Assembly (NCBI GenBank): GCA_963805085.1
Contig: CAWDTA010000003.1
Coordinates: forward strand, 32,001 to 96,000
Direction of reading: 5' to 3'
Length of the DNA stretch: 64,000 nucleotides
Source of the DNA: an uncultured Veillonellaceae bacterium
GTDB lineage: Bacteria > Bacillota > Negativicutes > JARBTT01
Below the pieces are notes generated by a model. It did not search any database, was not told where the DNA came from, and worked only from the letters and a program-made list of their open reading frames with translations. Position numbers and translations under genes: made by a program. Below, one piece after another: positions 1-64,000 of the stretch; within the stretch, counting starts at the first letter, position 1; every line of letters starts with the position of its first letter.

Positions 1-777
1 CTTAGCGATAAAAGAAATGAATTAAAAAAGAAAAAAGCTAAATATGAAACATATCTTACGATTGTCAATGATAAGCAAAATAATGACGGATCGTCGACAA
101 TAAAAGATATAGAAGTTCTCCGCAGACTGTTTTCTGATGATGTATCAATGGAAAAACATGTGGATGAAATCATTGCACTAACTTTACAAGGTGGCTATGA
201 TGGCATTGAAATCGATTATGAAAAAATATGGAAAGACGAAAGCATTGGTCAGTCTTTTTTGAAATTTGCTAATAAACTTTATGTGAAAGCACTGGATAAT
301 GATTTGAAATTAAGGATTTTGCTAGAGCCGAGTACGCCGTTTTCTTCTGCTCAATTTTTCGAAGGGCCAGAGTATGTAGTGATGCTTTATAACCTTTACG
401 GATTGCATAGCGACCTTGGGCCGAAAGCAAATAAGACCTTTATTTAGAAAACAATAACACGAATGGCAGGTTTGCCAGGTGAAAAATCAGTAGCATTTTC
501 GACCGGCGGCTCTTTATGGGGTGACAACGGAGAAAAGAGATTAATAACGGAAGTGGAAGCAAGAAATCTTGCCGTGAAATATCACGCTGAAACGCAGCGT
601 GATGAAGAAAGCCAATGCGTAATTTTTGATTATAAAGATCAAGGTGTTTCCTACCAAGTATGGTACGCTGATATAAAAACTTTAAATGATTGGATAACGA
701 TTGCCAAAGAGCAAGGGGTAAATAATATCAGCCTCTGGCGTTTTGGGGGAAATATGAATCTCAATAAAGTATTATAG
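1..777 (+). pseudogene. GH18 glycosyl hydrolase (spore-associated YaaH/YdhD-like), 5'-truncated by the window edge and interrupted by an in-frame TAG at 445-447
   Basis: Frame is open from base 1. It has the GH18-like motif YDGIEIDYE, then VMLYNL and the C-terminal VWYAD...ISLWRFG. ORFs 148-447 and 463-777 are in the same frame, separated only by TAG. Confidence 0.75.
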
Positions 778-824
778 AAACTGTGCCTGACAGTTATAAA
801 ATAATGAAAAATTTATAATAGAGC

Positions 825-864
825 AAAAAAATCCAGCTGAACTTAGAATTCAGCTGGATTTTTT
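825..864 (+). terminator. Rho-independent terminator
   Basis: aaaaaatccagctgaa-loop-ttcagctggatttttt hairpin after the GH18 stop. Confidence 0.85.
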
Positions 865-1011
865 ATGTTCTTTTTTATTTTGAGTTTAAAAAATGCAGGT
901 ACAAGAATGTATATAAGTGAGAGGGGATGATTCCGGTGGTGTAGGAGTGTGAGTTGCTAAAACAAAGTTAAAAGTGTTGTGAGAAACTAAAAAATGGAAG
1001 AGGTAAGAATA

Positions 1012-2724
1012 ATGGAAAATCGTGTGATTACTGTGCCGGAAGGCATCATAAACCCAAAAATAGGAGAAGTTTTAAAGTCTAAGATGACTAATACTGAAGT
1101 TGCTTTGATGAAAGCAAGAGAAGATGCTTTAAAAAATCTAGCGGATGCTGTGGAACCAGCACCACTCGTGAATACGGATTCTGAAAAAGACAATAATTTG
1201 GTAACGGTAGATTTCAGTGAAAAAGCAAATAGTGCTGGGTTAAAAGAAATTCCGATGTTTCCGGTAGTCGGTTTAATCGGAAACACTTCACAAAAAGTTC
1301 TAAGTACTACCGCTGCTCAATCGGCACCAAAGGCTAATGCAGGTGGAAAGAATGCTTTATTTGCTGCACAAATGACTGCTGTTCAGTCTGTGCCAAATGC
1401 GGATCCAAATGGAGCTTATACAATCAATTTTGAAACCTATTATAATGACTCTATTGCGGTAAAAGGTGATCAGCGCTGGTATAACTTCCAGATCACTGAA
1501 AAGAAAAAACTGACCGTCTACATGTCACCAGTCGTAGATACAACGGTTGATAATGACTTGTACTTATTCAAATTGAATACGACTACGTATCAATTAGAAG
1601 CTGTTAGTCAATCTAAAAATAATGCTGGCGTATATGAATTATTGAGTTATATTGCCGATCCTGGTATTTACTACGTTTGTGTTTCAGCATATGCAGGTAC
1701 TGCCGCCAATACATTTGGTTTATTGGCAAGGGTGACAGATAAATGGGATGCTTATGAAGCCGATGATAGCATGTCGACGGCTCAGCAACAAGTAACAGGC
1801 AAGATTATGAAACGTACATTAGATAATGCAATTGATGAGGATTGTACGGTTTGGGGAGTAAGTACTGCAGGAAACTACTACATTAAATTTTTCGGTGTAC
1901 CTGATAAGTGTAATTATCAATTACAGATCCTATCTTCGGATCAGAGACTGCTGACAACTATACCGAAAAATACCGAACAAATATTAGCCAATGTTGCACA
2001 AGGTGGCTATTTTATTAGGGTTTTAGCACCAGATGGAGTAGTAAATCCAACTGCCGAATATGGGCTTGTACTCGTAGACATTCCTGCAGCAATAACAGAT
2101 ATTCAAAATGGATATACGTTTTGGGTAACAGAAGATGGAACACACTTTATCGAACGTATGCAGCCTGAGAATAAAACTTCTGTATTATTTATAGATAGAC
2201 AGCAATTTGATATTTACACAAAATTGGATATCAAAACTGGACGACCTATCGGTAATGGTACACATAACTGTAGCGGCAGAGTAAGCAGTGACAGCTTTAT
2301 TGGTGGACTTGCAATGGGGCGTTATGCGGGGTCAAAAATACCTTCGGCGAGTAATGGTTTGAACAATGCGCTTGCAATTTGTGCAAATGGGTACTATAGT
2401 TCTTATCACTGCATCCGAACTTATAATCTAAGCGATCTTGCAGGTGCAGGCAATATTATTACAGGGACAGATCAATTTGGAATGATGTACTATCAGGGAA
2501 CTTGGAGACATATCGATGATACTCCTAAACCTTTAACATTCATTGTCAATTTGGATACAGGTGAAGTAGCAGACTTGCTTTACACGAATTGGTTCTATGG
2601 ATTTAATGATCTTAGTCTTTATGGAGCATATGGTTCAAAAGAAAGTCCGGATCTTATCATTAGCGGCAAATGCCTTTGGAACCAAGTGTTGGATTGTGAT
2701 GGAAACTGGATGTCTATAAGATAA
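1012..2724 (+). CDS. Hypothetical protein with two PPC-like (pre-peptidase C-terminal) beta-sandwich domains and an unknown C-terminal domain
   Basis: ORF 994-2724, likely start ATG 1012 after GAGG. It has DNDLYLFK...PGIYYVCVSAY and DAYEADDSMSTA motifs typical of PPC-type modules. No hydrophobic signal peptide is visible. Confidence 0.6.
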   Translation: MENRVITVPEGIINPKIGEVLKSKMTNTEVALMKAREDALKNLADAVEPAPLVNTDSEKDNNLVTVDFSEKANSAGLKEIPMFPVVGLIGNTSQKVLSTTAAQSAPKANAGGKNALFAAQMTAVQSVPNADPNGAYTINFETYYNDSIAVKGDQRWYNFQITEKKKLTVYMSPVVDTTVDNDLYLFKLNTTTYQLEAVSQSKNNAGVYELLSYIADPGIYYVCVSAYAGTAANTFGLLARVTDKWDAYEADDSMSTAQQQVTGKIMKRTLDNAIDEDCTVWGVSTAGNYYIKFFGVPDKCNYQLQILSSDQRLLTTIPKNTEQILANVAQGGYFIRVLAPDGVVNPTAEYGLVLVDIPAAITDIQNGYTFWVTEDGTHFIERMQPENKTSVLFIDRQQFDIYTKLDIKTGRPIGNGTHNCSGRVSSDSFIGGLAMGRYAGSKIPSASNGLNNALAICANGYYSSYHCIRTYNLSDLAGAGNIITGTDQFGMMYYQGTWRHIDDTPKPLTFIVNLDTGEVADLLYTNWFYGFNDLSLYGAYGSKESPDLIISGKCLWNQVLDCDGNWMSIR

Positions 2725-2732
2725 TAATCAAT

Positions 2733-2766
2733 AAAGACAGGTGATCAATTTTGATTACCTGTTTTT
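2733..2766 (+). terminator. Rho-independent terminator
   Basis: aagacaggtgatcaa-ttttgattacctgttttt hairpin plus U tract. Confidence 0.7.
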
Positions 2767-2789
2767 ATTGTAATAAATTGTAAAAAACA

Positions 2790-2818
2790 TTGTAAAACAA
2801 AATTTGGAAGAGTATAAT
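2790..2818 (+). promoter_or_regulatory. Sigma-A-type promoter of tandem paralog 1
   Basis: TTGTAA-17 nt-TATAAT upstream of the AAGGAGG RBS. Confidence 0.65.
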
Positions 2819-2859
2819 TGTAAATGTGATAATTATTTCCATATCAAGGAGGAATTGCA

Positions 2860-3858
2860 ATGCAAGGAGTGGCAAATCAGCGTACGATTCATGCACAGCA
2901 CAGTTATGATTATTCGGTTTCGCAAATAAAAAATCCGAAAAGTCATCAAGTTTTAGGCTGGCAGGTTGCTGTTACTGGACAAGGACAGGGCAGCAGTCAG
3001 ACAGGAGCTTCAGAGGAAAATCCTGCTTATATACTACAGATATCGAATAAAGATGAGAATGGTAATGACGTATTAAATCAGTTTTATAAAGACAATGGAA
3101 TTAACCCTGACAATGTAGATCAAACAAAATTAGAAGTTCATCAGGTAGATGAAGAGGCTAATAGAATTGCATGTAAACCGCTAGACGATGCTGAAGGAAA
3201 AGCTTTTTTAGGAGGCTATGTAGAAAATCAAATTAAAGCTATGTTAAATCCGTTTAGCAAGTATGCTGATGCTAAAGATAATTTTGAATACCAGACTCAT
3301 CAGCTTTGTATAGCTTTAAATGGTTATTCACAATTTTTCGGATCCGATACAAGTTATTATAAAGAATTGACAGATAAACTGGATACCATAGATCCTGATC
3401 ATCAGAATAGTGTTGTCAGCTATATCAAGGATTTAATTGGTATATCTGCCAGTGGGCAACGAATTGGGTATGACGACAAACAAATAAAGACAGCTGGGAA
3501 AGCATTTGATGACTGTTTTGGCGGACTTAGTCTAGCCGATGCCAAGAAAAAAGGAAATGAAACCAGCAAAGCATTTACTAAGGCATTAGGCGAGTCTTCC
3601 ATAGATAAATTTATGAGGATATGGTCAGAGTCAAAATCGACAAAAGAAATTATGAATGATCTTATTAAAGCATTTAATCTGTCCGATAAAGAAGATACAG
3701 CGAAAACGGCTACATCGACCTCAGCATCAGATGTAGGTCTGCTAGCCAACCAGCAAACCTCGAAAGCCACCGATGACGAAAGCAACGAGCAGATGGCGAC
3801 GTTAAGGAGACAATTGGATGAAACACCTGTAGGAAACGTCGTTGATGTAGAAATGTAG
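2860..3858 (+). CDS. Hypothetical protein, tandem paralog 1
   Basis: 332-aa ORF, AAGGAGG RBS, MQGVANQRTIH...VVDVEM. Confidence 0.9.
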   Translation: MQGVANQRTIHAQHSYDYSVSQIKNPKSHQVLGWQVAVTGQGQGSSQTGASEENPAYILQISNKDENGNDVLNQFYKDNGINPDNVDQTKLEVHQVDEEANRIACKPLDDAEGKAFLGGYVENQIKAMLNPFSKYADAKDNFEYQTHQLCIALNGYSQFFGSDTSYYKELTDKLDTIDPDHQNSVVSYIKDLIGISASGQRIGYDDKQIKTAGKAFDDCFGGLSLADAKKKGNETSKAFTKALGESSIDKFMRIWSESKSTKEIMNDLIKAFNLSDKEDTAKTATSTSASDVGLLANQQTSKATDDESNEQMATLRRQLDETPVGNVVDVEM

Positions 3859-3917
3859 TATTGCTATGTTTCTGCAGTATCAAAAGAATCCTAATTTTGA
3901 ATAAATAATGATAGGTG

Positions 3918-3950
3918 AAGAGTGATAGATGGTGTCTATTGCTCTTTTTT
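3918..3950 (+). terminator. Terminator after paralog 1
   Basis: aagagtgataga-loop-tctattgctctttttt. Confidence 0.7.
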
Positions 3951-4176
3951 ACTTAAATTCAATGCGTTGTTTTAGATATAGTAAAAATTGACATTTATTT
4001 TACATAAGAAATTTTTGTAAAATAATACTTATAAAATATGGAAAAAATTCGATATAACTAATATAGGATATATTAATATTTATGTAATATTATGGTTTGG
4101 TAGTGAATGAAAAATAAATTTTTTTATTGTATGCCACAACTGAATACAGAAATTTCCATATCAAGGAGGAATTACA

Positions 4177-5175
4177 ATGCAAGGAGTAGCAAATCAGCGG
4201 ACGATTCATGCACAGCACAGCTATGATTATTCGGTTACGCAAATAAAAAATCCGAAAAATCATCAAATTCTAGGTTGGCAGGTAGCTGTTACTGAACAAG
4301 GACAGGGCAGCAGTCAGACAGGAGCTTCACAGGAAATTCCCGCGTATATACTACAGATATCCAATAAAGATGAGAAGGGTAATGACGTATTAAATCAGTT
4401 TTATAAAGACAACGGAATTGATCCTGATAATGTAGATCAAACAAAATTAGAAGTTCATCAGGTAGATGAAGAGGCTGATAGAATTGCACGTAAACCATTC
4501 GATGATGCTTATTCACAAGCTTTTTTAGGCGGTGATATAGAAAATGCAATTCATGGGATGTTAAATCCGTTCAATGATTACCAAGAGGCTTGGCGTAATT
4601 TTGGTGGAGCTGCTCAGGAGCTTACATATGCTTTAAATCATTATGAACAAGCTTTTGGGACAGATAATAGCTATTACAAAGAATTGATAGAAAAGCTGGA
4701 TACCATTGACCCTGAACATAAGAATAGTGCTGTCCTTTATATCAAAGATATGATCAGTAGATCTGCTGGAGGAGAACATCTTGAATTTGATGTATTTGGT
4801 GCACAAATGAAGGACGCTGGACAAGCATTTGATGACTGTTTTGGTGGACTTAGTTTAGTCGATGCCAAGAAAAAAGGAAAAGAAATGGCTAAAGCATTTA
4901 CTAAGGCATTAGGAGAGTCCTCGGTAGAAAAATATTTTGGGATACTGTTAAAGTCAAAATCAATAAAAGAAATTACTGAAGATTTTATTAAAGAACTTAA
5001 TTTATCCAAAAAAGAAGATACACCCCAAAAGGCTGAATCTCAATCAGATATAGGTTTGGTAGCAAATCACAAAGCATCACAAGCTAACGATGGCGAAAGT
5101 AACGAGCAGATGGCGATGTTAAAGAGACAATTAGATAAAAAAACTGTTGGGAGAGTTGTTGATGTAGAAATGTAG
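4177..5175 (+). CDS. Hypothetical protein, tandem paralog 2
   Basis: 332-aa ORF paralogous to 2860-3858. Confidence 0.9.
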   Translation: MQGVANQRTIHAQHSYDYSVTQIKNPKNHQILGWQVAVTEQGQGSSQTGASQEIPAYILQISNKDEKGNDVLNQFYKDNGIDPDNVDQTKLEVHQVDEEADRIARKPFDDAYSQAFLGGDIENAIHGMLNPFNDYQEAWRNFGGAAQELTYALNHYEQAFGTDNSYYKELIEKLDTIDPEHKNSAVLYIKDMISRSAGGEHLEFDVFGAQMKDAGQAFDDCFGGLSLVDAKKKGKEMAKAFTKALGESSVEKYFGILLKSKSIKEITEDFIKELNLSKKEDTPQKAESQSDIGLVANHKASQANDGESNEQMAMLKRQLDKKTVGRVVDVEM

Positions 5176-5224
5176 AATTGCTATGCTTCTGCATTATCAA
5201 AAGAATATTAATTAATGATAGATG

Positions 5225-5257
5225 AAGAGTGATAGATAGTGTCTATTGCTCTTTTTT
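5225..5257 (+). terminator. Terminator after paralog 2
   Basis: Same hairpin as 3918-3950. Confidence 0.7.
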
Positions 5258-5484
5258 ACTTATATTCAATGCGTTGTTTTAAATATAGTAGAAATTAACA
5301 TTTATTTTACATAAGAAATTTTTGTAAAAATATACTTATAAAATATGGAAAAAATTCGATATAACTAATATAGGATATTTTTAATATTTATGACATATTA
5401 TGGTCTAGTATTGAATGAAACATAAACTTTTTTATTGTATGCCACAACTTAATACGGATATTTCCATATCAAGGAGGAATTACA

Positions 5485-6489
5485 ATGCAAGGAGTAGCAA
5501 ATCAGCGTACGATTCATGCACAGCGCAGCTATGATTATTCGGTTTCGCAAATAAAAAATCCCCAAAATCATCAAATTTTAGGCTGGCAGGTTGCTGTTAC
5601 GGACAAAGGCCAGGACAGCAACCAGACAGGAGCTTCACAGCAAAGTCCTGCGTATATACTACAGTTGTCGAATAAAGATGAGAATGGTAATGACGTATTA
5701 AATCAGTTTTATAAAGATAATGGAATTGATCCTGACAATGTAGATCAAACAAAATTTGAAGTTTTGGATGTAAATGATGAGGAATCTAAAATTGAACGTA
5801 AAGTGTTCGATGATGCAGGGTGTAAGAGTATGACTCAATACTGGATAGAGACCTCAATTAACAACATGCTAAATCCGTTTGATGGTCAAAAAAACGTGCA
5901 AGGAGCTAAAGAGGCGTTTGAATTTTCGGCGCAGTTTCTTAGCAAGAGGCTGAATGAGTTCTCAGAAGGCTTCGGATCCGATACAAGTTATTATAAAGAA
6001 TTGACGGATAAACTGGATGCCATAGATCCTGATCACAAGAATAGCGCTGTCAGCTACATCAAGGATTTAATTGGTATATCTGCCAGTGGAAAACGAATTG
6101 AGTATGACGATAAACAAGAGAAGGCCGCTGGACAGGCATTTGAGGAATGTTTTGCTGGACTTAGTCTAGCCGATGCAAAGAAAAAAGGGCGAGAAACCAG
6201 TAAAGCCTTTACTAAGGCTTTAGGGGAGTCCTCGGTAGATAAATTTATGAGGATATGGTCAGAGTCAAAATCGACAAAAGAAATTATGAAGGATCTTATT
6301 AAAGCGTTTAATCTATCCACAAAAGAAGAAGATACATCAAAAACATCAAAATCAACAGCAGATGTTGATCTCTTAGCAAACCAGCAAACAGCACAAGCCA
6401 CCAATGATGGAAGCAACGTGCAGATGGCAACGTTAAAGAGACAGTTAGATAAAAAACCTGTTGGAAGCGTTGTTGATGTAGAAATGTAG
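5485..6489 (+). CDS. Hypothetical protein, tandem paralog 3
   Basis: 334-aa ORF paralogous to the two upstream copies. Confidence 0.9.
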   Translation: MQGVANQRTIHAQRSYDYSVSQIKNPQNHQILGWQVAVTDKGQDSNQTGASQQSPAYILQLSNKDENGNDVLNQFYKDNGIDPDNVDQTKFEVLDVNDEESKIERKVFDDAGCKSMTQYWIETSINNMLNPFDGQKNVQGAKEAFEFSAQFLSKRLNEFSEGFGSDTSYYKELTDKLDAIDPDHKNSAVSYIKDLIGISASGKRIEYDDKQEKAAGQAFEECFAGLSLADAKKKGRETSKAFTKALGESSVDKFMRIWSESKSTKEIMKDLIKAFNLSTKEEDTSKTSKSTADVDLLANQQTAQATNDGSNVQMATLKRQLDKKPVGSVVDVEM

Positions 6490-6520
6490 TATTGGATGAG
6501 AGTGATTTATGCATATAATT

Positions 6521-6574
6521 TAAACAACTAAGAGCCACCTACTCAAACTAAAGTAGGTGGCTCTTAGTTGTTTA
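6521..6574. terminator. Bidirectional terminator
   Basis: Perfect 23-bp arms taaacaactaagagccacctact / agtaggtggctcttagttgttta between convergent genes. Confidence 0.85.
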
Positions 6575-6608
6575 TAATCTGTGATTTGGTTAGTTCTATA
6601 ATACTAAT

Positions 6609-7127
6609 TTATATGACGAGTTTTAGCTTGTGTAAAGCTCGATTTTTGGTTTGATTGATAGCTTGCCTTGTTACATTATTTATAAAAGAAATTTCTTTTA
6701 CGGAAAATCCATAAATATATATCATAGTTAAGATGTCTTTTTCTTTTGAATTTAAATGCATGAATAAATCGTGCATAAAAAACTCTTGCTCAGTATTATC
6801 ATGGTATGGAATTTGTAAAGTTTCTTGTAAGTCTACTTCCTTAAAAATTTTGGTTGCACTTTTTTTAGCAAGTTTAAAATATCTATGTTTAAGGCTTTTA
6901 GAAATATAAGCTAAAAGTATTTTATCATTCTTTAAATATTCTTTGTCTAAGCATAGTTTAGCGATAAGTTCAATTAAAAAAATTGTTAAATCCTGTAGAG
7001 TATCTTCTTGGTCTAGTCTTCGACTATAAGCATTCATTTGCTTTGAAAAAACTTGAATAATTGTATCCAGTGCAATAGCATCCTTCTTTTTTGCTTTCAA
7101 AATAAGTTGGTATAATTTTAATGGCAT
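6609..7127 (-). CDS. Alternative sigma-70-family factor, TcdR/BotR/UviA-like
   Basis: 172 aa, AT-rich. It has LILKAKKKD..AL, YSRRLDQEDTLQDLTIFLIEL, YISKSLKHRY and a region-4 HTH (LNSKEKDIL...GFSVKEIS...VTRQAINQTKNRALHKLK). Confidence 0.7.
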   Translation of the reverse strand: MPLKLYQLILKAKKKDAIALDTIIQVFSKQMNAYSRRLDQEDTLQDLTIFLIELIAKLCLDKEYLKNDKILLAYISKSLKHRYFKLAKKSATKIFKEVDLQETLQIPYHDNTEQEFFMHDLFMHLNSKEKDILTMIYIYGFSVKEISFINNVTRQAINQTKNRALHKLKLVI

Positions 7128-7454
7128 ATAAAAATCCCCTTTATTAGATAAAGAGATTTTTACATAAAAATTGTAAACTATGAAATGTAAAAAAAGATAT
7201 AAATTGACAAAATAATTATATAAATTAAAGAATGTATTTACAAATTGATATTTAAAATCTTATAAATAGATATGATGTTTATATAAAGTGCTTAATTATT
7301 ATTGTAAAAGATAAAGGATTATCTTTTGCAAGTGGAATATGAAAGTCAACTAATACAAAATGATGATTTGGATAGAGTAGTTGATAGTGTAAATGTTTAG
7401 CAGGCAGCTTTATTTATATATAGACAGACGGCGATGCTCTTCATTTATCGAATT

Positions 7455-7910
7455 TTAGTTGTTATCTTTTAAATATATAACTATACTAGTTTTACATTTC
7501 ACCATAAAAAACAAAATTCCTGCCAAAATAATACAATTATTGATAAAAATTCTTATTTGAATGATAAAATGGGCAAGGGGAGAGAGTGTAAATTTTTGAA
7601 GCACGGCACATCTTTGAATTTTGCATATATGTGGTTTATTGGTATAACCCCGATAGTGTCTTGTTGGTTGACTGTCAACATGAATGTTGACTAATAGGTT
7701 GGATTGATCTTGTTGATAAAGCCATTCAGCCAACACTTCATTTCTCATGGCGGTGATTTCGTTATAGGCGTAATCTAATGCGATGGAAAGAAACAAATTT
7801 CCGGTATCATCCGAATGCGTTAGCGTGTAATGCCTAAAGGTACTTGGCTTTTTCGGTGTGACTCCGGGGTGAAATTTAACATATAGTTTATTGGGATCTA
7901 ATCTATTCAT
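7455..7910 (-). pseudogene. Staygreen-family protein, C-terminal half probably degenerate
   Basis: N-terminal RHYTLTHSDDTGNLFLSI...RNEVLAEW matches the staygreen family; after about aa 80 the expected F..ELPLAL..I..GD part is absent. Confidence 0.6.
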
Positions 7911-8032
7911 CTGTATACCTCCACAGCTTAAGATGCTTTGTGTATTTTATGAATAAAAAGCATATTCATGACTAAAGATAGTTCAAAGGAATACTATCTA
8001 CAGAAAATAAAAGAAATGGGAAATGAAACATA

Positions 8033-8061
8033 TTGACAAGCATCCTCCGAAAGAGTATTCT
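8033..8061 (+). promoter_or_regulatory. Sigma-A promoter upstream of yidC
   Basis: TTGACA-17-TATTCT. Confidence 0.65.
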
Positions 8062-8096
8062 TTAGCTAGACTAAATTCAATATGTTTCGTAAGAAG

Positions 8097-8138
8097 AAAA
8101 GGCTTCTGAAGGATTTTTTTACTCAGAAGTCTTTTTTT
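8097..8138 (+). terminator. Leader terminator/attenuator upstream of yidC
   Basis: aaaaggcttctga...tcagaagtcttttttt lies between the promoter and the CDS. Confidence 0.6.
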
Positions 8139-8179
8139 GTATAAAAAGAATATGTGAACTATTTTAAAATATAAAGGAT

Positions 8180-8836
8180 GTGAAGTTTTTGTTCGATTAT
8201 TTTATTGGATTTATGCAATCGATGGTAACTTTTTTTTATGATATTACAGCTGATTTTGGATTCCCCAATTATGGCATAGCTATTATTTTATTCACTATCG
8301 CTATTAAGAGTTTATTGTTTCCTTTAACAGCGAAACAGATGAAATCAATGAAAGCGATGAAAGAAATCGGCCCTCAATTAAAAGCAGTACAAGATAAATA
8401 TAAAAATGATAAAACCGCCCAACAAAAAGCGGTTGCTGATTTATATAAAGAAACCGGTATCAATCCTTTGGCTGGGTGCTTGCCCCTCATTGTGCAAATG
8501 CCTATTCTGAGTGGAATGTTCTATGCTTTGAGAAGCTATAAATATTTGAGTCACCCTGGATTCCTCTGGATAAAAAATCTATCGGCCGTGGATCATTTTT
8601 ATATTTTACCAATATTGGCAGCATTGACTACCTATTTGTCATCGAAGCAAAGTAGTATGGCAGTTTCCGAGAATGCAAATCCCGCTGGTAAGATAGTAGT
8701 ATTTGTTATGCCGCTTTTTATCGGATATATGACCTTACATTTTCCCGCTGGACTAGGCTTGTATTGGGTTGTTAGTAATCTGATGCAAATAGTGCAACAA
8801 CGGTTACTACAAAGAAAAGAACTTGCAATCTCGTAG
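8180..8836 (+). CDS. yidC: YidC/Oxa1-family membrane protein insertase (short form, outside the rpmH-rnpA context)
   Basis: NYGIAIILFT, GINPLAGCLPLIVQMPI, FPAGLGLYWVVSN motifs. Confidence 0.92.
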   Translation: MKFLFDYFIGFMQSMVTFFYDITADFGFPNYGIAIILFTIAIKSLLFPLTAKQMKSMKAMKEIGPQLKAVQDKYKNDKTAQQKAVADLYKETGINPLAGCLPLIVQMPILSGMFYALRSYKYLSHPGFLWIKNLSAVDHFYILPILAALTTYLSSKQSSMAVSENANPAGKIVVFVMPLFIGYMTLHFPAGLGLYWVVSNLMQIVQQRLLQRKELAIS

Positions 8837-9053
8837 TATAAATTGTGTTTCCTAGCTTAGCTAAAGCGAGTTGCGGAATAAAGAATGTTAAAAAATTAGA
8901 GCCTAAAACCGTTTATTTAATGGTTTTAGGCTCTTTTAAAATTTGCGGTATTTATTTAGTGCTCTTTAAAAAAGTGGGAAGTGCTTTAGCATAAGCAAGA
9001 TGCTTCTTCGATTAATCTCAATGTTTATTCAGTAATATTTGCTTATAATCACG

Positions 9054-9428
9054 CTATTTTCCAAAGAAGAAACTACTAATAAGAATCAGAAAAACGATGG
9101 TTGATATGCCTACATATAACCAATCTTTTTCTGTAATAAAAACGATCGCCGAAACCCCGACCCGCATGATAGGTGTTAAAATGAGTAACACCAGCCCGAA
9201 CATAATTATGCCAAAAGGTTTAAATGCAAGGGCGCCAGCGACAATATCATCAAGCTTCGTTGGATAGGAATGTCCGATATATCCGCCCTCACCAGTTAGA
9301 AAAAAACGTACCATCCCCACTAGAATTACGGTTGCGCTGAGTAGCACACCAATACGTAAAGAATAACTTACAAATAGCTCCGCTTTATTAATTGCATGTT
9401 GAGAGGACTCACTTTGATGCTCTGCCAT
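9054..9428 (-). CDS. DUF1634-like membrane protein
   Basis: LRIGVLLS...GLVLLILTPIMRV; coupled to the upstream TSUP gene. Confidence 0.8.
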   Translation of the reverse strand: MAEHQSESSQHAINKAELFVSYSLRIGVLLSATVILVGMVRFFLTGEGGYIGHSYPTKLDDIVAGALAFKPFGIIMFGLVLLILTPIMRVGVSAIVFITEKDWLYVGISTIVFLILISSFFFGK

Positions 9429-10273
9429 TATAATTTTACCCCCAATCCTTGTAATATCATTTGCATACCAATGTACATCAGAATAGGGATAAATAATTTG
9501 CGAATCGTTTTGCTTTTCAACTTCTGCATAAGTCGTGCGCCAATGGTTGACCCTATTAGAACACCAAGTGCTACCGGAGCCGATATCACAGGGTCAATAT
9601 CTCCGCGATATAAGTAAATTGCAGCACTAGCGGCGCCAGTTACGCCCATCATAAAGTTGCTCGTTGCGCTTGATACTTTTAAAGGAAGTTTCATGAAAAT
9701 ATCCATTGCCATGACTTTGAAGCTCCCACTGCCAATTCCCAAAAGGCCAGAGATAACGCCAGCCCCATACATAACGCCAAAGCCACTGTATACATTGGCT
9801 GCTTTATAGGAAACCTGTTTTTTTAGTGCTTTATCATAGTATTCACCTTGGAGTTTAAGCGTTTTTGCCATCGGGTGCTCTGTCACCTCACCCGGTAATT
9901 CTTGTTTTACTTTCTTCAACATTAATATCGCCGAGTAGATTAAAAATACACCAAAAATAGAATATAATAAATTTGGTGCAATGATTCCACCGATAATGGC
10001 CCCCGTAATGGCACCAACCGTTGTGGCAATTTCCAAAAACATGCCAACGCGAATGTTGGTGATACCATCGCGAATATAAGCAATGGCTGCGCCACTTGAG
10101 GTGGCAATTACTGAAATCAGACTAGCCCCAATGGCATAGTGGATATCCACTCCAAACAAAAATGTTAAGGCAGGCGTCATAATGATTCCTCCGCCAAGTC
10201 CCAAGATAGCCCCCATAATTCCTGCTGAAATTGCAATGAGTAAGATCTTTAAAGCTACAATCTCCACATTCAA
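9428..10273 (-). CDS. TSUP (TauE/SafE) family transporter
   Basis: GAILGLGGGII, SGLLGIGSG, ATSNFMMGVT. Confidence 0.88.
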   Translation of the reverse strand: MNVEIVALKILLIAISAGIMGAILGLGGGIIMTPALTFLFGVDIHYAIGASLISVIATSSGAAIAYIRDGITNIRVGMFLEIATTVGAITGAIIGGIIAPNLLYSIFGVFLIYSAILMLKKVKQELPGEVTEHPMAKTLKLQGEYYDKALKKQVSYKAANVYSGFGVMYGAGVISGLLGIGSGSFKVMAMDIFMKLPLKVSSATSNFMMGVTGAASAAIYLYRGDIDPVISAPVALGVLIGSTIGARLMQKLKSKTIRKLFIPILMYIGMQMILQGLGVKL

Positions 10274-10459
10274 TCACTCCAATCTTTTTGTTTGTCAATA
10301 AAAGTTGGTAAAATACTAATTTTACCAATATAATAACATTTCTCTATGATATGTACTTTAATCCCATTCACAAGTATAATATAAAATATACAATCGTTCA
10401 ATATTTTTATTTACTTTTTTACAATGTAAAGTACAATTCTGAAAGGAAGAGCTATAACC

Positions 10460-10915
10460 ATGCAATTTAAAAATCTCGATGAAATCGATCGGCAAATTCT
10501 AAAACACTTATCCTCGAATGGACGGTTGAGCCATGCTGAGCTTGGACGGCTCGTGGGATTAACCCGCGCCGCTGTCCGTGAACGAGTTGGGCAACTTGTT
10601 GAGCACGGGATTATTAGTCATTTTACCATTGTTGTAAATCCATTAAAGGCAGGGAAGAATCTTTCAATTTTTTTTAACATTTGTGTAGAATGGTCTAAAA
10701 TTGATCAGATCGCACAAGAGCTTTTAGATTCTGAAGAAATCACCAATGTATATCAAATGAGTGGTAGGCCTCATTTACATGTGCATGCATTATTTGATGA
10801 TCAAGATCATGCGAGCTCTTACGTTCAGAAGTTACGAGATATTGATGGAATTTCCAGTGTTGAATCCGAATTTCTTATCACACGTTACAAAGAACGGGGT
10901 GCTTTACTGATTTGA
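10460..10915 (+). CDS. Lrp/AsnC-family regulator
   Basis: LDEIDRQIL...NGRLSHAELGRLVGLT HTH; divergent from the TSUP gene. Confidence 0.9.
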   Translation: MQFKNLDEIDRQILKHLSSNGRLSHAELGRLVGLTRAAVRERVGQLVEHGIISHFTIVVNPLKAGKNLSIFFNICVEWSKIDQIAQELLDSEEITNVYQMSGRPHLHVHALFDDQDHASSYVQKLRDIDGISSVESEFLITRYKERGALLI

Positions 10916-10997
10916 TACAAAACAAGCTTCAACTCTTACATCAGGCAGAGTTGAAGCTTGTTTTAGTTAGTAATATGATTTACTTAAAATATTATGT

Positions 10998-11029
10998 TTG
11001 ACTATAACATAGGTGTCATACTTTATAAT
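10998..11029 (+). promoter_or_regulatory. MerR-type long-spacer promoter
   Basis: TTGACT-20-TATAAT with dyad tataaca-tagg-tgtcata in the spacer. Confidence 0.65.
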
Positions 11030-11061
11030 GGAGAAGCATGGAGAGCAGGAAGGAGATTAAC

Positions 11062-11409
11062 GTGTTAATTAGAGAATTATCGCGCCATACTGGTGCAAGT
11101 ATAAGATCCATAAGATATTACGAGTCAAAAGGGTTAGTTTATGCTGAGCGTTTGGCAAATGGCTATCGCGATTATGACGATAGCGCAATTGCCAAAGTAA
11201 AGACAATTCAACTGTATCTTGGTTTAGGGCTTACGACTGATAATATTGTCCAAATTATCGATTGTCCGACTTTGCCACAAACGAATCAGCCATTGTGCAA
11301 GGAAGCTTATAAGTTGTATAAGGCTAAATTAGATGAAGTAAATGAGCAGATAGCAATACTACATACGATTCAATTGAAGTTACAAGAGAGACTTGGTGAG
11401 ATGGAATAG
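11062..11409 (+). CDS. MerR-family regulator
   Basis: IRELSRHTGASIRSIRYYESKGL...NGYRDY; GTG start after AGGAG. Confidence 0.9.
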   Translation: MLIRELSRHTGASIRSIRYYESKGLVYAERLANGYRDYDDSAIAKVKTIQLYLGLGLTTDNIVQIIDCPTLPQTNQPLCKEAYKLYKAKLDEVNEQIAILHTIQLKLQERLGEME

Positions 11410-11430
11410 ATAATAAGGAGGAATTTTGTT

Positions 11431-12216
11431 ATGGTTATTGATAGTCATGCCCACGTTATGCTTCCAGAGGAGCATCAACTAGAATTAATGAAAGAAGCTA
11501 AGGTTGATCGGACGATTCTTTTTTCTTCTACCATTCATCCAGAAACGGCAAATAGTATCGAAACATTTGAAACAGAACTGAATAAATTGTACGATATTTT
11601 AAATGGCATAAAAAATCCAGTAGAGGAAAGAATTCAGGCGATTGAGGAACTTGCCAAAGTAGTTAGGGACAATCCAGAAAAATATATTGGCTTTGGCGCT
11701 ATACCATTGGGGTTATCGTATGATGAAAACTTAGTTTGGATAGAAAAATATATTATAGCCAATAAATTTCGCGGGATAGGGGAATTGGCTCCAGGTTCGG
11801 GAAATGTATCTGAATTGGAAGCATTGTTTCGCGCTTCACAGGAAGTTGGCAATTTACCGCTATGGGTGCATACTTTTTTCCCGTTGAATTTTGCAGATAT
11901 CAAAGAATTGCTTAGCTTAGCAAAACAGTACGCGAGTGTGCCAACGATCATCGGGCATATGGGCGGAATGCATTGGCTAGATACCTTGAAAGCAGTTCGC
12001 GATCTACCCAATACCTATTTAGACTTATCGGCAACGTATACTACGATAGCCCCATTATTTGCCATAAAAGAATTTCCCGAGAGAACCTTTTTTAGTTCGG
12101 ACGCTCCTTATTGTTCACCTTTAGTAGCAAGAACAATCATCGAGCAACTCGTGAAAGATTCACATGTCTTACAGCAAGTTTTAGGTGGCAATATCGCTAG
12201 ACTTTTGAAGCTGTAA
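11431..12216 (+). CDS. Amidohydrolase-family (Amidohydro_2) protein
   Basis: IDSHAH, GIGE, GHMGG, FSSDAP, GGNIARLL. Confidence 0.85.
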   Translation: MVIDSHAHVMLPEEHQLELMKEAKVDRTILFSSTIHPETANSIETFETELNKLYDILNGIKNPVEERIQAIEELAKVVRDNPEKYIGFGAIPLGLSYDENLVWIEKYIIANKFRGIGELAPGSGNVSELEALFRASQEVGNLPLWVHTFFPLNFADIKELLSLAKQYASVPTIIGHMGGMHWLDTLKAVRDLPNTYLDLSATYTTIAPLFAIKEFPERTFFSSDAPYCSPLVARTIIEQLVKDSHVLQQVLGGNIARLLKL

Positions 12217-12331
12217 GATAGTTTTAAAACTGGGGTTAAAGTGTTAAAAAGTATTCAGATTGAAAGAGTGCTTATCATCACAAAAGTGCATTTTTAGCGC
12301 AATTATGTGTTTGTCTGAGCTCGAATGAGTC

Positions 12332-12384
12332 AATAAGAGGCCAGTATTTGTAGGAACAATTCCTACAAATACTGGCCTCTTATT
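12332..12384. repeat. Perfect 25-bp inverted repeat upstream of glpT (terminator and/or operator)
   Basis: aataagaggccagtatttgtaggaa-caa-ttcctacaaatactggcctcttatt. Confidence 0.85.
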
Positions 12385-12588
12385 CTTACAAAAAAGTCAG
12401 ATTCAGTCTGCTATTTTTACTTTTTTTTTAGTGAGATAATATTAATAGGATTTATTATATTATAAGGATTTTAGGAGGGGGAAGTTTATATTTATTAGCG
12501 AGGTATTAGGCGTAAATCCACGTAGTATTTAATGATAATGCTGCAACTACCGAATAGAAGAAATTAAAGAAATGGGGTACACAAATTT

Positions 12589-13935
12589 ATGGGAAGCCTT
12601 TGGAACTTTTTCAAAACTGGAGCAGACATAGCGTTACTTAATGATCCAGCTAAAATTAAATCTCTATTTAATAAAAGTCGATGGCAAGTGTTTGGTTCTA
12701 TTACATTTGGTTATGCTTTATTTTATGTATTGAGACTTAATTTTTCTGTGATTAAGAAACCACTGATGGCCAATGGTATATTGGATGCACAACAATTGGG
12801 GATTATGGGATCGGCTTTTTTTATCGCATATGGACTTGGTAAATTTACAAATAGTTTTCTAGCGGACAGAATGAATAATAAACGATTTTTTGCTTTTGGT
12901 CTATTTATGTCTTCTATTGTTAGTACGCTTATGGGCTTTTGTAATTCATTTACGCCACTTATCGTTTTATGGGCGATCAATGGCTGGTTTCAGTCTTTTG
13001 GTGCTGGGCCTTGTATTGTTGCTTTGAATCAATGGTTTACAAATAAAGAACGTGGTACCTATTATGGCGTTTGGTTTACAAGTCATAATCTTGGTGCTGC
13101 CTTTACGTATGTAGTGACAGCGGTAATTGTTGGTAGTTATAGTTGGCAGATGGGATTCATTATACCAGGGATCGTTTGCTTAATTGGTACAGCTCTTATC
13201 TTTTTCTGTATGCATGATCGTCCTGAAACGATGGGCTTGCCAAACGTAGAAGCTTATAAAGGTGAAGAGCAGATTGTTACTACTAAAAAAAGCTCTAAAT
13301 CTGTAGGTCAACTTCAATGGGAAGTTGTTAAAAATCCAGCAGTATGGATTCTTGGTTTAGCAAGTCTTAGCTGCTATATCACACGGTATGCAATTGAAAG
13401 TTGGGGCATTATTTACTTAACAGCGGAAAAAGGGTATTCAACTATGGGCGCCGGCAGTATACTTGGTGTAATGCAATTTGCTGGAATTTTTGGTGCTTTG
13501 ACTTGTGGTCTTGTATCGGACAAGTTTTTTAATCATAAACGCAACAAACCAGCACTGATGTATGGCGTTTTATATACGATATCTATTGCACTTTTCCTTT
13601 GGGCACCAGCGAGTACAGCAATGGATATGTTTAGTATGTGTTTATATGGTTTTACTATGGGTGCGCTTGTATGTTACTTAGGCGGACTTATGGCAGTTGA
13701 TATTTGTCCTAAACGTGCAACCGGTGCTGCGATGGGGATGATAGGCCTTTTAAGTTATGCGGGGGCAGCATTGCAAGAACTTATTAGTGGGTATCTTATC
13801 AATGCCAATATGACAATCGCTAACGGTCAAAAGGTTTATGATTTTACCCTTGCTGGTCAGTTTTGGGTAGGCGCAGCAGTCGTTTCTTGTTTATTGGCAA
13901 CATTAGTATGGAACGCAAAACCGAAAGAAGAATAA
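12589..13935 (+). CDS. glpT: Organophosphate:Pi antiporter (GlpT/UhpT family MFS)
   Basis: NGWFQS, WF...ERGT, SHNLG, DRPE..GLP, GAAMG..GL..Y; lies near glpABC. Confidence 0.8.
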   Translation: MGSLWNFFKTGADIALLNDPAKIKSLFNKSRWQVFGSITFGYALFYVLRLNFSVIKKPLMANGILDAQQLGIMGSAFFIAYGLGKFTNSFLADRMNNKRFFAFGLFMSSIVSTLMGFCNSFTPLIVLWAINGWFQSFGAGPCIVALNQWFTNKERGTYYGVWFTSHNLGAAFTYVVTAVIVGSYSWQMGFIIPGIVCLIGTALIFFCMHDRPETMGLPNVEAYKGEEQIVTTKKSSKSVGQLQWEVVKNPAVWILGLASLSCYITRYAIESWGIIYLTAEKGYSTMGAGSILGVMQFAGIFGALTCGLVSDKFFNHKRNKPALMYGVLYTISIALFLWAPASTAMDMFSMCLYGFTMGALVCYLGGLMAVDICPKRATGAAMGMIGLLSYAGAALQELISGYLINANMTIANGQKVYDFTLAGQFWVGAAVVSCLLATLVWNAKPKEE

Positions 13936-14161
13936 ATATATTTGTTATGTATCAAACAAATATATTTTGTGGCTAAAATAAAACTATGCTTTGTCTTTAC
14001 AATGAGTGAGATAGTTCTACTAAAGGAACTTTATCTCCTCATTGTTGTAGTTTAATTCAGAAGAAGACAAAGTGTGGCGGACATATCAAAGTTTCAGCGT
14101 TTAAGTACTTCTCGAAATTTCTAAGCGTTTTTCCTACTATATTATATAAGGAGATCCGATT

Positions 14162-15028
14162 ATGAATCTTAACCTTAATTGTATACTCTGTAATTTAAAG
14201 CAAGTCTTAACAGTAACAGATTTGGTCAAACTTGATTCTGTTAGCCGAGAAATAATTATGCGTGATGTTCTTGGATATTTACATGAAACTAATTTTAGAA
14301 GATCTAACCCTGAAGTTATAAAGGGTACGTGGGACATTATTACGAAGCATATAAAAAATACTAATCCTTACAGAGAAATAAAAAATTACTACAATCGTGA
14401 AATTATTAATATTGCTGACAAGGTAAGAAATATAATTAATGATTCGGACGATAAGTTCATGGCAGCCTTAAAAATTGCTATTACAGCGAACTTGATTGAC
14501 TTTGCTGCTAGTCATACTTTTGACGCAAAAATGCTGTTTGAAAAAATAAATTCTATTAATGAGCAAAATATGCCCATTGATGATAGTAAAAAATTATTCG
14601 AAAATTTAAAGAACGCAAAAACTTTGCTGTACTTGGGGGATAACTGCGGCGAAATTGTTCTTGATAAGATTTTTATCGAATACATACACAAAGTATTTCC
14701 GAATATTAAAGTTTATTTTGGTGTAAGAGGCGAGCCGATTGTTAATGACGTTACAATAGAAGATGCAGATATGGTGAAAATGGAAGAAGTGGCTGAAGTA
14801 ATTACTAATGGCGATGGTTCGCTTGGTACGGTAATTGAAAAAACGAGTTTAGTTTTTAAAGATGTATTTTATAAAGCTGACGTAATTATTGCTAAAGGTC
14901 AAGGAAACTATGAAAGCTTGAGCGAAATCAATCGCAGTCATATTTTCTTTCTTTTTATGGCAAAATGTAATGTTGTAGCAAGTTCATTGAACGTAGCTAA
15001 TCTATCAATAGTTTGTTGTGAGAATTAG
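14162..15028 (+). CDS. DUF89/ARMT1-like metal-dependent phosphatase
   Basis: CxxC N-terminus, ANLID, GDNCGE, PIVND, KGQGNYE. Confidence 0.88.
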   Translation: MNLNLNCILCNLKQVLTVTDLVKLDSVSREIIMRDVLGYLHETNFRRSNPEVIKGTWDIITKHIKNTNPYREIKNYYNREIINIADKVRNIINDSDDKFMAALKIAITANLIDFAASHTFDAKMLFEKINSINEQNMPIDDSKKLFENLKNAKTLLYLGDNCGEIVLDKIFIEYIHKVFPNIKVYFGVRGEPIVNDVTIEDADMVKMEEVAEVITNGDGSLGTVIEKTSLVFKDVFYKADVIIAKGQGNYESLSEINRSHIFFLFMAKCNVVASSLNVANLSIVCCEN

Positions 15029-15304
15029 ATAAGGCAATATTTATACTTACATAAAAACAGGGACAGGGGACTCAAATCCAAACACAGGAAGTGAGTCCAT
15101 GTCTCGTACATCTATTTCAACAATCCACAATTTTATTAAAAATGTTTTTCAACACATCCAGAGTATGCACTTAGCAATTTGAAAAAAGCAATCTGGTAAT
15201 ATGTCAAGCCCATAAAAAATAAATTTTGTAAGCAATCCGTAAAAAATGGGTGCACTAAACAAGCTTCTTCTTCAAAACAAAGAAAAAGTAAAATAATGGA
15301 ACTA

Positions 15305-16585
15305 TTAAATTTGGCTTACTCTACTTGGAGAGTAAAGCTGATGGTTGACCAGCAATCCAAAAATCAGCCGGATGAATTTACGAGCAGTAAGTGCGAGTGC
15401 GCGTTTGTGCTGATGAGTTTTAACTTCATCATACTTTTTCTGGTAAAAAGCTGCATATTCAGCTAAATGATTCTTTACATGGCTTGCAGCTTCAATTAAA
15501 TAGTATCTGAGATAAGTATTGCCAGCTTTTGAAAGGATGGTATCATCGGCTCTGAAATTGCCAGATTGGTTTTCACGCCAGACAAGACCAGCATATTTAG
15601 CAAGAGCTTCCTGAGACTTAAAGGCCTCAATAGAACCAATCTCAGCAATAATGCCAGCAGCATAAACCGGACCAATTCCAGGAATGGATAAAAGGCTTTG
15701 GTAAGCGTTAGGATCAAGTCCCCGAAGCGTTTTCTCAATAGCCTTATTGATAGCCTTCATTTCAGATTCATAGGCTGAAATAAGGTTAAATGATGAGGCG
15801 ATAGAGATAGTTAAAGGCTCGTATAAACATTTATCCAATCGGTAGGAATTGCGAGCGGCTTGCTGTAGTAAAGAAGCTGTGTGTTCAGGATTTGCAAAAC
15901 GATTTTTGCCTTTTTTACAAATGTGTTCAATTAGTGCTGCCATCGGCATGTTAGCGATATCTTCGGTAGAAAGAAAATCAGTTAAAACCGAAGAAGCGGC
16001 AGCGCCATAGTTATTAGAAAAGGGCTGCTTATCATCGTCGAGAATAGAAAACTCACTAAATTTAAGAAAGATGTTTGAAAGCATATAGGTTTTCTCACGA
16101 GTAAGAGAACGAGCTATATGTAATCGATGGCGAGTTAGACGCTGCAAAGCTAAAAATTGACTGCCGCGCCAAGGAGCAGAGGTAATTCTGCCAACTCTAG
16201 CAAAATCAGCGATAATAAAAGAATCAATTGCATCAGTTTTGCCTAGACCGATATAAGACTTTTTGTAATTGGCAACCATCTTGGGATTTATACAGTAAAC
16301 ATGAGTGTCAAATGGCATCAATAATTCACAGGAAGATAAGTAGTTAGCTATGTGAATACCATAGAAAGATGTAGATTCTAAGGCAACAACCAGCTTATTA
16401 AGATCATGATTTTCAGAAAAAAAATCATGAAACTTTTTAGCCATTTCAACTGCACCTGGTTGATTATTGGGCACAGTAAATCGCAACAGTTTTTGCTCTT
16501 CAAAATCAATAGCGCAAACGACATTTTCGCGGGAACTTATGTCAATTCCCACAAACAAAGTAGAAAGAAGATCCGCCTTCTTCAT
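15305..16585 (-). CDS. IS110-family transposase/recombinase
   Basis: DEDD RuvC-like residues GIDIS, LESTS, KTDAID; C-terminal SIPGIG and QSG serine. Confidence 0.95.
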   Translation of the reverse strand: MKKADLLSTLFVGIDISSRENVVCAIDFEEQKLLRFTVPNNQPGAVEMAKKFHDFFSENHDLNKLVVALESTSFYGIHIANYLSSCELLMPFDTHVYCINPKMVANYKKSYIGLGKTDAIDSFIIADFARVGRITSAPWRGSQFLALQRLTRHRLHIARSLTREKTYMLSNIFLKFSEFSILDDDKQPFSNNYGAAASSVLTDFLSTEDIANMPMAALIEHICKKGKNRFANPEHTASLLQQAARNSYRLDKCLYEPLTISIASSFNLISAYESEMKAINKAIEKTLRGLDPNAYQSLLSIPGIGPVYAAGIIAEIGSIEAFKSQEALAKYAGLVWRENQSGNFRADDTILSKAGNTYLRYYLIEAASHVKNHLAEYAAFYQKKYDEVKTHQHKRALALTARKFIRLIFGLLVNHQLYSPSRVSQI

Positions 16586-16649
16586 AGAAATGTCACCACC
16601 TTTCTGGCTGAGAATAAGAAAGATAGAAAAGGAATACCCTGATCTTATT

Positions 16650-16918
16650 CACTGACCGCAGCCTCGCATAATAAGCATTCATCTGTGAAAGTAAATTTGC
16701 TGGAAAGCTTTCGCCAAGAGACGCAACATCTGTGTAAGCGGTATTTGATGAATAAGGCAGGCGTCAAGCTTTAAAAGCAATAACCAAAAGGTTTCGCAAG
16801 GAGGATAAGACGTTACCTTTGCTAAAATCTCTTAGAAATATTTTAGCATCAAGGGATTCCTTTAAGCATTAAAAAATAAAAAATAAGTTTTGTAAACAAT
16901 GGCGGATTATTGTTTACA
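16650..16918 (-). ncRNA. Putative IS110 bridge RNA
   Basis: Structured non-coding left end. It has a match to the target flank (16798-16805) and a 12/13 complement of the donor right half (16663-16675). Ends are approximate. Confidence 0.6.
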
Positions 16919-16945
16919 AAACTTATTATACGAGGAGGAATTAAA

Positions 16946-19072
16946 TTGAACTTTTTTAAGAATCGTTTAAAAGTAGATGTTGGAGTGGATACCAACATGA
17001 AAACGGAGACGAAAAGTTTCTGGGGTATACGGAATCGACTAATTGTCATATTTTTGGCAATTACTTTTATTCCTTTGATCGTAGTGGGGTTTTTTATAGA
17101 TTGCAACATACGTAGCAGTGCGCAAGCAGATTTCACTACAGCGACTACGCGTGAGGTAACTCAAGTTGATAATGCAATTTCTATATTTTTTGACGGAATG
17201 AAGAAGAATACTAAAATGTTGGCTGAGAGTCCTAGCATCCGGCGGATGGATGGAAAGCTTACCTTATATATGGACAAGACTGGTGGGGCGGATGGCATGG
17301 CGCCAATGAAGCCTTTAGAAACAGGGGGATATGAAGCGAATCTTTATAGTACTTTCGGGCAGGTTATAAAGGCGCATCCGGAAGTATCTACAATTTCTTG
17401 GGGAACTTCGGACGGAGGATACCTTCAATATCCGGCTATACCACGAAAAGCTGGTTACGATTCTCGTGCTAGAGATTGGTATAAGGATACAATCAAGCAA
17501 CCGGATAAATTATTGTTAACCGATCCTTTTTTAACATCTAAAGGCATCCCTACAATCGGTGTTTTTACAACTGTTCGAAATCAAGACAATACGATTAAAG
17601 GTGTTTTGGGCTTTAATATTGATTTGCCTGTAATTACAGAAATGATAAACAATATGAAGATGGGAAAAACTGGGTATGTAATTCTTCTTGATTCCCATGA
17701 TACAATAATCGCCAATCCAAAGAAACCAGATATGAATTTCAAAAATATTAAAGAAATGCAGATTGATGCTTTTAATGATATCAATAGTCTTGCTGGAACG
17801 TCTGTCGAAGTAACAATTGATGGGGTAAAACACCTTGCAAATGTAGTGGTATCGCCAACTACGGGGTGGAAATACCTTTGTTTGGTCGATGAGAATGAGG
17901 TGTTTTCTCAGTCGATTAGACTTCGACAAGTGATAATGGTTGCCACGTTTATTACTATTCTCATTGTGTTAGTCATTGCATTTTTACTGTCAAATCGAAT
18001 TGCAAAACCGTTAGTTACAATGGTACAAGTTTGTGACGAACTTGCTGCCGGTGATTTTCGTGATAAACCACGTCAAATGCTGAGAAAAGATGAAATTGGT
18101 CAATTAGCCGATGCTCTAGTAAATATGCGGGGGAGTATTCGTACGGTTTTTAAGCAGGTCAATGAATCGGCTGAACAGGTGGCGGCATCTTCGGAGGAAC
18201 TAACTGCCGGGGCAGAGCAGTCGGCGCAAGCTATTAGTCAGATAGTCGGAGCAATTAGCGATGTGGCACACGGAGCAGAGCAGCAATTGAAAGCAGTAGA
18301 CGGAACATCGGCAGTGGTAGAACAGATGTCAGCTGGTATTCAGCAAGCCGCCGCTAGTGCTAACCAGGTAGCCGGTATTTCATCGCAAGCCGCAGAAAAG
18401 GCAAGAGACGGCGATATGGTGGTGGAGCAGGCTGTTAGTCAAATGGAACATACTGAACAAAATGTCAATAAATCTGCACAAGTCGTTGCTAAGTTGGGCG
18501 AAAGGTCTAAAGAAATCGGGCAGATTGTTGATACGATATCTGGAATCGCTGGGCAGACCAATCTACTGGCGCTTAATGCCGCGATTGAAGCTGCCAGAGC
18601 CGGAGAACAGGGAAAAGGATTCGCCGTTGTAGCGGAAGAAGTGCGCAAGTTGGCGGAACAGTCACAAGAGGCGGCAAAACAAATTGCTGCCATGATTAGT
18701 GAAATTCAGGGTGATACAGATAAAGCCGTTGTCGCCATGGACGAAGGTACCCGCGATGTCAAAGGTGGGACGGAGGTTGTCGTTAAAGCAGGTCAAGCAT
18801 TTAAGGAAATTAGGGTTTTGGTAACGGAAGTTTCAGGACAAGTGAAGGAAATCTCTGCTACTATGCAGCAAATGGCCAGCGGTAGTCAGCAAATCGTAGC
18901 AGCTGTGAAAGAAATTGATGGGCACAGTAAAATGTCGGTTGGAAAAGCCCAGGCAGTGTCGGCGGCTACAGAAGAACAATCGGCCTCCATGGAAGAAATT
19001 GCTTCATCCAGTCAGAGTCTTGCTAAGTTGGCACAGGATCTTCAAACAGCCGTCAGTCATTTCCGGGTTTAG
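16946..19072 (+). CDS. Methyl-accepting chemotaxis protein (dCache + HAMP)
   Basis: Two TM segments, YDSRARDWY cache motif, [38 protein letters not shown]; TTG start after AGGAGG. Confidence 0.95.
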
Positions 19073-19221
19073 TATTTGTGACATGCGGAGACGTCCCCTT
19101 TTTACAATTATTTTAGCAAAAAAATATACTTTTAGAAATGTTTTTTGTATACTGATGGTGTTTCTTAAATATAAAAAAGACGAATTAATAAAATGTTTTG
19201 CTAAAAATGGAAGGGGATTTT

Positions 19222-20166
19222 ATGAATATATTATTCAATCGTGTGGTAGGTGTTTTTGCTTTGGTATGTGTGTTGATAAGTACTATAGGTTGTAGTAAGT
19301 CAGCGGATTATATTGATTTTAATAAAACTCAAGCTGCAGTGCCGATGGATGAAAATCAAGAAAAAGAGCAGCGACCTTTGGTTATTGCGGTAGCCGCTGT
19401 AATTTCCCCAAAAGAAACCATTAATTGTTATAGACTTATAGCACAGCATATATCGGAAGCTACTGGACATTCAACCGTATTGATTCAGCGTAAAACTTAC
19501 GCTGAAATTAATATGCTGTTATCTAATGGCGAGGCAGATATGGCATTTCTATCTACAGGCTCTTATATTTCTTATCGGGGATTGAACGAAATTGAGCTAC
19601 TTGCTATGGCTGAACTTGGAAATGAGTCTCTATATAAAACGGATATTATTGTGAACAAAGACAGTGATATTTATAGTTTCGCTGATTTAGAAGGGCGGAC
19701 ATTTGCCTTTACAGATCCTTTGAGTTTTTCTGGACATATTGTCGTTGCAGATATTTTACATCAAGAGAATACTACTACTGAAAGATATTTTAAACGTTAT
19801 TTCTATACTTATAATCATGATAAATCTTTATGGGCTGTAGCAAATCACGTCGCTGATGCTGCTAGTATTGATAGTCAGATTTATGAATATGCCGAGATCC
19901 ATACGCCCGAGCTGACGGATCGTATTCGCATTATCGCTGCTTTAAATCCAGCACCAACAGGACCGGTAGTTGTACGTAAAAATCTGCCGACATCGCAAAA
20001 AGAGCAGCTTAGGCAAATGTTTCTACAAATGAATCGGGAACCAGAACTTGAAAAAGCAATGCAAAAATTGATGATTGATCGTTTTGTTTCTCCTCAGCCG
20101 GAATTGTATATTCCACTGAAGAAAATTTATGATCGGATTAGTATGGATTATGAAAATAATGTTTAA
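19222..20166 (+). CDS. PhnD-like phosphate/phosphonate-binding lipoprotein
   Basis: Lipobox-like STIGC; DLEGRTFAFTDPLSFSG; no ABC permease genes adjacent. Confidence 0.85.
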   Translation: MNILFNRVVGVFALVCVLISTIGCSKSADYIDFNKTQAAVPMDENQEKEQRPLVIAVAAVISPKETINCYRLIAQHISEATGHSTVLIQRKTYAEINMLLSNGEADMAFLSTGSYISYRGLNEIELLAMAELGNESLYKTDIIVNKDSDIYSFADLEGRTFAFTDPLSFSGHIVVADILHQENTTTERYFKRYFYTYNHDKSLWAVANHVADAASIDSQIYEYAEIHTPELTDRIRIIAALNPAPTGPVVVRKNLPTSQKEQLRQMFLQMNREPELEKAMQKLMIDRFVSPQPELYIPLKKIYDRISMDYENNV

Positions 20167-21604
20167 AAAGATTGCAATAAAGCTAAGCAACATGAGTTTG
20201 TATTATAAGATTAATATTTTTGTTATTGGAATGATCTTAGTATCTGGCTTACTGGGTGGCGGTATCGTGTTACAGACGACATCACAACTTATGGAGACAC
20301 AATTAGATAAACGAGGAATAGAAATTGCAAATTCGATTGCCTCTCTTAGCGGTAATGATGTTTTGCTCGAAGACTATTTTTCTATTTCTGATCGTTTAAG
20401 TAAGACAAAGAACAATAATAAAGAAGTCCGCTACATTTTAGTTACAGATGCTGCTGGTCATATTTTAGTAAGTACGTTTCATAATGGTTTACCGGAAGGT
20501 CTTGGTAGTATTCGATTGCCAATACACGAAGGCACGGATTCACAGCCTTGGATTAAGTTTTTTGATAGTAATGAGGGCGTTGTTCGTGAAATTTTATTTC
20601 CAATTGAAGATGGTACGATTGGTTTTATAAGAATTGGTATGTCGGAGAACATCACTCGAAATTTACTTGAAGAAAAAATGCAAGAGATTTTTCTTACTGC
20701 TTTAATTGTTTGTGCATTGGCTGCGATTGGTGCGACTCGCTTGTCTTATCTGTTAGTTCAGCCAGTGCGTGTTCTTTTAGAGGCAACTGGACAAATCCAA
20801 AAGGGTGATTATAATGTTCGGCTTAATGTTTATAGTGAAGATGAAATAGGAAACTTAGCGAAAGCATTCAATGCCATGGCGCATAGTCTTCGTAAAAAAA
20901 ATTCAGAGAATAGTAGACTTTTAAGAGAACTAAAAGCTAAAGAGCTATTGCGTGTATCTCTGATTAGAAAATTATTTAAAGTGAAAGAGGATGAACAGAG
21001 ACGTTTATCGCGAGAACTACATGATGAGACTGGACAGTGCATGGCATCGTTACTTGCATATATAAAAGTGTTACATACAAAAATGACAACGGAAGAGCAA
21101 AAAACATTACTTGCTGAGGCACGTAATGTCACTGTTAATGTATTGGAAGGAATACGAAAAATGGCGGTTGAGCTACGGCCACCGTCGCTTGATTATCTGG
21201 GCGTTGTTGCAGCTATGGAAAAATATATTTTAAATTTTGTTCAGCAATATTCAGTTGATGTACACTTTTTACCACCTCCCAATAAACTTATCATTTCAAA
21301 TGATCTGGCGGTATCTCTATATCGTATTTTACAAGAAAGTTTAACCAATATAGTTCGGCATGCTAAAGCAAAAAATGCAGAAGTTATGATAACGCAAGAT
21401 GAAACATCCATTTGTATGCAAATCTGTGATGATGGTCAGGGGATGGCTGACGATGCTTTAGAAATTGCTCGTCAAAATAATCGATTGGGTTTGTTTGGAA
21501 TGCAGGAACGAGTTGAACTATTAGGAGGAATTTTTCAAATTAAATCGATAAAGGGACAAGGTACAATGATTATGGTAATTTTACCGATAGGAAGTGACGA
21601 ATAA
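20129..21604 (+). CDS. Sensor histidine kinase (HAMP, HisKA_3)
   Basis: EQRRLSRELHDETGQ, YRILQESLTNIVRHA, DDGQG, GLFGMQER; start codon uncertain. Confidence 0.92.
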   Translation: MIGLVWIMKIMFKKIAIKLSNMSLYYKINIFVIGMILVSGLLGGGIVLQTTSQLMETQLDKRGIEIANSIASLSGNDVLLEDYFSISDRLSKTKNNNKEVRYILVTDAAGHILVSTFHNGLPEGLGSIRLPIHEGTDSQPWIKFFDSNEGVVREILFPIEDGTIGFIRIGMSENITRNLLEEKMQEIFLTALIVCALAAIGATRLSYLLVQPVRVLLEATGQIQKGDYNVRLNVYSEDEIGNLAKAFNAMAHSLRKKNSENSRLLRELKAKELLRVSLIRKLFKVKEDEQRRLSRELHDETGQCMASLLAYIKVLHTKMTTEEQKTLLAEARNVTVNVLEGIRKMAVELRPPSLDYLGVVAAMEKYILNFVQQYSVDVHFLPPPNKLIISNDLAVSLYRILQESLTNIVRHAKAKNAEVMITQDETSICMQICDDGQGMADDALEIARQNNRLGLFGMQERVELLGGIFQIKSIKGQGTMIMVILPIGSDE

Positions 21605-21605
21605 T

Positions 21606-22256
21606 ATGGGAAAACTTAAAATATTGCTAGCGGATGACCATGCTGTTTTGCGTGCTGGATTAAAATTACTTTTAAACAATGAAACTGACTTTATTGTCGC
21701 AGGTGAAGCGGCTAGTGGACAAGAGGCTCTTCAACTACTGGAAACTATTTCTGCTGATATTCTATTACTAGATCTTTCTATGCCAGAAATGAGTGGATTG
21801 GAATGCTTACGCCAAATCAAAAAGCGTGGCTATTGTATTAAAATTCTTGTTTTGACAATGTATCAAGATGAACAATATATAAAAGAAGCCATGCAGCTGG
21901 GGGCATGTGGTTATTTGGAAAAAAATTCTTTAGACACGGAATTGTTTCAGGCGTTACGTGCAGTTGCACAAGGAAAGCGTTATTTACGGCAACAAGATGC
22001 ACAGCGTTTGTTAGATAATTTATTTAAGTCTACAGATGAAATAGCCGCGAAACCACCTGTATTTCTCAGTAAACGTGAAAAAGAAGTTTTGGAGCTTTTT
22101 GTGCGAGGATATTCCATAAGCGATATCTCGGAGATGCTTTATCTTAGTGTAAAAACTGTCAGCACTTATAAAACAAGATTGATGATTAAACTTAATTGTA
22201 CGCAAAAAAGTGAATTGGTTGAGTATGCCATAAAACATAATTTCCTAATAAAATGA
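21606..22256 (+). CDS. NarL/NreC-family response regulator
   Basis: LADDHAVLRAG receiver, LLDLSMP, LuxR HTH LSKREKEVL...LSVKTVSTY. Confidence 0.93.
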   Translation: MGKLKILLADDHAVLRAGLKLLLNNETDFIVAGEAASGQEALQLLETISADILLLDLSMPEMSGLECLRQIKKRGYCIKILVLTMYQDEQYIKEAMQLGACGYLEKNSLDTELFQALRAVAQGKRYLRQQDAQRLLDNLFKSTDEIAAKPPVFLSKREKEVLELFVRGYSISDISEMLYLSVKTVSTYKTRLMIKLNCTQKSELVEYAIKHNFLIK

Positions 22257-22311
22257 CGTAGTATACTATAGTGTTTTAAATATTAATTCTAAGATATGAG
22301 GAGGACGAATT

Positions 22312-23928
22312 ATGGAAAAAGCGACTGTAATTGTAATCGGTGGTGGTGCTACAGGCGTAGGAATTTTGCGTGATTTGGTGATGCGCGGTGTTGATGCCTT
22401 GCTTCTTGAAATGCGCGATTTAGTACACGGTACGAGTTCACGTTATCATGGCTTGTTGCACAGTGGTGCTCGTTATGCGGTAAAGGATTCCGATGCCGGA
22501 CGTGAGTGCATCGAAGAAAATATGATTTTACGTAAAATAGGTAGACATTGCGTTGAAGCGACAGAAGGATTTTTTGTTCGTTTACCAGAAGATGATCCGG
22601 CTTATGAACAAGAATGGGTGGAGGCTTGTAAAACAATCAATCTTCCAGCGATTCAGATTGACCCAGCAGAAGCTTGGTATTTAGAACCGAACTTAACACA
22701 TCGTGCGCAGTCGGTGTATCGTGTTCCAGATGCGGCGATTGATGGGTTTCGTATGGCTTGGCAGAATGTTGACTCGGCAAAAAAATATGGCGGTAGAGTG
22801 AAAACTTATACAGAAGTTGTCAGAATCAATTCCGTCAATGGTCAAGTCATAAGTGTTACCGTACGTAACTTTTTTACGAAACAAGAATATGACATTGAAT
22901 GTGAATTTGTCGTGAATGCAGCTGGCCCGTGGGCAGGAAAGGTTGCAGGTTGTGCTGATCTCATGGTAAATGTGCAACCAGATAGAGGTACGTTGATTGC
23001 GTTTAATCATCGTTTGACAAATCGTGTAATCAATCGGTTGCATAAATCCTCTGATGGAGATATTTTTGTACCGCATGGCTCAATTACAATACTAGGAACG
23101 ACCTCTGCGTCTGTTGAATCACCAGATGATACACAGCCACTCACATCCGAAGTAGAATATTTACTACGGATTGGGGAACTTACCTTTGAAAATTTGCGTA
23201 ACTTTAGAATTTTGCGAGCGTTTTGCGGTGCTAGACCACTTTATAGTGCTGATCCGAATGCCAAAGGACGCGGGGCATCTCGTGGCTTTGTTGTTTTAGA
23301 TCATGAATATGATGGACTTAAAGGATTTGTTAGTATCTGTGGTGGTAAGTTTACAACGTACCGTATGATGGCAGAACAGTTAACTGATCTTGTCTGCAAA
23401 AAATTACATAACGAAAAACCTTGTCGTACGGCAATTGAACCACTTGTTGAAGATATTTCACCACAGGTTTTGGCAAAAGCGCGTCAGTATTTTCCTAATT
23501 TCGGCGTGAATTTGGCTGCTTCAAGATTGGGTGAAGAGCGATTGCAAGAAGTGATCAACCGCATGGTGGAAAATCCGGTAAAGTCTGAACTTGTTTGTGA
23601 ATGTGAAAATGTTACGATGGCAGAGGTTGAAGTAGCAGCAGAGGCCTCGACAAGTTATACGCTTGGTGATATTCGCAGAAAGACGCGCATGGGAATGGGA
23701 ACATGCCAAGGCGCTTTTTGTACCTTCCGTGGTATGGGAATGGTGGCGCAGTCTGACTTGGTAAAAGATCAAGATACGCTGCAGGAAATGAAAGATTTCT
23801 TGCAATCTCGTTATAAAGGCATCTCACCAGCACTTTGGGGTAGTACGATCCGAGAAGTGGAATTGATGCGAGGAATTTATGATGGTGTATTAAATCTAGA
23901 TGGAGAGATATTTGATGAAAAAAACTGA
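22312..23928 (+). CDS. glpA: Anaerobic glycerol-3-phosphate dehydrogenase subunit A
   Basis: GGGATG, HGLLHSGARY, GGKFTTYR, CECE...RMGMGTCQG..C. Confidence 0.95.
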   Translation: MEKATVIVIGGGATGVGILRDLVMRGVDALLLEMRDLVHGTSSRYHGLLHSGARYAVKDSDAGRECIEENMILRKIGRHCVEATEGFFVRLPEDDPAYEQEWVEACKTINLPAIQIDPAEAWYLEPNLTHRAQSVYRVPDAAIDGFRMAWQNVDSAKKYGGRVKTYTEVVRINSVNGQVISVTVRNFFTKQEYDIECEFVVNAAGPWAGKVAGCADLMVNVQPDRGTLIAFNHRLTNRVINRLHKSSDGDIFVPHGSITILGTTSASVESPDDTQPLTSEVEYLLRIGELTFENLRNFRILRAFCGARPLYSADPNAKGRGASRGFVVLDHEYDGLKGFVSICGGKFTTYRMMAEQLTDLVCKKLHNEKPCRTAIEPLVEDISPQVLAKARQYFPNFGVNLAASRLGEERLQEVINRMVENPVKSELVCECENVTMAEVEVAAEASTSYTLGDIRRKTRMGMGTCQGAFCTFRGMGMVAQSDLVKDQDTLQEMKDFLQSRYKGISPALWGSTIREVELMRGIYDGVLNLDGEIFDEKN

Positions 23929-25192
23929 TGTGATTGTAATTGGTGGCGGAGTATCCGGCATGTTATCGGCAATTGCTGTTGCCAAAAAAGGAAAGAAGGT
24001 AACCTTACTTAGATATGGTACTGGGGCTTTTGAAATTGGTGGCGGGTTAATAGATATTATGGCGTATCCAAAAGAAAGAAAAGCATGTAGTACCCTCAAG
24101 CAGAGCATGGACAAGCTTGGTGAGGAGCATCCTTATAGTAAACTTGGATTGCTGGCGGTAGAAGAAGCTGTGAAGTTTTTTTTGGATCTTAGTAAAGAAG
24201 AAAATTTTGTCTATGAAGGAAGTACCCAAAAGCTGCATTGGGTGCCAACTGCTGTTGGCACAATGAAACCGACTGGACTTTATACAAAAACTTTTAATGG
24301 TCAAATACTAAAAGATGCAGATTCGATTTATCTGGTTGATTTTAAAGGTTTGAAAGATTACTATGCAAAATTAACAGAAAAGAATCTTAGGAAAATCTTT
24401 GGTGAGGATAAAGTGTATAAGGTTGTTACAGTAGATCCTCATATGGAAGACGCTGTAGGTGGTCGCGATATCATGATTATGGATATTGCGCGTTGGCTGG
24501 ATACTTCAGAAGGTCTTGAAGAATGTAGTAAACAGTTGAAACATCTTGTAAAAGCGAACGCAGCTATTGTTTTTCCACAGGTATTGGGGACGAAACCCGA
24601 CTATACTGTGTATGAAATATTAAAAGCAGAATTACAGTGTGAGCTTACAGAAACGTTGAGTATACCACCATCGGCAGCTGGTATGCGTCTGGCAGAAATG
24701 CTACATAATTGTGCTAGAAAATATGGTGTGAAAATCATCGAAAACGCCAAAGTAATAGATTCTATTATTAAAGAGAATGCCTGTGAAGCGGTTGTTGTCA
24801 GCGGTGTAGGCAAAGAACATACGTATTATGCCGAGCAATTTATTTTGGCAACTGGCGGATTTTATGGATCTGGTTTAGAAGTTCTCGGTGTGAAAAAAAT
24901 AAATGAGCCTATCTTCGATTTGCCAATTACTTTTGCAGCAAATACGGAAAAGTGGGGGAATTTAGAATTCTTTTCTAAGGAAAAACAACCCTTTGCTATG
25001 GCTGGAATTGAAGTGGATACTAGAATGCGTCCACTGAATCACAACGGGGAGCAGGTATTAAACAATGTGTTTGTTGTTGGACGTAATTTAAGTGGTTATG
25101 ATTTTGGCTTTGAGAAGTCTGGAAATGGCGTAGCGCTTGCATCTGCTCATCGGGCTGCTGCTGCAGTGTTGGAGGTAGAACAAAATGGCTGA
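23915..25192 (+). CDS. glpB: Anaerobic G3P dehydrogenase subunit B
   Basis: IGGGVSG, HPY, PPS..GMRL, LATGGF; lies between glpA and glpC. Confidence 0.92.
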   Translation: MKKTDVIVIGGGVSGMLSAIAVAKKGKKVTLLRYGTGAFEIGGGLIDIMAYPKERKACSTLKQSMDKLGEEHPYSKLGLLAVEEAVKFFLDLSKEENFVYEGSTQKLHWVPTAVGTMKPTGLYTKTFNGQILKDADSIYLVDFKGLKDYYAKLTEKNLRKIFGEDKVYKVVTVDPHMEDAVGGRDIMIMDIARWLDTSEGLEECSKQLKHLVKANAAIVFPQVLGTKPDYTVYEILKAELQCELTETLSIPPSAAGMRLAEMLHNCARKYGVKIIENAKVIDSIIKENACEAVVVSGVGKEHTYYAEQFILATGGFYGSGLEVLGVKKINEPIFDLPITFAANTEKWGNLEFFSKEKQPFAMAGIEVDTRMRPLNHNGEQVLNNVFVVGRNLSGYDFGFEKSGNGVALASAHRAAAAVLEVEQNG

Positions 25193-26396
25193 TCAAAAAA
25201 TAAATTTACCAGACTGTTGTATTGCCTGTACAGCCTGTATAACCGCATGTCCAGTAACGGCGGCGACACAGAAATTTCGCGGCCCGAAACTAGTTGGACC
25301 CGCACAGTCTAGACTTCACTTTGCAGAAGAGGATACAGAAGCATCTTTGGATTATTGTTCCAACTGCAAGAACTGTGAAATAGCTTGTCCTTCTGGCGTT
25401 CCAATTTCAACCTTGAATATGTTGGCTCGCGCCAAATATTATGAAACACATTCGCATTCGCAGCGGGATGAAATGATGGGACATCCAGAAAAAATGGCCA
25501 AGCTTATCACGAAACTGCCATTGGGAGCATTTTTTGCTAATACAGGTATGGCAATTGGCCGTCCTATGGGAATCATAAAAGCAATGGGTATGGCAGATCA
25601 AAGACCACTGCCTAAGTATGCATCTGAAACTTTTATCTCTATGTTTAAAAATAAAAAACAGCCAGCTTCGGATAAGAAAATAGTGTTTTTCCCAGGATGC
25701 GTAATCAATTATAATGAACCACAAATCGGACTGGATTTTGTTGATGTAATGAATAAAAATGGCTATCAAGTATTGGTTGATGAAGGTTTTGTTTGCTGTG
25801 GTTCACCACTCCTCACCACAGGATATCTGGCCGAAGCAAAAGAAAATGCACAGAAAAATACGAGCCTCATTAAAAAATGGGTTGATAAAGGCTATCCTGT
25901 GCTCACGGTTTGCACGAGCTGTAGCTTGATGCTCAAGCAAGAATATCAAGAATTGTTTGAAGGTGAAATACCACACATGGAGAAAAATGCAAAACATATT
26001 TTTGATGCAGCAGAATTTTTGGAATTTCTTTATCAAAAGGGTGAGCTAAATGAAAACTTTGGCGAAGTGAGCCATAAATTTATGTATCATGCACCATGTC
26101 ATTTGAGAGCGCAGGGGATTGGTCTGCCAGCATTGGAATTGCTCAGTTTAGTGCCGGGTGTTGAAGTAAGCGATGCGGGTGTTGGCTGCTGTGGTATATC
26201 TGGAAACTACGGTTATAAAGCTGAAAACTATGACCGTTCCATAAAAATTGGCAAGAACTTATTCGATACGATTAAGGCCAGTAAGGTGGAGGTGGTTCTC
26301 ACGGACTGCGGTACTTGCCGCGGTCAGATTGGGCATGGGGCCAATGTAAAGACTATGCATCCAATTAGTATTTTAGCAAAATCTTATAAAAAATAG
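25185..26396 (+). CDS. glpC: Anaerobic G3P dehydrogenase subunit C
   Basis: Two 4Fe-4S motifs (CIACTAC, CSNCKNC) plus CCG domains. Confidence 0.93.
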   Translation: MADQKINLPDCCIACTACITACPVTAATQKFRGPKLVGPAQSRLHFAEEDTEASLDYCSNCKNCEIACPSGVPISTLNMLARAKYYETHSHSQRDEMMGHPEKMAKLITKLPLGAFFANTGMAIGRPMGIIKAMGMADQRPLPKYASETFISMFKNKKQPASDKKIVFFPGCVINYNEPQIGLDFVDVMNKNGYQVLVDEGFVCCGSPLLTTGYLAEAKENAQKNTSLIKKWVDKGYPVLTVCTSCSLMLKQEYQELFEGEIPHMEKNAKHIFDAAEFLEFLYQKGELNENFGEVSHKFMYHAPCHLRAQGIGLPALELLSLVPGVEVSDAGVGCCGISGNYGYKAENYDRSIKIGKNLFDTIKASKVEVVLTDCGTCRGQIGHGANVKTMHPISILAKSYKK

Positions 26397-26444
26397 TCGT
26401 AATACATGTATGATTTTTGCATCAAATATTTTTGAACTACGCAT

Positions 26445-26481
26445 AAAAAAGCTCCGACAGATTTCTGTCGGAGCTTTTTTT
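26445..26481. terminator. Bidirectional terminator
   Basis: aaaaaagctccgacag-attt-ctgtcggagctttttt. Confidence 0.85.
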
Positions 26482-26613
26482 GATTTCAATCTGTGAGTAA
26501 GCAAAGCGCATAGTAAAAACTAACTTGCTATACACTTTGTTTTTTGCTTAAAGTCTATTACATACAAAATCGATGTAGCAGAAACTTTATTCTGCTACAT
26601 CCACTGCGTAAAA

Positions 26614-27819
26614 TTAAGATTGGATTGGTCTTGCTTCGAAGGTACCAAAAACGATTGGGCTGCCGTCTTGTACCATATGTTGTCCTTTTGCCCAAACATT
26701 CTTCAAGATAAACTCTTTATTGATTACAAGGAGATCGGCGTCAGAGCCAACCTCAATCGTTCCTTTGGCTGGCCATAATTTGAGAGCTTTTGCTACGTTA
26801 GTTGTGACAACTTGAACGGCATCACTGATGCTGATACCTTCTACTTGGACCATATCACGAACTTCTTCAAGCATGGAAACTTGGCTGGCAACACCTACGC
26901 CGATGGTGTTGCCTTTCTCATCGAAAATTGGCATACTGCCGTTGCCGTCAGAACTCATTGTAATTTGTGTTAATGGAACGCCAGCAGTTAGTGCTTTTTT
27001 CACCGCTTGACTTGGTTTGATTGCTTTTGATGATCCGCTTGCAGGGCTGACACCGGAGGTAATATCCATGAGCCCACCTTTTTTAGCCCATGCAATGCTT
27101 TCATCTAGTAACTTGGCATTACGATTCACGTGGGTTGGTAAGAATTGCGCTTTGGGAATTTCACCATTTGCTGTAATTTCATATAAAAGTTTCATACCAT
27201 CGACTCCATCACCCATATGCATGTCGATGATGCCAGCTTTACCGCTTAACATACCGCCAACTCTTGCTTCAGCAGCTAGTTTTTGATATTCACTTTTGGT
27301 TGGTTGTGCTGAACGATGATCCGACATGGCGATTTCACCGGTACCAATAATTTTATCAATGATAATGATATCTTTGCGTACACTGCCTGTAATTGTTGGG
27401 GTAGGAATTTCATAAGATCCAGTATAAATATAAGTTGAAAGGCCTTCCTCTTCAAGCCCACGTGCTTTGGCAAGTAAACTTTCCATGTGGCGTGTTGTGC
27501 CATCCGTTCCAAGACAGCCAACTAAAGTAGTTACGCCAGAGGTTGTAACTTTAGACAGAACGATTTCTGGAGTTCTGGTTGCATAGCCGCCTTCGCCGCC
27601 GCCACCAATCATATGAACGTGACTATCAATAAAACCAGGCAGTATCGTATGATCAGTCAAGTCGATTTTCGCGCAGTCATAGCCTTGTGGGAGTTCTAAG
27701 TCTTCACCGATCGCAGCAATTTTTGTACCAGCAATTAAAATATCTTGCTTGCCTAGTCCGTTCGGAGCGATAATGCTTGCATTACGTAATAAGGTGAAAA
27801 ATGGTTGTACTTTCGACAT
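26614..27819 (-). CDS. iadA: Isoaspartyl dipeptidase
   Basis: DSHVH, GGGGEGG, GCLGTDG, SDHRS, SSDGNGS. Confidence 0.95.
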   Translation of the reverse strand: MSKVQPFFTLLRNASIIAPNGLGKQDILIAGTKIAAIGEDLELPQGYDCAKIDLTDHTILPGFIDSHVHMIGGGGEGGYATRTPEIVLSKVTTSGVTTLVGCLGTDGTTRHMESLLAKARGLEEEGLSTYIYTGSYEIPTPTITGSVRKDIIIIDKIIGTGEIAMSDHRSAQPTKSEYQKLAAEARVGGMLSGKAGIIDMHMGDGVDGMKLLYEITANGEIPKAQFLPTHVNRNAKLLDESIAWAKKGGLMDITSGVSPASGSSKAIKPSQAVKKALTAGVPLTQITMSSDGNGSMPIFDEKGNTIGVGVASQVSMLEEVRDMVQVEGISISDAVQVVTTNVAKALKLWPAKGTIEVGSDADLLVINKEFILKNVWAKGQHMVQDGSPIVFGTFEARPIQS

Positions 27820-27868
27820 AAAGATGTCCTCCTCGTATAGTAAAGATTGGTTTAAATCTTATACAGCA

Positions 27869-28357
27869 TTAAAAAAATATTAAAATAAAACGCATTGCCC
27901 AAATAGATAGAAGTGCATTTATTACGCATATGGAAATAATAGCAATGTAATGTTTTGTATTAGCGCCAGAGATGCCTAAGCAGCGTCCGACGTTTTGAAC
28001 AGGATTTCCCATCAGATAAATTGCTGGTACCAGCATAGTTACTTGAGCAGCATCTAAATTTGCATTTGTATAAAGGCCTACAGCAACGCCGATGCCACCG
28101 CCCATACTCATTATGGATGTGACAATAACGGTAGCGGCTTCTCCTGGGAGCCCCCATAAAGCCATGATTGGAGCGCAGACGATACCAATTAATTTTAATA
28201 ATCCTGTGACTTCTAAAACACGAATAATAACAAAAGCCATTACAACATTAGGTAAAAGACTAGTTGTCCCAATTGTAAAACCACGACGGGCGCCTTCAAT
28301 AAACAAATCTAGAATGTTTTTGTTTTGTGTCAGTTCTGTAGATGCTTTAGTTGTCAT
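27869..28357 (-). CDS. yjiG: YjiG-like (SpmB/Gate) membrane protein
   Basis: DLFIEGARRGF, PNVVMAF, GLPGEA, VGRCLG; upstream of iadA. Confidence 0.85.
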   Translation of the reverse strand: MTTKASTELTQNKNILDLFIEGARRGFTIGTTSLLPNVVMAFVIIRVLEVTGLLKLIGIVCAPIMALWGLPGEAATVIVTSIMSMGGGIGVAVGLYTNANLDAAQVTMLVPAIYLMGNPVQNVGRCLGISGANTKHYIAIISICVINALLSIWAMRFILIFF

Positions 28358-29015
28358 GATTGCTACCTCCTGTTGAAGATTTTTTCAAAACGGCTTTTAG
28401 ATATAAACGCATTAGATTTGCGCCTATGACCTTAAAGATAAGCATAACAATAATTGGCACAATAATTGGTACGAGCATAAAACTGAAAACGGCTGATCCT
28501 GAGGAAAAGTAGTTGGTAATAAAGGCACTGGCACTGGTTTGATAAGATATAATAACAGAACGTTCTTCATCGGATATCTCACCAGTATCTACGAGTTCTT
28601 TTACCATACCAGCTGCAGCATCGGTACTTTGCATATTGGCAATGTTGGATAATGCAGCAACGCCAGGAACACCTAATAGTGGTTTTAGTATAGGTGACAT
28701 TAGTTTTTGTGCTGCTTTTAATCCCCCAAGTCCATCAACAACATTTACGAGACCCAAGGCGAGAACAACGGCGGGGATTAATTCAAAAGCGAATAAGAAG
28801 CCATCTCTTGCACCGCTGCCACCGGCACCGCGAAAGGTAAAAGCCTTCTCGACGCCTTCTATTTTACCAAAAGAGCCATTGAGGACATTGAAGTCGAAAA
28901 CTTTCATCCAGCCATCGCTTGATGAGAAAATACCGGAAAATAATAAAATTGCAAAGAAAAATGCGACATAGCCGGTCCATGGAACTTGTAGGGTACTGTT
29001 GTTGGTTTGTTTCAT
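28347..29015 (-). CDS. yjiH: YjiH-like Gate-domain membrane protein
   Basis: FDF..LNG.FG, GARDGF, QSTDAAA, TNYFSSG. Confidence 0.85.
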   Translation of the reverse strand: MKQTNNSTLQVPWTGYVAFFFAILLFSGIFSSSDGWMKVFDFNVLNGSFGKIEGVEKAFTFRGAGGSGARDGFLFAFELIPAVVLALGLVNVVDGLGGLKAAQKLMSPILKPLLGVPGVAALSNIANMQSTDAAAGMVKELVDTGEISDEERSVIISYQTSASAFITNYFSSGSAVFSFMLVPIIVPIIVMLIFKVIGANLMRLYLKAVLKKSSTGGSNHDN

Positions 29016-29069
29016 AATACGTGGTAGCCTCCTTATTACTTTTTAAATATAGTTACGGTTAATTTATAT

Positions 29070-29086
29070 CGCAATTTTCGTGCCAA
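29070..29086 (-). promoter_or_regulatory. Sigma-54 promoter of yjiH-yjiG-iadA
   Basis: Minus strand TTGGCACGAAAATTGCG (-24/-12). Confidence 0.88.
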
Positions 29087-29257
29087 GTCATATTCTTAAC
29101 GTATTTACCAATATATAGTTGAATTGTAATGTTGTAAAGTTTGTTTTCACGAAAATCTCTAGATATAGGGAGGAATTTTGATTTTAAAAGGGAAATGTTA
29201 AAGGGAATGATTAATGTGTCCCTTTAAATATTTCCCTTTTAAGAGAGAAGGCTTTTA

Positions 29258-31279
29258 ATGAAAAATTTAGTTGTGATTGCTATGGGGAAAAATACCTCTA
29301 CCGCATTTCGTGAACAATTGCATCGACTGCTAGGCAATAGAGTTAATGTAAATAATTATAATATAGAAGGTAATGTGCTTCCTACCAATATTAAAGCCGA
29401 CCTCGTTTTATTTGCGAGTCAAGCTGCATATAGACGAGCGATCGCCTGTGTGAACAAAACCTGTCCGGTATTAATTGCGCGGCGATCCATCAATTATCAT
29501 GAAGTGAATAAATTATTTGAGATTGAGGCAGGGACTGATGTACTGTTGGTTAATGATTTAGCATCAAGTGCAAATCAAACCATTGCGCTGCTACAGACAT
29601 TGGGGATTGACCATATTAATTATTATCCGTATGCACCGCAAACTTTAAATTATCCTAAATTAAAAATTGCCGTTACTCCTGGAGAAAGAGAACTTGTTCC
29701 GGATTTTGTCGAAGAAATTATTGATATAAAAACACGGCTAATAGACATTACTACTTTGGTAGAAGTGCTGATTCAGCTAAATTTGTTGAGGATATACGCA
29801 GATTTCATGTCCGCAAATTATGTACAAGATATCATTCGTTTAATTAAAAATGACAATCAGATGATTTATGAAAGTAATAAAATTAAGGCGCAATTTGAAA
29901 CTGTTATTGATACAGTTCATGATGGGATTATTGCAATTGATGGTTACGGAAAAATTTCTATATTTAACCCGGTTGCTGAAAAATTATTGAATATAAAAGC
30001 AGAACAGGCAGTAGGATATTCTGTTAATCAAATAACAAATGCTAATCTATTATATATTTTAGATGAAAAAAATAAAATAAAAGAGTCTTTGGTAAAGGTA
30101 AATCGACATTATTTGATCGTTAATATCGCTTATATGCATCCAGAAAATCCGGAATTTGGTCGTGTTTATACATTTAGAGATGTTTCAGAAATTAGGCGTT
30201 TGGAAGAGTCGATAAGGCGCAAGCTGATTCAGGAACAGAAAATCGCCAAATATACATTTTCCCAAGTGGTCGGACAAAGTCCAGTAATTAAGCAGATGTT
30301 AAATATTGCGGAGAAAATGGCGTTATCAAATTCGACGATTTTAATTCAGGGAGAAAGCGGTACTGGTAAAGAAATCATCGCGCAGGGAATTCATAATGCG
30401 TCTCCACGTAGTAGTGGGCCATTTATTGCGGTTAATTTTGCTGCTTTAACGGAAAATTTATTAGAGTCAGAGCTATTTGGTTATGTAGAAGGAGCTTTCA
30501 CCGGTGCTATGCGTGGTGGGGCACCAGGCTTATTTGAAGAAGCCCATAAAGGAACTATTTTTCTCGATGAAATCGGGGATGCTCCTTTGGCTTTCCAGGT
30601 GAAACTATTGCGTGTCTTACAGGAACAACAGATAAGGCGAGTTGGCAGCTCCAAGCTAATTCCGATTGATGTTAGGGTGATAGTCGCGACCAATCGTGAT
30701 TTGAAAGAATTGATCAAAAAAGGAGAGTTTCGTCAGGATCTGTATTATCGGTTAAATGTTTTACCCATTAAAGTCCCACCACTTCGCGAGCGAGGAAAAG
30801 ATATTTTATTATTAGCAAAAGCTTTTTATCAAAATCACGCAAAGGAACGTGGTGATTACGAAGCTGAACAATATTTCGAACAGGTAGCATCTTGCTTTTT
30901 AGAGTATAGTTGGCCAGGCAATATCCGTGAATTGCAAAATGTAGTTGAATATTTAGTAAATGTCTGTCCGGATGCTTTGCCCGAGATCGATCTTTTACCA
31001 GATGAATTTAGAGTGAATTATCAGGACGGATTTTCAGTAAAGAAAATTTATAAAGAAACTGAAGCAGAAATTGCGAAACGAATTTATGCTGAAATTGATT
31101 TAGCAAATAAACAAAATTATTCAATTGGTCGGCGGTCGTTAGCTGAACGATTATCCCTACCAGAAAATCAAGTGCGTTATGTATTGCAGAAAATGCAGGC
31201 TGAGAACCGAGTGATTTTACAAAGAGGTCGTAAAGGGCTAAAAATCAATACGGAGTTTGTGGAAAATAGCATTGATTAA
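29258..31279 (+). CDS. Sigma-54-dependent activator (PAS + AAA+)
   Basis: GESGTGKE, ESELFG, GAFTGA, FLDEIG, WPGNIREL; divergent from the iadA operon. Confidence 0.93.
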   Translation: MKNLVVIAMGKNTSTAFREQLHRLLGNRVNVNNYNIEGNVLPTNIKADLVLFASQAAYRRAIACVNKTCPVLIARRSINYHEVNKLFEIEAGTDVLLVNDLASSANQTIALLQTLGIDHINYYPYAPQTLNYPKLKIAVTPGERELVPDFVEEIIDIKTRLIDITTLVEVLIQLNLLRIYADFMSANYVQDIIRLIKNDNQMIYESNKIKAQFETVIDTVHDGIIAIDGYGKISIFNPVAEKLLNIKAEQAVGYSVNQITNANLLYILDEKNKIKESLVKVNRHYLIVNIAYMHPENPEFGRVYTFRDVSEIRRLEESIRRKLIQEQKIAKYTFSQVVGQSPVIKQMLNIAEKMALSNSTILIQGESGTGKEIIAQGIHNASPRSSGPFIAVNFAALTENLLESELFGYVEGAFTGAMRGGAPGLFEEAHKGTIFLDEIGDAPLAFQVKLLRVLQEQQIRRVGSSKLIPIDVRVIVATNRDLKELIKKGEFRQDLYYRLNVLPIKVPPLRERGKDILLLAKAFYQNHAKERGDYEAEQYFEQVASCFLEYSWPGNIRELQNVVEYLVNVCPDALPEIDLLPDEFRVNYQDGFSVKKIYKETEAEIAKRIYAEIDLANKQNYSIGRRSLAERLSLPENQVRYVLQKMQAENRVILQRGRKGLKINTEFVENSID

Positions 31280-31559
31280 TGAAAAGAAATTTACATTATT
31301 TACAAAATACAACCAGCACCTTCTTAGGTGCTGGTTTTCATACTATATCAATATAAATCAATAGAACAAAATATCAAATAGAGCGTGCGATATTTAAAAG
31401 AGAAGAGATAAAGGTTTGGCAAGGAAATTGTTCCTTTTGCATTAATTAAACTATTAGAATGTCAGTGATTTTTAGTTTATTAGAGATGCCCATTTTTTTA
31501 TCTAAAAATCTATTGTTATAATTAATTATTTGCTTCTATGTTTTTTACCAAATTTATCT

Positions 31560-31586
31560 TAAGAAAATACTCCTTTATTACGATAA
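31560..31586 (+). promoter_or_regulatory. Putative sigma-28 (SigD/FliA) promoter
   Basis: TAAG-15-TACGATAA versus consensus TAAA-15-GCCGATAA. Confidence 0.5.
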
Positions 31587-31674
31587 TAATGATGAGTTCT
31601 GTAACTAGAAGGGAATCTTAGTTGAAATAAAATTTATGGATAAATCGTAATAAATTGTAATGGAGGAATATGGT

Positions 31675-32559
31675 ATGAAAATAAGTGGTTCTTCATCAGA
31701 TTATGCGAGTTTACTTTCTAGTTTATCCAGTATGTTGGGGCAACAACAAGCGCAACAAAGTGCCACGACTTCATTTTCAACCGATCAAGAAGCAAGCAGT
31801 GTTTCGTCGGTAACATCGGGTGCGCCGCCTAAAACAAGCGCTCAGTTGTTGCAGGAGCTGGCAGCGTATCTGCAGGCAACGAGTCAAGCCGTAACAACGA
31901 ATACAACATCTTCAACTGTAGAAACAGAGAATGTTCCAGCGGTAAGTTCTGTTACTGCCAAAACAAGTGATGATTTATTGCAAGAACTGGCGCAGTATAT
32001 AAATGGAACCAACACAACGACAGATACGACTAACAATGCTGATGAATTTTTACAAGACTTAGCAGATTATTTGAAAAACACGAATACATCAGAAAATGCA
32101 AGTAAGCCAAAAACAAGTGACGAGATCTTGAAAGAGTTAGCGGATTATCTAAAATCGGCTAATACATCAGACACATCCAGTACGACGGGCGAGACAAAAA
32201 CTGCTGATCAAGTCTTAAAAGATCTAGTAGATTATATAAAATCAGCTAATAAATCTGAGACACCAAGTACGATAACAGATACAAGTGATAAGTTGTTGAA
32301 AGATTTGGTAGACTATATTAAATCGGTGAATACATCGACGACATCAAGTTCAGTCTCAACTGCGGCAGTGGATACAACAAAAACAAGTGATGAAATATTG
32401 AAATCTTTATCCGATTATATTAATTCGTTAGAATCATCTAATACATCAAGTACATTGAGTACAACGAGCACATTAAGTGAAGATGATTTTAAAAACTTGA
32501 TGCAACAATATCAATTGGCAAGTGCTTCTTATGATAGCAATTCCAAATACATAGAGTAG
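31675..32559 (+). CDS. Hypothetical S/T-rich protein with 7-8 amphipathic helical repeats
   Basis: Repeated (K)TSDE(I/L)L(K/Q)(E/D)LADY(L/I)KS motif; ATG 31675 after GGAGG. Confidence 0.8.
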   Translation: MKISGSSSDYASLLSSLSSMLGQQQAQQSATTSFSTDQEASSVSSVTSGAPPKTSAQLLQELAAYLQATSQAVTTNTTSSTVETENVPAVSSVTAKTSDDLLQELAQYINGTNTTTDTTNNADEFLQDLADYLKNTNTSENASKPKTSDEILKELADYLKSANTSDTSSTTGETKTADQVLKDLVDYIKSANKSETPSTITDTSDKLLKDLVDYIKSVNTSTTSSSVSTAAVDTTKTSDEILKSLSDYINSLESSNTSSTLSTTSTLSEDDFKNLMQQYQLASASYDSNSKYIE

Positions 32560-32702
32560 TTATACTATTTAATAGCTAGATAAAATTTAAAACGGGCATC
32601 GACTTTGCATTGTGAAGTTGATGCCTGTTATTTTTTTACGCGGAAAAAATAAAACTGACACCATGTGATGATGTCAGTTTAGAGCAATTTAGTAATGAAG
32701 TT

Positions 32703-33479
32703 TTAGTGGTTATTCAAGGCGGTTAAATACTGATCTTGTACTGTAGTAATATTATGCAACGCATTTTTGATATTTGTATTTGCATACTCAAAAACCATAG
32801 TGGCCGTAGGTGCAGAAGCTTGAATGGATTCAAAGAATGGTTTCCATTCAATGTTACCTTCACCAATCGGCAAATGTTCATCGAGAGCACCTTGATTGTC
32901 ATGAAGATGACAGGCTTTTAGGCGATTTCCTAGAGCGTGGACTATTTCAGGTAAATTCCAACCATTTATATGGGCATGACCGACGTCAAATAATGCGTCT
33001 GCTTCTGGGAGATCAGTGAGTAATTCAAGAAATTCTGGTTGGTCATAAAGGAGTGAATGCTTATTATAGAGGCCCACATTTTCAATTAAAACTTGGACAT
33101 GGTAAGTGGCGGCTAATGCTAAAATTTCTTTAAGACGGCTTTTGACCAATTGTCGTAGAGTTACTTTATCACCATCAAACGCTTCGTTCGTATGAACGAC
33201 TACATATTCCATATGCCAAGCAGCGGCAAATGAAAAGACATTTTTATATATGGTTAAATAATTTGTATTTTGGATATCTGCTAAATTATTGCTAATACAA
33301 GGAGCATGCATGCTTAAGCCCTGTGGAGTGCGCGAAATATATATTTCTTTTAAAATTTGATTCCAGTAAAAATCATTTCCGAATTCATAAAAAATTTCGA
33401 TTCCAATATTTTCGGGAAGCTTTTTTAGGGCAGAGTATTCAAACCCAGTGAAGGATAAATTACTAATGGCTAAGTTCAT
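32703..33479 (-). CDS. Sugar-phosphate isomerase/AP-endonuclease-2 TIM-barrel protein
   Basis: LIEN, FDVGH, HLHDN, DEHLPIGEG, FE. Confidence 0.85.
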   Translation of the reverse strand: MNLAISNLSFTGFEYSALKKLPENIGIEIFYEFGNDFYWNQILKEIYISRTPQGLSMHAPCISNNLADIQNTNYLTIYKNVFSFAAAWHMEYVVVHTNEAFDGDKVTLRQLVKSRLKEILALAATYHVQVLIENVGLYNKHSLLYDQPEFLELLTDLPEADALFDVGHAHINGWNLPEIVHALGNRLKACHLHDNQGALDEHLPIGEGNIEWKPFFESIQASAPTATMVFEYANTNIKNALHNITTVQDQYLTALNNH

Positions 33480-33509
33480 GGATTGTTCCTCCTTAGAATG
33501 CTTTGATCA

Positions 33510-34607
33510 TTAAGCGAGTTGCGTACGAATTCTTTGTTCTGGATAGCCAATATTAGTGCCGTTGGCGTCATCAAATAGGCTGACATGGTTCCAAGAAAAT
33601 GAAAGATTTACCGATCCTTCTGCAATGATTTGTTCGGCGGGGGCCATGCATAGTACTTTCTGCCCTCCTTGGGTTAGGCGAACGTGGATGCAATGCTGAC
33701 TGCCAAGATGCTCAATAAAGTCGGTAGTTCCTGCAAGTGAACTTTTGCTAGTCAAAGAGCAATGTTCTGGTCTTATTCCTAATGATAATTGGGGATATTG
33801 TGCAACACGAGGGAGCCATTCGACAGGAATAGATACGCGTGTTCCATCTATCCATAGCGCACCATCTTCAAACTTACATTTGAGGAGGTTCATTGGTGGG
33901 ATGCCAATAAAGGAAGCGACAAAGACATTGGCAGGTTTAGTATAAATATTGTCGGGTGTATCTAGTTGTTGTAAAACTCCGTGTTTCATAATCGCAATAC
34001 GCTGTCCAACGGTCATAGCTTCTATTTGGTCATGTGTAACATATATCATGGTAGATTGATATATTTCGTGGATTTTTACTAACTCTGTTCTGGCTTGCTG
34101 GCGAAGTTGGGCGTCAAGGTTAGAGAGGGGCTCATCTAAGAGAAAGAAAGGAGCCTGTTTTACGAGCGCACGTCCTAAGGCTACGCGTTGTTTTTGTCCG
34201 CCTGAAAGCTCGCTTGGCTTACGTTGTTCATAGCCCGATAAGTTTAGAATTTCGAGGGCTGTTTTTACGCGAGATTTAATTTCATCTGTAGGTAATTTTT
34301 GAATATTGAGCCCAAAGGTAATGTTTTCCCATACTGTCATGTGCGGATATAAGGCATAGTTTTGGAATACCATGGCAACGTTGCGCTGGCCAGGTGCAAG
34401 GTCATTGACTACTTTGCCACCCATTTTTAGGGTTCCAGAGGTTATACTTTCTAGTCCAGCTACCATGCGTAATGTAGTGGTTTTGCCACAACCGGATGGG
34501 CCAAGTAGAATCAAGCGCTCTCCTTGTTTTATCGTTAAATTTAGGTTGGTTACTACATTCGTATCGTTATAGGACTTGCATACATCTTCAAAGATAATTC
34601 CATTCAT
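33510..34607 (-). CDS. ABC transporter ATPase (UgpC/MalK-like)
   Basis: GPSGCGKT, LSGGQ, LLDEPLSNLD; likely start MNGIIFE. Confidence 0.93.
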   Translation of the reverse strand: MNGIIFEDVCKSYNDTNVVTNLNLTIKQGERLILLGPSGCGKTTTLRMVAGLESITSGTLKMGGKVVNDLAPGQRNVAMVFQNYALYPHMTVWENITFGLNIQKLPTDEIKSRVKTALEILNLSGYEQRKPSELSGGQKQRVALGRALVKQAPFFLLDEPLSNLDAQLRQQARTELVKIHEIYQSTMIYVTHDQIEAMTVGQRIAIMKHGVLQQLDTPDNIYTKPANVFVASFIGIPPMNLLKCKFEDGALWIDGTRVSIPVEWLPRVAQYPQLSLGIRPEHCSLTSKSSLAGTTDFIEHLGSQHCIHVRLTQGGQKVLCMAPAEQIIAEGSVNLSFSWNHVSLFDDANGTNIGYPEQRIRTQLA

Positions 34608-34615
34608 TTTAAAAT

Positions 34616-35443
34616 CTATCCTTTCACACCAGATTGCAGAAATGTATTGATAATAAAGCGTTGGCAAACTAAGTATAAAAGCAGTGGCGGTAAGGAGGTG
34701 AGTGTAGCCACCGCCATGGCAATACCCCATTCACTGCCGCCTTCGGCGCTGATAAACATTTGTAGTGCAATTGGCAGTGTATAGCTAGCCTTGTCATTTA
34801 GTACGAGTAGTGGCCAGAAGTATTGATTCCACGAATCGATAAAGAAGACAATTCCCATTGCAAAGATGGCGGGTTTGATGAGTGGTAACATGATACGGGT
34901 CAAAATGTGCCAAGAACTGGCATTTTCTAATTGCCCTGCCTCAATAAGGGGCTTGGGAATACCACGCATTGTTTGGCGCATCAGAAAGATTCCCATGCCA
35001 TCAGCTAACTGTGGCAATATGACGCCTAGTGGAGTATTTAGTAAGCCAAGCTTAGATATTAGCAAGTAGTTTGGCATAATGATCACAGTGATCGGAATGA
35101 AAAAGGTAAACAATAGTGCATTAAAGATTTTTTCTTTATGGGGAAAATCATAATAAACAAAGGCAAAGCCTGCGATGAGACTGGTGAAAATTTTGGCAAT
35201 AGTAATACCGCTGGCAACGATAAATGTATTGATGATATAGCTGCCGAGTGGTAGGGTATGAAGTACGCGTAAATAATTATCTAAGATAACGGAAGTAGGA
35301 AAAGGATTTAGAGTAGCAGTAAAAATTTGATCCATCGTTTTAAACGAAGTGGAAACCATAAACAATAGCGGCCATAACTCTATTAAAACAACTACAAACA
35401 GTAAAATATGCCAATGAAAATTGTAGTTTTTATTAATTTTCAT
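34616..35443 (-). CDS. CUT1 ABC permease (UgpE-like)
   Basis: EAA-like loop, WNQYFWPL. Confidence 0.9.
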   Translation of the reverse strand: MKINKNYNFHWHILLFVVVLIELWPLLFMVSTSFKTMDQIFTATLNPFPTSVILDNYLRVLHTLPLGSYIINTFIVASGITIAKIFTSLIAGFAFVYYDFPHKEKIFNALLFTFFIPITVIIMPNYLLISKLGLLNTPLGVILPQLADGMGIFLMRQTMRGIPKPLIEAGQLENASSWHILTRIMLPLIKPAIFAMGIVFFIDSWNQYFWPLLVLNDKASYTLPIALQMFISAEGGSEWGIAMAVATLTSLPPLLLYLVCQRFIINTFLQSGVKG

Positions 35444-36311
35444 AGTGCACCAACTTATTTAAGAATTTGCTCTTAATTACTAAAAAGCCAGCGTATACAA
35501 GCATGGTGAGTACAGCAAAGGCAGAGGCTTTACCTGTTTGGAAAAATACAAAGCCATATTGATAGACAATATATACTAAATTCGTACTGCCTTGATCGGG
35601 GCCGCCTTGCGTCAGCATATTAATTGGAACCAAGACATATTGTAAGCCAAAGACAATGGTAATAACGAAAACGTATAGTGCAGTTGGTGAAGTAATGGGT
35701 ACGATGATATGACGGAATATATGCCAATTTGAGGCATTTTCCAATTTAGCGGCTTCGATTAGATCCATGGGAACAGCTACCATGGCTGAGAAGAGGACAA
35801 TCAAGTTATAGCCAAATACTTTCCACCCAATGATGAAGCTAATCGCCATAATCACAAAACTAGGATCTTTAAACCAGCTTGGTGAATCTAAACCTATAGT
35901 TGATAATAGTAAACTAATTGGGCCAGCTAATGGATTAAATATCCAGAGAAAAATAATACTAGCTACTGCTAGGGATAAGGTACTGGGAATAAATAATAGT
36001 GAACGATAAAAAAAGCTAAAACGATGAATTCTGTGCGCCATGACAAAGGATAATAGATAAGGCAACAGAAAATTAATGCTTACTAGGATTGTGATATAAA
36101 GGAAGGTATTAGAAAGTACTTTTAGTAATTCTGGTCCAGATATCAGCTGGAGGTAGTTTTGCAGACCGATAAATTTCATATTTGGACTGACCATATTCCA
36201 AGAATGGAAACTTAGCCAGATATCCTGTAATAAGGGCCAGTAGGAGAATAACAAGGATACAATGACTGCAGGAGCTAGAAACAATGCTGGTCGCCAATGG
36301 TAATGCTTCAT
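35433..36311 (-). CDS. CUT1 ABC permease (UgpA-like)
   Basis: FIGLQNY, EAAKLE, TQGGP; likely start MKHYHW. Confidence 0.9.
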   Translation of the reverse strand: MKHYHWRPALFLAPAVIVSLLFSYWPLLQDIWLSFHSWNMVSPNMKFIGLQNYLQLISGPELLKVLSNTFLYITILVSINFLLPYLLSFVMAHRIHRFSFFYRSLLFIPSTLSLAVASIIFLWIFNPLAGPISLLLSTIGLDSPSWFKDPSFVIMAISFIIGWKVFGYNLIVLFSAMVAVPMDLIEAAKLENASNWHIFRHIIVPITSPTALYVFVITIVFGLQYVLVPINMLTQGGPDQGSTNLVYIVYQYGFVFFQTGKASAFAVLTMLVYAGFLVIKSKFLNKLVHYEN

Positions 36312-36399
36312 GTTTTTAATCCTTTCCACTTTTTCATAGATAATAAAGAATGCCGAATAAGCCGGTGGGCTATTGCGGCATTCTTTTATATAGACGTAC

Positions 36400-37701
36400 T
36401 TATTGAAGAAGGGCATTTACTTTATCAGCAGCTTGTTTTAGTGCATCGGCGGCTGATTGTTTGCCACTTAAAATCACATCTCGTACATCAATCAGTGCTT
36501 GTTCAGCCTGTAGTCCATTAGCACCAGGGAAACTTGCCCATTTTACAACATCGGGCATTTGTGACATAGCGGATTGCATATTTTTATTTTGTGCAACAAA
36601 ATCTTTTAACCCATTCGGATCTTCGGTTACTCCCTTACGTGGTGGTAAGTACCCAGTTCCTTTTGTCCAAAGAGCCAAAGAAGCAGGGGTTTCAAGGAAT
36701 TTAACAAAACGCCAAGCTGCTTTTTGTTTTTCAGCATCTTTGGAAAAAATCATTAACATATTACCGCCAGCTGGTACTTTTCTTGCCTTGCCATCAAAAG
36801 TTGGGAAAGCGGTACTCATAACAGTAAATTTGGCACTTTTTTCAAAATTTTCTCGTTTGCCAATCGTTGTACAGACCATACCGACTTTACCACTGAGAAA
36901 AGCTTGAAAAGCTTCTTCGTTGCTTGCATGAAGACCAGTGCCTGCTTTCACCATATCGGCAATGATTTGATATGCTTGAGCTGCTTCTGGAGAATCAAAG
37001 GCTGCTGCGATTTTACTATCTTTTTTAGTTAACATTTTACCGCCGTTAGATTCAATTAAGGCTTGTTGTGCCCAGTTGTCTGCGTATTCTTGCATGAAGA
37101 AACCAACATTGCCAGTCTTATCTTTGATTGTTTGCGCATATTGTGTTACTTCTTGCCAAGTGCGTGGCGGTTTATTAGGGTCTAGTCCAGCTTGTTTAAG
37201 AATATCGGGATTGTAATATAATACAGGAACACTTACTGAATATGGTAGACCAATTTGTTTGCCATCATCGGTTGTTGCCAAGGCGATAATGTTCGGCAGA
37301 AAATTATCTTGCATGAAGTTTTTATCTTCAGGAGCTTGTTTACTTAAGAGTTCTGGGATGTCATCATACTTTAAATTTTCACCTGCATAATTTAAGTAGC
37401 TATAGCCCATTTGCACAACATCTGGATTTTTACCAGAGGCCATTGCTGCTTGGAGGTTTTGTGTTAGGCCTTTATACATATCAGGATTGTATTTTTCTAC
37501 GACCTCAATATCAGGATTTTCTTTATTAAACTCTTCAATTAGCTGTTTAACTGTAGTACCACCAAAACTTTCGGCATTTACATGCCAATATTCAATCGTA
37601 ACTTTTTGATTGCTTTTTTGTGCAGTACCACAGCCAGAAAGGGCAATGGCAAAGGCACTTAAACATAAGAATACAATCAGTTTTGTGAATCTTTTCAACA
37701 C
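36400..37701 (-). CDS. ABC solute-binding lipoprotein (UgpB-like)
   Basis: Lipobox LSGC; SVPVLYYN, PPRTWQE, TGYLP. Confidence 0.88.
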   Translation of the reverse strand: MLKRFTKLIVFLCLSAFAIALSGCGTAQKSNQKVTIEYWHVNAESFGGTTVKQLIEEFNKENPDIEVVEKYNPDMYKGLTQNLQAAMASGKNPDVVQMGYSYLNYAGENLKYDDIPELLSKQAPEDKNFMQDNFLPNIIALATTDDGKQIGLPYSVSVPVLYYNPDILKQAGLDPNKPPRTWQEVTQYAQTIKDKTGNVGFFMQEYADNWAQQALIESNGGKMLTKKDSKIAAAFDSPEAAQAYQIIADMVKAGTGLHASNEEAFQAFLSGKVGMVCTTIGKRENFEKSAKFTVMSTAFPTFDGKARKVPAGGNMLMIFSKDAEKQKAAWRFVKFLETPASLALWTKGTGYLPPRKGVTEDPNGLKDFVAQNKNMQSAMSQMPDVVKWASFPGANGLQAEQALIDVRDVILSGKQSAADALKQAADKVNALLQ

Positions 37702-37763
37702 AGATACCTCCCCAAATTTATAATGTATACGTTTTTAAGTTTAACTTGCGCTGAGATAGAGTT

Positions 37764-37791
37764 GGTTAAGAAGATGTTAAGATTAGATTAA
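37764..37791 (-). promoter_or_regulatory. Pho-box-like direct repeats
   Basis: Minus strand TTAATC/TTAACA/TTAACC at 11-bp period upstream of the ugp-like operon. Confidence 0.55.
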
Positions 37792-37915
37792 TTTATATTA
37801 ATAAACTAAAACATAACATTTATTAATGGGGCGGCTATACAGAAAAGTGCTAGATTGGAAAATAAAACAGGCCCCGACTTTGCATCGGGCAAAGTTGGGG
37901 CCTGTTATTTTTTGG

Positions 37916-38359
37916 TTATATTCCGTGTGAATATAACGGCGTTGTAATGTTATAATTAAAACTAGCTGGGATACTTTTTTCGATCAATTTACTTGTCGTT
38001 TTTGATTTGCTGTAGACCTTGAACGCAATTACTTTTTGTTGTTCATGATTAAAGCAAACATTGGTACTTATTTGTAAATTATAACTTCTTAGTTTGTCAG
38101 CAAAAGCTTTACCTGTTTCAAGATTTTGCGAGGTTACCTCATAGACAAATACTTTATCTTTATCTAAGTAATGTAATACTTTAGGGGGCAGATAATTGCC
38201 TAAGAAGGTAGCCAAGAATATTGCTGCATATGCATATTCTCCGGTTTGCTGTGATGCGTATACGAAAGCTACGACGCTTAGAGAAGCACATACAGCTGCG
38301 GCAAAATATTTGTCCTTACATACAAATATCGTTTTGAAAACATTAAACCCGCAATCCAC
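37916..38359 (-). CDS. Hypothetical membrane protein (about 3 TM plus soluble C-terminal domain)
   Basis: 147-aa ORF with hydrophobic N-terminal half; true start may be further upstream, near AGGTG at about 38415. Confidence 0.65.
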   Translation of the reverse strand: MDCGFNVFKTIFVCKDKYFAAAVCASLSVVAFVYASQQTGEYAYAAIFLATFLGNYLPPKVLHYLDKDKVFVYEVTSQNLETGKAFADKLRSYNLQISTNVCFNHEQQKVIAFKVYSKSKTTSKLIEKSIPASFNYNITTPLYSHGI

Positions 38360-38541
38360 TAGTTTTATCGAAAATAGTGGAATTAAGGATAGTAAGATTG
38401 TAATTATTTTATCACCTACATTTCATTATATTAAGCAGTCTCCGTCACATATAAAAAAAAGAACTCCCCTCGCTAACCATTAAGCAAGTGACTTCATTCT
38501 AATAGCACCTATATAGTAAAGTAAAAAAAGCTTATAAAGGT

Positions 38542-38570
38542 ATGATATCCTATTGAAGCTGATTTGTCAA
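38542..38570 (-). promoter_or_regulatory. Sigma-A promoter
   Basis: TTGACA-17-TATCAT on the minus strand. Confidence 0.7.
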
Positions 38571-38740
38571 GAAAATTATTTTGGTGATGTCATAGGCATA
38601 CTAAATTAAAACATATAATATAGAAATATTGCGAATCCATCATAAAATCATGGAAAAGTTTGGGGCTTTAAGTAATTGCTTTTTGACAGAATAATGGATA
38701 TTATAAATTTATTATAGTACAAGCCTGTTACCGAAAAAAA

Positions 38741-38769
38741 TTGACTTTCTCATAATTGGAAAATATAAT
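38741..38769 (+). promoter_or_regulatory. Sigma-A promoter of lepB
   Basis: TTGACT-17-TATAAT. Confidence 0.75.
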
Positions 38770-38802
38770 CATATTACAATGTAATACAAAGGAGGACGTA
38801 TC

Positions 38803-39348
38803 ATGAATTTAATTCATACTATTCAGGAGTGGATTTGGAGTTTTATTGTTGCTCTTGGAATAGCTTTTTTTATTAATATTTTTGTTGGTGAGCATATGGT
38901 GGTAGAAGGACATTCAATGGATCCAACATTACAAAATCAAGAACACTTAGTAGTATCTAAGTTATCTCGCACGCTGAATCAATTACCTGCATATGGCGAT
39001 ATTGTTATCGTTGATAGTCGGGTAAATAGAGAACGGAGTGTAAAAGACAATTTAGCAGAACCTGTTGCAAAATTTATTAGTCAACAAAATTATATTTATG
39101 TTAAAAGGGTAATAGGCAGACCTGGAGATGTACTAGAATTTAAAGATGGCAGCGTTTTTAGGAATAGTGTAAAGCTTGATGAGCCATATATTTTAGAGCC
39201 TATGAAGTATTCTGTAGACAAAACAGTTATCGTGCCAGATAAAAGTATATTTGTAATGGGCGATAATCGAAACAATAGTATGGACAGTAGATTTATTGGA
39301 AATATTCCATTAGATCATGTTTTAGGCGTAATGTTTGCTAAAATTTAA
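38803..39348 (+). CDS. lepB: Signal peptidase I
   Basis: GHSMDPT, YVKRVIG, GDNRNNSMDSR. Confidence 0.95.
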   Translation: MNLIHTIQEWIWSFIVALGIAFFINIFVGEHMVVEGHSMDPTLQNQEHLVVSKLSRTLNQLPAYGDIVIVDSRVNRERSVKDNLAEPVAKFISQQNYIYVKRVIGRPGDVLEFKDGSVFRNSVKLDEPYILEPMKYSVDKTVIVPDKSIFVMGDNRNNSMDSRFIGNIPLDHVLGVMFAKI

Positions 39349-39496
39349 AACTGCTAAATTAGAAGATAAAAAATTAAAATGAGAATAAATTAAGAGGGAT
39401 ATTCGTGTAGATATTGTGCGAATATTTCTTTTTGACCGTGGAAATAATGGGGCTGATTTGCGCAGCTTAGTGTGGGTAGCTAAATGAGGTGATGAA

Positions 39497-40432
39497 GTGA
39501 TTTTAAGTGTGAGCCGTAGAACTGATATTCCCAATTATTATGCAGAGTGGTTTTACAATCGTATGAAAGAAGGCTTTGTTCTTGTCCGTAATCCAATGAA
39601 TAGTCATCAAGTAAGTAAAATAGAAATAAGTCCTGAGGTTGTTGATTGTATCGTATTTTGGACTAAAAATCCATCACCAATGTTAGCGCGGCTAGATGAA
39701 TTAAAAGAGTATCCTTATTATTTTCAATTTACCCTGAATTCTTATGGCAAAGATGTGGAAGAATATGTTCCGGCAAAAGGAAATCGTTTGATTGAAACGT
39801 TTCAACGATTGTCGGATCGAATTGGTCGGCAAAGAGTGATCTGGCGGTATGATCCTATTTTGTTAAATGAGAAATACACCATTGAGTACCATCTTCATTA
39901 TTTTGACAAGCTGGCGGAAAAGCTACATGATTATACGGAGAAATGTACAATCAGTTTTATTGATTTTTATAGAAATATCAATGCTAACGTGAGAACTTTA
40001 AACATCCAGATTATTGGGGCAGAAGAAAAGCACGCACTGGCGGCAAATTTAGTAAAAATTGCTGAATTTTACCATTTTGAAATAGATACATGTGCAGAAG
40101 ATCTTGAACTGCGTGATTTAGGAATAGATCATGCTCGGTGTATTGATGCTCAGTTAATCGAAAAAATGCTTGGTTGTAAAATGAAGGTTGAAAAGGACAG
40201 GAATCAAAGACTAGCGTGTGGATGCGTGGAGAGTATTGATATTGGTATGTACAATACTTGTGTAAATGGCTGTAAATACTGTTATGCAAATCATAGCAGA
40301 AAGGCCGTTGAGAAAAATTTTAAGCAGCACGATAAACAGGCGCCATTGCTCTGTGGAATAGCAACAGAATCGGATGTTGTAAAAGTGAGAGCGATGAAAT
40401 CGTTAAAGAAAAAGCAGGCTGATTTGTTTTAA
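39497..40432 (+). CDS. DUF1848-family protein (radical-SAM-like C-terminal CxxxCxxC)
   Basis: MILSVSRRTDIP, VFWTKN, WRYDP, DIG.YNTC.NGCKYCYA. Confidence 0.88.
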   Translation: MILSVSRRTDIPNYYAEWFYNRMKEGFVLVRNPMNSHQVSKIEISPEVVDCIVFWTKNPSPMLARLDELKEYPYYFQFTLNSYGKDVEEYVPAKGNRLIETFQRLSDRIGRQRVIWRYDPILLNEKYTIEYHLHYFDKLAEKLHDYTEKCTISFIDFYRNINANVRTLNIQIIGAEEKHALAANLVKIAEFYHFEIDTCAEDLELRDLGIDHARCIDAQLIEKMLGCKMKVEKDRNQRLACGCVESIDIGMYNTCVNGCKYCYANHSRKAVEKNFKQHDKQAPLLCGIATESDVVKVRAMKSLKKKQADLF

Positions 40433-40585
40433 GGACGCGAATCAACAGTATAGTGTGGATAAGGATTTTTTTATTAGGCACTATACTAAAGTGAGAAGCA
40501 AAGTTCGTTTTGTTGTGTTGACGTCATTAACTTGATACTCAATTTAGCATAGGCTAAGCATAGTACTGCTAGAATTTTGTAAATT

Positions 40586-40658
<73 letters not shown>

Positions 40659-40670
40659 AGAGGTGGACCA

Positions 40671-41573
40671 ATGAAAAAGATTGCAATTGTTGGCGCTCCA
40701 ATGTGGCTTGGACAAACCCATTTTGGGACAAGTTTAGGGCCAGATGCAATTCGTGCGGCTGGTCTTGTGGAAAAATTGCAGACAGTTAGTGATGATATTG
40801 TCGACGTTGGCAATATTACAATTGATAGCAAAATTGATGGAGTAGAAAGCAATTGTGGTAATATTAAAAATTTAGCAACGGTTCGTGATGGGGTTGAGCA
40901 TTTAGCGGAAGCTGTTTCTCAGATGGTGAGCGAAGGGAGATTTCCACTTGTTTTAGGTGGGGATCATAGTATCGCGATTGGGACTTTAGCTGGGATTGCA
41001 CAGCACTATCATAATCTAGGGGTTATTTGGTATGATGCGCATGCGGATAGCAATACTGCGGAGGTTTCACCGAGTGGCAATATTCACGGAATGTCATTGG
41101 CGGCAAGTGTTGGAATCGGGCATCCGGATTTAGTACAGGCAGGAGGTTATCAGAAGAAAATTAGACCAGAAAATGTTGTGCTAATCGGTGTACGTGATAT
41201 GGATCCAGCGGAGAAAAAAATTGTATATGATATGCCAATCAAAATTTTTACTTCGGAAGATGTAAAAGCGCGAGGAATCATTAGCGTGGTTGATGAAGCT
41301 ATTTCCTATTTGGCGCCGAAATGCGACGGTATTCATTTGAGCTTTGATTTGGATGTTGGTGATCCAAAGGAGATTTGTGGTGTTGGAACACCTGTTGCGG
41401 GCGGGATTGACTTTGATAAAAATCTAGAAGCAATGCGACAGCTGTCGCATTACAATGTCATTACTTCAGCCGAATTCGTGGAAGTAAATCCGGCATTAGA
41501 TAAGGATGGCAAAACAGTTGCAGCTACACTTGAATTTATCCAAGCTTTACTTAATGATGAGTTTACAAATTAA
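40671..41573 (+). CDS. rocF: Arginase
   Basis: GGDHS, DAHAD, SGNIHG, SFDLD, GTPV.GG, EVNP. Confidence 0.95.
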   Translation: MKKIAIVGAPMWLGQTHFGTSLGPDAIRAAGLVEKLQTVSDDIVDVGNITIDSKIDGVESNCGNIKNLATVRDGVEHLAEAVSQMVSEGRFPLVLGGDHSIAIGTLAGIAQHYHNLGVIWYDAHADSNTAEVSPSGNIHGMSLAASVGIGHPDLVQAGGYQKKIRPENVVLIGVRDMDPAEKKIVYDMPIKIFTSEDVKARGIISVVDEAISYLAPKCDGIHLSFDLDVGDPKEICGVGTPVAGGIDFDKNLEAMRQLSHYNVITSAEFVEVNPALDKDGKTVAATLEFIQALLNDEFTN

Positions 41574-41633
41574 AACACAAAAAAAACAGGCTTCCCTTTT
41601 TGTATGATACAAAAGTGGAAGCCTGGTTTTTGT

Positions 41634-42056
41634 TTAAGCATTCACAGGTTGTTTAATGGTACATCGCTTGGCGAAATGCTCAATAATTTCCCGGCGGCGA
41701 ATGATGCCGATAAAGATACCGCTATCATCCAACACTGGAACAAAATTCTGCACAATCGCGAGTGAGAGTAAATCTTCCATTTCCGCATCAATTCGTACGG
41801 GGGTATTTGTCATCCGCCTTGGGACATCTCTGAGCATAACTCGATCGGTATGAAGAAATGTTAAGCCTGGGGTATTTTTCATTTTCCATAATAAATCTCC
41901 CTCGGTGATGGTACCAGCATATCTGCCATCCTCATCAACGAGTGGAACTGCTGTATAACGGTGATACTCCATCTTTTCCAGCGCTTGCCTCATGGTTGAG
42001 TGCAAAGGTAAGTAAATGATATCTTTTTTTGCGATAAGAAAAAATGCTATATTCAT
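41634..42056 (-). CDS. Tandem-CBS-domain protein
   Basis: YTAVP, GTITEGD, NFVPV, GIIRR. Confidence 0.88.
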   Translation of the reverse strand: MNIAFFLIAKKDIIYLPLHSTMRQALEKMEYHRYTAVPLVDEDGRYAGTITEGDLLWKMKNTPGLTFLHTDRVMLRDVPRRMTNTPVRIDAEMEDLLSLAIVQNFVPVLDDSGIFIGIIRRREIIEHFAKRCTIKQPVNA

Positions 42057-42380
42057 TAAGTAATCTCCTTTAACAATTGGCTAGTTATGATAAGAACAGC
42101 GATCAATATTTCAACGATTGCTCTTCAAAAAAAAGTGTCAGGGCAAACATAGTTGAATCATTTATAATCGTTTCTTAGTGATAGGCCTTAAGCTAATTAT
42201 AGCATGTAATCATGAAAAAATGATGTAAAAATCATGTAGAAATAATGAACAAATAATAAAAATAATGTAAAGAAGAACAATCGATTTTTTTTTGATTTGA
42301 TATAGAAAAATTCTCTTATTAGCGTTATGATAAGCAAAGAATATTTTATCTAGAAACGATTGGTGGAATAACGATTTTTT

Positions 42381-43562
42381 ATGGAATTTTGGCAGAGAAA
42401 TTTATGGGTTTGTAGTTTTGCCGTTTTTATTGTTTCAATAGGAATGAGTCAAATGGCACCGATTTTACCTTTGTATGTGGAGCATTTAGGAATCCATGAT
42501 ACGGCAGAAATTGAGCAGTGGGCAGGAATTATTTTTGGCTGTAACTTTATTAGTTTAGCTATTTTTTCACCGATTTGGGGTAGGCTCGCTGACCAATATG
42601 GGCGGAAGCCGATGGTGCTCAGAGCGAGCTTATGGCTATCGGTAATTATGATTTGTATGGGACTCGCACAGAATGTATATCATTTGGTTATTTTACGAAT
42701 TTTACAAGGGGCGCTGTCGGGGTTTCAGGGCGCTGTTGTAACTTTAATTGCAATGCAAACGCCAAAACAAAAATCTGGTTGGGCGCTGGGAATATTGTTT
42801 ACTGGCCAAGTGGGAGGTTCTTTGCTAGGGCCATTATTTGGGGGCTATCTTTCTGAAGTTATCGGCTATCGCGAGACATTTTTTGTCATTGGTTTCTTAT
42901 GCTTCTGTGGTTTTGTAGCAATTTATTTTTGGGTTACGGAAAAACTTACACCTTTTGATGGTAAGATCTTAAGTTCGCGTGAGGTTTGGGCAGCGTTGCC
43001 GAATCCTCAATTGACAATCTGCTTGTTTGTTACAACTTTGGTTATGCAACTAGCCTTAATGTCGATTCAGCCGATTATAACGGTCTATATTGTTCAATTA
43101 TCAGCCAATGTAAATCACATTGCCCTGATTGCTGGGCTGGTTTTTGCTGCGTCTGGCTTTGCTAGTATGCTTGCGGCCTCGAAACTCGGGGCATTGTCTG
43201 ATCGAATTGGTCCGAAAAAAGTGTTATTAACGGCTTTGCTGCTGGCAGGGATTATTTTTATTCCTCAGGCTTTTGTTCAAAATCCTTGGCAACTTGGTAT
43301 TCTCCGGTTTTTGTTAGGGCTAGCTACCGCTGGCTTGTTACCTTCGATTAATAGCATGATCAGGCAGAGTACCCCAAAAGAAGTGATCGGCAGAATTTAT
43401 GGCTTTAATCAGTCCGCACAGTTTGTGGGGATGTTTTCGGGAGCCATTTTGGGCGGACAAATTGCGGCTTGGGCGGGGATTGAATACGTATTTTTCTTTA
43501 CAGCAGTCTTGCTGCTAAGCAATGCTTTTTGGTTTTATCGAATGGTCTATCGAAAAAGTTGA
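42381..43562 (+). CDS. MFS multidrug efflux transporter (MdtG-like)
   Basis: WQRNL, WGRLADQYGRK, GALSDRIG. Confidence 0.88.
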   Translation: MEFWQRNLWVCSFAVFIVSIGMSQMAPILPLYVEHLGIHDTAEIEQWAGIIFGCNFISLAIFSPIWGRLADQYGRKPMVLRASLWLSVIMICMGLAQNVYHLVILRILQGALSGFQGAVVTLIAMQTPKQKSGWALGILFTGQVGGSLLGPLFGGYLSEVIGYRETFFVIGFLCFCGFVAIYFWVTEKLTPFDGKILSSREVWAALPNPQLTICLFVTTLVMQLALMSIQPIITVYIVQLSANVNHIALIAGLVFAASGFASMLAASKLGALSDRIGPKKVLLTALLLAGIIFIPQAFVQNPWQLGILRFLLGLATAGLLPSINSMIRQSTPKEVIGRIYGFNQSAQFVGMFSGAILGGQIAAWAGIEYVFFFTAVLLLSNAFWFYRMVYRKS

Positions 43563-43645
43563 TTTCTAAGTAATTTTTATAACAAAATGACAGAGAACGC
43601 CTAACACGAATTTTTGCGATAGGCGTTCTTCTTTATGTTTATTAT

Positions 43646-44806
43646 TTATTTGATGATAACGCGATTTACTAAGCCTTTTACTGATGGTCTACCGCCACCA
43701 TCGGCCATCGCATGATTGATTTGCATCATACTAACTTGGGCACCAATATAGTTGCGGAAATGATTAAATTTAGCCGATTTTAAATCAGCGATTGTCATGT
43801 TGTAATCATTTTTGGCAACTTCTTGCAATGCTTTGATTGATTTCTGTGCTGCGGGAACGCTCAGTACCCAATCATGATCGGCAAGATGGGTAATATAACC
43901 TTCTTGTTTATGCGGTGTAGGCAGTGTTCCTCCGTCATTACTTAACAAGCCAAGCGCAATCGGATCTTTGCCAGCGATGATTGACGCTGCCTTTATCCAA
44001 CCGACGACATCAGCTTCATCTTTTTCTGAACCAGGATGATTGTGCGCGCAGGCCTGTGCTACAATGACATCAGCAGGTAAAGAGCGATAAATGGATTCAG
44101 CAATACTTAAAATGTGATGAGAGCCAGTACCAGCAATTGGTAGCTCGGTTAAACAGGAACCGTCTTCATTCCATTGAAATACCCAGGGTTTGTGCAAGTC
44201 GTGTAAGGCTTCCGAGGCAATAACGACATCGCGATTAACTTGATAACCAAATACTTCTTGATAAATAGAGCAAATGGCACTGGCAATACATAAGTTTGTT
44301 GCTGTGTGGGTAACCAGTCCGCCTGGATAAGAATGATGACTGTTATAACCGCTGCCTGGAGCTGAGATGAATGGTTGTTGCATCTTATTTGCACTACTAT
44401 ATTTAGGGAAGAGGGTCTCCCAACTGACTTTATTTTGATCTACTAAATTTTGCGCTAATAATTTTTGATAAACGGTTTCAATATGATTACTGCTTGGATA
44501 TTGCTTCATAATGGTAGGAGCGGGATTTTCAATAATATCCAAAACTGTTTTACGTAAATTGGAATTATTAATGCTTTTTACCGTAGACATTATTTTTTTG
44601 TAAGCATTCTGTATCATTTCTGATTGCTCTACTACGATGAGAGGATCAGTTGGGCAATTGACTAAATTGGTTGTCGTGATTTTGGTAGAATTGGCAAAAG
44701 ATAATTTAGGCACAGATAATAACGCTAAACTTGCCAATGTACCAGCTGACAATTGGAGGAAATTTCGTCGACTACATACTGGTTGACTCATAATAGGATC
44801 ATTCAT
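43646..44806 (-). CDS. Tat-signal HD-domain phosphohydrolase
   Basis: SRRNFLQ twin-arginine signal; HHSYPGGLVTHT, LHDLHK, HH, AHNH, ADHD. Confidence 0.8.
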   Translation of the reverse strand: MNDPIMSQPVCSRRNFLQLSAGTLASLALLSVPKLSFANSTKITTTNLVNCPTDPLIVVEQSEMIQNAYKKIMSTVKSINNSNLRKTVLDIIENPAPTIMKQYPSSNHIETVYQKLLAQNLVDQNKVSWETLFPKYSSANKMQQPFISAPGSGYNSHHSYPGGLVTHTATNLCIASAICSIYQEVFGYQVNRDVVIASEALHDLHKPWVFQWNEDGSCLTELPIAGTGSHHILSIAESIYRSLPADVIVAQACAHNHPGSEKDEADVVGWIKAASIIAGKDPIALGLLSNDGGTLPTPHKQEGYITHLADHDWVLSVPAAQKSIKALQEVAKNDYNMTIADLKSAKFNHFRNYIGAQVSMMQINHAMADGGGRPSVKGLVNRVIIK

Positions 44807-45190
44807 TGTTTAAAGATACCCCCTACTTCTATTCTATTCTTATTTTAAATGGAATAGGGAAGGAGAGTTGTTATGCATTTGTTAAAATCAAGTTAAATTT
44901 GCGTGAACAATACAGAAGCTGCAATCGGTAGTTTAGGGGAAAGAAAGGAAGGATGTATTGCTAGGGCAATGTAGACTTCAGCAAATAAAAAAATAGGTAA
45001 GCTTAGCAGTATTTATGAGAAAAATACAGAAAAATCGTGTGATTCGTAATGAAAATGATATATCTGCAAATAAATACTGAATTATGTATACTTTTAGCAG
45101 GAATTCATAGCTTTATGTGGAAAACAGAGCAAAAAGCTATGATTTTCTGTAGTTCTTATGATTGAATATTTTGGCTGGGGGGAAGTCTGG

Positions 45191-46750
45191 ATGCGTGTTA
45201 AGGTTTCCTATGTAGATCGAGTTGGTATCGTGTTTGATATTGCTTATGTTTTTATTAACCATCAACTAAATATTGTTTCAATGGAAGTGGGGGTAAATGT
45301 TATTTTTCTTGAGACGGAGCCACTGGTGCTGGAACGTGAACGGATATTAATTGATGAGTTAAGTAAGATTGCTGATATTAAACGGGTTGAGCAGATTGAA
45401 TTAATGCCGCATGAAGAAAAATCAGAACAACTCAAAGCTGTTTTGGATACTGTAGCGGATGGTGTCGTTGCTGTCGACAGTCGTGGATTTATTACGCAAT
45501 ATAATCCCGCTGCGGAAAGAATAATGCATAGATCTGTCGAGAATGTGATAGGAAAAAAATTAACCGATATTTTTCCATGTTGTTTAGCTTTAGTAGAATC
45601 AATGAAAAATGGAACAAAATCACTAAATCACGAAATATTTTTTGAACAAACCAACAGCCACTATTTGGTCAGTAGCCATCCAATTATGGATCATTATAAA
45701 AAAATTATTGGTGGCGTAGCTGTTTTAAAAGATATTAAAGATGTTCGCAAGATGTATCAAAGATTAACGCAGCAGCCAGCTTTTCACTTTGATGAAATTA
45801 TCCATACGAGCGAAGCGATGAAAAAAATCATTACACTTGCTAAGTCTTATGCATATAGTGATTCTACAGTGTTGATTCGTGGTGAAACGGGAACGGGAAA
45901 GGAGCTGTTTGCGAGAGCTTTGCATAGTGCTTCTTCGCGCGCGGAAAATATTTTTGTGCCAATTAATTGTGCAGCGATACCAGATACTCTGCTAGAAAGT
46001 GAACTTTTTGGTTATGAAGATGGTGCTTTTACTGGTGCGACTAAAGGAGGAAAACAAGGACTATTTGAATTGGCTAATGGTGGGACGCTGTTCTTAGATG
46101 AAGTTGGGGAGATTTCAGTACATTTGCAGGTGAAATTACTGCGGGTATTGCAAGAACGAAAAATACGACGCATTGGTAGCCAACGGGAATTTCCTATTGA
46201 TGTGCGTATTTTGGCGGCAACGAATCGGGATCTTGAAGTGATGATTGAACAAGGAACTTTTCGTGAAGACTTATATTATCGCTTAAATGTGATTCCATTA
46301 TTTTTGCCACCATTGCGTGAACGCCGAGAAGATGTTGCTTTGCTGGCTAACGTTTTCTTACAGCGTTTTTCACTTAAACTGCACAAAGAAGCTGATTATA
46401 TTAGTGAAAAAGCGTTGCAAGTATTAACCGGATATGATTGGCCGGGAAATATCCGTGAATTGGAAAATGTAATGGAAAGGGCAGTAAATATCGTTCATGG
46501 CAATATCATATCAGAAGAACAGCTGTTTCTTGGTCGCAATGTTACACCGCTTCGGCAGGCATTGCCAGCGGTAGCTGAGAGAACGTTAGAGGAGATGTTG
46601 GCAGAGACAGAGCGGGAAATTTTATGTCGAGTCCTTTGTCAGTACCATACATCGCGAAAACTTGGCAGTGTGCTAGGATTATCGCATACAAGCGTGCTGA
46701 AAAAATTACGCAAATATGGTCTTTCATTTGAACAATTTAAAGCCAAGTAA
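45191..46750 (+). CDS. TyrR/PhhR-like sigma-54 activator (ACT-PAS-AAA+-HTH)
   Basis: DRVGI ACT motif, GETGTGKE, GAFTGA, TSRKLGSVLGLSHTSV..KLRKYG. Confidence 0.9.
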   Translation: MRVKVSYVDRVGIVFDIAYVFINHQLNIVSMEVGVNVIFLETEPLVLERERILIDELSKIADIKRVEQIELMPHEEKSEQLKAVLDTVADGVVAVDSRGFITQYNPAAERIMHRSVENVIGKKLTDIFPCCLALVESMKNGTKSLNHEIFFEQTNSHYLVSSHPIMDHYKKIIGGVAVLKDIKDVRKMYQRLTQQPAFHFDEIIHTSEAMKKIITLAKSYAYSDSTVLIRGETGTGKELFARALHSASSRAENIFVPINCAAIPDTLLESELFGYEDGAFTGATKGGKQGLFELANGGTLFLDEVGEISVHLQVKLLRVLQERKIRRIGSQREFPIDVRILAATNRDLEVMIEQGTFREDLYYRLNVIPLFLPPLRERREDVALLANVFLQRFSLKLHKEADYISEKALQVLTGYDWPGNIRELENVMERAVNIVHGNIISEEQLFLGRNVTPLRQALPAVAERTLEEMLAETEREILCRVLCQYHTSRKLGSVLGLSHTSVLKKLRKYGLSFEQFKAK

Positions 46751-46860
46751 TACTAGTGTAAACGAGAAGGGGAATATTCACGGCCGATTGGCATGAATAT
46801 TCCCCTTCTTTTCAGAAACTTGGCATGAACGATATTTTTTTTGAATATCAAGTGCCTAAG

Positions 46861-48243
46861 TTAGCTGCCAGTTTCTTGTTTATTGAGACCATTCATATAA
46901 TAAGAAGCAATTACACCAGCGAACCAGATCGGCGCGATATAAAGAGCGATGCGAGTATCCTCCTTAAAGAACATGATGATTGCTACAAAAATAAAGAAAG
47001 CGATACAAATCCAACTAGAATAAGGTGAATGTGGCATAGGGTAATGCAAGTTAGCAATCTGTTCTTTCGACAAAGTCTCTCTGAATTTGATTTGTACCAT
47101 TAAAATAATACCCCAGATCCAAAGCGCCCCGAACGTAGCAACGCTGGTTACATAAGTAAATACTTCAGCGGGAACTAGATAATTTAATACAACACCGATT
47201 AGTAAGAAGAAAGAAGAAACGAGGATGCCATTGGCAGGAACCAAATGATCACTTAGTTTAGCGAAAAATTTCGGTGCCTTTCCTTGTAAAGCCAGGTTAT
47301 AAAGCATCCGTCCAGTACTGAAAAGACCACTGTTACAAGAAGATAAAGCAGCTGTTAAAACTACAAAGTTGATAATACCAGCTGCGGTACTAATGCCAAG
47401 CTTACTGAATGTAAGAACGAAAGGGCTGCCAATAGTACCGATCTGATCCCAAGGATAGATGGACATAATAACGCTTAAAGCCAGTACATAGAAAATTAAA
47501 ATCCGCCAGAATACTTTATCAATTGCTGCTGGTATTGTTTTTTCGGGATGAGCAGCTTCACCAGCAGTAACACCAATGATTTCAATCCCAAGATAAGAAA
47601 ACATAACCATAACGATAGCCATAAACATACCAGAAATACCATTCGGGAAGAAACCATCATGCGTCCAAAGATTAGAAATGCCGATAGCGACGCCATCGTT
47701 ACCGATACCAAAAAAGATCATCGCACAGCCGACGATAATCATAGCGATAATCGTGACAACTTTAATCAAGGCAAACCAGAATTCAAACTCGCCGTAAGCA
47801 GATACGGCAATTAGATTTACAATCGTCATACAAACGAGAGCCGCTAAAGCTGGAATCCATTGAGGCAGATCAGGAATCCAGTAATTCACATAAACACCGA
47901 CGGCGGTGATCTCGGCCATACAAGTAACGACCCACATAAACCAGTAGGTCCAGCCAGTAATGTAGCCACATAAAGGGCCTAAAAATTTACTGGAGTGAGC
48001 ACTAAAAGCCCCAGAAACAGGATACTCTACGGTGACTTCGCCTAAAGCCCGCATCACATAAAATATGACGACACCACCGAGAAAATAGGTAAGGATCAGT
48101 GAAGGACCAGCGACTCTGATTGCTGCAGCTGAACCAAGAAATAAACCAACCCCAATTGCTCCGCCCAAGGCAATCAACTGAATATGTCTTTCTTTGAGAC
48201 CACGATGTAATTCTTCTTGAAGACCATTATTTTCTTTTTCCAT
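46861..48243 (-). CDS. APC-family amino-acid permease, copy 1
   Basis: RGLKERHIQLIALGGAIGVGLF, GEFEFWF, SSCNSG; start MEKENN after GGAGG. Confidence 0.93.
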   Translation of the reverse strand: MEKENNGLQEELHRGLKERHIQLIALGGAIGVGLFLGSAAAIRVAGPSLILTYFLGGVVIFYVMRALGEVTVEYPVSGAFSAHSSKFLGPLCGYITGWTYWFMWVVTCMAEITAVGVYVNYWIPDLPQWIPALAALVCMTIVNLIAVSAYGEFEFWFALIKVVTIIAMIIVGCAMIFFGIGNDGVAIGISNLWTHDGFFPNGISGMFMAIVMVMFSYLGIEIIGVTAGEAAHPEKTIPAAIDKVFWRILIFYVLALSVIMSIYPWDQIGTIGSPFVLTFSKLGISTAAGIINFVVLTAALSSCNSGLFSTGRMLYNLALQGKAPKFFAKLSDHLVPANGILVSSFFLLIGVVLNYLVPAEVFTYVTSVATFGALWIWGIILMVQIKFRETLSKEQIANLHYPMPHSPYSSWICIAFFIFVAIIMFFKEDTRIALYIAPIWFAGVIASYYMNGLNKQETGS

Positions 48244-48312
48244 TAGTTTCCCTCCTAACATATACATATTTAGTATGAACAAAATCAGTAGGTACTTTAT
48301 AAAAGTTATTAG

Positions 48313-48327
48313 AATTTTCGGAAAATT
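48313..48327. promoter_or_regulatory. CodY box
   Basis: AATTTTCGGAAAATT, one mismatch to AATTTTCWGAAAATT. Confidence 0.7.
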
Positions 48328-48449
48328 ATACTAGGGAATAAAGTAACTCTATGCCAATTAGCCATAGAAAATATTTTTCTTAGCAAATAGTTTGCCTATT
48401 GACATAGAGTTACTAGATATGTTCAAGGATAATTTTATTTTATGAGGAA

Positions 48450-49565
48450 TTATAAAATCTTACTCAACTCAACATAAGGTAATCTTAGACCATCAGCAAC
48501 TCCTTTGAAGGTCACGTTTCCGTTCAATACGTTAATGCCTTTTGCTAAACCAGGATCATCTAGACACGCCTGACGATACCCTTTGTTCGCTAGTTGTAAA
48601 GCGTAAGGTAATGTAGCGTTTGTAAGGGCGAAAGTAGAAGTACGGGCAACTGCGCCAGGCATGTTGGCAACTGAGTAATGGACAACACCATGTTTGATAA
48701 ATGTTGGATTATCGTGAGTTGTACAGTGGTCACAAGTGACAATCGAGCCACCTTGGTCAATCGCAACATCAACAACTACAGAGCCAGGTTCCATAGTCTT
48801 TATCATTTCTTCTGATACTAATTTTGGTGTTTTTGCTCCAGGAACTAATACAGAACCAATCAATAAATCCGCTTTTTTCACCCATTCAGCAATATTATAA
48901 CTATTAGACATTACCGTAATGATACGACTGCCAAAAATATCATCAAGATAACGTAAACGGTCACCAGACATATCGATTACTGTTACTCTTGCTCCCATGC
49001 CAACAGCAATTTTAGCAGCATTTGTACCAACATTGCCACCGCCGATGATGACTACTTGACCAGATTCTACGCCTGATACGCCGCTTAATAGAATACCTTT
49101 ACCGCCATTTTGCTTTTCTAAGAATTGAGCACCGATCTGAACTGCCATACGTCCAGCAACTTCACTCATTGGTGATAATAATGGTAATGTATTATTTCTG
49201 CCTACGATCGTTTCATAAGCGATACCGACCACTTTATGTTTTAACAAGGCTTGTGTAAGCTCCGGTTCTGGAGCGAGATGTAAATACGTAAATAACACTT
49301 GACCTTCATGGAATAAATCATATTCTGGTTCTATTGGTTCTTTTACCTTAATAATCATTTCTGATTGATCAAATAAAGCTTTTTTATCACTGATAATTTT
49401 GGCACCTGTTGATTCGTAGCTGCTATCGCTAAAGCCACTGCCGATACCAGCGCCTTTTTCGATGAATACTGTGTGACCAGCTTTACATAGTGCTTCGCTG
49501 CCCGCAGGAGTCAAGCCAACTCGATACTCGTTGTTTTTGATTTCTTTTACTACGCCAATAATCAT
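48450..49565 (-). CDS. ald: Alanine dehydrogenase
   Basis: [40 protein letters not shown]. Confidence 0.96.
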
Positions 49566-49618
49566 GTGAAACCCCTCCGTATTAATTTATTTATAGGTCT
49601 TATCTATGAATAAATTAA

Positions 49619-49635
49619 TGCAAGTTATGTGCCAA
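49619..49635 (-). promoter_or_regulatory. Sigma-54 promoter of ald
   Basis: Minus strand TTGGCACATAACTTGCA. Confidence 0.9.
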
Positions 49636-49673
49636 TCCTATAAACCAATGAAATTAGGTAAGATTATATTTCG

Positions 49674-49734
49674 TGGAAATAAATCATTACAAAAAGTGGA
49701 ACGGAAAGTTTACAGTTGTAAACTTTTCGTTCCA
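49674..49734. promoter_or_regulatory. Three TyrR-box-like upstream activator sites
   Basis: TGGAAA-N6-ATTACA, TGGAAC-N6-TTTACA, TGTAAA-N6-GTTCCA versus TGTAAA-N6-TTTACA. Confidence 0.7.
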
Positions 49735-49859
49735 CTTTATATGTATATTTATTTTATGCCAAATCGATAGGAGGTTACTTCGTGATATATCTCACCTGCT
49801 TTTAAAATCGGCTGAAGAAAATTTGGATTTTTTAAGGCATTAGTAGATATTCAATGCCA

Positions 49860-50127
49860 GCAAGCTAAAGGTCAATCAATGTCTAGAAGAGGTAACTGTT
49901 GGGATAATGCACTACGAGAATCATTCTTTGATAGGAAAGATGAGATTGATTATAAAAATTGCACAGCATTTGAAGATCTGCAAAAGACAATTGATGATTA
50001 CATACGATATTATAATAATTACCGGGCAATGGAATTTAAAACAGCTGACTTCTGTTCAATACAGAAATCAGCTGTTAGTTGCTTAGTACTCTTTTTTATA
50101 TTGTCCTTGACATAGGGTCCACTTTAC
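49860..50127 (+). pseudogene. IS3-family transposase remnant (integrase-core C-terminus) with probable right end
   Basis: SMSRRGNCWDNALRESFF...IDDYIRYYN; terminal tgtccttgacatagggtccac. Confidence 0.8.
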
Positions 50128-50153
50128 TATTGAGTGGATCCATCGTACGAAAT

Positions 50154-50930
50154 CTATTTCTCCACCATATATTCAGGGCTTCGGTTTTTAAAATAGATTA
50201 GCTGTAACTTGCATTGTTCAAGGAATTCTTTAGCAATTGCAAAATTACTACCAATAGCTTGTTGCGTATGCGCATCAGAACCAATAATCACCAATCTGCC
50301 ACCTAATTCATAATAGCGTTTATAAATCGGCGTCAACGCATTGACAACACTTCGCTCACCAAGCCGTCGTGTATTTAATTCCAAAACAATATCATTGGCA
50401 ATTGTTTTTTTTAAAACTTCATCAATGAAATCTTGAAACTCATGATAATAAATTTCTGTATCCTCATACTTGGCATAACGTGCAATATAGTCTATATGCC
50501 CTAACGCATCAATAAACTTATATTCTTTTACGCACTTGGCCATCGTTTCAAAATAACTTGCATAGGTTTGCGCCTTAGTTCGATTTTCATAAAAAAAATC
50601 ATAATAAATATCTATGCCTTCTACCATGTGAATAGAACCTAAAACGTAATCAAAACGATCTTTTTTCACAATCGCATAATTCTCAGTAACACACTCTGTT
50701 CGCATACCAAGCTCAATACCAAGTAGCAAATGATTACTTCTATATTGATTATAGGTAGCAAAATAATCATCAACATCAAAAATGAGTTGATCATGCTTTG
50801 GATATAATAAATCCATGTGTTCTGTTGTGATTAAACCAATACCACATTCTTTTGCTCGCATCATAGCATCAGTTAAGAGCATTTTTGAATCTGAAGAAAA
50901 ATCTGTATGTATATGAGCATCAAATATCAT
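50154..50930 (-). CDS. PHP-domain histidinol-phosphatase (HisJ/HisK) family protein
   Basis: DAHIHT, TEH, GSIH, GHID, GSDAH. Confidence 0.88.
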   Translation of the reverse strand: MIFDAHIHTDFSSDSKMLLTDAMMRAKECGIGLITTEHMDLLYPKHDQLIFDVDDYFATYNQYRSNHLLLGIELGMRTECVTENYAIVKKDRFDYVLGSIHMVEGIDIYYDFFYENRTKAQTYASYFETMAKCVKEYKFIDALGHIDYIARYAKYEDTEIYYHEFQDFIDEVLKKTIANDIVLELNTRRLGERSVVNALTPIYKRYYELGGRLVIIGSDAHTQQAIGSNFAIAKEFLEQCKLQLIYFKNRSPEYMVEK

Positions 50931-51237
50931 CTATATTTATAACCATGCCTTTCGTATACTCAAGGACAAAACTATATGAAAGTTTTGTCCTTGAGCCCAT
51001 TTTTTGTACTATGTACTTGAGAAAGCAAATTACTACAAATCACGGAGAGGGGAGTGTGTTGTTTCTCCAGAAATTGTCCACATTTTTATATGTGTAGTTC
51101 ATCCGTTTCAGGCACAAATAAGTGTGCTACCGAGCACATAGACTTATCTTTGTTTTAACAATTAAAACCTATTTACATAAAATTTTCTGTGCCCTCCTGG
51201 CTTCAAAACCATTTTTTCAAAACAAGGTCTAAAACTA

Positions 51238-51942
51238 CTAAGCTACTTTAGTAGCTTTTATAATGAAAATTTTATGGTAATAGTTATCTCCATCTTTTTT
51301 TAACATATCATATGCGCAATTAGTAATATGATCTATTCTTTCAAAAGACAGTTTTCCTAATTGATTTTCTATAGTATTAACTATCTCAACCTTAAGTTGT
51401 TTATCTTCAAGAATCTTTACAGTAGTTTCCAAATTGCAGATTTCAAAATGCATTAAGTATAGTGAACCGCCTGGGTTTAAATGCTTATCTACATCATTTA
51501 TTATTTTATCTATAACATCGCGGCCTAGATTTCCTCCGTTGTTTGCCCAGCCAATCCAGTTATTTCGTTCTTTACTTTGTGGAGTAGGAAGTTGGGGAGG
51601 ATTTGAGTAAATAATATCAAATTTTTTATTACTGAACGGCTCATAGCAGTCTCCAACAAAAATGTTATCTTTAAAATCAACATCATTTAGATAGCCATTA
51701 ACTATTGTACTCATTACGGCGTTTTTGTTTATATCTACGCCATAAAATTCTTTTACCTTTTGCCCTATGAAAACAGCTGCTACTCCAAGACCTACCCCAA
51801 TTTCCAGAACTACGTCTGTTGGTTCGGTCTGGATGGCATCTGCAAGAAGAAGTGTATCTTCTCTAGCTTCATGTACTTCACTGTGGGAAAGAAAAATTTT
51901 ATCCCCGGTTATAAATAAATGTTTTATGGCTTCAATAGACAT
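51238..51942 (-). CDS. Class I SAM methyltransferase, HemK2/PrmC-like
   Basis: EDTLLL, VLEIGVGLG, DIN, NPP motif. Confidence 0.8.
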   Translation of the reverse strand: MSIEAIKHLFITGDKIFLSHSEVHEAREDTLLLADAIQTEPTDVVLEIGVGLGVAAVFIGQKVKEFYGVDINKNAVMSTIVNGYLNDVDFKDNIFVGDCYEPFSNKKFDIIYSNPPQLPTPQSKERNNWIGWANNGGNLGRDVIDKIINDVDKHLNPGGSLYLMHFEICNLETTVKILEDKQLKVEIVNTIENQLGKLSFERIDHITNCAYDMLKKDGDNYYHKIFIIKATKVA

Positions 51943-52135
51943 GAAAATTCCCCCTTTGTTTATCTTGATTAATTTTAGTATTACCTATAATTGTAATGTA
52001 ATCATTTGTAATTTACAACAATAAATACCAAAAAATATAAAACTATTGCATTTTATCCAAATACTGTATAATATCAATATATATATATAGGTTTATCATA
52101 TAAAACTATTTACTGTAATATTAAGGAGGTATAGA

Positions 52136-52780
52136 ATGTATACTTGTATAATTTTTGATGTTGACGGAACACTCATAGATTCGCAAAAGGCGATCATTGA
52201 AGCTTTAAAAAAGGTGCTGAAAGAAGAAAAACACAGTTTTGAATATTCCGATGAAGAACTATCCTTCGTTTTGGGGATACCGGGATACCTAGCACTAGAA
52301 CAGCTGGGGGTACGTGACATAAAACGCAGTTTGAATAATTGGACGGAATATACTCTTTTGCACTCTCATTACATAAGACTATTTCCAAAAATCAAGAATT
52401 TACTTAAATTGTTACGCAATTTAGGAATGCAAACTGGTGTAGTAACATCAAATACCAAAAAAGAGTTAGAAGATAATTTTTTGCCTTTTGGATTAATGGA
52501 TTTTTTTGATTACATTGTTTGTGCAGACGATACGGAAAGGCATAAACCAAACCCCGAGCCGTTGCTGAAATTTCTTGAATTGTCGGGTGCAAATCCTTCA
52601 AGGTCTTTATATATAGGAGATACTGTTTATGATTTGGAATGTGCCAAAGGAGCAAATGTAGACTTTGGGTTAGCACTATGGGCAGCAAAACCACATTATG
52701 AGCTTAATCCCAAGTTTAAATTTAAGTCTCCTAATGAAATTTTGAAAGTTATCGGAATTGAAGAAATCGAAAACTTTTAA
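52136..52780 (+). CDS. HAD-family hydrolase (PpaX-like)
   Basis: FDVDGTL, VTS, HKPNP, IGDT..D. Confidence 0.9.
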   Translation: MYTCIIFDVDGTLIDSQKAIIEALKKVLKEEKHSFEYSDEELSFVLGIPGYLALEQLGVRDIKRSLNNWTEYTLLHSHYIRLFPKIKNLLKLLRNLGMQTGVVTSNTKKELEDNFLPFGLMDFFDYIVCADDTERHKPNPEPLLKFLELSGANPSRSLYIGDTVYDLECAKGANVDFGLALWAAKPHYELNPKFKFKSPNEILKVIGIEEIENF

Positions 52781-52790
52781 AAGATTAGAT

Positions 52791-52866
52791 GTGCAAGTAG
52801 TAGCCTCAACTGTAGGAAGTCTAGAAGGCAATGTAACTATAGAAGCCGGCAAAGACGTAGTAATTG
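52791..52866 (+). pseudogene. Fragment resembling a filamentous-haemagglutinin/CdiA repeat
   Basis: Translates as VQVVASTVGSLEGNVTIEAGKDVVI. Confidence 0.5.
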
Positions 52867-53012
52867 ATAAGAGACAAGCTCACGTTTACTTTTGTCTCAA
52901 CTAAAATGTAATTAAAGAGTATAAAATAAAATGTGTAAGTTCTTTTCATATGCAAATACGAAAAGAACTTACACATTTTTGACAACAGAGGGTGCTTTCA
53001 TTGGTGTTTCTT

Positions 53013-54062
53013 TTATTTTATGCCAAATTGATACGTGGTTACTTCATGATATATTTCACCGGCTTTTAAAATGGGCTGAAGAAAGTTTGGATTTTTCAAT
53101 GCGTTGGGGAAATATTGGCTCTCTAAGCAGAATCCATATCTTTTTGCAATCGTGGAGCCTTTTTTGCCAGCAGGTGCACCATCTAAATAATTTCCGCTAT
53201 AAAATTGAATGCCTGGTAAAGTCGTCGAGGCAGTTAAGGTGATTCCGGTATTTTCAGCGTAAGCCCAAGCCGCTTTATTTAAGCTGCCATCATAATCGTT
53301 GATAACCCAGTTGTGGTCAAACCCGCCAGCAAATTGAAGCTGAGCAAAGTCATCATCAATATGATCACCAATTCTAGTTGCTTCTCTTAAATCTAACGGG
53401 GTGTTTTCTACAGGTGTAATTTCACCAGTTGGCAGAGATTCTTGGTCGGCAACGGTATAATAGTCGGCAAAGAGTTGAATTTGTTGATCTAGAATTGTAC
53501 CGCTATTATAGCCAGATAAATTGAAGTAGGTATGGTTGGTGAGGTTACATACCGTATCGGTATTACTCATTGCTTTATATTCAATCAATATGGTATTGTC
53601 CTCGGATAGTGTATAAGTAACATGGGTAGTCAGCATTCCAGGATAGCCTTCTTCACCAGCTTGACTTATGTAGGTGAGTTTTAATTGATTATTGCTTACT
53701 TGTGCATCCCAGACTTTTTTATCAAAACCGATTTTGCCACCATGCAAATGATTGTTGCCGTTATTACAGTAAAGCTGATAGTCGTTAGCGTTCAAATGAA
53801 ATTGACCTTTGGCAATTCGATTGCTGCATCGACCGATGAGGGCTCCGATATATTTATCTTGCTTTTCATAGCTGGCAAGGTCATCATAACCTAAAACCAC
53901 ATCGATGGGCGTTCCATTTTTATCAGGTACCTCTACCGATAATAACGTACCGCCGAAGCTTGAAATCATGATCTTCATTTTATTTTTATTGGTTAAGGTA
54001 TAAAGAGAAACGGTGGCTCCTTGCTCAGTTGTTCCGAATGCTTGTTTAGAAACTTCAATCAT
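53013..54062 (-). CDS. galM: Aldose 1-epimerase
   Basis: GRCSNRI, HLHGG, NLTNHTYFNL, GFDHN, CLESQ. Confidence 0.93.
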   Translation of the reverse strand: MIEVSKQAFGTTEQGATVSLYTLTNKNKMKIMISSFGGTLLSVEVPDKNGTPIDVVLGYDDLASYEKQDKYIGALIGRCSNRIAKGQFHLNANDYQLYCNNGNNHLHGGKIGFDKKVWDAQVSNNQLKLTYISQAGEEGYPGMLTTHVTYTLSEDNTILIEYKAMSNTDTVCNLTNHTYFNLSGYNSGTILDQQIQLFADYYTVADQESLPTGEITPVENTPLDLREATRIGDHIDDDFAQLQFAGGFDHNWVINDYDGSLNKAAWAYAENTGITLTASTTLPGIQFYSGNYLDGAPAGKKGSTIAKRYGFCLESQYFPNALKNPNFLQPILKAGEIYHEVTTYQFGIK

Positions 54063-54389
54063 TTCTATTCCCCCTACAATGCTAGTTTTATAGTAGTGTG
54101 TTATTACCTATTGATTAAGAAAAAGTTCAAACTATACTCAGAATATCACTTAAAAATAGGGTTGTAAATAATAAGATTGTTTGATAAAATTTGGTAAGTA
54201 AATATGAAGGGCGATCAATGATAATTCTAGTCAAAGAACGTAGAATGTTTCTTAAACATAGCATGCTTGAGCGATAAGCGAACTTTATTATTCCAAAAAT
54301 GAAATTTATTAAAATATGAATAAAAACGTGGTACTATTATCCTGTATTATGTTAAAATAGATAGAAGATTGATATGGAGGAGAGAAAAT

Positions 54390-56417
54390 ATGAATTTCAA
54401 AAATATTAAATTTAAATTTTTAGCATTTTTAATTCCTTTATTTATAATTATGTTCGCAATTTTAGGTCAAACCAGTTATTATTTAGCAAGTAAAAATTTG
54501 TATGAAACGACAAATGATTCTGCTAATGCAATAAGTGAAAAGTTTTCTATACAAACGTATCATCAATTACATAGTAAAATCGCTCGGCTTGAAGAGTTGG
54601 CTACTCAGCCAGCGATCTTAAGCCAAAATCAAGAACAAATGGTTCCTCTATTGGCTAATGTACAAAAAAGAGTTGGCGGCTATGCTGTTATGTTTTATAT
54701 TGATGCGAAAGGTCAAGGTACAACAGCAGAGGGGAAAAACTTTGATTATAGTGATCGGGCTTATTATAAATATGTTATGCAGAATAAAAAATCTTATATT
54801 TCAGAACCAATCGTTTCAAAAAGCACGGGTAAGTTAGCGATTGTTGCAGTTTCGCCAGTCTTTTCTAACAATCAAGTCGTTGGTTTGGTTGGTGGAACGA
54901 TTGGCTTAGATACATTATCAGATATTATGGCTCAGGTGAAATTCGAAGATACTGGATATGGCTATTTGGCTGATGAAACAGGACTTGTACTTGCTCACGC
55001 GAAAAATCCAGATAGTGTGGGTAAGTTGAATCTAACAGAAAAAACAGTGAATAAGGAAGTTAAGGCTGCTAGCAGTGAATTAGATGATCGCCTCATATCT
55101 GGATTTAAGGCTGCACTTGATACAGGGAAACAAGTAACTGCAAAGTATACTGGGCTTCAGGGAAATGAAGATTTTGCTGTACTGACTCCTTTTGAAATGG
55201 ATGGCAGACGTTGGGTTATGGTGGTTAGTGCTCCAATGGCAGAGGTCAATAGTGGGGCAAAAACATTGTGGATTACGATGCTGGGAATATCTTTGTTTTT
55301 TATTATTATCGCAGTAGGAATTATTTATATTTTTGCAAAACGTATTGCTAAACCAATCGAACAAATTCGTGATGAATGTGTAGTTTTAAATGATGGCGAT
55401 TTTAGAGCGAAAACAATAAATATTAATTCAGAAGATGAAATCGGTCAGCTAGCGCAAGGATTTCATAGTATGCGTGATAATTTACGAATTTTAATAACAA
55501 AAGTACAAAATCAAGCTGAAAAAGTGGCGGCATCTAGTGAAGAATTAACTGCTGGGGCAACGCAGTCTGCTGAATCTTCTAATCAGGTAGCTAGCTCAAT
55601 TAGCGAGATTGCAAAAGGGATCGAGCAACAATCTATGGCAGCTGAAGATGTCAATATCATTGCTGATCAATTAAGTAAAACAGCCGATGAAATTTCGGGA
55701 AAAACAAAAGAGATTGCTGAAACTGCAAGCAGTGCTAGTAATGATGTAGAACTTGGTCGTTCCTCCATAGCTAAGGCTGTTGCTCAAATGCAAGAGATCG
55801 GTGAGGGCTCGACACAGATTCAAGAAGCGGTTTCGGAACTAGCAAGGGGATCTAAGGAAATTAGTGATATTGTTAATTTGATCTCAAATATTGCGGGGCA
55901 AACGAATTTGTTGGCACTGAATGCAGCTATAGAAGCAGCTAGAGCTGGGGAACAAGGACGTGGCTTTGCCGTTGTAGCGGATGAAGTAAGAAAACTTGCT
56001 GAAGAATCTAATCAATCTTCGCAAAAAATTGGCGAGTTAGTTAAACGTAATCAGCTGGGTATGGAAAAAGCAGTAGCTGCAAGTAAAGCTGGAACAGAGG
56101 GGATTCATCTTGGTATCGAAGCTGTCAATTCAGCGGATGAAACCTTCAAAAATATTGTTAAAGTGATTCTTCATTTATCCGAAGAAATTGCAACGGTTTC
56201 TGAATCTATTGAAATGATGGCTTTTGGTAGTGGCGCCATGGTAGCATCTATTGGAGAAATTGAAAAAGTTAGTAAAACAAATGCAGGAGAAGCGCAGACA
56301 GTATCGGCGGCAACGCAGGAACAATCGGCATCCATGCAAGAAATTGCTTCGGCAAGCCAAAGTCTAGCGAATCTTGCGAGTGATCTACAAGAAGCGGTTG
56401 CGAAGTTTAAAGTATAA
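54390..56417 (+). CDS. Methyl-accepting chemotaxis protein (dCache + HAMP)
   Basis: [19 protein letters not shown] signalling hairpin. Confidence 0.95.
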
Positions 56418-56505
56418 TTAGATTAAGAAGTAAAAGGTCCAACAAATAGTTTTGAGTTAACTATTTGTTGGACCTTTTTATCATTCGTACGAGTCAGTTA
56501 TGTAG

Positions 56506-57381
56506 TTAGGCCAATGTATTGCTTAAGGAACCAATATGCTGAATAGAAACGGTTACTTTATCGCCCGCTTTAAGCCAGTTTTGTTCAGCTTCGGGATAAC
56601 CTAAGATGACGCCACTTGGGGTTCCAGTGAAAATAATATCACCAGGTTTTAAGGTGAAATGTTTTGAAATATAACTTACAATTGTTGCACAATCAAAGAT
56701 TAAGTCGCTGGTATTAGCAGATTGGCGTACGATACCATTGACTAGGCATTCGATGTCTAGGTTGTTTGGATCAATTCCATCCGAGGTTACGATATAAGGA
56801 CCGATCGGCGCGAAGTGGTCACAGGTTTTGCCAAGAAGCCACTGTCCAGTGCGCATTTGTAAATCGCGTGCGCTCAGATCGTTACCAACCGTATAACCAA
56901 AAATATAGGATAAGGCATCTTCCTTGTTTACATTTACAGCTTCTTTGCCGATGATGATCACGAGTTCAGCTTCATAGTCGAATTTTTCTGCGGATTCTGG
57001 TAAAGTAATGACCTGCTTATGGGCAGCCAAGGCATTATTAAATTTACTAAATAGAACTGGCGATGTAGGTAATTCTTGGTTACATTCTTTGCTATGACTG
57101 CCGTAGTTTAAGCCGACACAAATAATTTTTTCCGGATGCATTACAGCTGGGGCATAGGTTAAATTTTCTTCTGAGATAGGTTCACCCGCATTATTTATTA
57201 AGGCCGTAAGTTGTAACAGCCCTTTCTTCCCTCTGGCAATGACTTGCTCGATACTTAAAGGTGCATCCGAAGAGTAATTGGCAGCAAGTTTATTCACATC
57301 AAAAAGTCCTCGTTCAGTTTTGACTCCTAAATGTAACTGTTCTCCTACTTTAAAATGAACTAATTTCATAATATGTGTCAC
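56506..57381 (-). CDS. Fumarylacetoacetate-hydrolase-family protein
   Basis: ICVGLNY, DYEAEL, NDLSARD, GDIIFTGTPSGV. Confidence 0.92.
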   Translation of the reverse strand: MTHIMKLVHFKVGEQLHLGVKTERGLFDVNKLAANYSSDAPLSIEQVIARGKKGLLQLTALINNAGEPISEENLTYAPAVMHPEKIICVGLNYGSHSKECNQELPTSPVLFSKFNNALAAHKQVITLPESAEKFDYEAELVIIIGKEAVNVNKEDALSYIFGYTVGNDLSARDLQMRTGQWLLGKTCDHFAPIGPYIVTSDGIDPNNLDIECLVNGIVRQSANTSDLIFDCATIVSYISKHFTLKPGDIIFTGTPSGVILGYPEAEQNWLKAGDKVTVSIQHIGSLSNTLA

Positions 57382-57731
57382 TCCTTCTTGTTACTGCTAT
57401 TTATGTGATTAAATGGACTACTTTTTTGTGGCAATCAGATTGTAAAACCTAGTATGGTACTAATAAATATATATATAAATAATTACCAGTATAATTACAA
57501 TTATAGCAGGAGTAGCGAGCAGAATACTACCGATTCAGTCAAATAATTTATTGGCGATAGAAAAGTAAATAAATTATTTTTTCATAGAAACTAGCGGGGG
57601 ATAATGGTAAAATTATAGTATTGCGGTAAAACTGAAGATAAAATGTGGAAAGCCAATGCTGGCTCAAGTCGATTAACTAATCACTGAGTTCAATATTTGA
57701 ACTTAAATATATTATACGAGGAAGTAATGAA

Positions 57732-58922
57732 ATGAATAGTTTTGAATTTTACTCTCCCACGAAAGTTATTTTCGGTAAAGATACGGAAAATAATGTTGGT
57801 AATGAAATAAAGGAATGGGGTGGCAGTAAGGTACTGCTCCATTTTGGCGGAAAAAGTGCAAGGCGTTCAGGTTTGCTAGATCGCATTGAAAAGAGTCTTG
57901 ATGAAGCAGGCATTGCTTATGTAAGTTTAGGTGGAGTCGTTCCCAATCCGCGTGTATCACTTGTCCGTGACGGAATTGAACTTTGCAAGAAAGAAAACGT
58001 TGATTTTCTTCTCGCCGTTGGTGGTGGTAGTGTCATTGATTCAGCAAAGGCGATTGCGATGGCACTTGCCAATCCTACGTTAGAGGATGTTTGGGATATT
58101 TACGACGGTAAGTTCGTTCCGACAGCTTGTTTTCCCATTGGCGCAGTTTTAACGATAGCGGCATCTGGCAGTGAAAGCAGTGATTCCAGCGTTATTACCA
58201 ATGAAGATGGTTGGCTTAAAAAAGGTTTTAATAGTAATATGACTCGTCCCAAATTTGCGTTAATGAACCCAGAACTTACTTACTCACTGCCTCCTTATCA
58301 AACAGCTTCTGGTGTTGTCGATATTATGATGCACACCATTGAACGCTATTTTTGCTCACAAAAGGGCAATGAACTTAGTGATCGTATTGCAGAGCAAGTA
58401 CTGCGTAATACGATTAAGTACGGTAAAATCTGTATGATTGACCCTCAAAATTACAAAGCGCGTTCTGAAATTATGTGGTCAGGCAGTCTTTCACACAACA
58501 ATTTGACTGGGCTGGGTGGTAATAAAGATTTTTCTGGTCATGCGATAGAACACGAGCTAGGTGGTATGTTTGATGTAACACATGGGGCTGGTCTAGCGGC
58601 AGTGTGGTGTTGGTGGGCGCGGTATGTAATGCAAGAGGATATCAATCGTTTTGCTCAATATGCAATCAATGTATGGGATTGTGTTTTAGATCCGATTGAT
58701 CCAACGATTACCGCATTAGAAGGCATACAAAAAACCGAAGAATTCTTTAGCTCGCTTGGTATGCCAATTAACCTTTCTCAATTGGGGGTAGGGAAATTAA
58801 CTGACGAGCAAATTGAAGAGATGGCGATCAAATGCACCCGTTTTGGTAAACGTATCGTTGGAACGCTAAAACCATTATATATTGAGGATATAAAAAAAAT
58901 TTATCATATGGCAAATGTATAA
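57732..58922 (+). CDS. Iron-containing alcohol dehydrogenase (Bdh/YqhD-like)
   Basis: GGGSVID, GSE, D..MH..E, HAIEHE, HGAGL. Confidence 0.92.
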   Translation: MNSFEFYSPTKVIFGKDTENNVGNEIKEWGGSKVLLHFGGKSARRSGLLDRIEKSLDEAGIAYVSLGGVVPNPRVSLVRDGIELCKKENVDFLLAVGGGSVIDSAKAIAMALANPTLEDVWDIYDGKFVPTACFPIGAVLTIAASGSESSDSSVITNEDGWLKKGFNSNMTRPKFALMNPELTYSLPPYQTASGVVDIMMHTIERYFCSQKGNELSDRIAEQVLRNTIKYGKICMIDPQNYKARSEIMWSGSLSHNNLTGLGGNKDFSGHAIEHELGGMFDVTHGAGLAAVWCWWARYVMQEDINRFAQYAINVWDCVLDPIDPTITALEGIQKTEEFFSSLGMPINLSQLGVGKLTDEQIEEMAIKCTRFGKRIVGTLKPLYIEDIKKIYHMANV

Positions 58923-59011
58923 ATTGGGGATAAAAATATGCCTTGCCTTAAAAAGTGGATTAGCAATCAAACCTATTGAAATCGTTGAAAGTAGTAAGAG
59001 GAGTTGTAATT

Positions 59012-59479
59012 ATGAAAAAGATATTTTTCTATGATACGAAAATCGGTAAAATAGGGATTGCTGAGGAAAATGGTTCCATTACTAATTTGTATTTTTCTGA
59101 AGCAATGGCAGATGCGAAGGCTATTTTAGAGGAAACAGTTATATTAAAAAAGACTAGCCAACAATTACAAGAGTACTTTGCAGGAAAACGCAAAGTATTT
59201 GATCTTCCTCTTGCACCGAAAGGTACAGAGTTTCAACAAAAGGTTTGGCGAGCGTTAAAAGAAATTCCTTTTGGTGAAACGAGAAGCTATGGTGAGATTG
59301 CAAAAAGGATTGGACAGCCTAAAGCAAGCCGAGCAGTTGGTGGGGCAAATAATAAAAACCCACTTCCGATTTTTATTCCTTGTCACCGTGTTATTGGTGC
59401 CAATGGTAAATTAGTTGGCTATGCTGGTGGGTTAGAAGTGAAAAAAACACTTTTAAATGTAGAGAATTTGGTGTACTAA
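59012..59479 (+). CDS. ogt: Methylated-DNA-protein-cysteine methyltransferase
   Basis: GTEFQ, RAVG, PCHRV. Confidence 0.93.
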   Translation: MKKIFFYDTKIGKIGIAEENGSITNLYFSEAMADAKAILEETVILKKTSQQLQEYFAGKRKVFDLPLAPKGTEFQQKVWRALKEIPFGETRSYGEIAKRIGQPKASRAVGGANNKNPLPIFIPCHRVIGANGKLVGYAGGLEVKKTLLNVENLVY

Positions 59480-59578
59480 TTAAATAAAAACAGTACATTT
59501 TGTTATTTAGTGAAAATAGAAATGGATATTCAAAGCAAAACTTGCGATGAATATCCATTTCTATTTTCATATGTTTTT

Positions 59579-60979
59579 TTATTTCTTTATAAAGTCAAAT
59601 TCTTTATGATCTTGTTTATTGAGACCATTCATATAATAAGAAGCAATTACACCAGCGAACCAGATCGGCGCGATATAAAGAGCGATGCGAGTATCCTCCT
59701 TAAAGAACATGATGATTGCTACAAAAATAAAGAAAGCGATACAAATCCAACTAGAATAAGGTGAATGTGGCATAGGGTAATGCAAGTTAGCAATCTGTTC
59801 TTTCGACAAAGTCTCTCTGAATTTGATTTGTACCATTAAAATAATACCCCAGATCCAAAGCGCCCCGAACGTAGCAACGCTGGTTACATAAGTAAATACT
59901 TCAGCGGGAACTAGATAATTTAATACAACACCGATTAGTAAGAAGAAAGAAGAAACGAGGATGCCATTGGCAGGAACCAAATGATCACTTAGTTTAGCGA
60001 AAAATTTCGGTGCCTTTCCTTGTAAAGCCAGGTTATAAAGCATCCGTCCAGTACTGAAAAGACCACTGTTACAAGAAGATAAAGCAGCTGTTAAAACTAC
60101 AAAGTTGATAATACCAGCTGCGGTACTAATGCCGAGCTTACTGAATGTAAGAACGAAAGGGCTGCCAATAGTACCGATCTGATCCCAAGGATAGATGGAC
60201 ATAATAACGCTTAAAGCCAGTACATAGAAAATTAAAATCCGCCAGAATACTTTATCAATTGCTGCTGGTATTGTTTTTTCGGGATGAGCAGCTTCACCAG
60301 CAGTAACACCAATGATTTCAATCCCAAGATAAGAAAACATAACCATAACGATAGCCATAAACATACCAGAAATACCATTCGGGAAGAAACCATCATGCGT
60401 CCAAAGATTAGAAATGCCGATAGCGACGCCATCGTTACCGATACCAAAAAAGATCATCGCACAGCCGACGATAATCATAGCGATAATCGTGACAACTTTA
60501 ATCAAGGCAAACCAGAATTCAAACTCGCCGTAAGCAGATACGGCAATTAGATTTACAATCGTCATACAAACGAGAGCCGCTAAAGCTGGAATCCATTGAG
60601 GCAGATCAGGAATCCAGTAATTCACATAAACACCGACGGCGGTGATCTCGGCCATACAAGTAACGACCCACATAAACCAGTAGGTCCAGCCAGTAATGTA
60701 GCCACATAAAGGGCCTAAAAATTTACTGGAGTGAGCACTAAAAGCCCCAGAAACAGGATACTCTACGGTGACTTCGCCTAAAGCCCGCATCACATAAAAT
60801 ATGACGACACCACCGAGAAAATAGGTAAGGATCAGTGAAGGACCAGCGACTCTGATTGCTGCAGCTGAACCAAGAAATAAACCAACCCCAATTGCTCCGC
60901 CCAAGGCAATCAACTGAATATGTCTTTCTTTGAGACCACGATGTAATTCTTCTTGAAGACCATTATTTTCTTTTTCCAT
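59579..60979 (-). CDS. APC-family amino-acid permease, copy 2
   Basis: Protein identical to copy 1 except for the C-terminal tail. Confidence 0.93.
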   Translation of the reverse strand: MEKENNGLQEELHRGLKERHIQLIALGGAIGVGLFLGSAAAIRVAGPSLILTYFLGGVVIFYVMRALGEVTVEYPVSGAFSAHSSKFLGPLCGYITGWTYWFMWVVTCMAEITAVGVYVNYWIPDLPQWIPALAALVCMTIVNLIAVSAYGEFEFWFALIKVVTIIAMIIVGCAMIFFGIGNDGVAIGISNLWTHDGFFPNGISGMFMAIVMVMFSYLGIEIIGVTAGEAAHPEKTIPAAIDKVFWRILIFYVLALSVIMSIYPWDQIGTIGSPFVLTFSKLGISTAAGIINFVVLTAALSSCNSGLFSTGRMLYNLALQGKAPKFFAKLSDHLVPANGILVSSFFLLIGVVLNYLVPAEVFTYVTSVATFGALWIWGIILMVQIKFRETLSKEQIANLHYPMPHSPYSSWICIAFFIFVAIIMFFKEDTRIALYIAPIWFAGVIASYYMNGLNKQDHKEFDFIKK

Positions 60980-61516
60980 TTACATTCCTCCATCACTTAT
61001 TCATATTTTGATAAATAAAAACTGTAGTATACTACTGTCAATCATCTACGTATCCTCGGAAAGAATGATCCAAAATGATGCTGGTGAGGATGATATAATA
61101 GAAGTAAATAATCGAATAATTTGATTCATACAATTAAACCGCCTTTACAAAGTGGAAAATATATAAAAACATTTTTCGTGAAAAATAAAGAAAAAACGAC
61201 AAAATCTTTTTTTTATTCAGCTTTTAACGTTATTATTGTATCATTTATTTCATATTTTAAAAAGTGTTTTAGTCTATAAAAATGAAAAAAATTCCAAAAA
61301 AGGAATAAGGTACGAATGAGTATACAAAATTATATTTAATTTGATAAATTTTTTTTTAGTGTTTTCATTGTTAAACCTAGTTAGATTGACTATAGAGTAA
61401 TTTTTGCAAAAACTAGAAAAGTTTTTGTATATTTGTAATTTGGGTAATATCTATGGTAGAATGTAGTTATTGATTATGCGCGGAAAAATTTTAAATTCAT
61501 AATGGAGGTTTTCTTT

Positions 61517-63178
61517 TTGTTACAAAAAAATAAATTACTTGTGATTCCTTTAGGTGGACTAGGGGAGATCGGTAAAAATATGACGGTATTCCAATATGGT
61601 GATGATATTGTCATTCTTGATGCGGGATTAGCCTTTCCCGAAGATGATATGTTTGGAATCGATTTAGTTATTCCTGATATGTCGTATTTGCTAGATAATC
61701 GCGATAAAATACGTGCTGTTGTCTTAACACATGGTCATGAGGATCATATTGGAGCGCTGTCATATTTATTAAGAGAAATCAATGTTCCTGTATATGGAAC
61801 AAAACTTACGTTGGCGTTGGTTGAATGCCGATTGAGGGAAAATAATGTTGCCGATACGGAGTTAATCCCTGTAGAAGCTGGTGATGAAATCAATGCGGGA
61901 ATTTTTAATATAGGTTTTATTCAAGGAAGTCATTCTATCCCAGATGCTTGTGGAATTTACTTTCAGACACCGATAGGCACGATTGTCCATACGGGCGATT
62001 TTAAAATAGATCAAACTCCTGTTGATGGGAAGCATTTAGATATTCATAAATTTGCTGAATTGGGAGACAAGGGTGTCTTACTGATGATGTCTGATAGCAC
62101 GAATGCGGAACGTCCAGGCTATACTGGCTCAGAAAAAGATGTTGCGTTAGCAATTGAGGAAGAAATTAAAAATGCTAAAGGTAGAATTATTATGGCGACA
62201 TTTTCTTCCAATGTTTCTAGGATTCAAGAGGCAATATATTCTGGGTGTAGGTTAGGTCGTAAAATTGCAGTATTTGGGAGAAGTATGGCCAATGTAATAG
62301 GAATAGCCACAGAATTGGGTTATTTGCAAATTGCTGAAGGGTCTATTATTGATACCGAGGAAATTAAAAATTATAGAGATGATCAACTCTTAATTTTAAC
62401 TACGGGTAGCCAAGGCGAAACTATGGCTGGCCTAAGCAGAATGGCAAATAATACACATAGAAATGTTTCAGTGAAACCAAGTGACACAATTTTAATTGCC
62501 GCCAATCCTATTCCAGGTAATGAGAAGTCCGTATCTAAAACGATTAATAATCTTTTGCTGTTAGGTGCTGATGTAATCTATGAAAAAATTTCGGGCATCC
62601 ATGTTTCAGGACATGCCAGCCAAGAAGAATTAAAATTAATGTTAAATTTAATTCGGCCGAAATTCTTTATTCCAGTGCATGGGGAGTTCCGTATGCTTAG
62701 TCAACATGCAAAAATGGCAGAAGAGTTGGGGATTGCTAAAGACCACATCTTTATTGGTGAGAATGGTAATGTATTTGAGTTTTCTTCAGATAGTGGAGCT
62801 TTGACTAGAAAAGTTAAAGCTGGCAGAGTATACGTAGATGGTCTAGGTGTTGGGGATGTCGGCAATATCGTTATTAGAGATCGTAAACAATTATCTCAAG
62901 AAGGTGTTGTTATTGTTGTTCTTACCGTGGATAAAGAAAGTGGTGTCATCATATCTGGCCCAGATATTGTATCGCGTGGCTTTGTTTATGTGAGAGATGC
63001 CGAGCAATTGATGTATGAATCAAGAACAAAAGTTAATTTGGCATTAGAAAAAATCACACAAAAGAATATGCGTGATTGGTCAGGGATAAAGTCAGTAATT
63101 AGAGAAGCTTTGGGAACGTATTTATATGAAAAAACTGGACGAAAACCAATGATACTTCCTATTGTTACTGAAGTATAA
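61517..63178 (+). CDS. rnj: Ribonuclease J
   Basis: PLGGLGEIGKN, THGHEDH, HTGDFK, HVSGH, PVHGE; likely TTG start after GGAGG. Confidence 0.95.
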   Translation: MLQKNKLLVIPLGGLGEIGKNMTVFQYGDDIVILDAGLAFPEDDMFGIDLVIPDMSYLLDNRDKIRAVVLTHGHEDHIGALSYLLREINVPVYGTKLTLALVECRLRENNVADTELIPVEAGDEINAGIFNIGFIQGSHSIPDACGIYFQTPIGTIVHTGDFKIDQTPVDGKHLDIHKFAELGDKGVLLMMSDSTNAERPGYTGSEKDVALAIEEEIKNAKGRIIMATFSSNVSRIQEAIYSGCRLGRKIAVFGRSMANVIGIATELGYLQIAEGSIIDTEEIKNYRDDQLLILTTGSQGETMAGLSRMANNTHRNVSVKPSDTILIAANPIPGNEKSVSKTINNLLLLGADVIYEKISGIHVSGHASQEELKLMLNLIRPKFFIPVHGEFRMLSQHAKMAEELGIAKDHIFIGENGNVFEFSSDSGALTRKVKAGRVYVDGLGVGDVGNIVIRDRKQLSQEGVVIVVLTVDKESGVIISGPDIVSRGFVYVRDAEQLMYESRTKVNLALEKITQKNMRDWSGIKSVIREALGTYLYEKTGRKPMILPIVTEV

Positions 63179-63390
63179 ATCTACATTAAGTACATGCATT
63201 GAATAGAATAAATGATAAGAATAAGCGATCGTTATGGATGGATAGTTAGCAAACTAAACATAACGATCGCTTCTTTTTATCGTAAATATTGGATAAATAT
63301 AACAAGGAAGAATACTTAAGGAAATTTATGCATAGTTATGAATTAGGTAAATTACAAATGAATATGAATATGAATATGGGAGGGAAAAGT

Positions 63391-63690
63391 ATGAGTTTTT
63401 TCAACTGCTTAGCCAATAGTATAGGATCGATAACAATACTAACAGATGATGGTTTTGTATTTCAGGGACAAATCATAAGGAATCGTGATGAGGAACGTCA
63501 CATTGAAGAGGATTTTATTTTTTTAGAATTGACTTGTGATGCTTCAATGGTCACTGAGGATGCTGAATTTAGAACTATACATCCACCACTTTATCGGGAT
63601 GGTGATATCGTTAGAATTAATATATGCAATATCATCGCAGTTGGTCCTAGTAATGGCTGCCCAATGAAGCATAGCAAATGCGAGTGTTGA
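63391..63690 (+). CDS. Small hypothetical protein, Cys-containing, possibly spore-coat-like
   Basis: ATG 63391 after GGAGG; 99 aa; followed by a terminator at 63739-63770. Confidence 0.6.
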   Translation: MSFFNCLANSIGSITILTDDGFVFQGQIIRNRDEERHIEEDFIFLELTCDASMVTEDAEFRTIHPPLYRDGDIVRINICNIIAVGPSNGCPMKHSKCEC

Positions 63691-63893
63691 CTTTAGGTAA
63701 CATAGAAACTATGTATTAGAGAAATTATGATATTTTTTAAGCGGACACCTTGGTTACAGGGTGTCCGCTTCTCGTTGTAAGGTTGATTTTTATTGGGATG
63801 TCTGGATCAATCATGCGAATTTACCTTCTGATTTTAGCAGTTGGTATAGCGTGTATATGCGGGCGCAAACCAATTGTACCTAAATACTCGTCA

Positions 63894-64000
63894 TTAAACG
63901 CCGATTAAGGCTAAGATAATACCACCAGAGATTGCTGTTCCAAACACACCAGCTAGGTTTGGTCCCATTGCATGCATGATTAAAAAATTGTAGCGGTTTT
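63894..64000 (-). CDS. Na+-translocating decarboxylase beta subunit, 3' end only
   Basis: NFLIMHAMGPNLAGVFGTAISGG matches the OadB/MmdB/GcdB C-terminus. Confidence 0.85.
   Translation of the reverse strand, partial: NRYNFLIMHAMGPNLAGVFGTAISGGIILALIGV

Follow-up and report, generated by a model that had tools for sequence, protein, structure and literature searches.

One of the closest described counterparts of the element reported here is IS621 of Escherichia coli, whose natural target is reportedly the REP sequence, an observation attributed to Choi et al. in 2003. The mycobacterial IS110 elements of the IS900/IS901/IS902 group, with hosts in the Actinobacteria, insert in one orientation beside ribosome-binding sites, the insertion point of IS900 lying between the ribosome-binding site and the start codon, and IS492 of Pseudoalteromonas atlantica, also of the IS110 family, is said to excise precisely from a gene. 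In the accessible portion of Durrant et al. 2024 (PMC11208160), a bridge-RNA loop pairs through its 5′ side with 8-9 nt of the bottom strand and through its 3′ side with 4-7 nt of the top strand, core included. According to the accessible text of PMC11187229, a long non-coding region upstream of the transposase gene (tnp) characterizes the IS110 type and one downstream the IS1111 type, and the available part of PMC8141618 describes hed, an ORF located on the other strand from the IS900 transposase, as having no ribosome-binding site or start codon of its own. As far as the available part of a preprint goes (10.1101/2025.10.25.684509), CazIS110-1 of Caloranaerobacter azorensis, also an IS110 element, occurs like the present one in multiple copies in a Bacillota host, and it has a bridge RNA. 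In the running text of the literature searched we found no RNA-guide explanation for IS900, and no paper connecting IS110 or bridge RNAs to Shine-Dalgarno (SD) targeting; the element described below is of a known kind, with a target class that we did not find described in that literature.

The window analysed is a stretch of 64,000 nucleotides from an uncultured Veillonellaceae bacterium (contig CAWDTA010000003.1, positions 32,001 to 96,000), in which such an element lies beside a methyl-accepting chemotaxis protein (MCP) gene. Its host belongs to the Bacillota, in contrast to the hosts of the IS900 group. The main parts of the element are as follows, in window coordinates.

15187..16934, minus strand: IS110-family element, 1748 bp including the CT core at each end (1746 bp and a single core)
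15187..15188, minus strand: core dinucleotide CT (AG on the plus strand) at the right-end junction
16933..16934, minus strand: left-end junction core CT, which on the plus strand forms the opening AG of the MCP gene's AGGAGG
15202..15207, minus strand: −35 hexamer TTGACA of the right end, facing outward, with 13 nt between it and the core
16925..16930, minus strand: −10 hexamer TATAAT of the left end, facing inward, with 2 nt between it and the core
15305..16585, minus strand: transposase (putative bridge recombinase) gene, 426 aa, PF01548 and PF02371, the sole long ORF of the element

Read directly, the minus strand of 15187..16934 starts with CT-CGTATAAT and finishes with TTGACA-TATTACCAGATTG-CT, and the termini, CT-CGTATAAT... 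and ...CCAGATTG-CT, were judged by reading to carry no terminal inverted repeats. As in IS621, a 2-nt CT core stands at both junctions; there is no longer target duplication, and in all copies the flanks diverge immediately outside CT. Two more full copies in the genome are 99.9% identical to this one over exactly element positions 1-1748 and divergent beyond, with just 2 differing positions among the three, and a fourth copy is truncated at element position 1017; together they bear out the ends and the shared CT core proposed in the preliminary description. All three full copies finish with GATTGCT followed by T, and in 24 of 29 relatives the core is likewise followed by T. An empty allele also speaks for these ends: one related metagenome contig (run X1) follows the left flank as far as 15187 and resumes with the right flank at 16942, without the IS, with 13 other letters (AGGGGGAATTTAA) between the two flanks and with 18/538, 7/54 and 53/659 mismatching letters in its three pieces. 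In another run (X4), unitigs of the multi-copy IS stop at 15187 and at about 16936-16940. Among the sequencing runs screened, none contains over a tenth of the sampled words, the strain itself is in none of them and no RNA data set is listed. When a syntenic empty site was sought in 41 genomes (the source genome and 40 relatives), the left-flank gene turned up in G027 (82% identity) and G013 (78%), with no MCP gene behind either. An exact 20-nt left-end pattern gave 4 matches in genome contigs totalling 596 billion bases: one known locus, two that represent a 22-nt relic in two Propionispira records, and one in an Ignavibacteriales MAG, which is probably due to chance since about one match is expected for a 20-mer in a collection of that size.

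Joining the ends at one CT yields TTGACA, a 17-nt spacer (13 nt of the right end, CT and CG) and TATAAT, both hexamers agreeing with the consensus at 6/6 positions. The split promoter noticed earlier is therefore real as sequence, and conserved among relatives: TTGACA-N13-CT is found at 29 of 36 right ends, the motif stopping exactly at the contig end in three more, and CT-YR-TATNAT at 17 of 26 left ends. A predicted sigma-70 promoter across the joined ends would be a further likeness to IS621. By analogy, the element would pass through a circle intermediate in which the junction promoter is active.

The 426-aa protein matches DEDD_Tnp_IS110 (PF01548; E 1.9e-29, residues 12-169) and Transposase_20 (PF02371; E 1.5e-22) and, distantly, the IS621 structure 8wt6 (E 5.3e-9, solely the C-terminal part being well aligned), in keeping with the IS110 membership first suggested. 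The IS621 and ISCro4 transposases were the only solved relatives found. IS621 shares the DEDD and Tnp domains and the long non-coding left end upstream of tnp, but is a distant protein relative with a solved chain of 328 aa, compared with 426 aa here. The four IS110 proteins of the genome (25-32% identity) all have residues D15, E70, D118, D121 and S341, the first four being by analogy the likely catalytic tetrad; Q340-S341-G342, likewise invariant, aligns to E-S-G of IS621, and S341 is the putative catalytic serine of the Tnp domain. With 349 nt of non-coding DNA upstream of tnp against 118 nt downstream, the element is of the IS110 type, not the IS1111 type.

The insertion point coincides with the 5′ edge of the SD of the MCP gene, which leaves the following arrangement on the plus strand.

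16933..16938, plus strand: SD AGGAGG of the MCP gene, uninterrupted by the insertion
16946..19072, plus strand: MCP gene, TTG start
15029..15186, plus strand: intergenic region that natively precedes the MCP gene, at present 1.75 kb from it

The 7-nt spacing between AGGAGG and TTG is retained, and the MCP ORF, which encodes dCache_1, HAMP and MCPsignal domains, is intact. Both the survival of AGGAGG beside the gene (16933..16938, TTG at 16946) and the shift of the gene by about 1.75 kb from its native upstream region had been claimed beforehand and were confirmed, the region 15029..15186 being contiguous with the MCP gene in the run X1 contig. The position differs from that of IS900 in lying 5′ of GGAGG, with the SD-to-start spacing whole at the MCP gene and at the other copies, and from that of IS492 in lying upstream of a gene and not within it. 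No outward promoter toward the MCP gene was found on the plus strand of the left end, where promoter-like sites show no excess (6, compared with 6.9 in shuffles).

The same placement recurs at other insertions. We scored a junction as being in SD context when 5-8 nt and a CTCCT-like motif preceded the start codon of an ORF of at least 101 aa. In the source genome 7/7 left-end junctions, copies and relics together, lie at an SD in the same orientation, and five of six adjacent ORFs scanned, as well as the MCP gene, match Pfam families; the test set beforehand, on other copies and an empty allele, turned out favourably for the proposed insertion. In a Pelosinus propionicus genome, that of locus L038, 13/15 junctions are in SD context and 2/15 are without clear SD context, and in a survey of 80 further loci from relatives the corresponding numbers are 38/47 and 9/47. 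The insertion directed to ribosome-binding sites that had been proposed from the single locus is accordingly upheld, and SD-site targeting is real and general. The targeted genes are unrelated (a transporter, a short-chain dehydrogenase, an enolase-superfamily gene, a HAD hydrolase and MCPs), IS relics of 22-230 bp remain at SDs, and the family of the element extends across Negativicutes, Clostridia, Bacilli and one Chloroflexia MAG, a range for which SD targeting may account. In this target, an SD instead of REP, the element differs from IS621.

The non-coding left end contains the following features, all on the minus strand.

16586..16932, minus strand: non-coding left end encoding a candidate bridge RNA, predicted fold −92 kcal/mol (z-score −4.6), conserved in relatives
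16882..16927, minus strand: 19-bp terminator-like hairpin, overlapping the last bases of the −10 hexamer and followed by a U-run at 16870..16881
16758..16819, minus strand: target-binding loop module, in which outer stems enclose two 11-nt sides (5′ and 3′) separated by an inner hairpin
16798..16808, minus strand: left target guide, anti-SD-like, the loop 5′ side UUAUCCUCCUU
16766..16776, minus strand: right target guide, the loop 3′ side UUUUAAAGCUU, whose AAAG is complementary to core CT plus TT
16663..16675, minus strand: right donor guide CUUAUUAUGCGAG, complementary to element positions 1-13, among them the core
16728..16734, minus strand: candidate left donor guide CACAGAU, in the same sense as CCAGAT near the right end

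The stem of the terminator-like hairpin is maintained in relatives by different sequences; a 19-bp hairpin with a U-run at the start of the left end is a difference from IS621, and the internal loops, with a 5′ side matching the top strand and a 3′ side complementing it, are a likeness. The target-loop structure was drawn by hand from one predicted fold and then tested on the alignment, in which 86.3% of cells are paired, compared with 29-41% when the partners are slid, and compensatory changes occur in 8 of 15 pairs. A covariance model of the loop (R1) matches 71 of the 80 relatives' loci at a fixed distance upstream of tnp. RNAalifold on a wide 251-column alignment returned 3 pairs and no useful consensus structure, probably owing to misaligned subgroups, and an Rfam search over 15000..17100 with E up to 1 found chance microRNA-like matches to the hairpin and nothing else. 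The 349-nt left end encodes a bridge-RNA-like structure and would be transcribed into an RNA with putative ends.

The guides in this loop covary with the DNA that flanks each copy. The left guide of the relatives matches its own left flank at 270/377 positions, compared with 198.8 ± 7.7 when flanks were shuffled (0/5000 as high), and the right guide matches the right flank at 121/240 compared with 98.8 ± 5.7 (0/5000), with the signal at +1 to +3, although related sequences are not independent and the shuffle counts therefore overstate the significance of both. Own-flank match rates of the left guide exceed those against all flanks at positions −4 (0.93/0.65), −6 (0.69/0.31) and −7 (0.74/0.34). 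The specific target pairing is short, covering some 5-6 nt, the core and a further 3 nt or so, and guide matches are poor at several insertions (L022, with a run of 2, L029 and L147/L148). A 16-nt target score built from both guides did not enrich for SD sites (15-45% SD context) and was dropped as a target predictor in favour of per-position covariation. In copy c3 a single-base guide deletion lengthens the run that matches its own flank from 5 to only 6, a suggestive but not decisive gain. On the donor side, the right donor guide matches at 12/13 positions, the single mismatch being a possible G-T pair; the candidate left donor guide shows a 5-nt same-sense match, not a clean uninterrupted one, and, by eye, covaries with the right end in three subgroups, and an ungapped search missed CACAGAU.

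The left target guide resembles the part of the ribosome that reads the SD: CCUCCUU is common to the loop 5′ side UUAUCCUCCUU and the 3′ tail of the host 16S rRNA, which includes CACCTCCTTTCTA. The loop guide is an SD complement in 71/71 loop matches, with endings all of the C(C/T)CC(T/A) type. Two other IS110 lineages in the genome, whose proteins share 25-32% identity with one another and with that of this element, have the same design, and the guides of the three lineages, CCUCCUU, CUCUCCUU and AUCACCU, are located at matching SDs. Taken with the element's anatomy, boundaries, SD context, conserved loop structure and guide-flank covariation, all directly observed, these results make it very probable that the element is an IS110-type insertion sequence, intact and active in the recent past, that selects its targets by means of a guide RNA.

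The following course of events, absent from the preliminary description, would fit. The 349-nt left end would encode the bridge RNA, and the element would sit at the ribosome-binding site of the MCP gene apparently because this guide RNA carries an anti-SD-like sequence. The 5′ side of the target loop, UUAUCCUC-CU-U, would have the sequence of the target top strand and pair with the bottom strand, so that the preferred target in IS orientation would be (N)TCCTC-CT-T, of which the opposite strand, A-AG-GAGGA, is an SD. Recombination would take place at the CT/AG core, as a result of which the gene would retain AGGAGG and the start-codon spacing and the element would always be divergent to the gene. 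The donor loop would recognise the joined ends, which would assemble the consensus sigma-70 promoter, and bridge RNA and transposase would be expressed solely from the excised circle. Pairing geometry and catalysis are here modelled on IS621, and the guide geometry agrees with the bridge-RNA description in the accessible portion of Durrant et al. 2024 (PMC11208160). That mimicry of the anti-SD tail by the target guide is a recurrent, possibly convergent strategy of IS110 elements in the Bacillota and beyond is a tentative proposal, for which the odds are somewhat short of even.

The alternative that survives best is that the element enters any short CTCCT-like sequence, copies at ribosome-binding sites being seen mainly because intragenic insertions are lost. 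Just 27.5-53.5% of AGGAG- to AAGGAGG-type sites in the source genome are in SD context (AGGAG 27.5%, AGGAGG 50%), yet the copies are so in 7/7 cases where the motif alone predicts 35-50%, and selection against intragenic insertions must also contribute to the enrichment. The specific pairing, which covers merely about 10 bp, the full-length guide score without SD enrichment, and IS 'A' of the second lineage, which lies within a CRISPR-like repeat array without SD context, point the same way. Guides that are SD complements in 71/71 loop matches, and in all three lineages, argue against it as a full account, since they make the SD motif the thing specified, with selection merely sharpening the pattern. 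We regard loss of intragenic copies as a possible account, with about one chance in three; it is a complement to the RNA-guided explanation and not exclusive of it.

An adaptive reversible switch, along the lines of the excisable expression switch suggested in the preliminary description, is improbable; in it the MCP gene would regain its native expression once the IS had excised precisely, in the manner of phase variation. IS492 would be a precedent, the SD and the coding sequence are spared, and IS621 excision regenerates the original target site according to the part of PMC13626964 available; the same part, however, gives an in vitro excision of about 1% against an insertion of 70%, and states that excision requires transcription into the left end and is abolished by a terminator upstream of it. 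Here the gene adjoining the left end reads away from it, and the left end opens with the terminator-like hairpin. The available text of the CazIS110-1 preprint (10.1101/2025.10.25.684509) describes copy-out without target-site regeneration. The unrelated genes targeted look like opportunism and not regulation, and the relics of 22-230 bp at SDs indicate decay rather than switching.

That the CCUCCU loop is an anti-SD element sequestering tnp's own ribosome-binding site, the protein alone picking the target, is very unlikely, for although the leader contains anti-SD-like runs and the predicted fold pairs part of the tnp SD (AGAAAGG) with upstream UUCCUUUUCU, the loop covaries with flanking DNA (CCCCCU/CCCCCT, CACUCCU/CACTCCT, AUCAUCCU/ATCATCCT) while the tnp SD is constant (GGAGG/GGTGG throughout), and the hairpin over the tnp SD uses another upstream segment.

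Under RNA-guided SD targeting, the natural target of a bridge RNA would be a short motif shared more widely than any other upstream of bacterial genes and not a host-specific repeat (REP, attC, transposon ends), which would explain the sparing of coding sequence and the uniform orientation of copies. If anti-SD mimicry holds, each host with SD-led translation would offer thousands of gene-sparing landing sites, the fixed orientation would keep host transcription out of the guide-RNA end, and orientation and terminator-like hairpin together would silence integrated copies until rare excision builds the junction promoter. For engineering, the family offers dozens of natural guide/target pairs on one scaffold, together with a warning that natural off-target classes include SD-like sequences and the 3′ ends of 16S genes. 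For annotation, an IS110 copy abutting a start codon is better read as a promoter-uncoupling insertion than as a gene disruption, and ORF callers may wrongly stretch the neighbouring gene into the IS, as with the longer ORF of the MCP gene, which starts at 16910 within the element.

The element at 15187..16934 on the minus strand is a complete IS110-family insertion sequence, and the window holding it corresponds to C3:32001-96000, on one contig of a 4.2-Mb assembly.

Features of the element and of the gene beside its left end (window coordinates)
15187..16934, minus strand: IS110-family element, CT core at both ends
15305..16585, minus strand: tnp, the transposase gene and sole long ORF of the element; 426 aa, DEDD_Tnp_IS110 and Transposase_20 domains
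Right end, 13 nt from the core: TTGACA facing outward, read in the sequence
Left end, 2 nt from the core: TATAAT facing inward, read in the sequence
16933..16938, plus strand: AGGAGG, the retained Shine-Dalgarno sequence (SD) of the MCP gene, seven bases before its TTG start (16946)

Solved relatives of the transposase were limited to those of IS621 and ISCro4 plus one more IS110-type chain. D15, E70, D118, D121 and the Q-S-G motif stay invariant when it is aligned, at 25-32% identity, with the three remaining full-length IS110-type proteins encoded in this genome. In its own orientation the element starts with CT-CGTATAAT and finishes with TTGACA-(13 nt)-CT. The genome carries three full copies, with two differing positions among 1748, plus a fourth that ends at position 1017 with other DNA beyond; sequence identity between copies breaks off exactly at CT on both sides. 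A 6930-nt contig of a related organism from metagenome run X1, differing from the window at 18/538, 7/54 and 53/659 positions over three pieces, passes from the left flank (to 15187) through 13 letters, AGGGGGAATTTAA, into the MCP gene (from 16942). It lacks the IS and is an empty allele of the insertion site, with an SD slightly different from that of the window. In sequencing run X4, the unitig of the multi-copy IS stops at 15187 and at about 16936-16940. The element coordinates of the preliminary description are therefore correct. The DNA truncating the fourth copy (C2:1949416) opens with a GGGGACGTTCC-type motif, which is also the flank of IS D (C2:1471668), one of the other IS110 copies of the genome; its likely source is the end of a different mobile element, one targeted by IS110 elements of the D/E type.

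The genome has seven left-end junctions, those of the three full-length copies and the truncated one, of a mini-element of 230 bp, of a solo left end of ~130 bp and of a 46-bp relic. Read outward, every one shows CTCCT or TTCCT and, 5-8 nt further on, a start codon in reverse complement. The adjoining ORFs span 101 to >662 aa and belong to ordinary genes, for a Na/sulfate symporter, a short-chain dehydrogenase, an enolase-superfamily protein, a HAD hydrolase and a second MCP by Pfam, with no Pfam family found for the 101-aa ORF. The motif alone is insufficient to account for 7/7, because only 27.5% of AGGAG, 34.6% of AAGGAG and 50% of AGGAGG sites in this genome lie in SD context; the elimination of copies that landed inside genes is probably a further contributor. 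In Pelosinus propionicus DSM 13327 all 15 left-end junctions adjoin CCTCCT-like flanks, and an ORF of at least 66 aa follows at SD spacing after 13 of them. SD context was likewise found for 7/9 loci with long flanks in a first locus set and, in a wider survey of 80 loci (transposases 43-78% identical to that of the window; 5 overlapping with the first set), for 38 of the 47 insertions whose flank was 220 nt or longer, a count leaving out 9 loop matches for which no left-end boundary could be recognised within 300 nt, as well as 7 flanks that were too short.

Left-end relics of 22 to 230 bp at SDs suggest that copies decayed where they had inserted; one relic is common to two Propionispira records. 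This 22-nt relic, CT-CGTATAAT...AAAC, stands immediately 5' of AGGAGG-N7-TTG; P. raffinosivorans and P. arboris have it at the same gene, and it is an old insertion scar retained at an SD. At C2:1165300-1166540, the 230-bp mini-element combines a left end that has a complete target loop with a right end, without donor loop or tnp, and could be a non-autonomous derivative. It and the nearby solo left end, both ~75% identical to the IS of the window, each lie at the SD of one of two neighbouring genes (HAD hydrolase and enolase-superfamily).

The 349-nt left end folds far more stably than shuffled controls (z -4.6), and its predicted target loop has sides of 11 nt each, UUAUCCUCCUU at 5' and UUUUAAAGCUU at 3', with a small hairpin between them. 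Among 17 relatives, 86.3% of cells in the stems flanking the loop are paired, against 29-41% with slid partners, and 8 of 15 pairs show compensatory changes. A covariance model of the loop module matches 71 of the 80 further loci, in every case at a distance of about 175-260 nt upstream of tnp, and none of the other IS110 lineages. This geometry is exactly that given for bridge RNAs by Durrant et al. (PMC11208160), in which the 5' loop side equals the target top-strand sequence over 8-9 nt, core included, and 4-7 nt of the 3' side are complementary to that strand.

Comparison of the 5' side with its own left flank gave 270/377 matching positions, against 198.8 +/- 7.7 for shuffled flanks (0/5000 as high), with the excess at variable positions -4, -6 and -7; the 3' side predicted 121/240 positions of the right flank, against 98.8 +/- 5.7 (0/5000), with the signal at +1 to +3. 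These counts are descriptive and not probabilities, since related sequences are not independent. Guide and flank change together in the pairs CCCCCU/CCCCCT, CACUCCU/CACTCCT and AUCAUCCU/ATCATCCT. Guide and flank do not always match at the second core position: in a Lachnospiraceae-type subgroup (e.g. L104, L107 and L109) the 5' side ends in CUCCA, not CUCCU, while the flank keeps its CT core. In a second loop region, CUUAUUAUGCGAG is complementary to 12 of the 13 nt with which the element begins; for the candidate left donor guide the match is only partly clear. In the predicted fold of 16586..16640 (minus strand), part of the tnp SD (AGAAAGG) pairs with upstream UUCCUUUUCU, a similar U/C-rich run occurring in relatives, and such pairing may damp tnp translation.

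The eight host 16S genes end in GGATCACCTCCTTTCTA, which has CCUCCUU in common with the guide of the element, and the guides of relatives read CACCUCCU. Targeting of SDs is likely attributable to a guide RNA, predicted from the left end, that resembles the anti-SD. DNA for the anti-SD tail (CACCTCCTT, e.g. C3:372822+) is a near-perfect guide target in the orientation opposite to an SD; all eight 16S 3' tails of the genome are uninterrupted (insertion in 0/8). Two more IS110 lineages of the genome, A/B and C, are 25-32% identical in protein to the element and to each other.

Further IS110 loci and copies of the same genome
C2:302561-306025 (L058), C1:298345-301812 (L059) and C3:12244-15726 (L060): loci of the A/B and C lineages
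IS B: loop side UCCUCUCCUU, flank CTCTCTCCT, then TTG and a 222-aa ORF
IS C: loop side UAUAUCACCU, flank GTATCACCT, then ATG and a 252-aa ORF
IS D/E, a fourth type: guide ACGUUCCUU, site ACGTTCCTT, not an SD

By reading, the A/B and C lineages have the same design as the element, with anti-SD-like loop sides UCUCCUU, CUCUCCUU and AUCACCU. IS B and IS C are located at SDs, and the right flank of each agrees with its 3' loop side; D/E, without an SD-complementary guide, was not found at an SD. The ORF that has IS C on its upstream side looks by eye like an IS200-type transposase. IS A, 87% identical to B, lies without SD context (L058, about C2:303600-305400) within a CRISPR-like repeat array, with a ~31-nt direct repeat, ATTTACATTTCATTATGAGTCAATTCGAAGT, on both flanks and spacers of ~35 nt, as if the IS had interrupted a CRISPR array.

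The window's element is an ordinary bridge-RNA element of IS110 type, both in its architecture and in its inferred mechanism. For IS900-type elements, older studies reportedly described orientation-specific insertion beside the RBS, between RBS and start codon. A natural target class consisting of SDs, with an anti-SD-like guide as its explanation, was not found in the passages of main texts searched, those of bridge-RNA and seekRNA papers among them.

When the right and left ends are joined on one CT, the two promoter hexamers are separated by 17 nt. TTGACA-N13-CT is present in 29/36 right ends of relatives, with 3 others ending at contig ends, and CT-YR-TATNAT in 17/26 left ends; the arrangement is kept though the remainder of the ends diverges, and by reading it recurs in the A/B and C lineages. 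By analogy with IS621, as described in PMC11208160 and PMC13626964, the predicted junction promoter would be active.

As first described, AGGAGG remains beside the MCP gene, with SD, spacer and ORF intact after insertion. The native upstream region of 158 nt now lies 1746 bp away from the gene. No outward promoter was found in the left end, and MCP expression would therefore rely on transcription across the IS, antisense to tnp. For the proposal that the insertion could act as an excisable switch, an IS492 study is said to offer a precedent. According to PMC13626964, IS621 excision is far weaker than insertion, needs transcription into the left end and is abolished by a terminator placed there; a preprint on CazIS110-1 (10.1101/2025.10.25.684509) describes copy-out with the donor site preserved. 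The left end here opens with a 19-bp hairpin and a U-run, and, with a divergent neighbour, nothing reads into it. Transcription from the junction promoter might conceivably start within the hairpin stem and so escape the hairpin.

In the MCP upstream region, a 68-nt stretch (15070..15137) has two matches at 76-81% identity in one relative (G034), with no repeat elsewhere in the genome of the window and no Rfam match; the X1 contig has about 177 extra bases at 15134-15137. A mechanical ORF list adds 16910..16945 to the MCP ORF, which it opens at a TTG lying within the left end of the IS, 12 codons upstream of the real start. Gene callers may wrongly extend the MCP gene into the IS.

Follow-up and report, generated by a model that had tools for sequence, protein, structure and literature searches.

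An IS110-family element at Shine-Dalgarno sites and its probable bridge RNA, whose target guide resembles the 3' tail of 16S rRNA

Introduction

The non-coding left end (approximately 16932-16586, minus strand) of an IS110-family element from an uncultured Veillonellaceae bacterium is very probably a bispecific bridge RNA that directs the recombinase encoded at 16585-15305 to ribosome-binding sites. Coordinates are those of the window, the whole stretch of 64,000 nucleotides that was analysed, and those of the element and its RNA are on the minus strand. Bridge RNAs and seekRNAs are established partners of IS110 elements in the published accounts drawn on here in part (PMC11208160, PMC11208158, PMC11187229). 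A sequence-only reading of the window had proposed a bridge RNA at this place, and comparative tests of both the structure and the covariation of guides with DNA have borne that proposal out. The comparisons described below show where the element ends, that the RNA structure is conserved, that guides covary with DNA, and what kind of sites are entered and in what geometry. The target guide carries the sequence of the 16S rRNA 3' tail (CCUCCUU), and the element therefore integrates at a CT inside the antisense strand of a Shine-Dalgarno (SD) sequence. Judged by sequence comparison, SD targeting is a trait of a whole IS110 clade and is not peculiar to the window copy; it is common to relatives down to approximately 58% protein identity and occurs in many metagenomes.

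Methods

Relatives were collected by a scan of species-representative genomes, which gave 38 loci, and by a profile scan of metagenomes, from which the best 80 of 311 loci were taken. In all, 100 loci were examined: the window, the 80 from metagenomes and a selection of 19 from the genome scan. A left end of 250-460 nt was recognisable in 72 loci, 62 of which were distinct; loci lacking a left end of the form CGTAT[ATG]AT were left out, as were locus L145, whose left end is broken, and locus L098, whose left end measures 470 nt. The structure alignment was made from 35 non-redundant sequences less than 93% alike. For the left target guide, 62 unique loop-flank pairs were compared, with the register set on the loop alone. 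A second genome contributed at least 15 left ends of the element, 94% identical.

Results

Borders of the element and its recombinase

The main features of the element are as follows.
15187..16934, minus strand: whole IS110-family element, CT core at each end included (copies and flank comparison)
16934-16933 and 15188-15187, minus strand: left core and right core (flank comparison)
15305..16585, minus strand: recombinase (transposase) gene, 426 aa (Pfam, NCBIfam, PDB)

The element is 1.75 kb long and occurs in its own genome as three full copies at 100% identity and one truncated copy, which is interrupted within the transposase gene by unrelated sequence (C2 1949416-1950446, locus L004). Flank comparison set the borders, with CT followed by CGTATAAT at one end and CCAGATTG followed by CT at the other, and the left junction of the window copy reads, on the minus strand, AATTCCTC in the flank, CT, and then CGTATAATAAG. 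On the same strand, the left end starts at 16932 and the right end runs up to 15189. Sequences diverge just outside the CT at 4 left and 3 right junctions in the own genome, and at a further 15 left and 8 right junctions in the second genome; because the flanks diverge exactly outside CT...CT, the element spans 15187-16934 with both cores. The short identical core on both sides, together with the absence of terminal inverted repeats, is what would be expected of an IS110 element with a bridge RNA. No empty site was found when the left flank was searched in the own genome and in the genomes of 30 relatives (31 genomes, those searched being distant).

The 426-aa open reading frame matches the Pfam families DEDD_Tnp_IS110 (PF01548, 1.9e-29) and Transposase_20 (PF02371, 1.5e-22), and it scores 228.8 bits, against a cut-off of 140, with the NCBIfam model NF033542, 'IS110 family RNA-guided transposase'. 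A match to the IS621 transposase in the PDB (8wt6, E 5.3e-9) extends over the C-terminal domain. Five residues, D15, E70, D118, D121 and S341, are invariant across seven homologues of 38-78% identity, and S341 aligns with the serine of the IS621 ESG motif; by a count made on the printed alignment, that serine would be the catalytic S241 of IS621. The protein thus has, at the level of sequence, both the DEDD RuvC-like N-terminal domain and the C-terminal Tnp domain with its serine that characterize these recombinases.

A conserved two-loop RNA fold

The following elements of the proposed RNA structure were delimited, all on the minus strand.
16631..16860: structured core of the bridge RNA, closed by the long-range helix P1 (16860-16848 with 16643-16631); covariation
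16847-16840 with 16828-16821: P2 hairpin; covariation
16762..16812: target-binding loop module; RNAalifold and covariation
16812-16809 with 16765-16762: closing stem of the target loop (CGUC:GACG); covariation
16808-16798, 16797-16790 with 16785-16777, and 16776-16766: 5' loop, inner hairpin and 3' loop of the target module
16756-16748 with 16652-16644: helix enclosing the donor module
16655..16742: donor-binding loop module, closing stem 16742-16738 with 16659-16655; RNAalifold and covariation
16719-16716 with 16685-16682, and 16712-16708 with 16691-16687: inner helices of the donor module

The non-coding left end is 347 nt long, lies upstream of the recombinase gene and has a conserved fold in which a closing stem and an inner stem-loop accompany each of two internal loops. 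Its layout runs from a hairpin with a T run through P1, P2, the target loop and the donor loop, which lies within an extra helix, to the second strand of P1 and the transposase ribosome-binding site (RBS). The proposed structure comprises 55 pairs in eight helices. Covariation among homologous left ends, named as a check by the sequence-only reading, upheld this fold: across the 35 homologues, 80.9% of cells are paired, against 36.3-42.8% in controls in which the 3' partners were slid by 1-3 columns. Two-sided changes were found in 38 of the 55 pairs, with 334 cells showing such a change versus 62-82 in the slid controls, and the covariation score was 0.464 versus 0.09-0.14; none of 500 shuffles reached the observed paired fraction or score. 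RNAalifold alone recovered the enclosing helix and the stem that closes each loop, with numerous two-sided changes. This enclosing helix has two-sided changes in all nine of its pairs, with 91% of cells paired; P1 is the weakest helix (9/12 pairs, 64% of cells), partly because the alignment is poor in its region. Within the inner hairpin of the target loop, a bulged A at 16781 ('A86') is invariant in 35/35 sequences, and a flipped-out A occupies the corresponding place in the IS621 structures, as far as the excerpted report describes them (Hiraizumi et al. 2024, PMC11208158).

The stem that had been read as closing the target loop (16820-16810 with 16765-16754) stood in its inner portion, 16812-16809 with 16765-16762, which covaries. 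Its outer portion, AAAGG with CCUU (16757-16754), was rejected, as it clashes with the strongly covarying helix 16756-16748 with 16652-16644. Three helices suggested by RNAalifold were likewise rejected: columns 149-152 with 156-159, which lie inside the covarying left donor guide; columns 210-211 with 219-220, which are invariant; and columns 117-120 with 246-249, which compete with P1 and, unlike P1, show no two-sided changes. A helix UUGC:GCAA (16726-16723 with 16700-16697) was not adopted, since its partner is G in four and A in three of the cases in which the U is a C, and since it would cross well-supported helices. An Rfam scan of 14800-17300 with E values up to 10 returned no curated family and only spurious microRNA and sRNA matches, the best being microRNA models on the hairpin with E of at least 0.29, far under the gathering scores.

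Target guides covary with the flanking DNA

Two target guides were placed on the minus strand.
16799..16806: left target guide AUCCUCCU, repeating the top strand across left target and core; identity and covariation
16769..16773: right target guide UAAAG (AG opposite the core, AAU opposite right-target bases 1-3); covariation

The first loop thus repeats, on its 5' side, the top strand of the left target and core and complements, on its 3' side, the core and the right target. The segment UCCUCCUU at 16805-16798, described from the sequence alone as identical to a reconstructed target, is indeed identical at 8/8 positions to the left flank, the core and the first right-flank base, the last being matched by U16798 next to the left guide; the reconstructed target itself agrees with the flanks of the four own-genome copies. 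A match this good was equalled in 18 of 2000 dinucleotide shuffles of the 347-nt left end, and the target and donor-guide matches jointly in none of 2000. AAAG at 16772-16769, likewise pointed out from the sequence alone, is on the opposite (3') side of this internal loop, and a hairpin (16797-16777) separates the two sides.

Across the relatives, at variable positions, the left target guide matches its own left flank in 184 of 338 comparisons, versus 121.5 +/- 7.2 when flanks are permuted (0/5000), and when each distinct guide is counted with a single flank (n=35), 101/190 match versus 65.4 +/- 5.9 (0/5000), all such permutation tests being inflated by kinship among the sequences. This signal is located at positions 4-8 from the core T, with position 6 alone giving 47/62 versus 22.4, and is absent at position 9; the guide is therefore approximately 8 nt long. 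For the right target guide, AG lies opposite the core in all 59 unique loop-right-flank pairs. Complementarity at right-target position 2 was found in 46/59 pairs versus 27.9 permuted (0/1000), and at position 3 in 26/59 versus 18.0 (12/1000), while positions 2-5 together gave 113 versus 85.1 +/- 6.2 (0/5000). Among the same 59 pairs, a cognate signal was absent at positions 1 and 4-6.

Donor guides and handshake bases

The second loop contains the donor guides, and handshake bases follow the right-hand guide of each loop (all minus strand).
16663..16675: right donor guide CUUAUUAUGCGAG; complementarity to the core and the start of the left end
16723..16732: putative left donor guide CAGAU[GU]UGC, equal to CAGAT-TGC of the right end if two RNA bases bulge out
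16768-16767: handshake dinucleotide CU, 3' of the right target guide
16662-16661: handshake bases GC, 3' of the right donor guide

On its 3' side, the second loop complements the core and the start of the left end. The right donor guide had been recognized in the sequence-only reading, and all 13 of its bases (16675-16663) pair with this stretch, 12 by Watson-Crick pairs and one by a G-T pair at donor position 12; one in 2000 dinucleotide shuffles equalled the match. GCGAG (16667-16663) is invariant in 35/35 sequences and stands opposite CTCGT, which is conserved at the left ends of relatives. In several relatives, a 1-nt deletion puts the long complementarity, the extension back to 16675, out of register, and the full length of this guide may for that reason not be needed.

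The left donor guide, which could not be placed confidently from the sequence alone, now has a probable place at 16732-16723, suggested by the covariation of its pentamer. The pentamer CAGAU (16732-16728) equals the donor pentamer in 59 of 63 loci and breaks the rule in four, and five covarying classes, CAGAT, CAAAT, CAGAA, CAGGT and CGGAT, are each mirrored in the RNA. Contiguity of this guide with the core requires a 2-nt bulge in the RNA, and since the core-proximal UGC/TGC never varies, we advance the continuation of identity up to the core C as a proposal. The right-end-like segment GAAUGCU at 16682-16676 was considered as a guide and rejected, as it is unchanged in the group of relatives with right ends in ...ATTGCT and in that with ...AATGCT.

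The handshake bases, too, fit position 7 of the non-cognate DNA. In the target loop, the first of these bases complements donor position 7 in 64/64 loci, as C-G7 in 63 and as U-A7 in the single locus in which both have changed, and the G of the donor loop stands opposite target C7 in 66/71. Across the relatives compared, covariation with cognate DNA is thus seen in all four guides, the GCGAG of the right donor guide and the UGC of the left being invariant, and permutation controls in the overall guide-flank tests never reached the observed matches. By this arrangement, the first internal loop would read the target DNA and the second the joined ends of the element itself, with RNA-guided strand exchange proceeding, as published work on IS621 suggests, via a circular intermediate.

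Insertion sites are antisense to Shine-Dalgarno sequences

The site occupied by the window copy is the following.
16933..16948, plus strand: target site on the gene strand, AGGAGG at 16933-16938 intact beside the flank (sequence)

The suggestion that the guide is aimed at ribosome-binding sites is supported by the consensus of the flanks, by covariation and by the geometry of start codons. The 19 distinct left flanks of this element type (four in the own genome, 15 in the second genome) have the consensus (A/T)TCCTCCT, which is the sequence of the guide, and the right flanks read T, T, A/T. All 19 present the antisense strand of an SD sequence; the opposite strand of the consensus reads (T)AAAGGAGGA, followed by a start codon. 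More widely, 60 of 78 unique left flanks have an ATG, GTG or TTG opening a reading frame 5-21 nt from the core A, at 12-13 nt in 40 of those 60 and with 13 nt as the modal class. Three of the 18 flanks that fail are false regular-expression matches, and most of the others show AGGAG and ATG by eye, with a short reading frame or a short flank. The recombinase gene is antiparallel to the gene hit in every flank examined. Beside the window copy, a TTG at 16946-16948 (plus strand), 13 nt from the core A, is in frame with a chemotaxis-receptor reading frame that ends at 19072. With a CT at each end of the insertion, a complete AGGAGG is restored beside the gene, which would be separated from its own promoter by the 1.75 kb of the element. 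The chemotaxis-receptor frame has, besides this TTG, an alternative start, ATG at 16997 (plus strand), with its own GGAG.

All eight 16S genes of the genome end in CACCTCCTTT, so that the loop and the rRNA tail share the 7-nt CCUCCUU, and the guides of some relatives (UCACCUCCU) share nine bases with the tail. The genome contains 137 exact TCCTCCTT sites, 73 of which precede, on the gene strand, a start codon and a reading frame of at least 60 aa.

A preference for ribosome-binding sites could also arise from protein-DNA recognition, or from selection after random insertion, with no RNA guides involved. CTCCT is nearly invariant and hence cannot by itself show covariation; besides, 601 of 1198 genomic AGGAGG sites lie away from gene starts while insertions are mostly at gene starts, for which reason a further filter for true gene starts may exist. 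This explanation is nevertheless very unlikely, because guide and flank covary at the positions next to CTCCT on either side of the core, because the orientation of insertion is strictly fixed in every flank examined, and because experiments on IS621 found that guides set specificity, according to the parts of the report used here (Durrant et al. 2024, PMC11208160). Targeting by a bridge RNA remains our preferred reading of the sites.

Promoter elements, the terminal hairpin and expression

Three further features were recognized at the ends of the element, all on the minus strand.
16925..16930: TATAAT -10 hexamer, left end (sequence)
15202..15207: TTGACA -35 hexamer, right end, facing outward (sequence; same distance from the core in most relatives)
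16882..16927: terminator-like 19-pair hairpin followed by a T run, 5' arm starting inside the -10 (fold and terminator search)

Joining of the ends would create the sequence TTGACA-17 nt-TATAAT across the core, and a promoter rebuilt across the junction has been described for IS110 elements in the portion of the literature cited (Durrant et al. 2024, PMC11208160). By analogy with work on IS621, the bridge RNA would be transcribed from this promoter, which exists only in the circle. The hairpin with 19-bp arms that had been noted as overlapping the -10 is present at 16927-16882 and starts inside the TATAAT (16930-16925). Among relatives, 37 of 55 distinct left-end starts have a hairpin with 8 or more pairs and a T-rich tail, and these terminator-like hairpins always begin approximately 6 nt into the left end, likewise inside the -10 hexamer. 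A transcript that starts approximately 7 nt after the -10 would lack most of the 5' arm, from which we infer that the hairpin terminates only transcripts entering from outside; transcripts from the junction promoter would begin within that arm and continue past it. No promoter-like site for the RNA, including one for its -10, was found in the integrated copy, and a candidate promoter downstream of the hairpin, picked by eye, was dropped, being plausible in one relative and absent from the window copy. Weak expression of the bridge RNA from integrated IS621 is described in the cited part of PMC13626964. Across 15100-17100, all seven terminator-like sites are on the sense strand of the element and none is antisense, with 1.7 expected in shuffles; this would, we speculate, allow a host promoter to read through towards the gene.

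Production of the window RNA, its binding by the recombinase and its setting of specificity are predicted from the sequence and from the likeness to IS621. Three public RNA runs each contained 0.07-0.10 of the sampled words and, at 85% likeness, yielded contigs of a relative only. One metatranscriptome contig of 2647 nt, from a relative approximately 90% identical, covers 16500-16937 and may derive from DNA, giving no starts, ends or strand; the same contig also ends at an AGGAG...ATG site.

Besides its part in targeting, the RNA, or the target loop alone, might act in trans as a mimic of the anti-SD sequence and dampen the translation of host mRNAs. The loop is single-stranded in the consensus structure and has 7-nt identity, CCUCCUU, with the 16S 3' tail; a relative's left end is also found in a metatranscriptome contig whose word depth is high, which may however be DNA. 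Against such a role, the CCUCCUU identity is fully accounted for by DNA targeting, and in the published IS621 structures, so far as the excerpts of the report go, the recombinase holds the loop (Hiraizumi et al. 2024, PMC11208158). That an element should both find genes by the ribosome's code and, through its target loop or the RNA of a mini element, act on host SD sequences to modulate translation is something to which we attach very little weight. Ribosomes are vastly more numerous than any such RNA, and we regard a trans-acting anti-SD role as unlikely.

Least probable of all is that the region is nothing other than the leader of the transposase mRNA, in which CCUCCUU acts as a cis anti-SD that hides the element's own RBS and resembles the flanks incidentally. 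The target loop can pair with the RBS region of the transposase in a generic manner (mean best pairing 8.13 of 11), and in a single-sequence fold that RBS sits in a hairpin with an upstream CU-rich strand, but the cis pairing carries no cognate signal (8.13 versus 8.02 +/- 0.083 permuted, 205/2000 at least as high), the RBS already has another partner in the fold, and covariation with DNA is seen at the variable loop positions, along the 3' strand of the loop, in the donor loop and at the handshake bases. In this single-sequence fold, the transposase RBS (GAAAGGUGGUGA, 16604-16593) pairs with the CU-rich strand in 16593-16628, and some translational control may result.

Discussion

The predicted bridge RNA shares many features with that of IS621, as described in the portions of the IS621 reports used here. 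In both, the left end of the element encodes the RNA, ahead of the gene for a DEDD/Ser recombinase, and the guides take in the core, which is CT. Each RNA has two internal loops, and each loop comprises a stem, an inner stem-loop and two guides, of which the 5' one repeats the top strand and the 3' one complements it. The G-T pair at donor position 12, the bulged A in the inner hairpin of the target loop, the handshake bases 3' of the right-hand guides and the junction promoter are likewise common to both. The two systems differ in several respects: the proteins have only distant similarity (E 5.3e-9 over the C-terminal domain), and our RNA is longer, at approximately 230 nt from P1 to P1 as against a reported 177 nt in IS621, with a long-range helix closing it and additional helices in its donor loop. 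Furthermore, its left donor guide would be split by a 2-nt bulge, whereas that of IS621 is described as pairing contiguously to the core, its terminator-like hairpin overlaps the -10, and its natural target is a Shine-Dalgarno sequence.

That an IS110-family element should target translation-initiation signals has a precedent in IS900 of Mycobacterium avium subsp. paratuberculosis (Doran et al. 1997, as related in part of PMC8141618), which our element resembles in this respect. IS900 is described in the same source as having a long 'hed' reading frame opposite the transposase, dependent on host signals; no such long frame was found here, the longest plus-strand frame in 15187-16934 encoding 78 aa. 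CazIS110-1 of Caloranaerobacter azorensis (bioRxiv 10.1101/2025.10.25.684509), as far as the available portion of the preprint goes, is similarly a Firmicute IS110 element with a two-loop bridge RNA and several genomic copies, and the words 'ribosome', 'RBS' and 'Shine' have 0 occurrences in that portion of its text. An anti-SD guide is absent from those parts of the main text of Durrant et al. (PMC11208160) and of a large 2026 survey preprint that were available to us. No paper connecting the guide of a bridge RNA with the anti-SD sequence was found in the main-text literature, and supplementary tables of target motifs may well contain this clade. RBS targeting by IS110 elements is thus already in print, and the programming of a natural guide as an anti-SD sequence is apparently undescribed.

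These results provide a concrete account, at the level of the RNA, of why some IS110-family elements sit at gene starts. Since the guide is a copy of the anti-SD sequence, any genome that uses SD sequences offers hundreds of landing sites, and those who employ these recombinases should be aware that such a natural guide is inherently multi-copy. The retention of the SD sequence and the fixed orientation matter for annotating insertions and for judging polar effects. Additionally, the comparative set of 35 distinct guides with their sites can serve as a test bed for guide rules outside IS621.

The same genome contains several reduced relatives of the element. A mini element of approximately 230 bp (G000:C2, about 1165300-1165528; loci L006 and L008) lies at an SD-like site beside a start codon and consists of the left end, the hairpin, P1/P2 and a complete target loop (guide UUUCGCCUCCU) joined directly to a right end, with neither donor loop nor transposase. 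It recalls reports of movement with an RNA that contains the target loop alone. For the seekRNA of ISEc11 and IS1111-type elements, the target-recognition part by itself suffices for movement according to the part of the report cited (Siddiquee et al. 2024, PMC11187229), and there too an upstream non-coding region gives rise to a short RNA that matches both target strands; those systems concern other elements and targets, and the putative mini element is the sole link to the target-only result. Two further loci are decayed: in one (L005, C2 1166400-1166534) the left end is broken inside the target loop and fused to a transposase fragment, and the other (L007, C2 625609-625674) is a solo left-end hairpin at a CTCCTCCT site.

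Beyond the window clade, relatives at 37-47% protein identity, namely loci L025-L029 and L036 (Paenibacillus, Cohnella, Brevibacillus and others) and L031 (Chloroflexia), still have ...CCUCCUU or ...UCUCCUU on the 5' side of a structure resembling the target loop, and their left ends are longer than those in the window clade. Finally, over the same 1533 model positions, six of the eight 16S rRNA genes of the own genome span approximately 1669 bases and two approximately 1556, which suggests that most copies contain an insertion of approximately 113 nt, possibly an intervening sequence.
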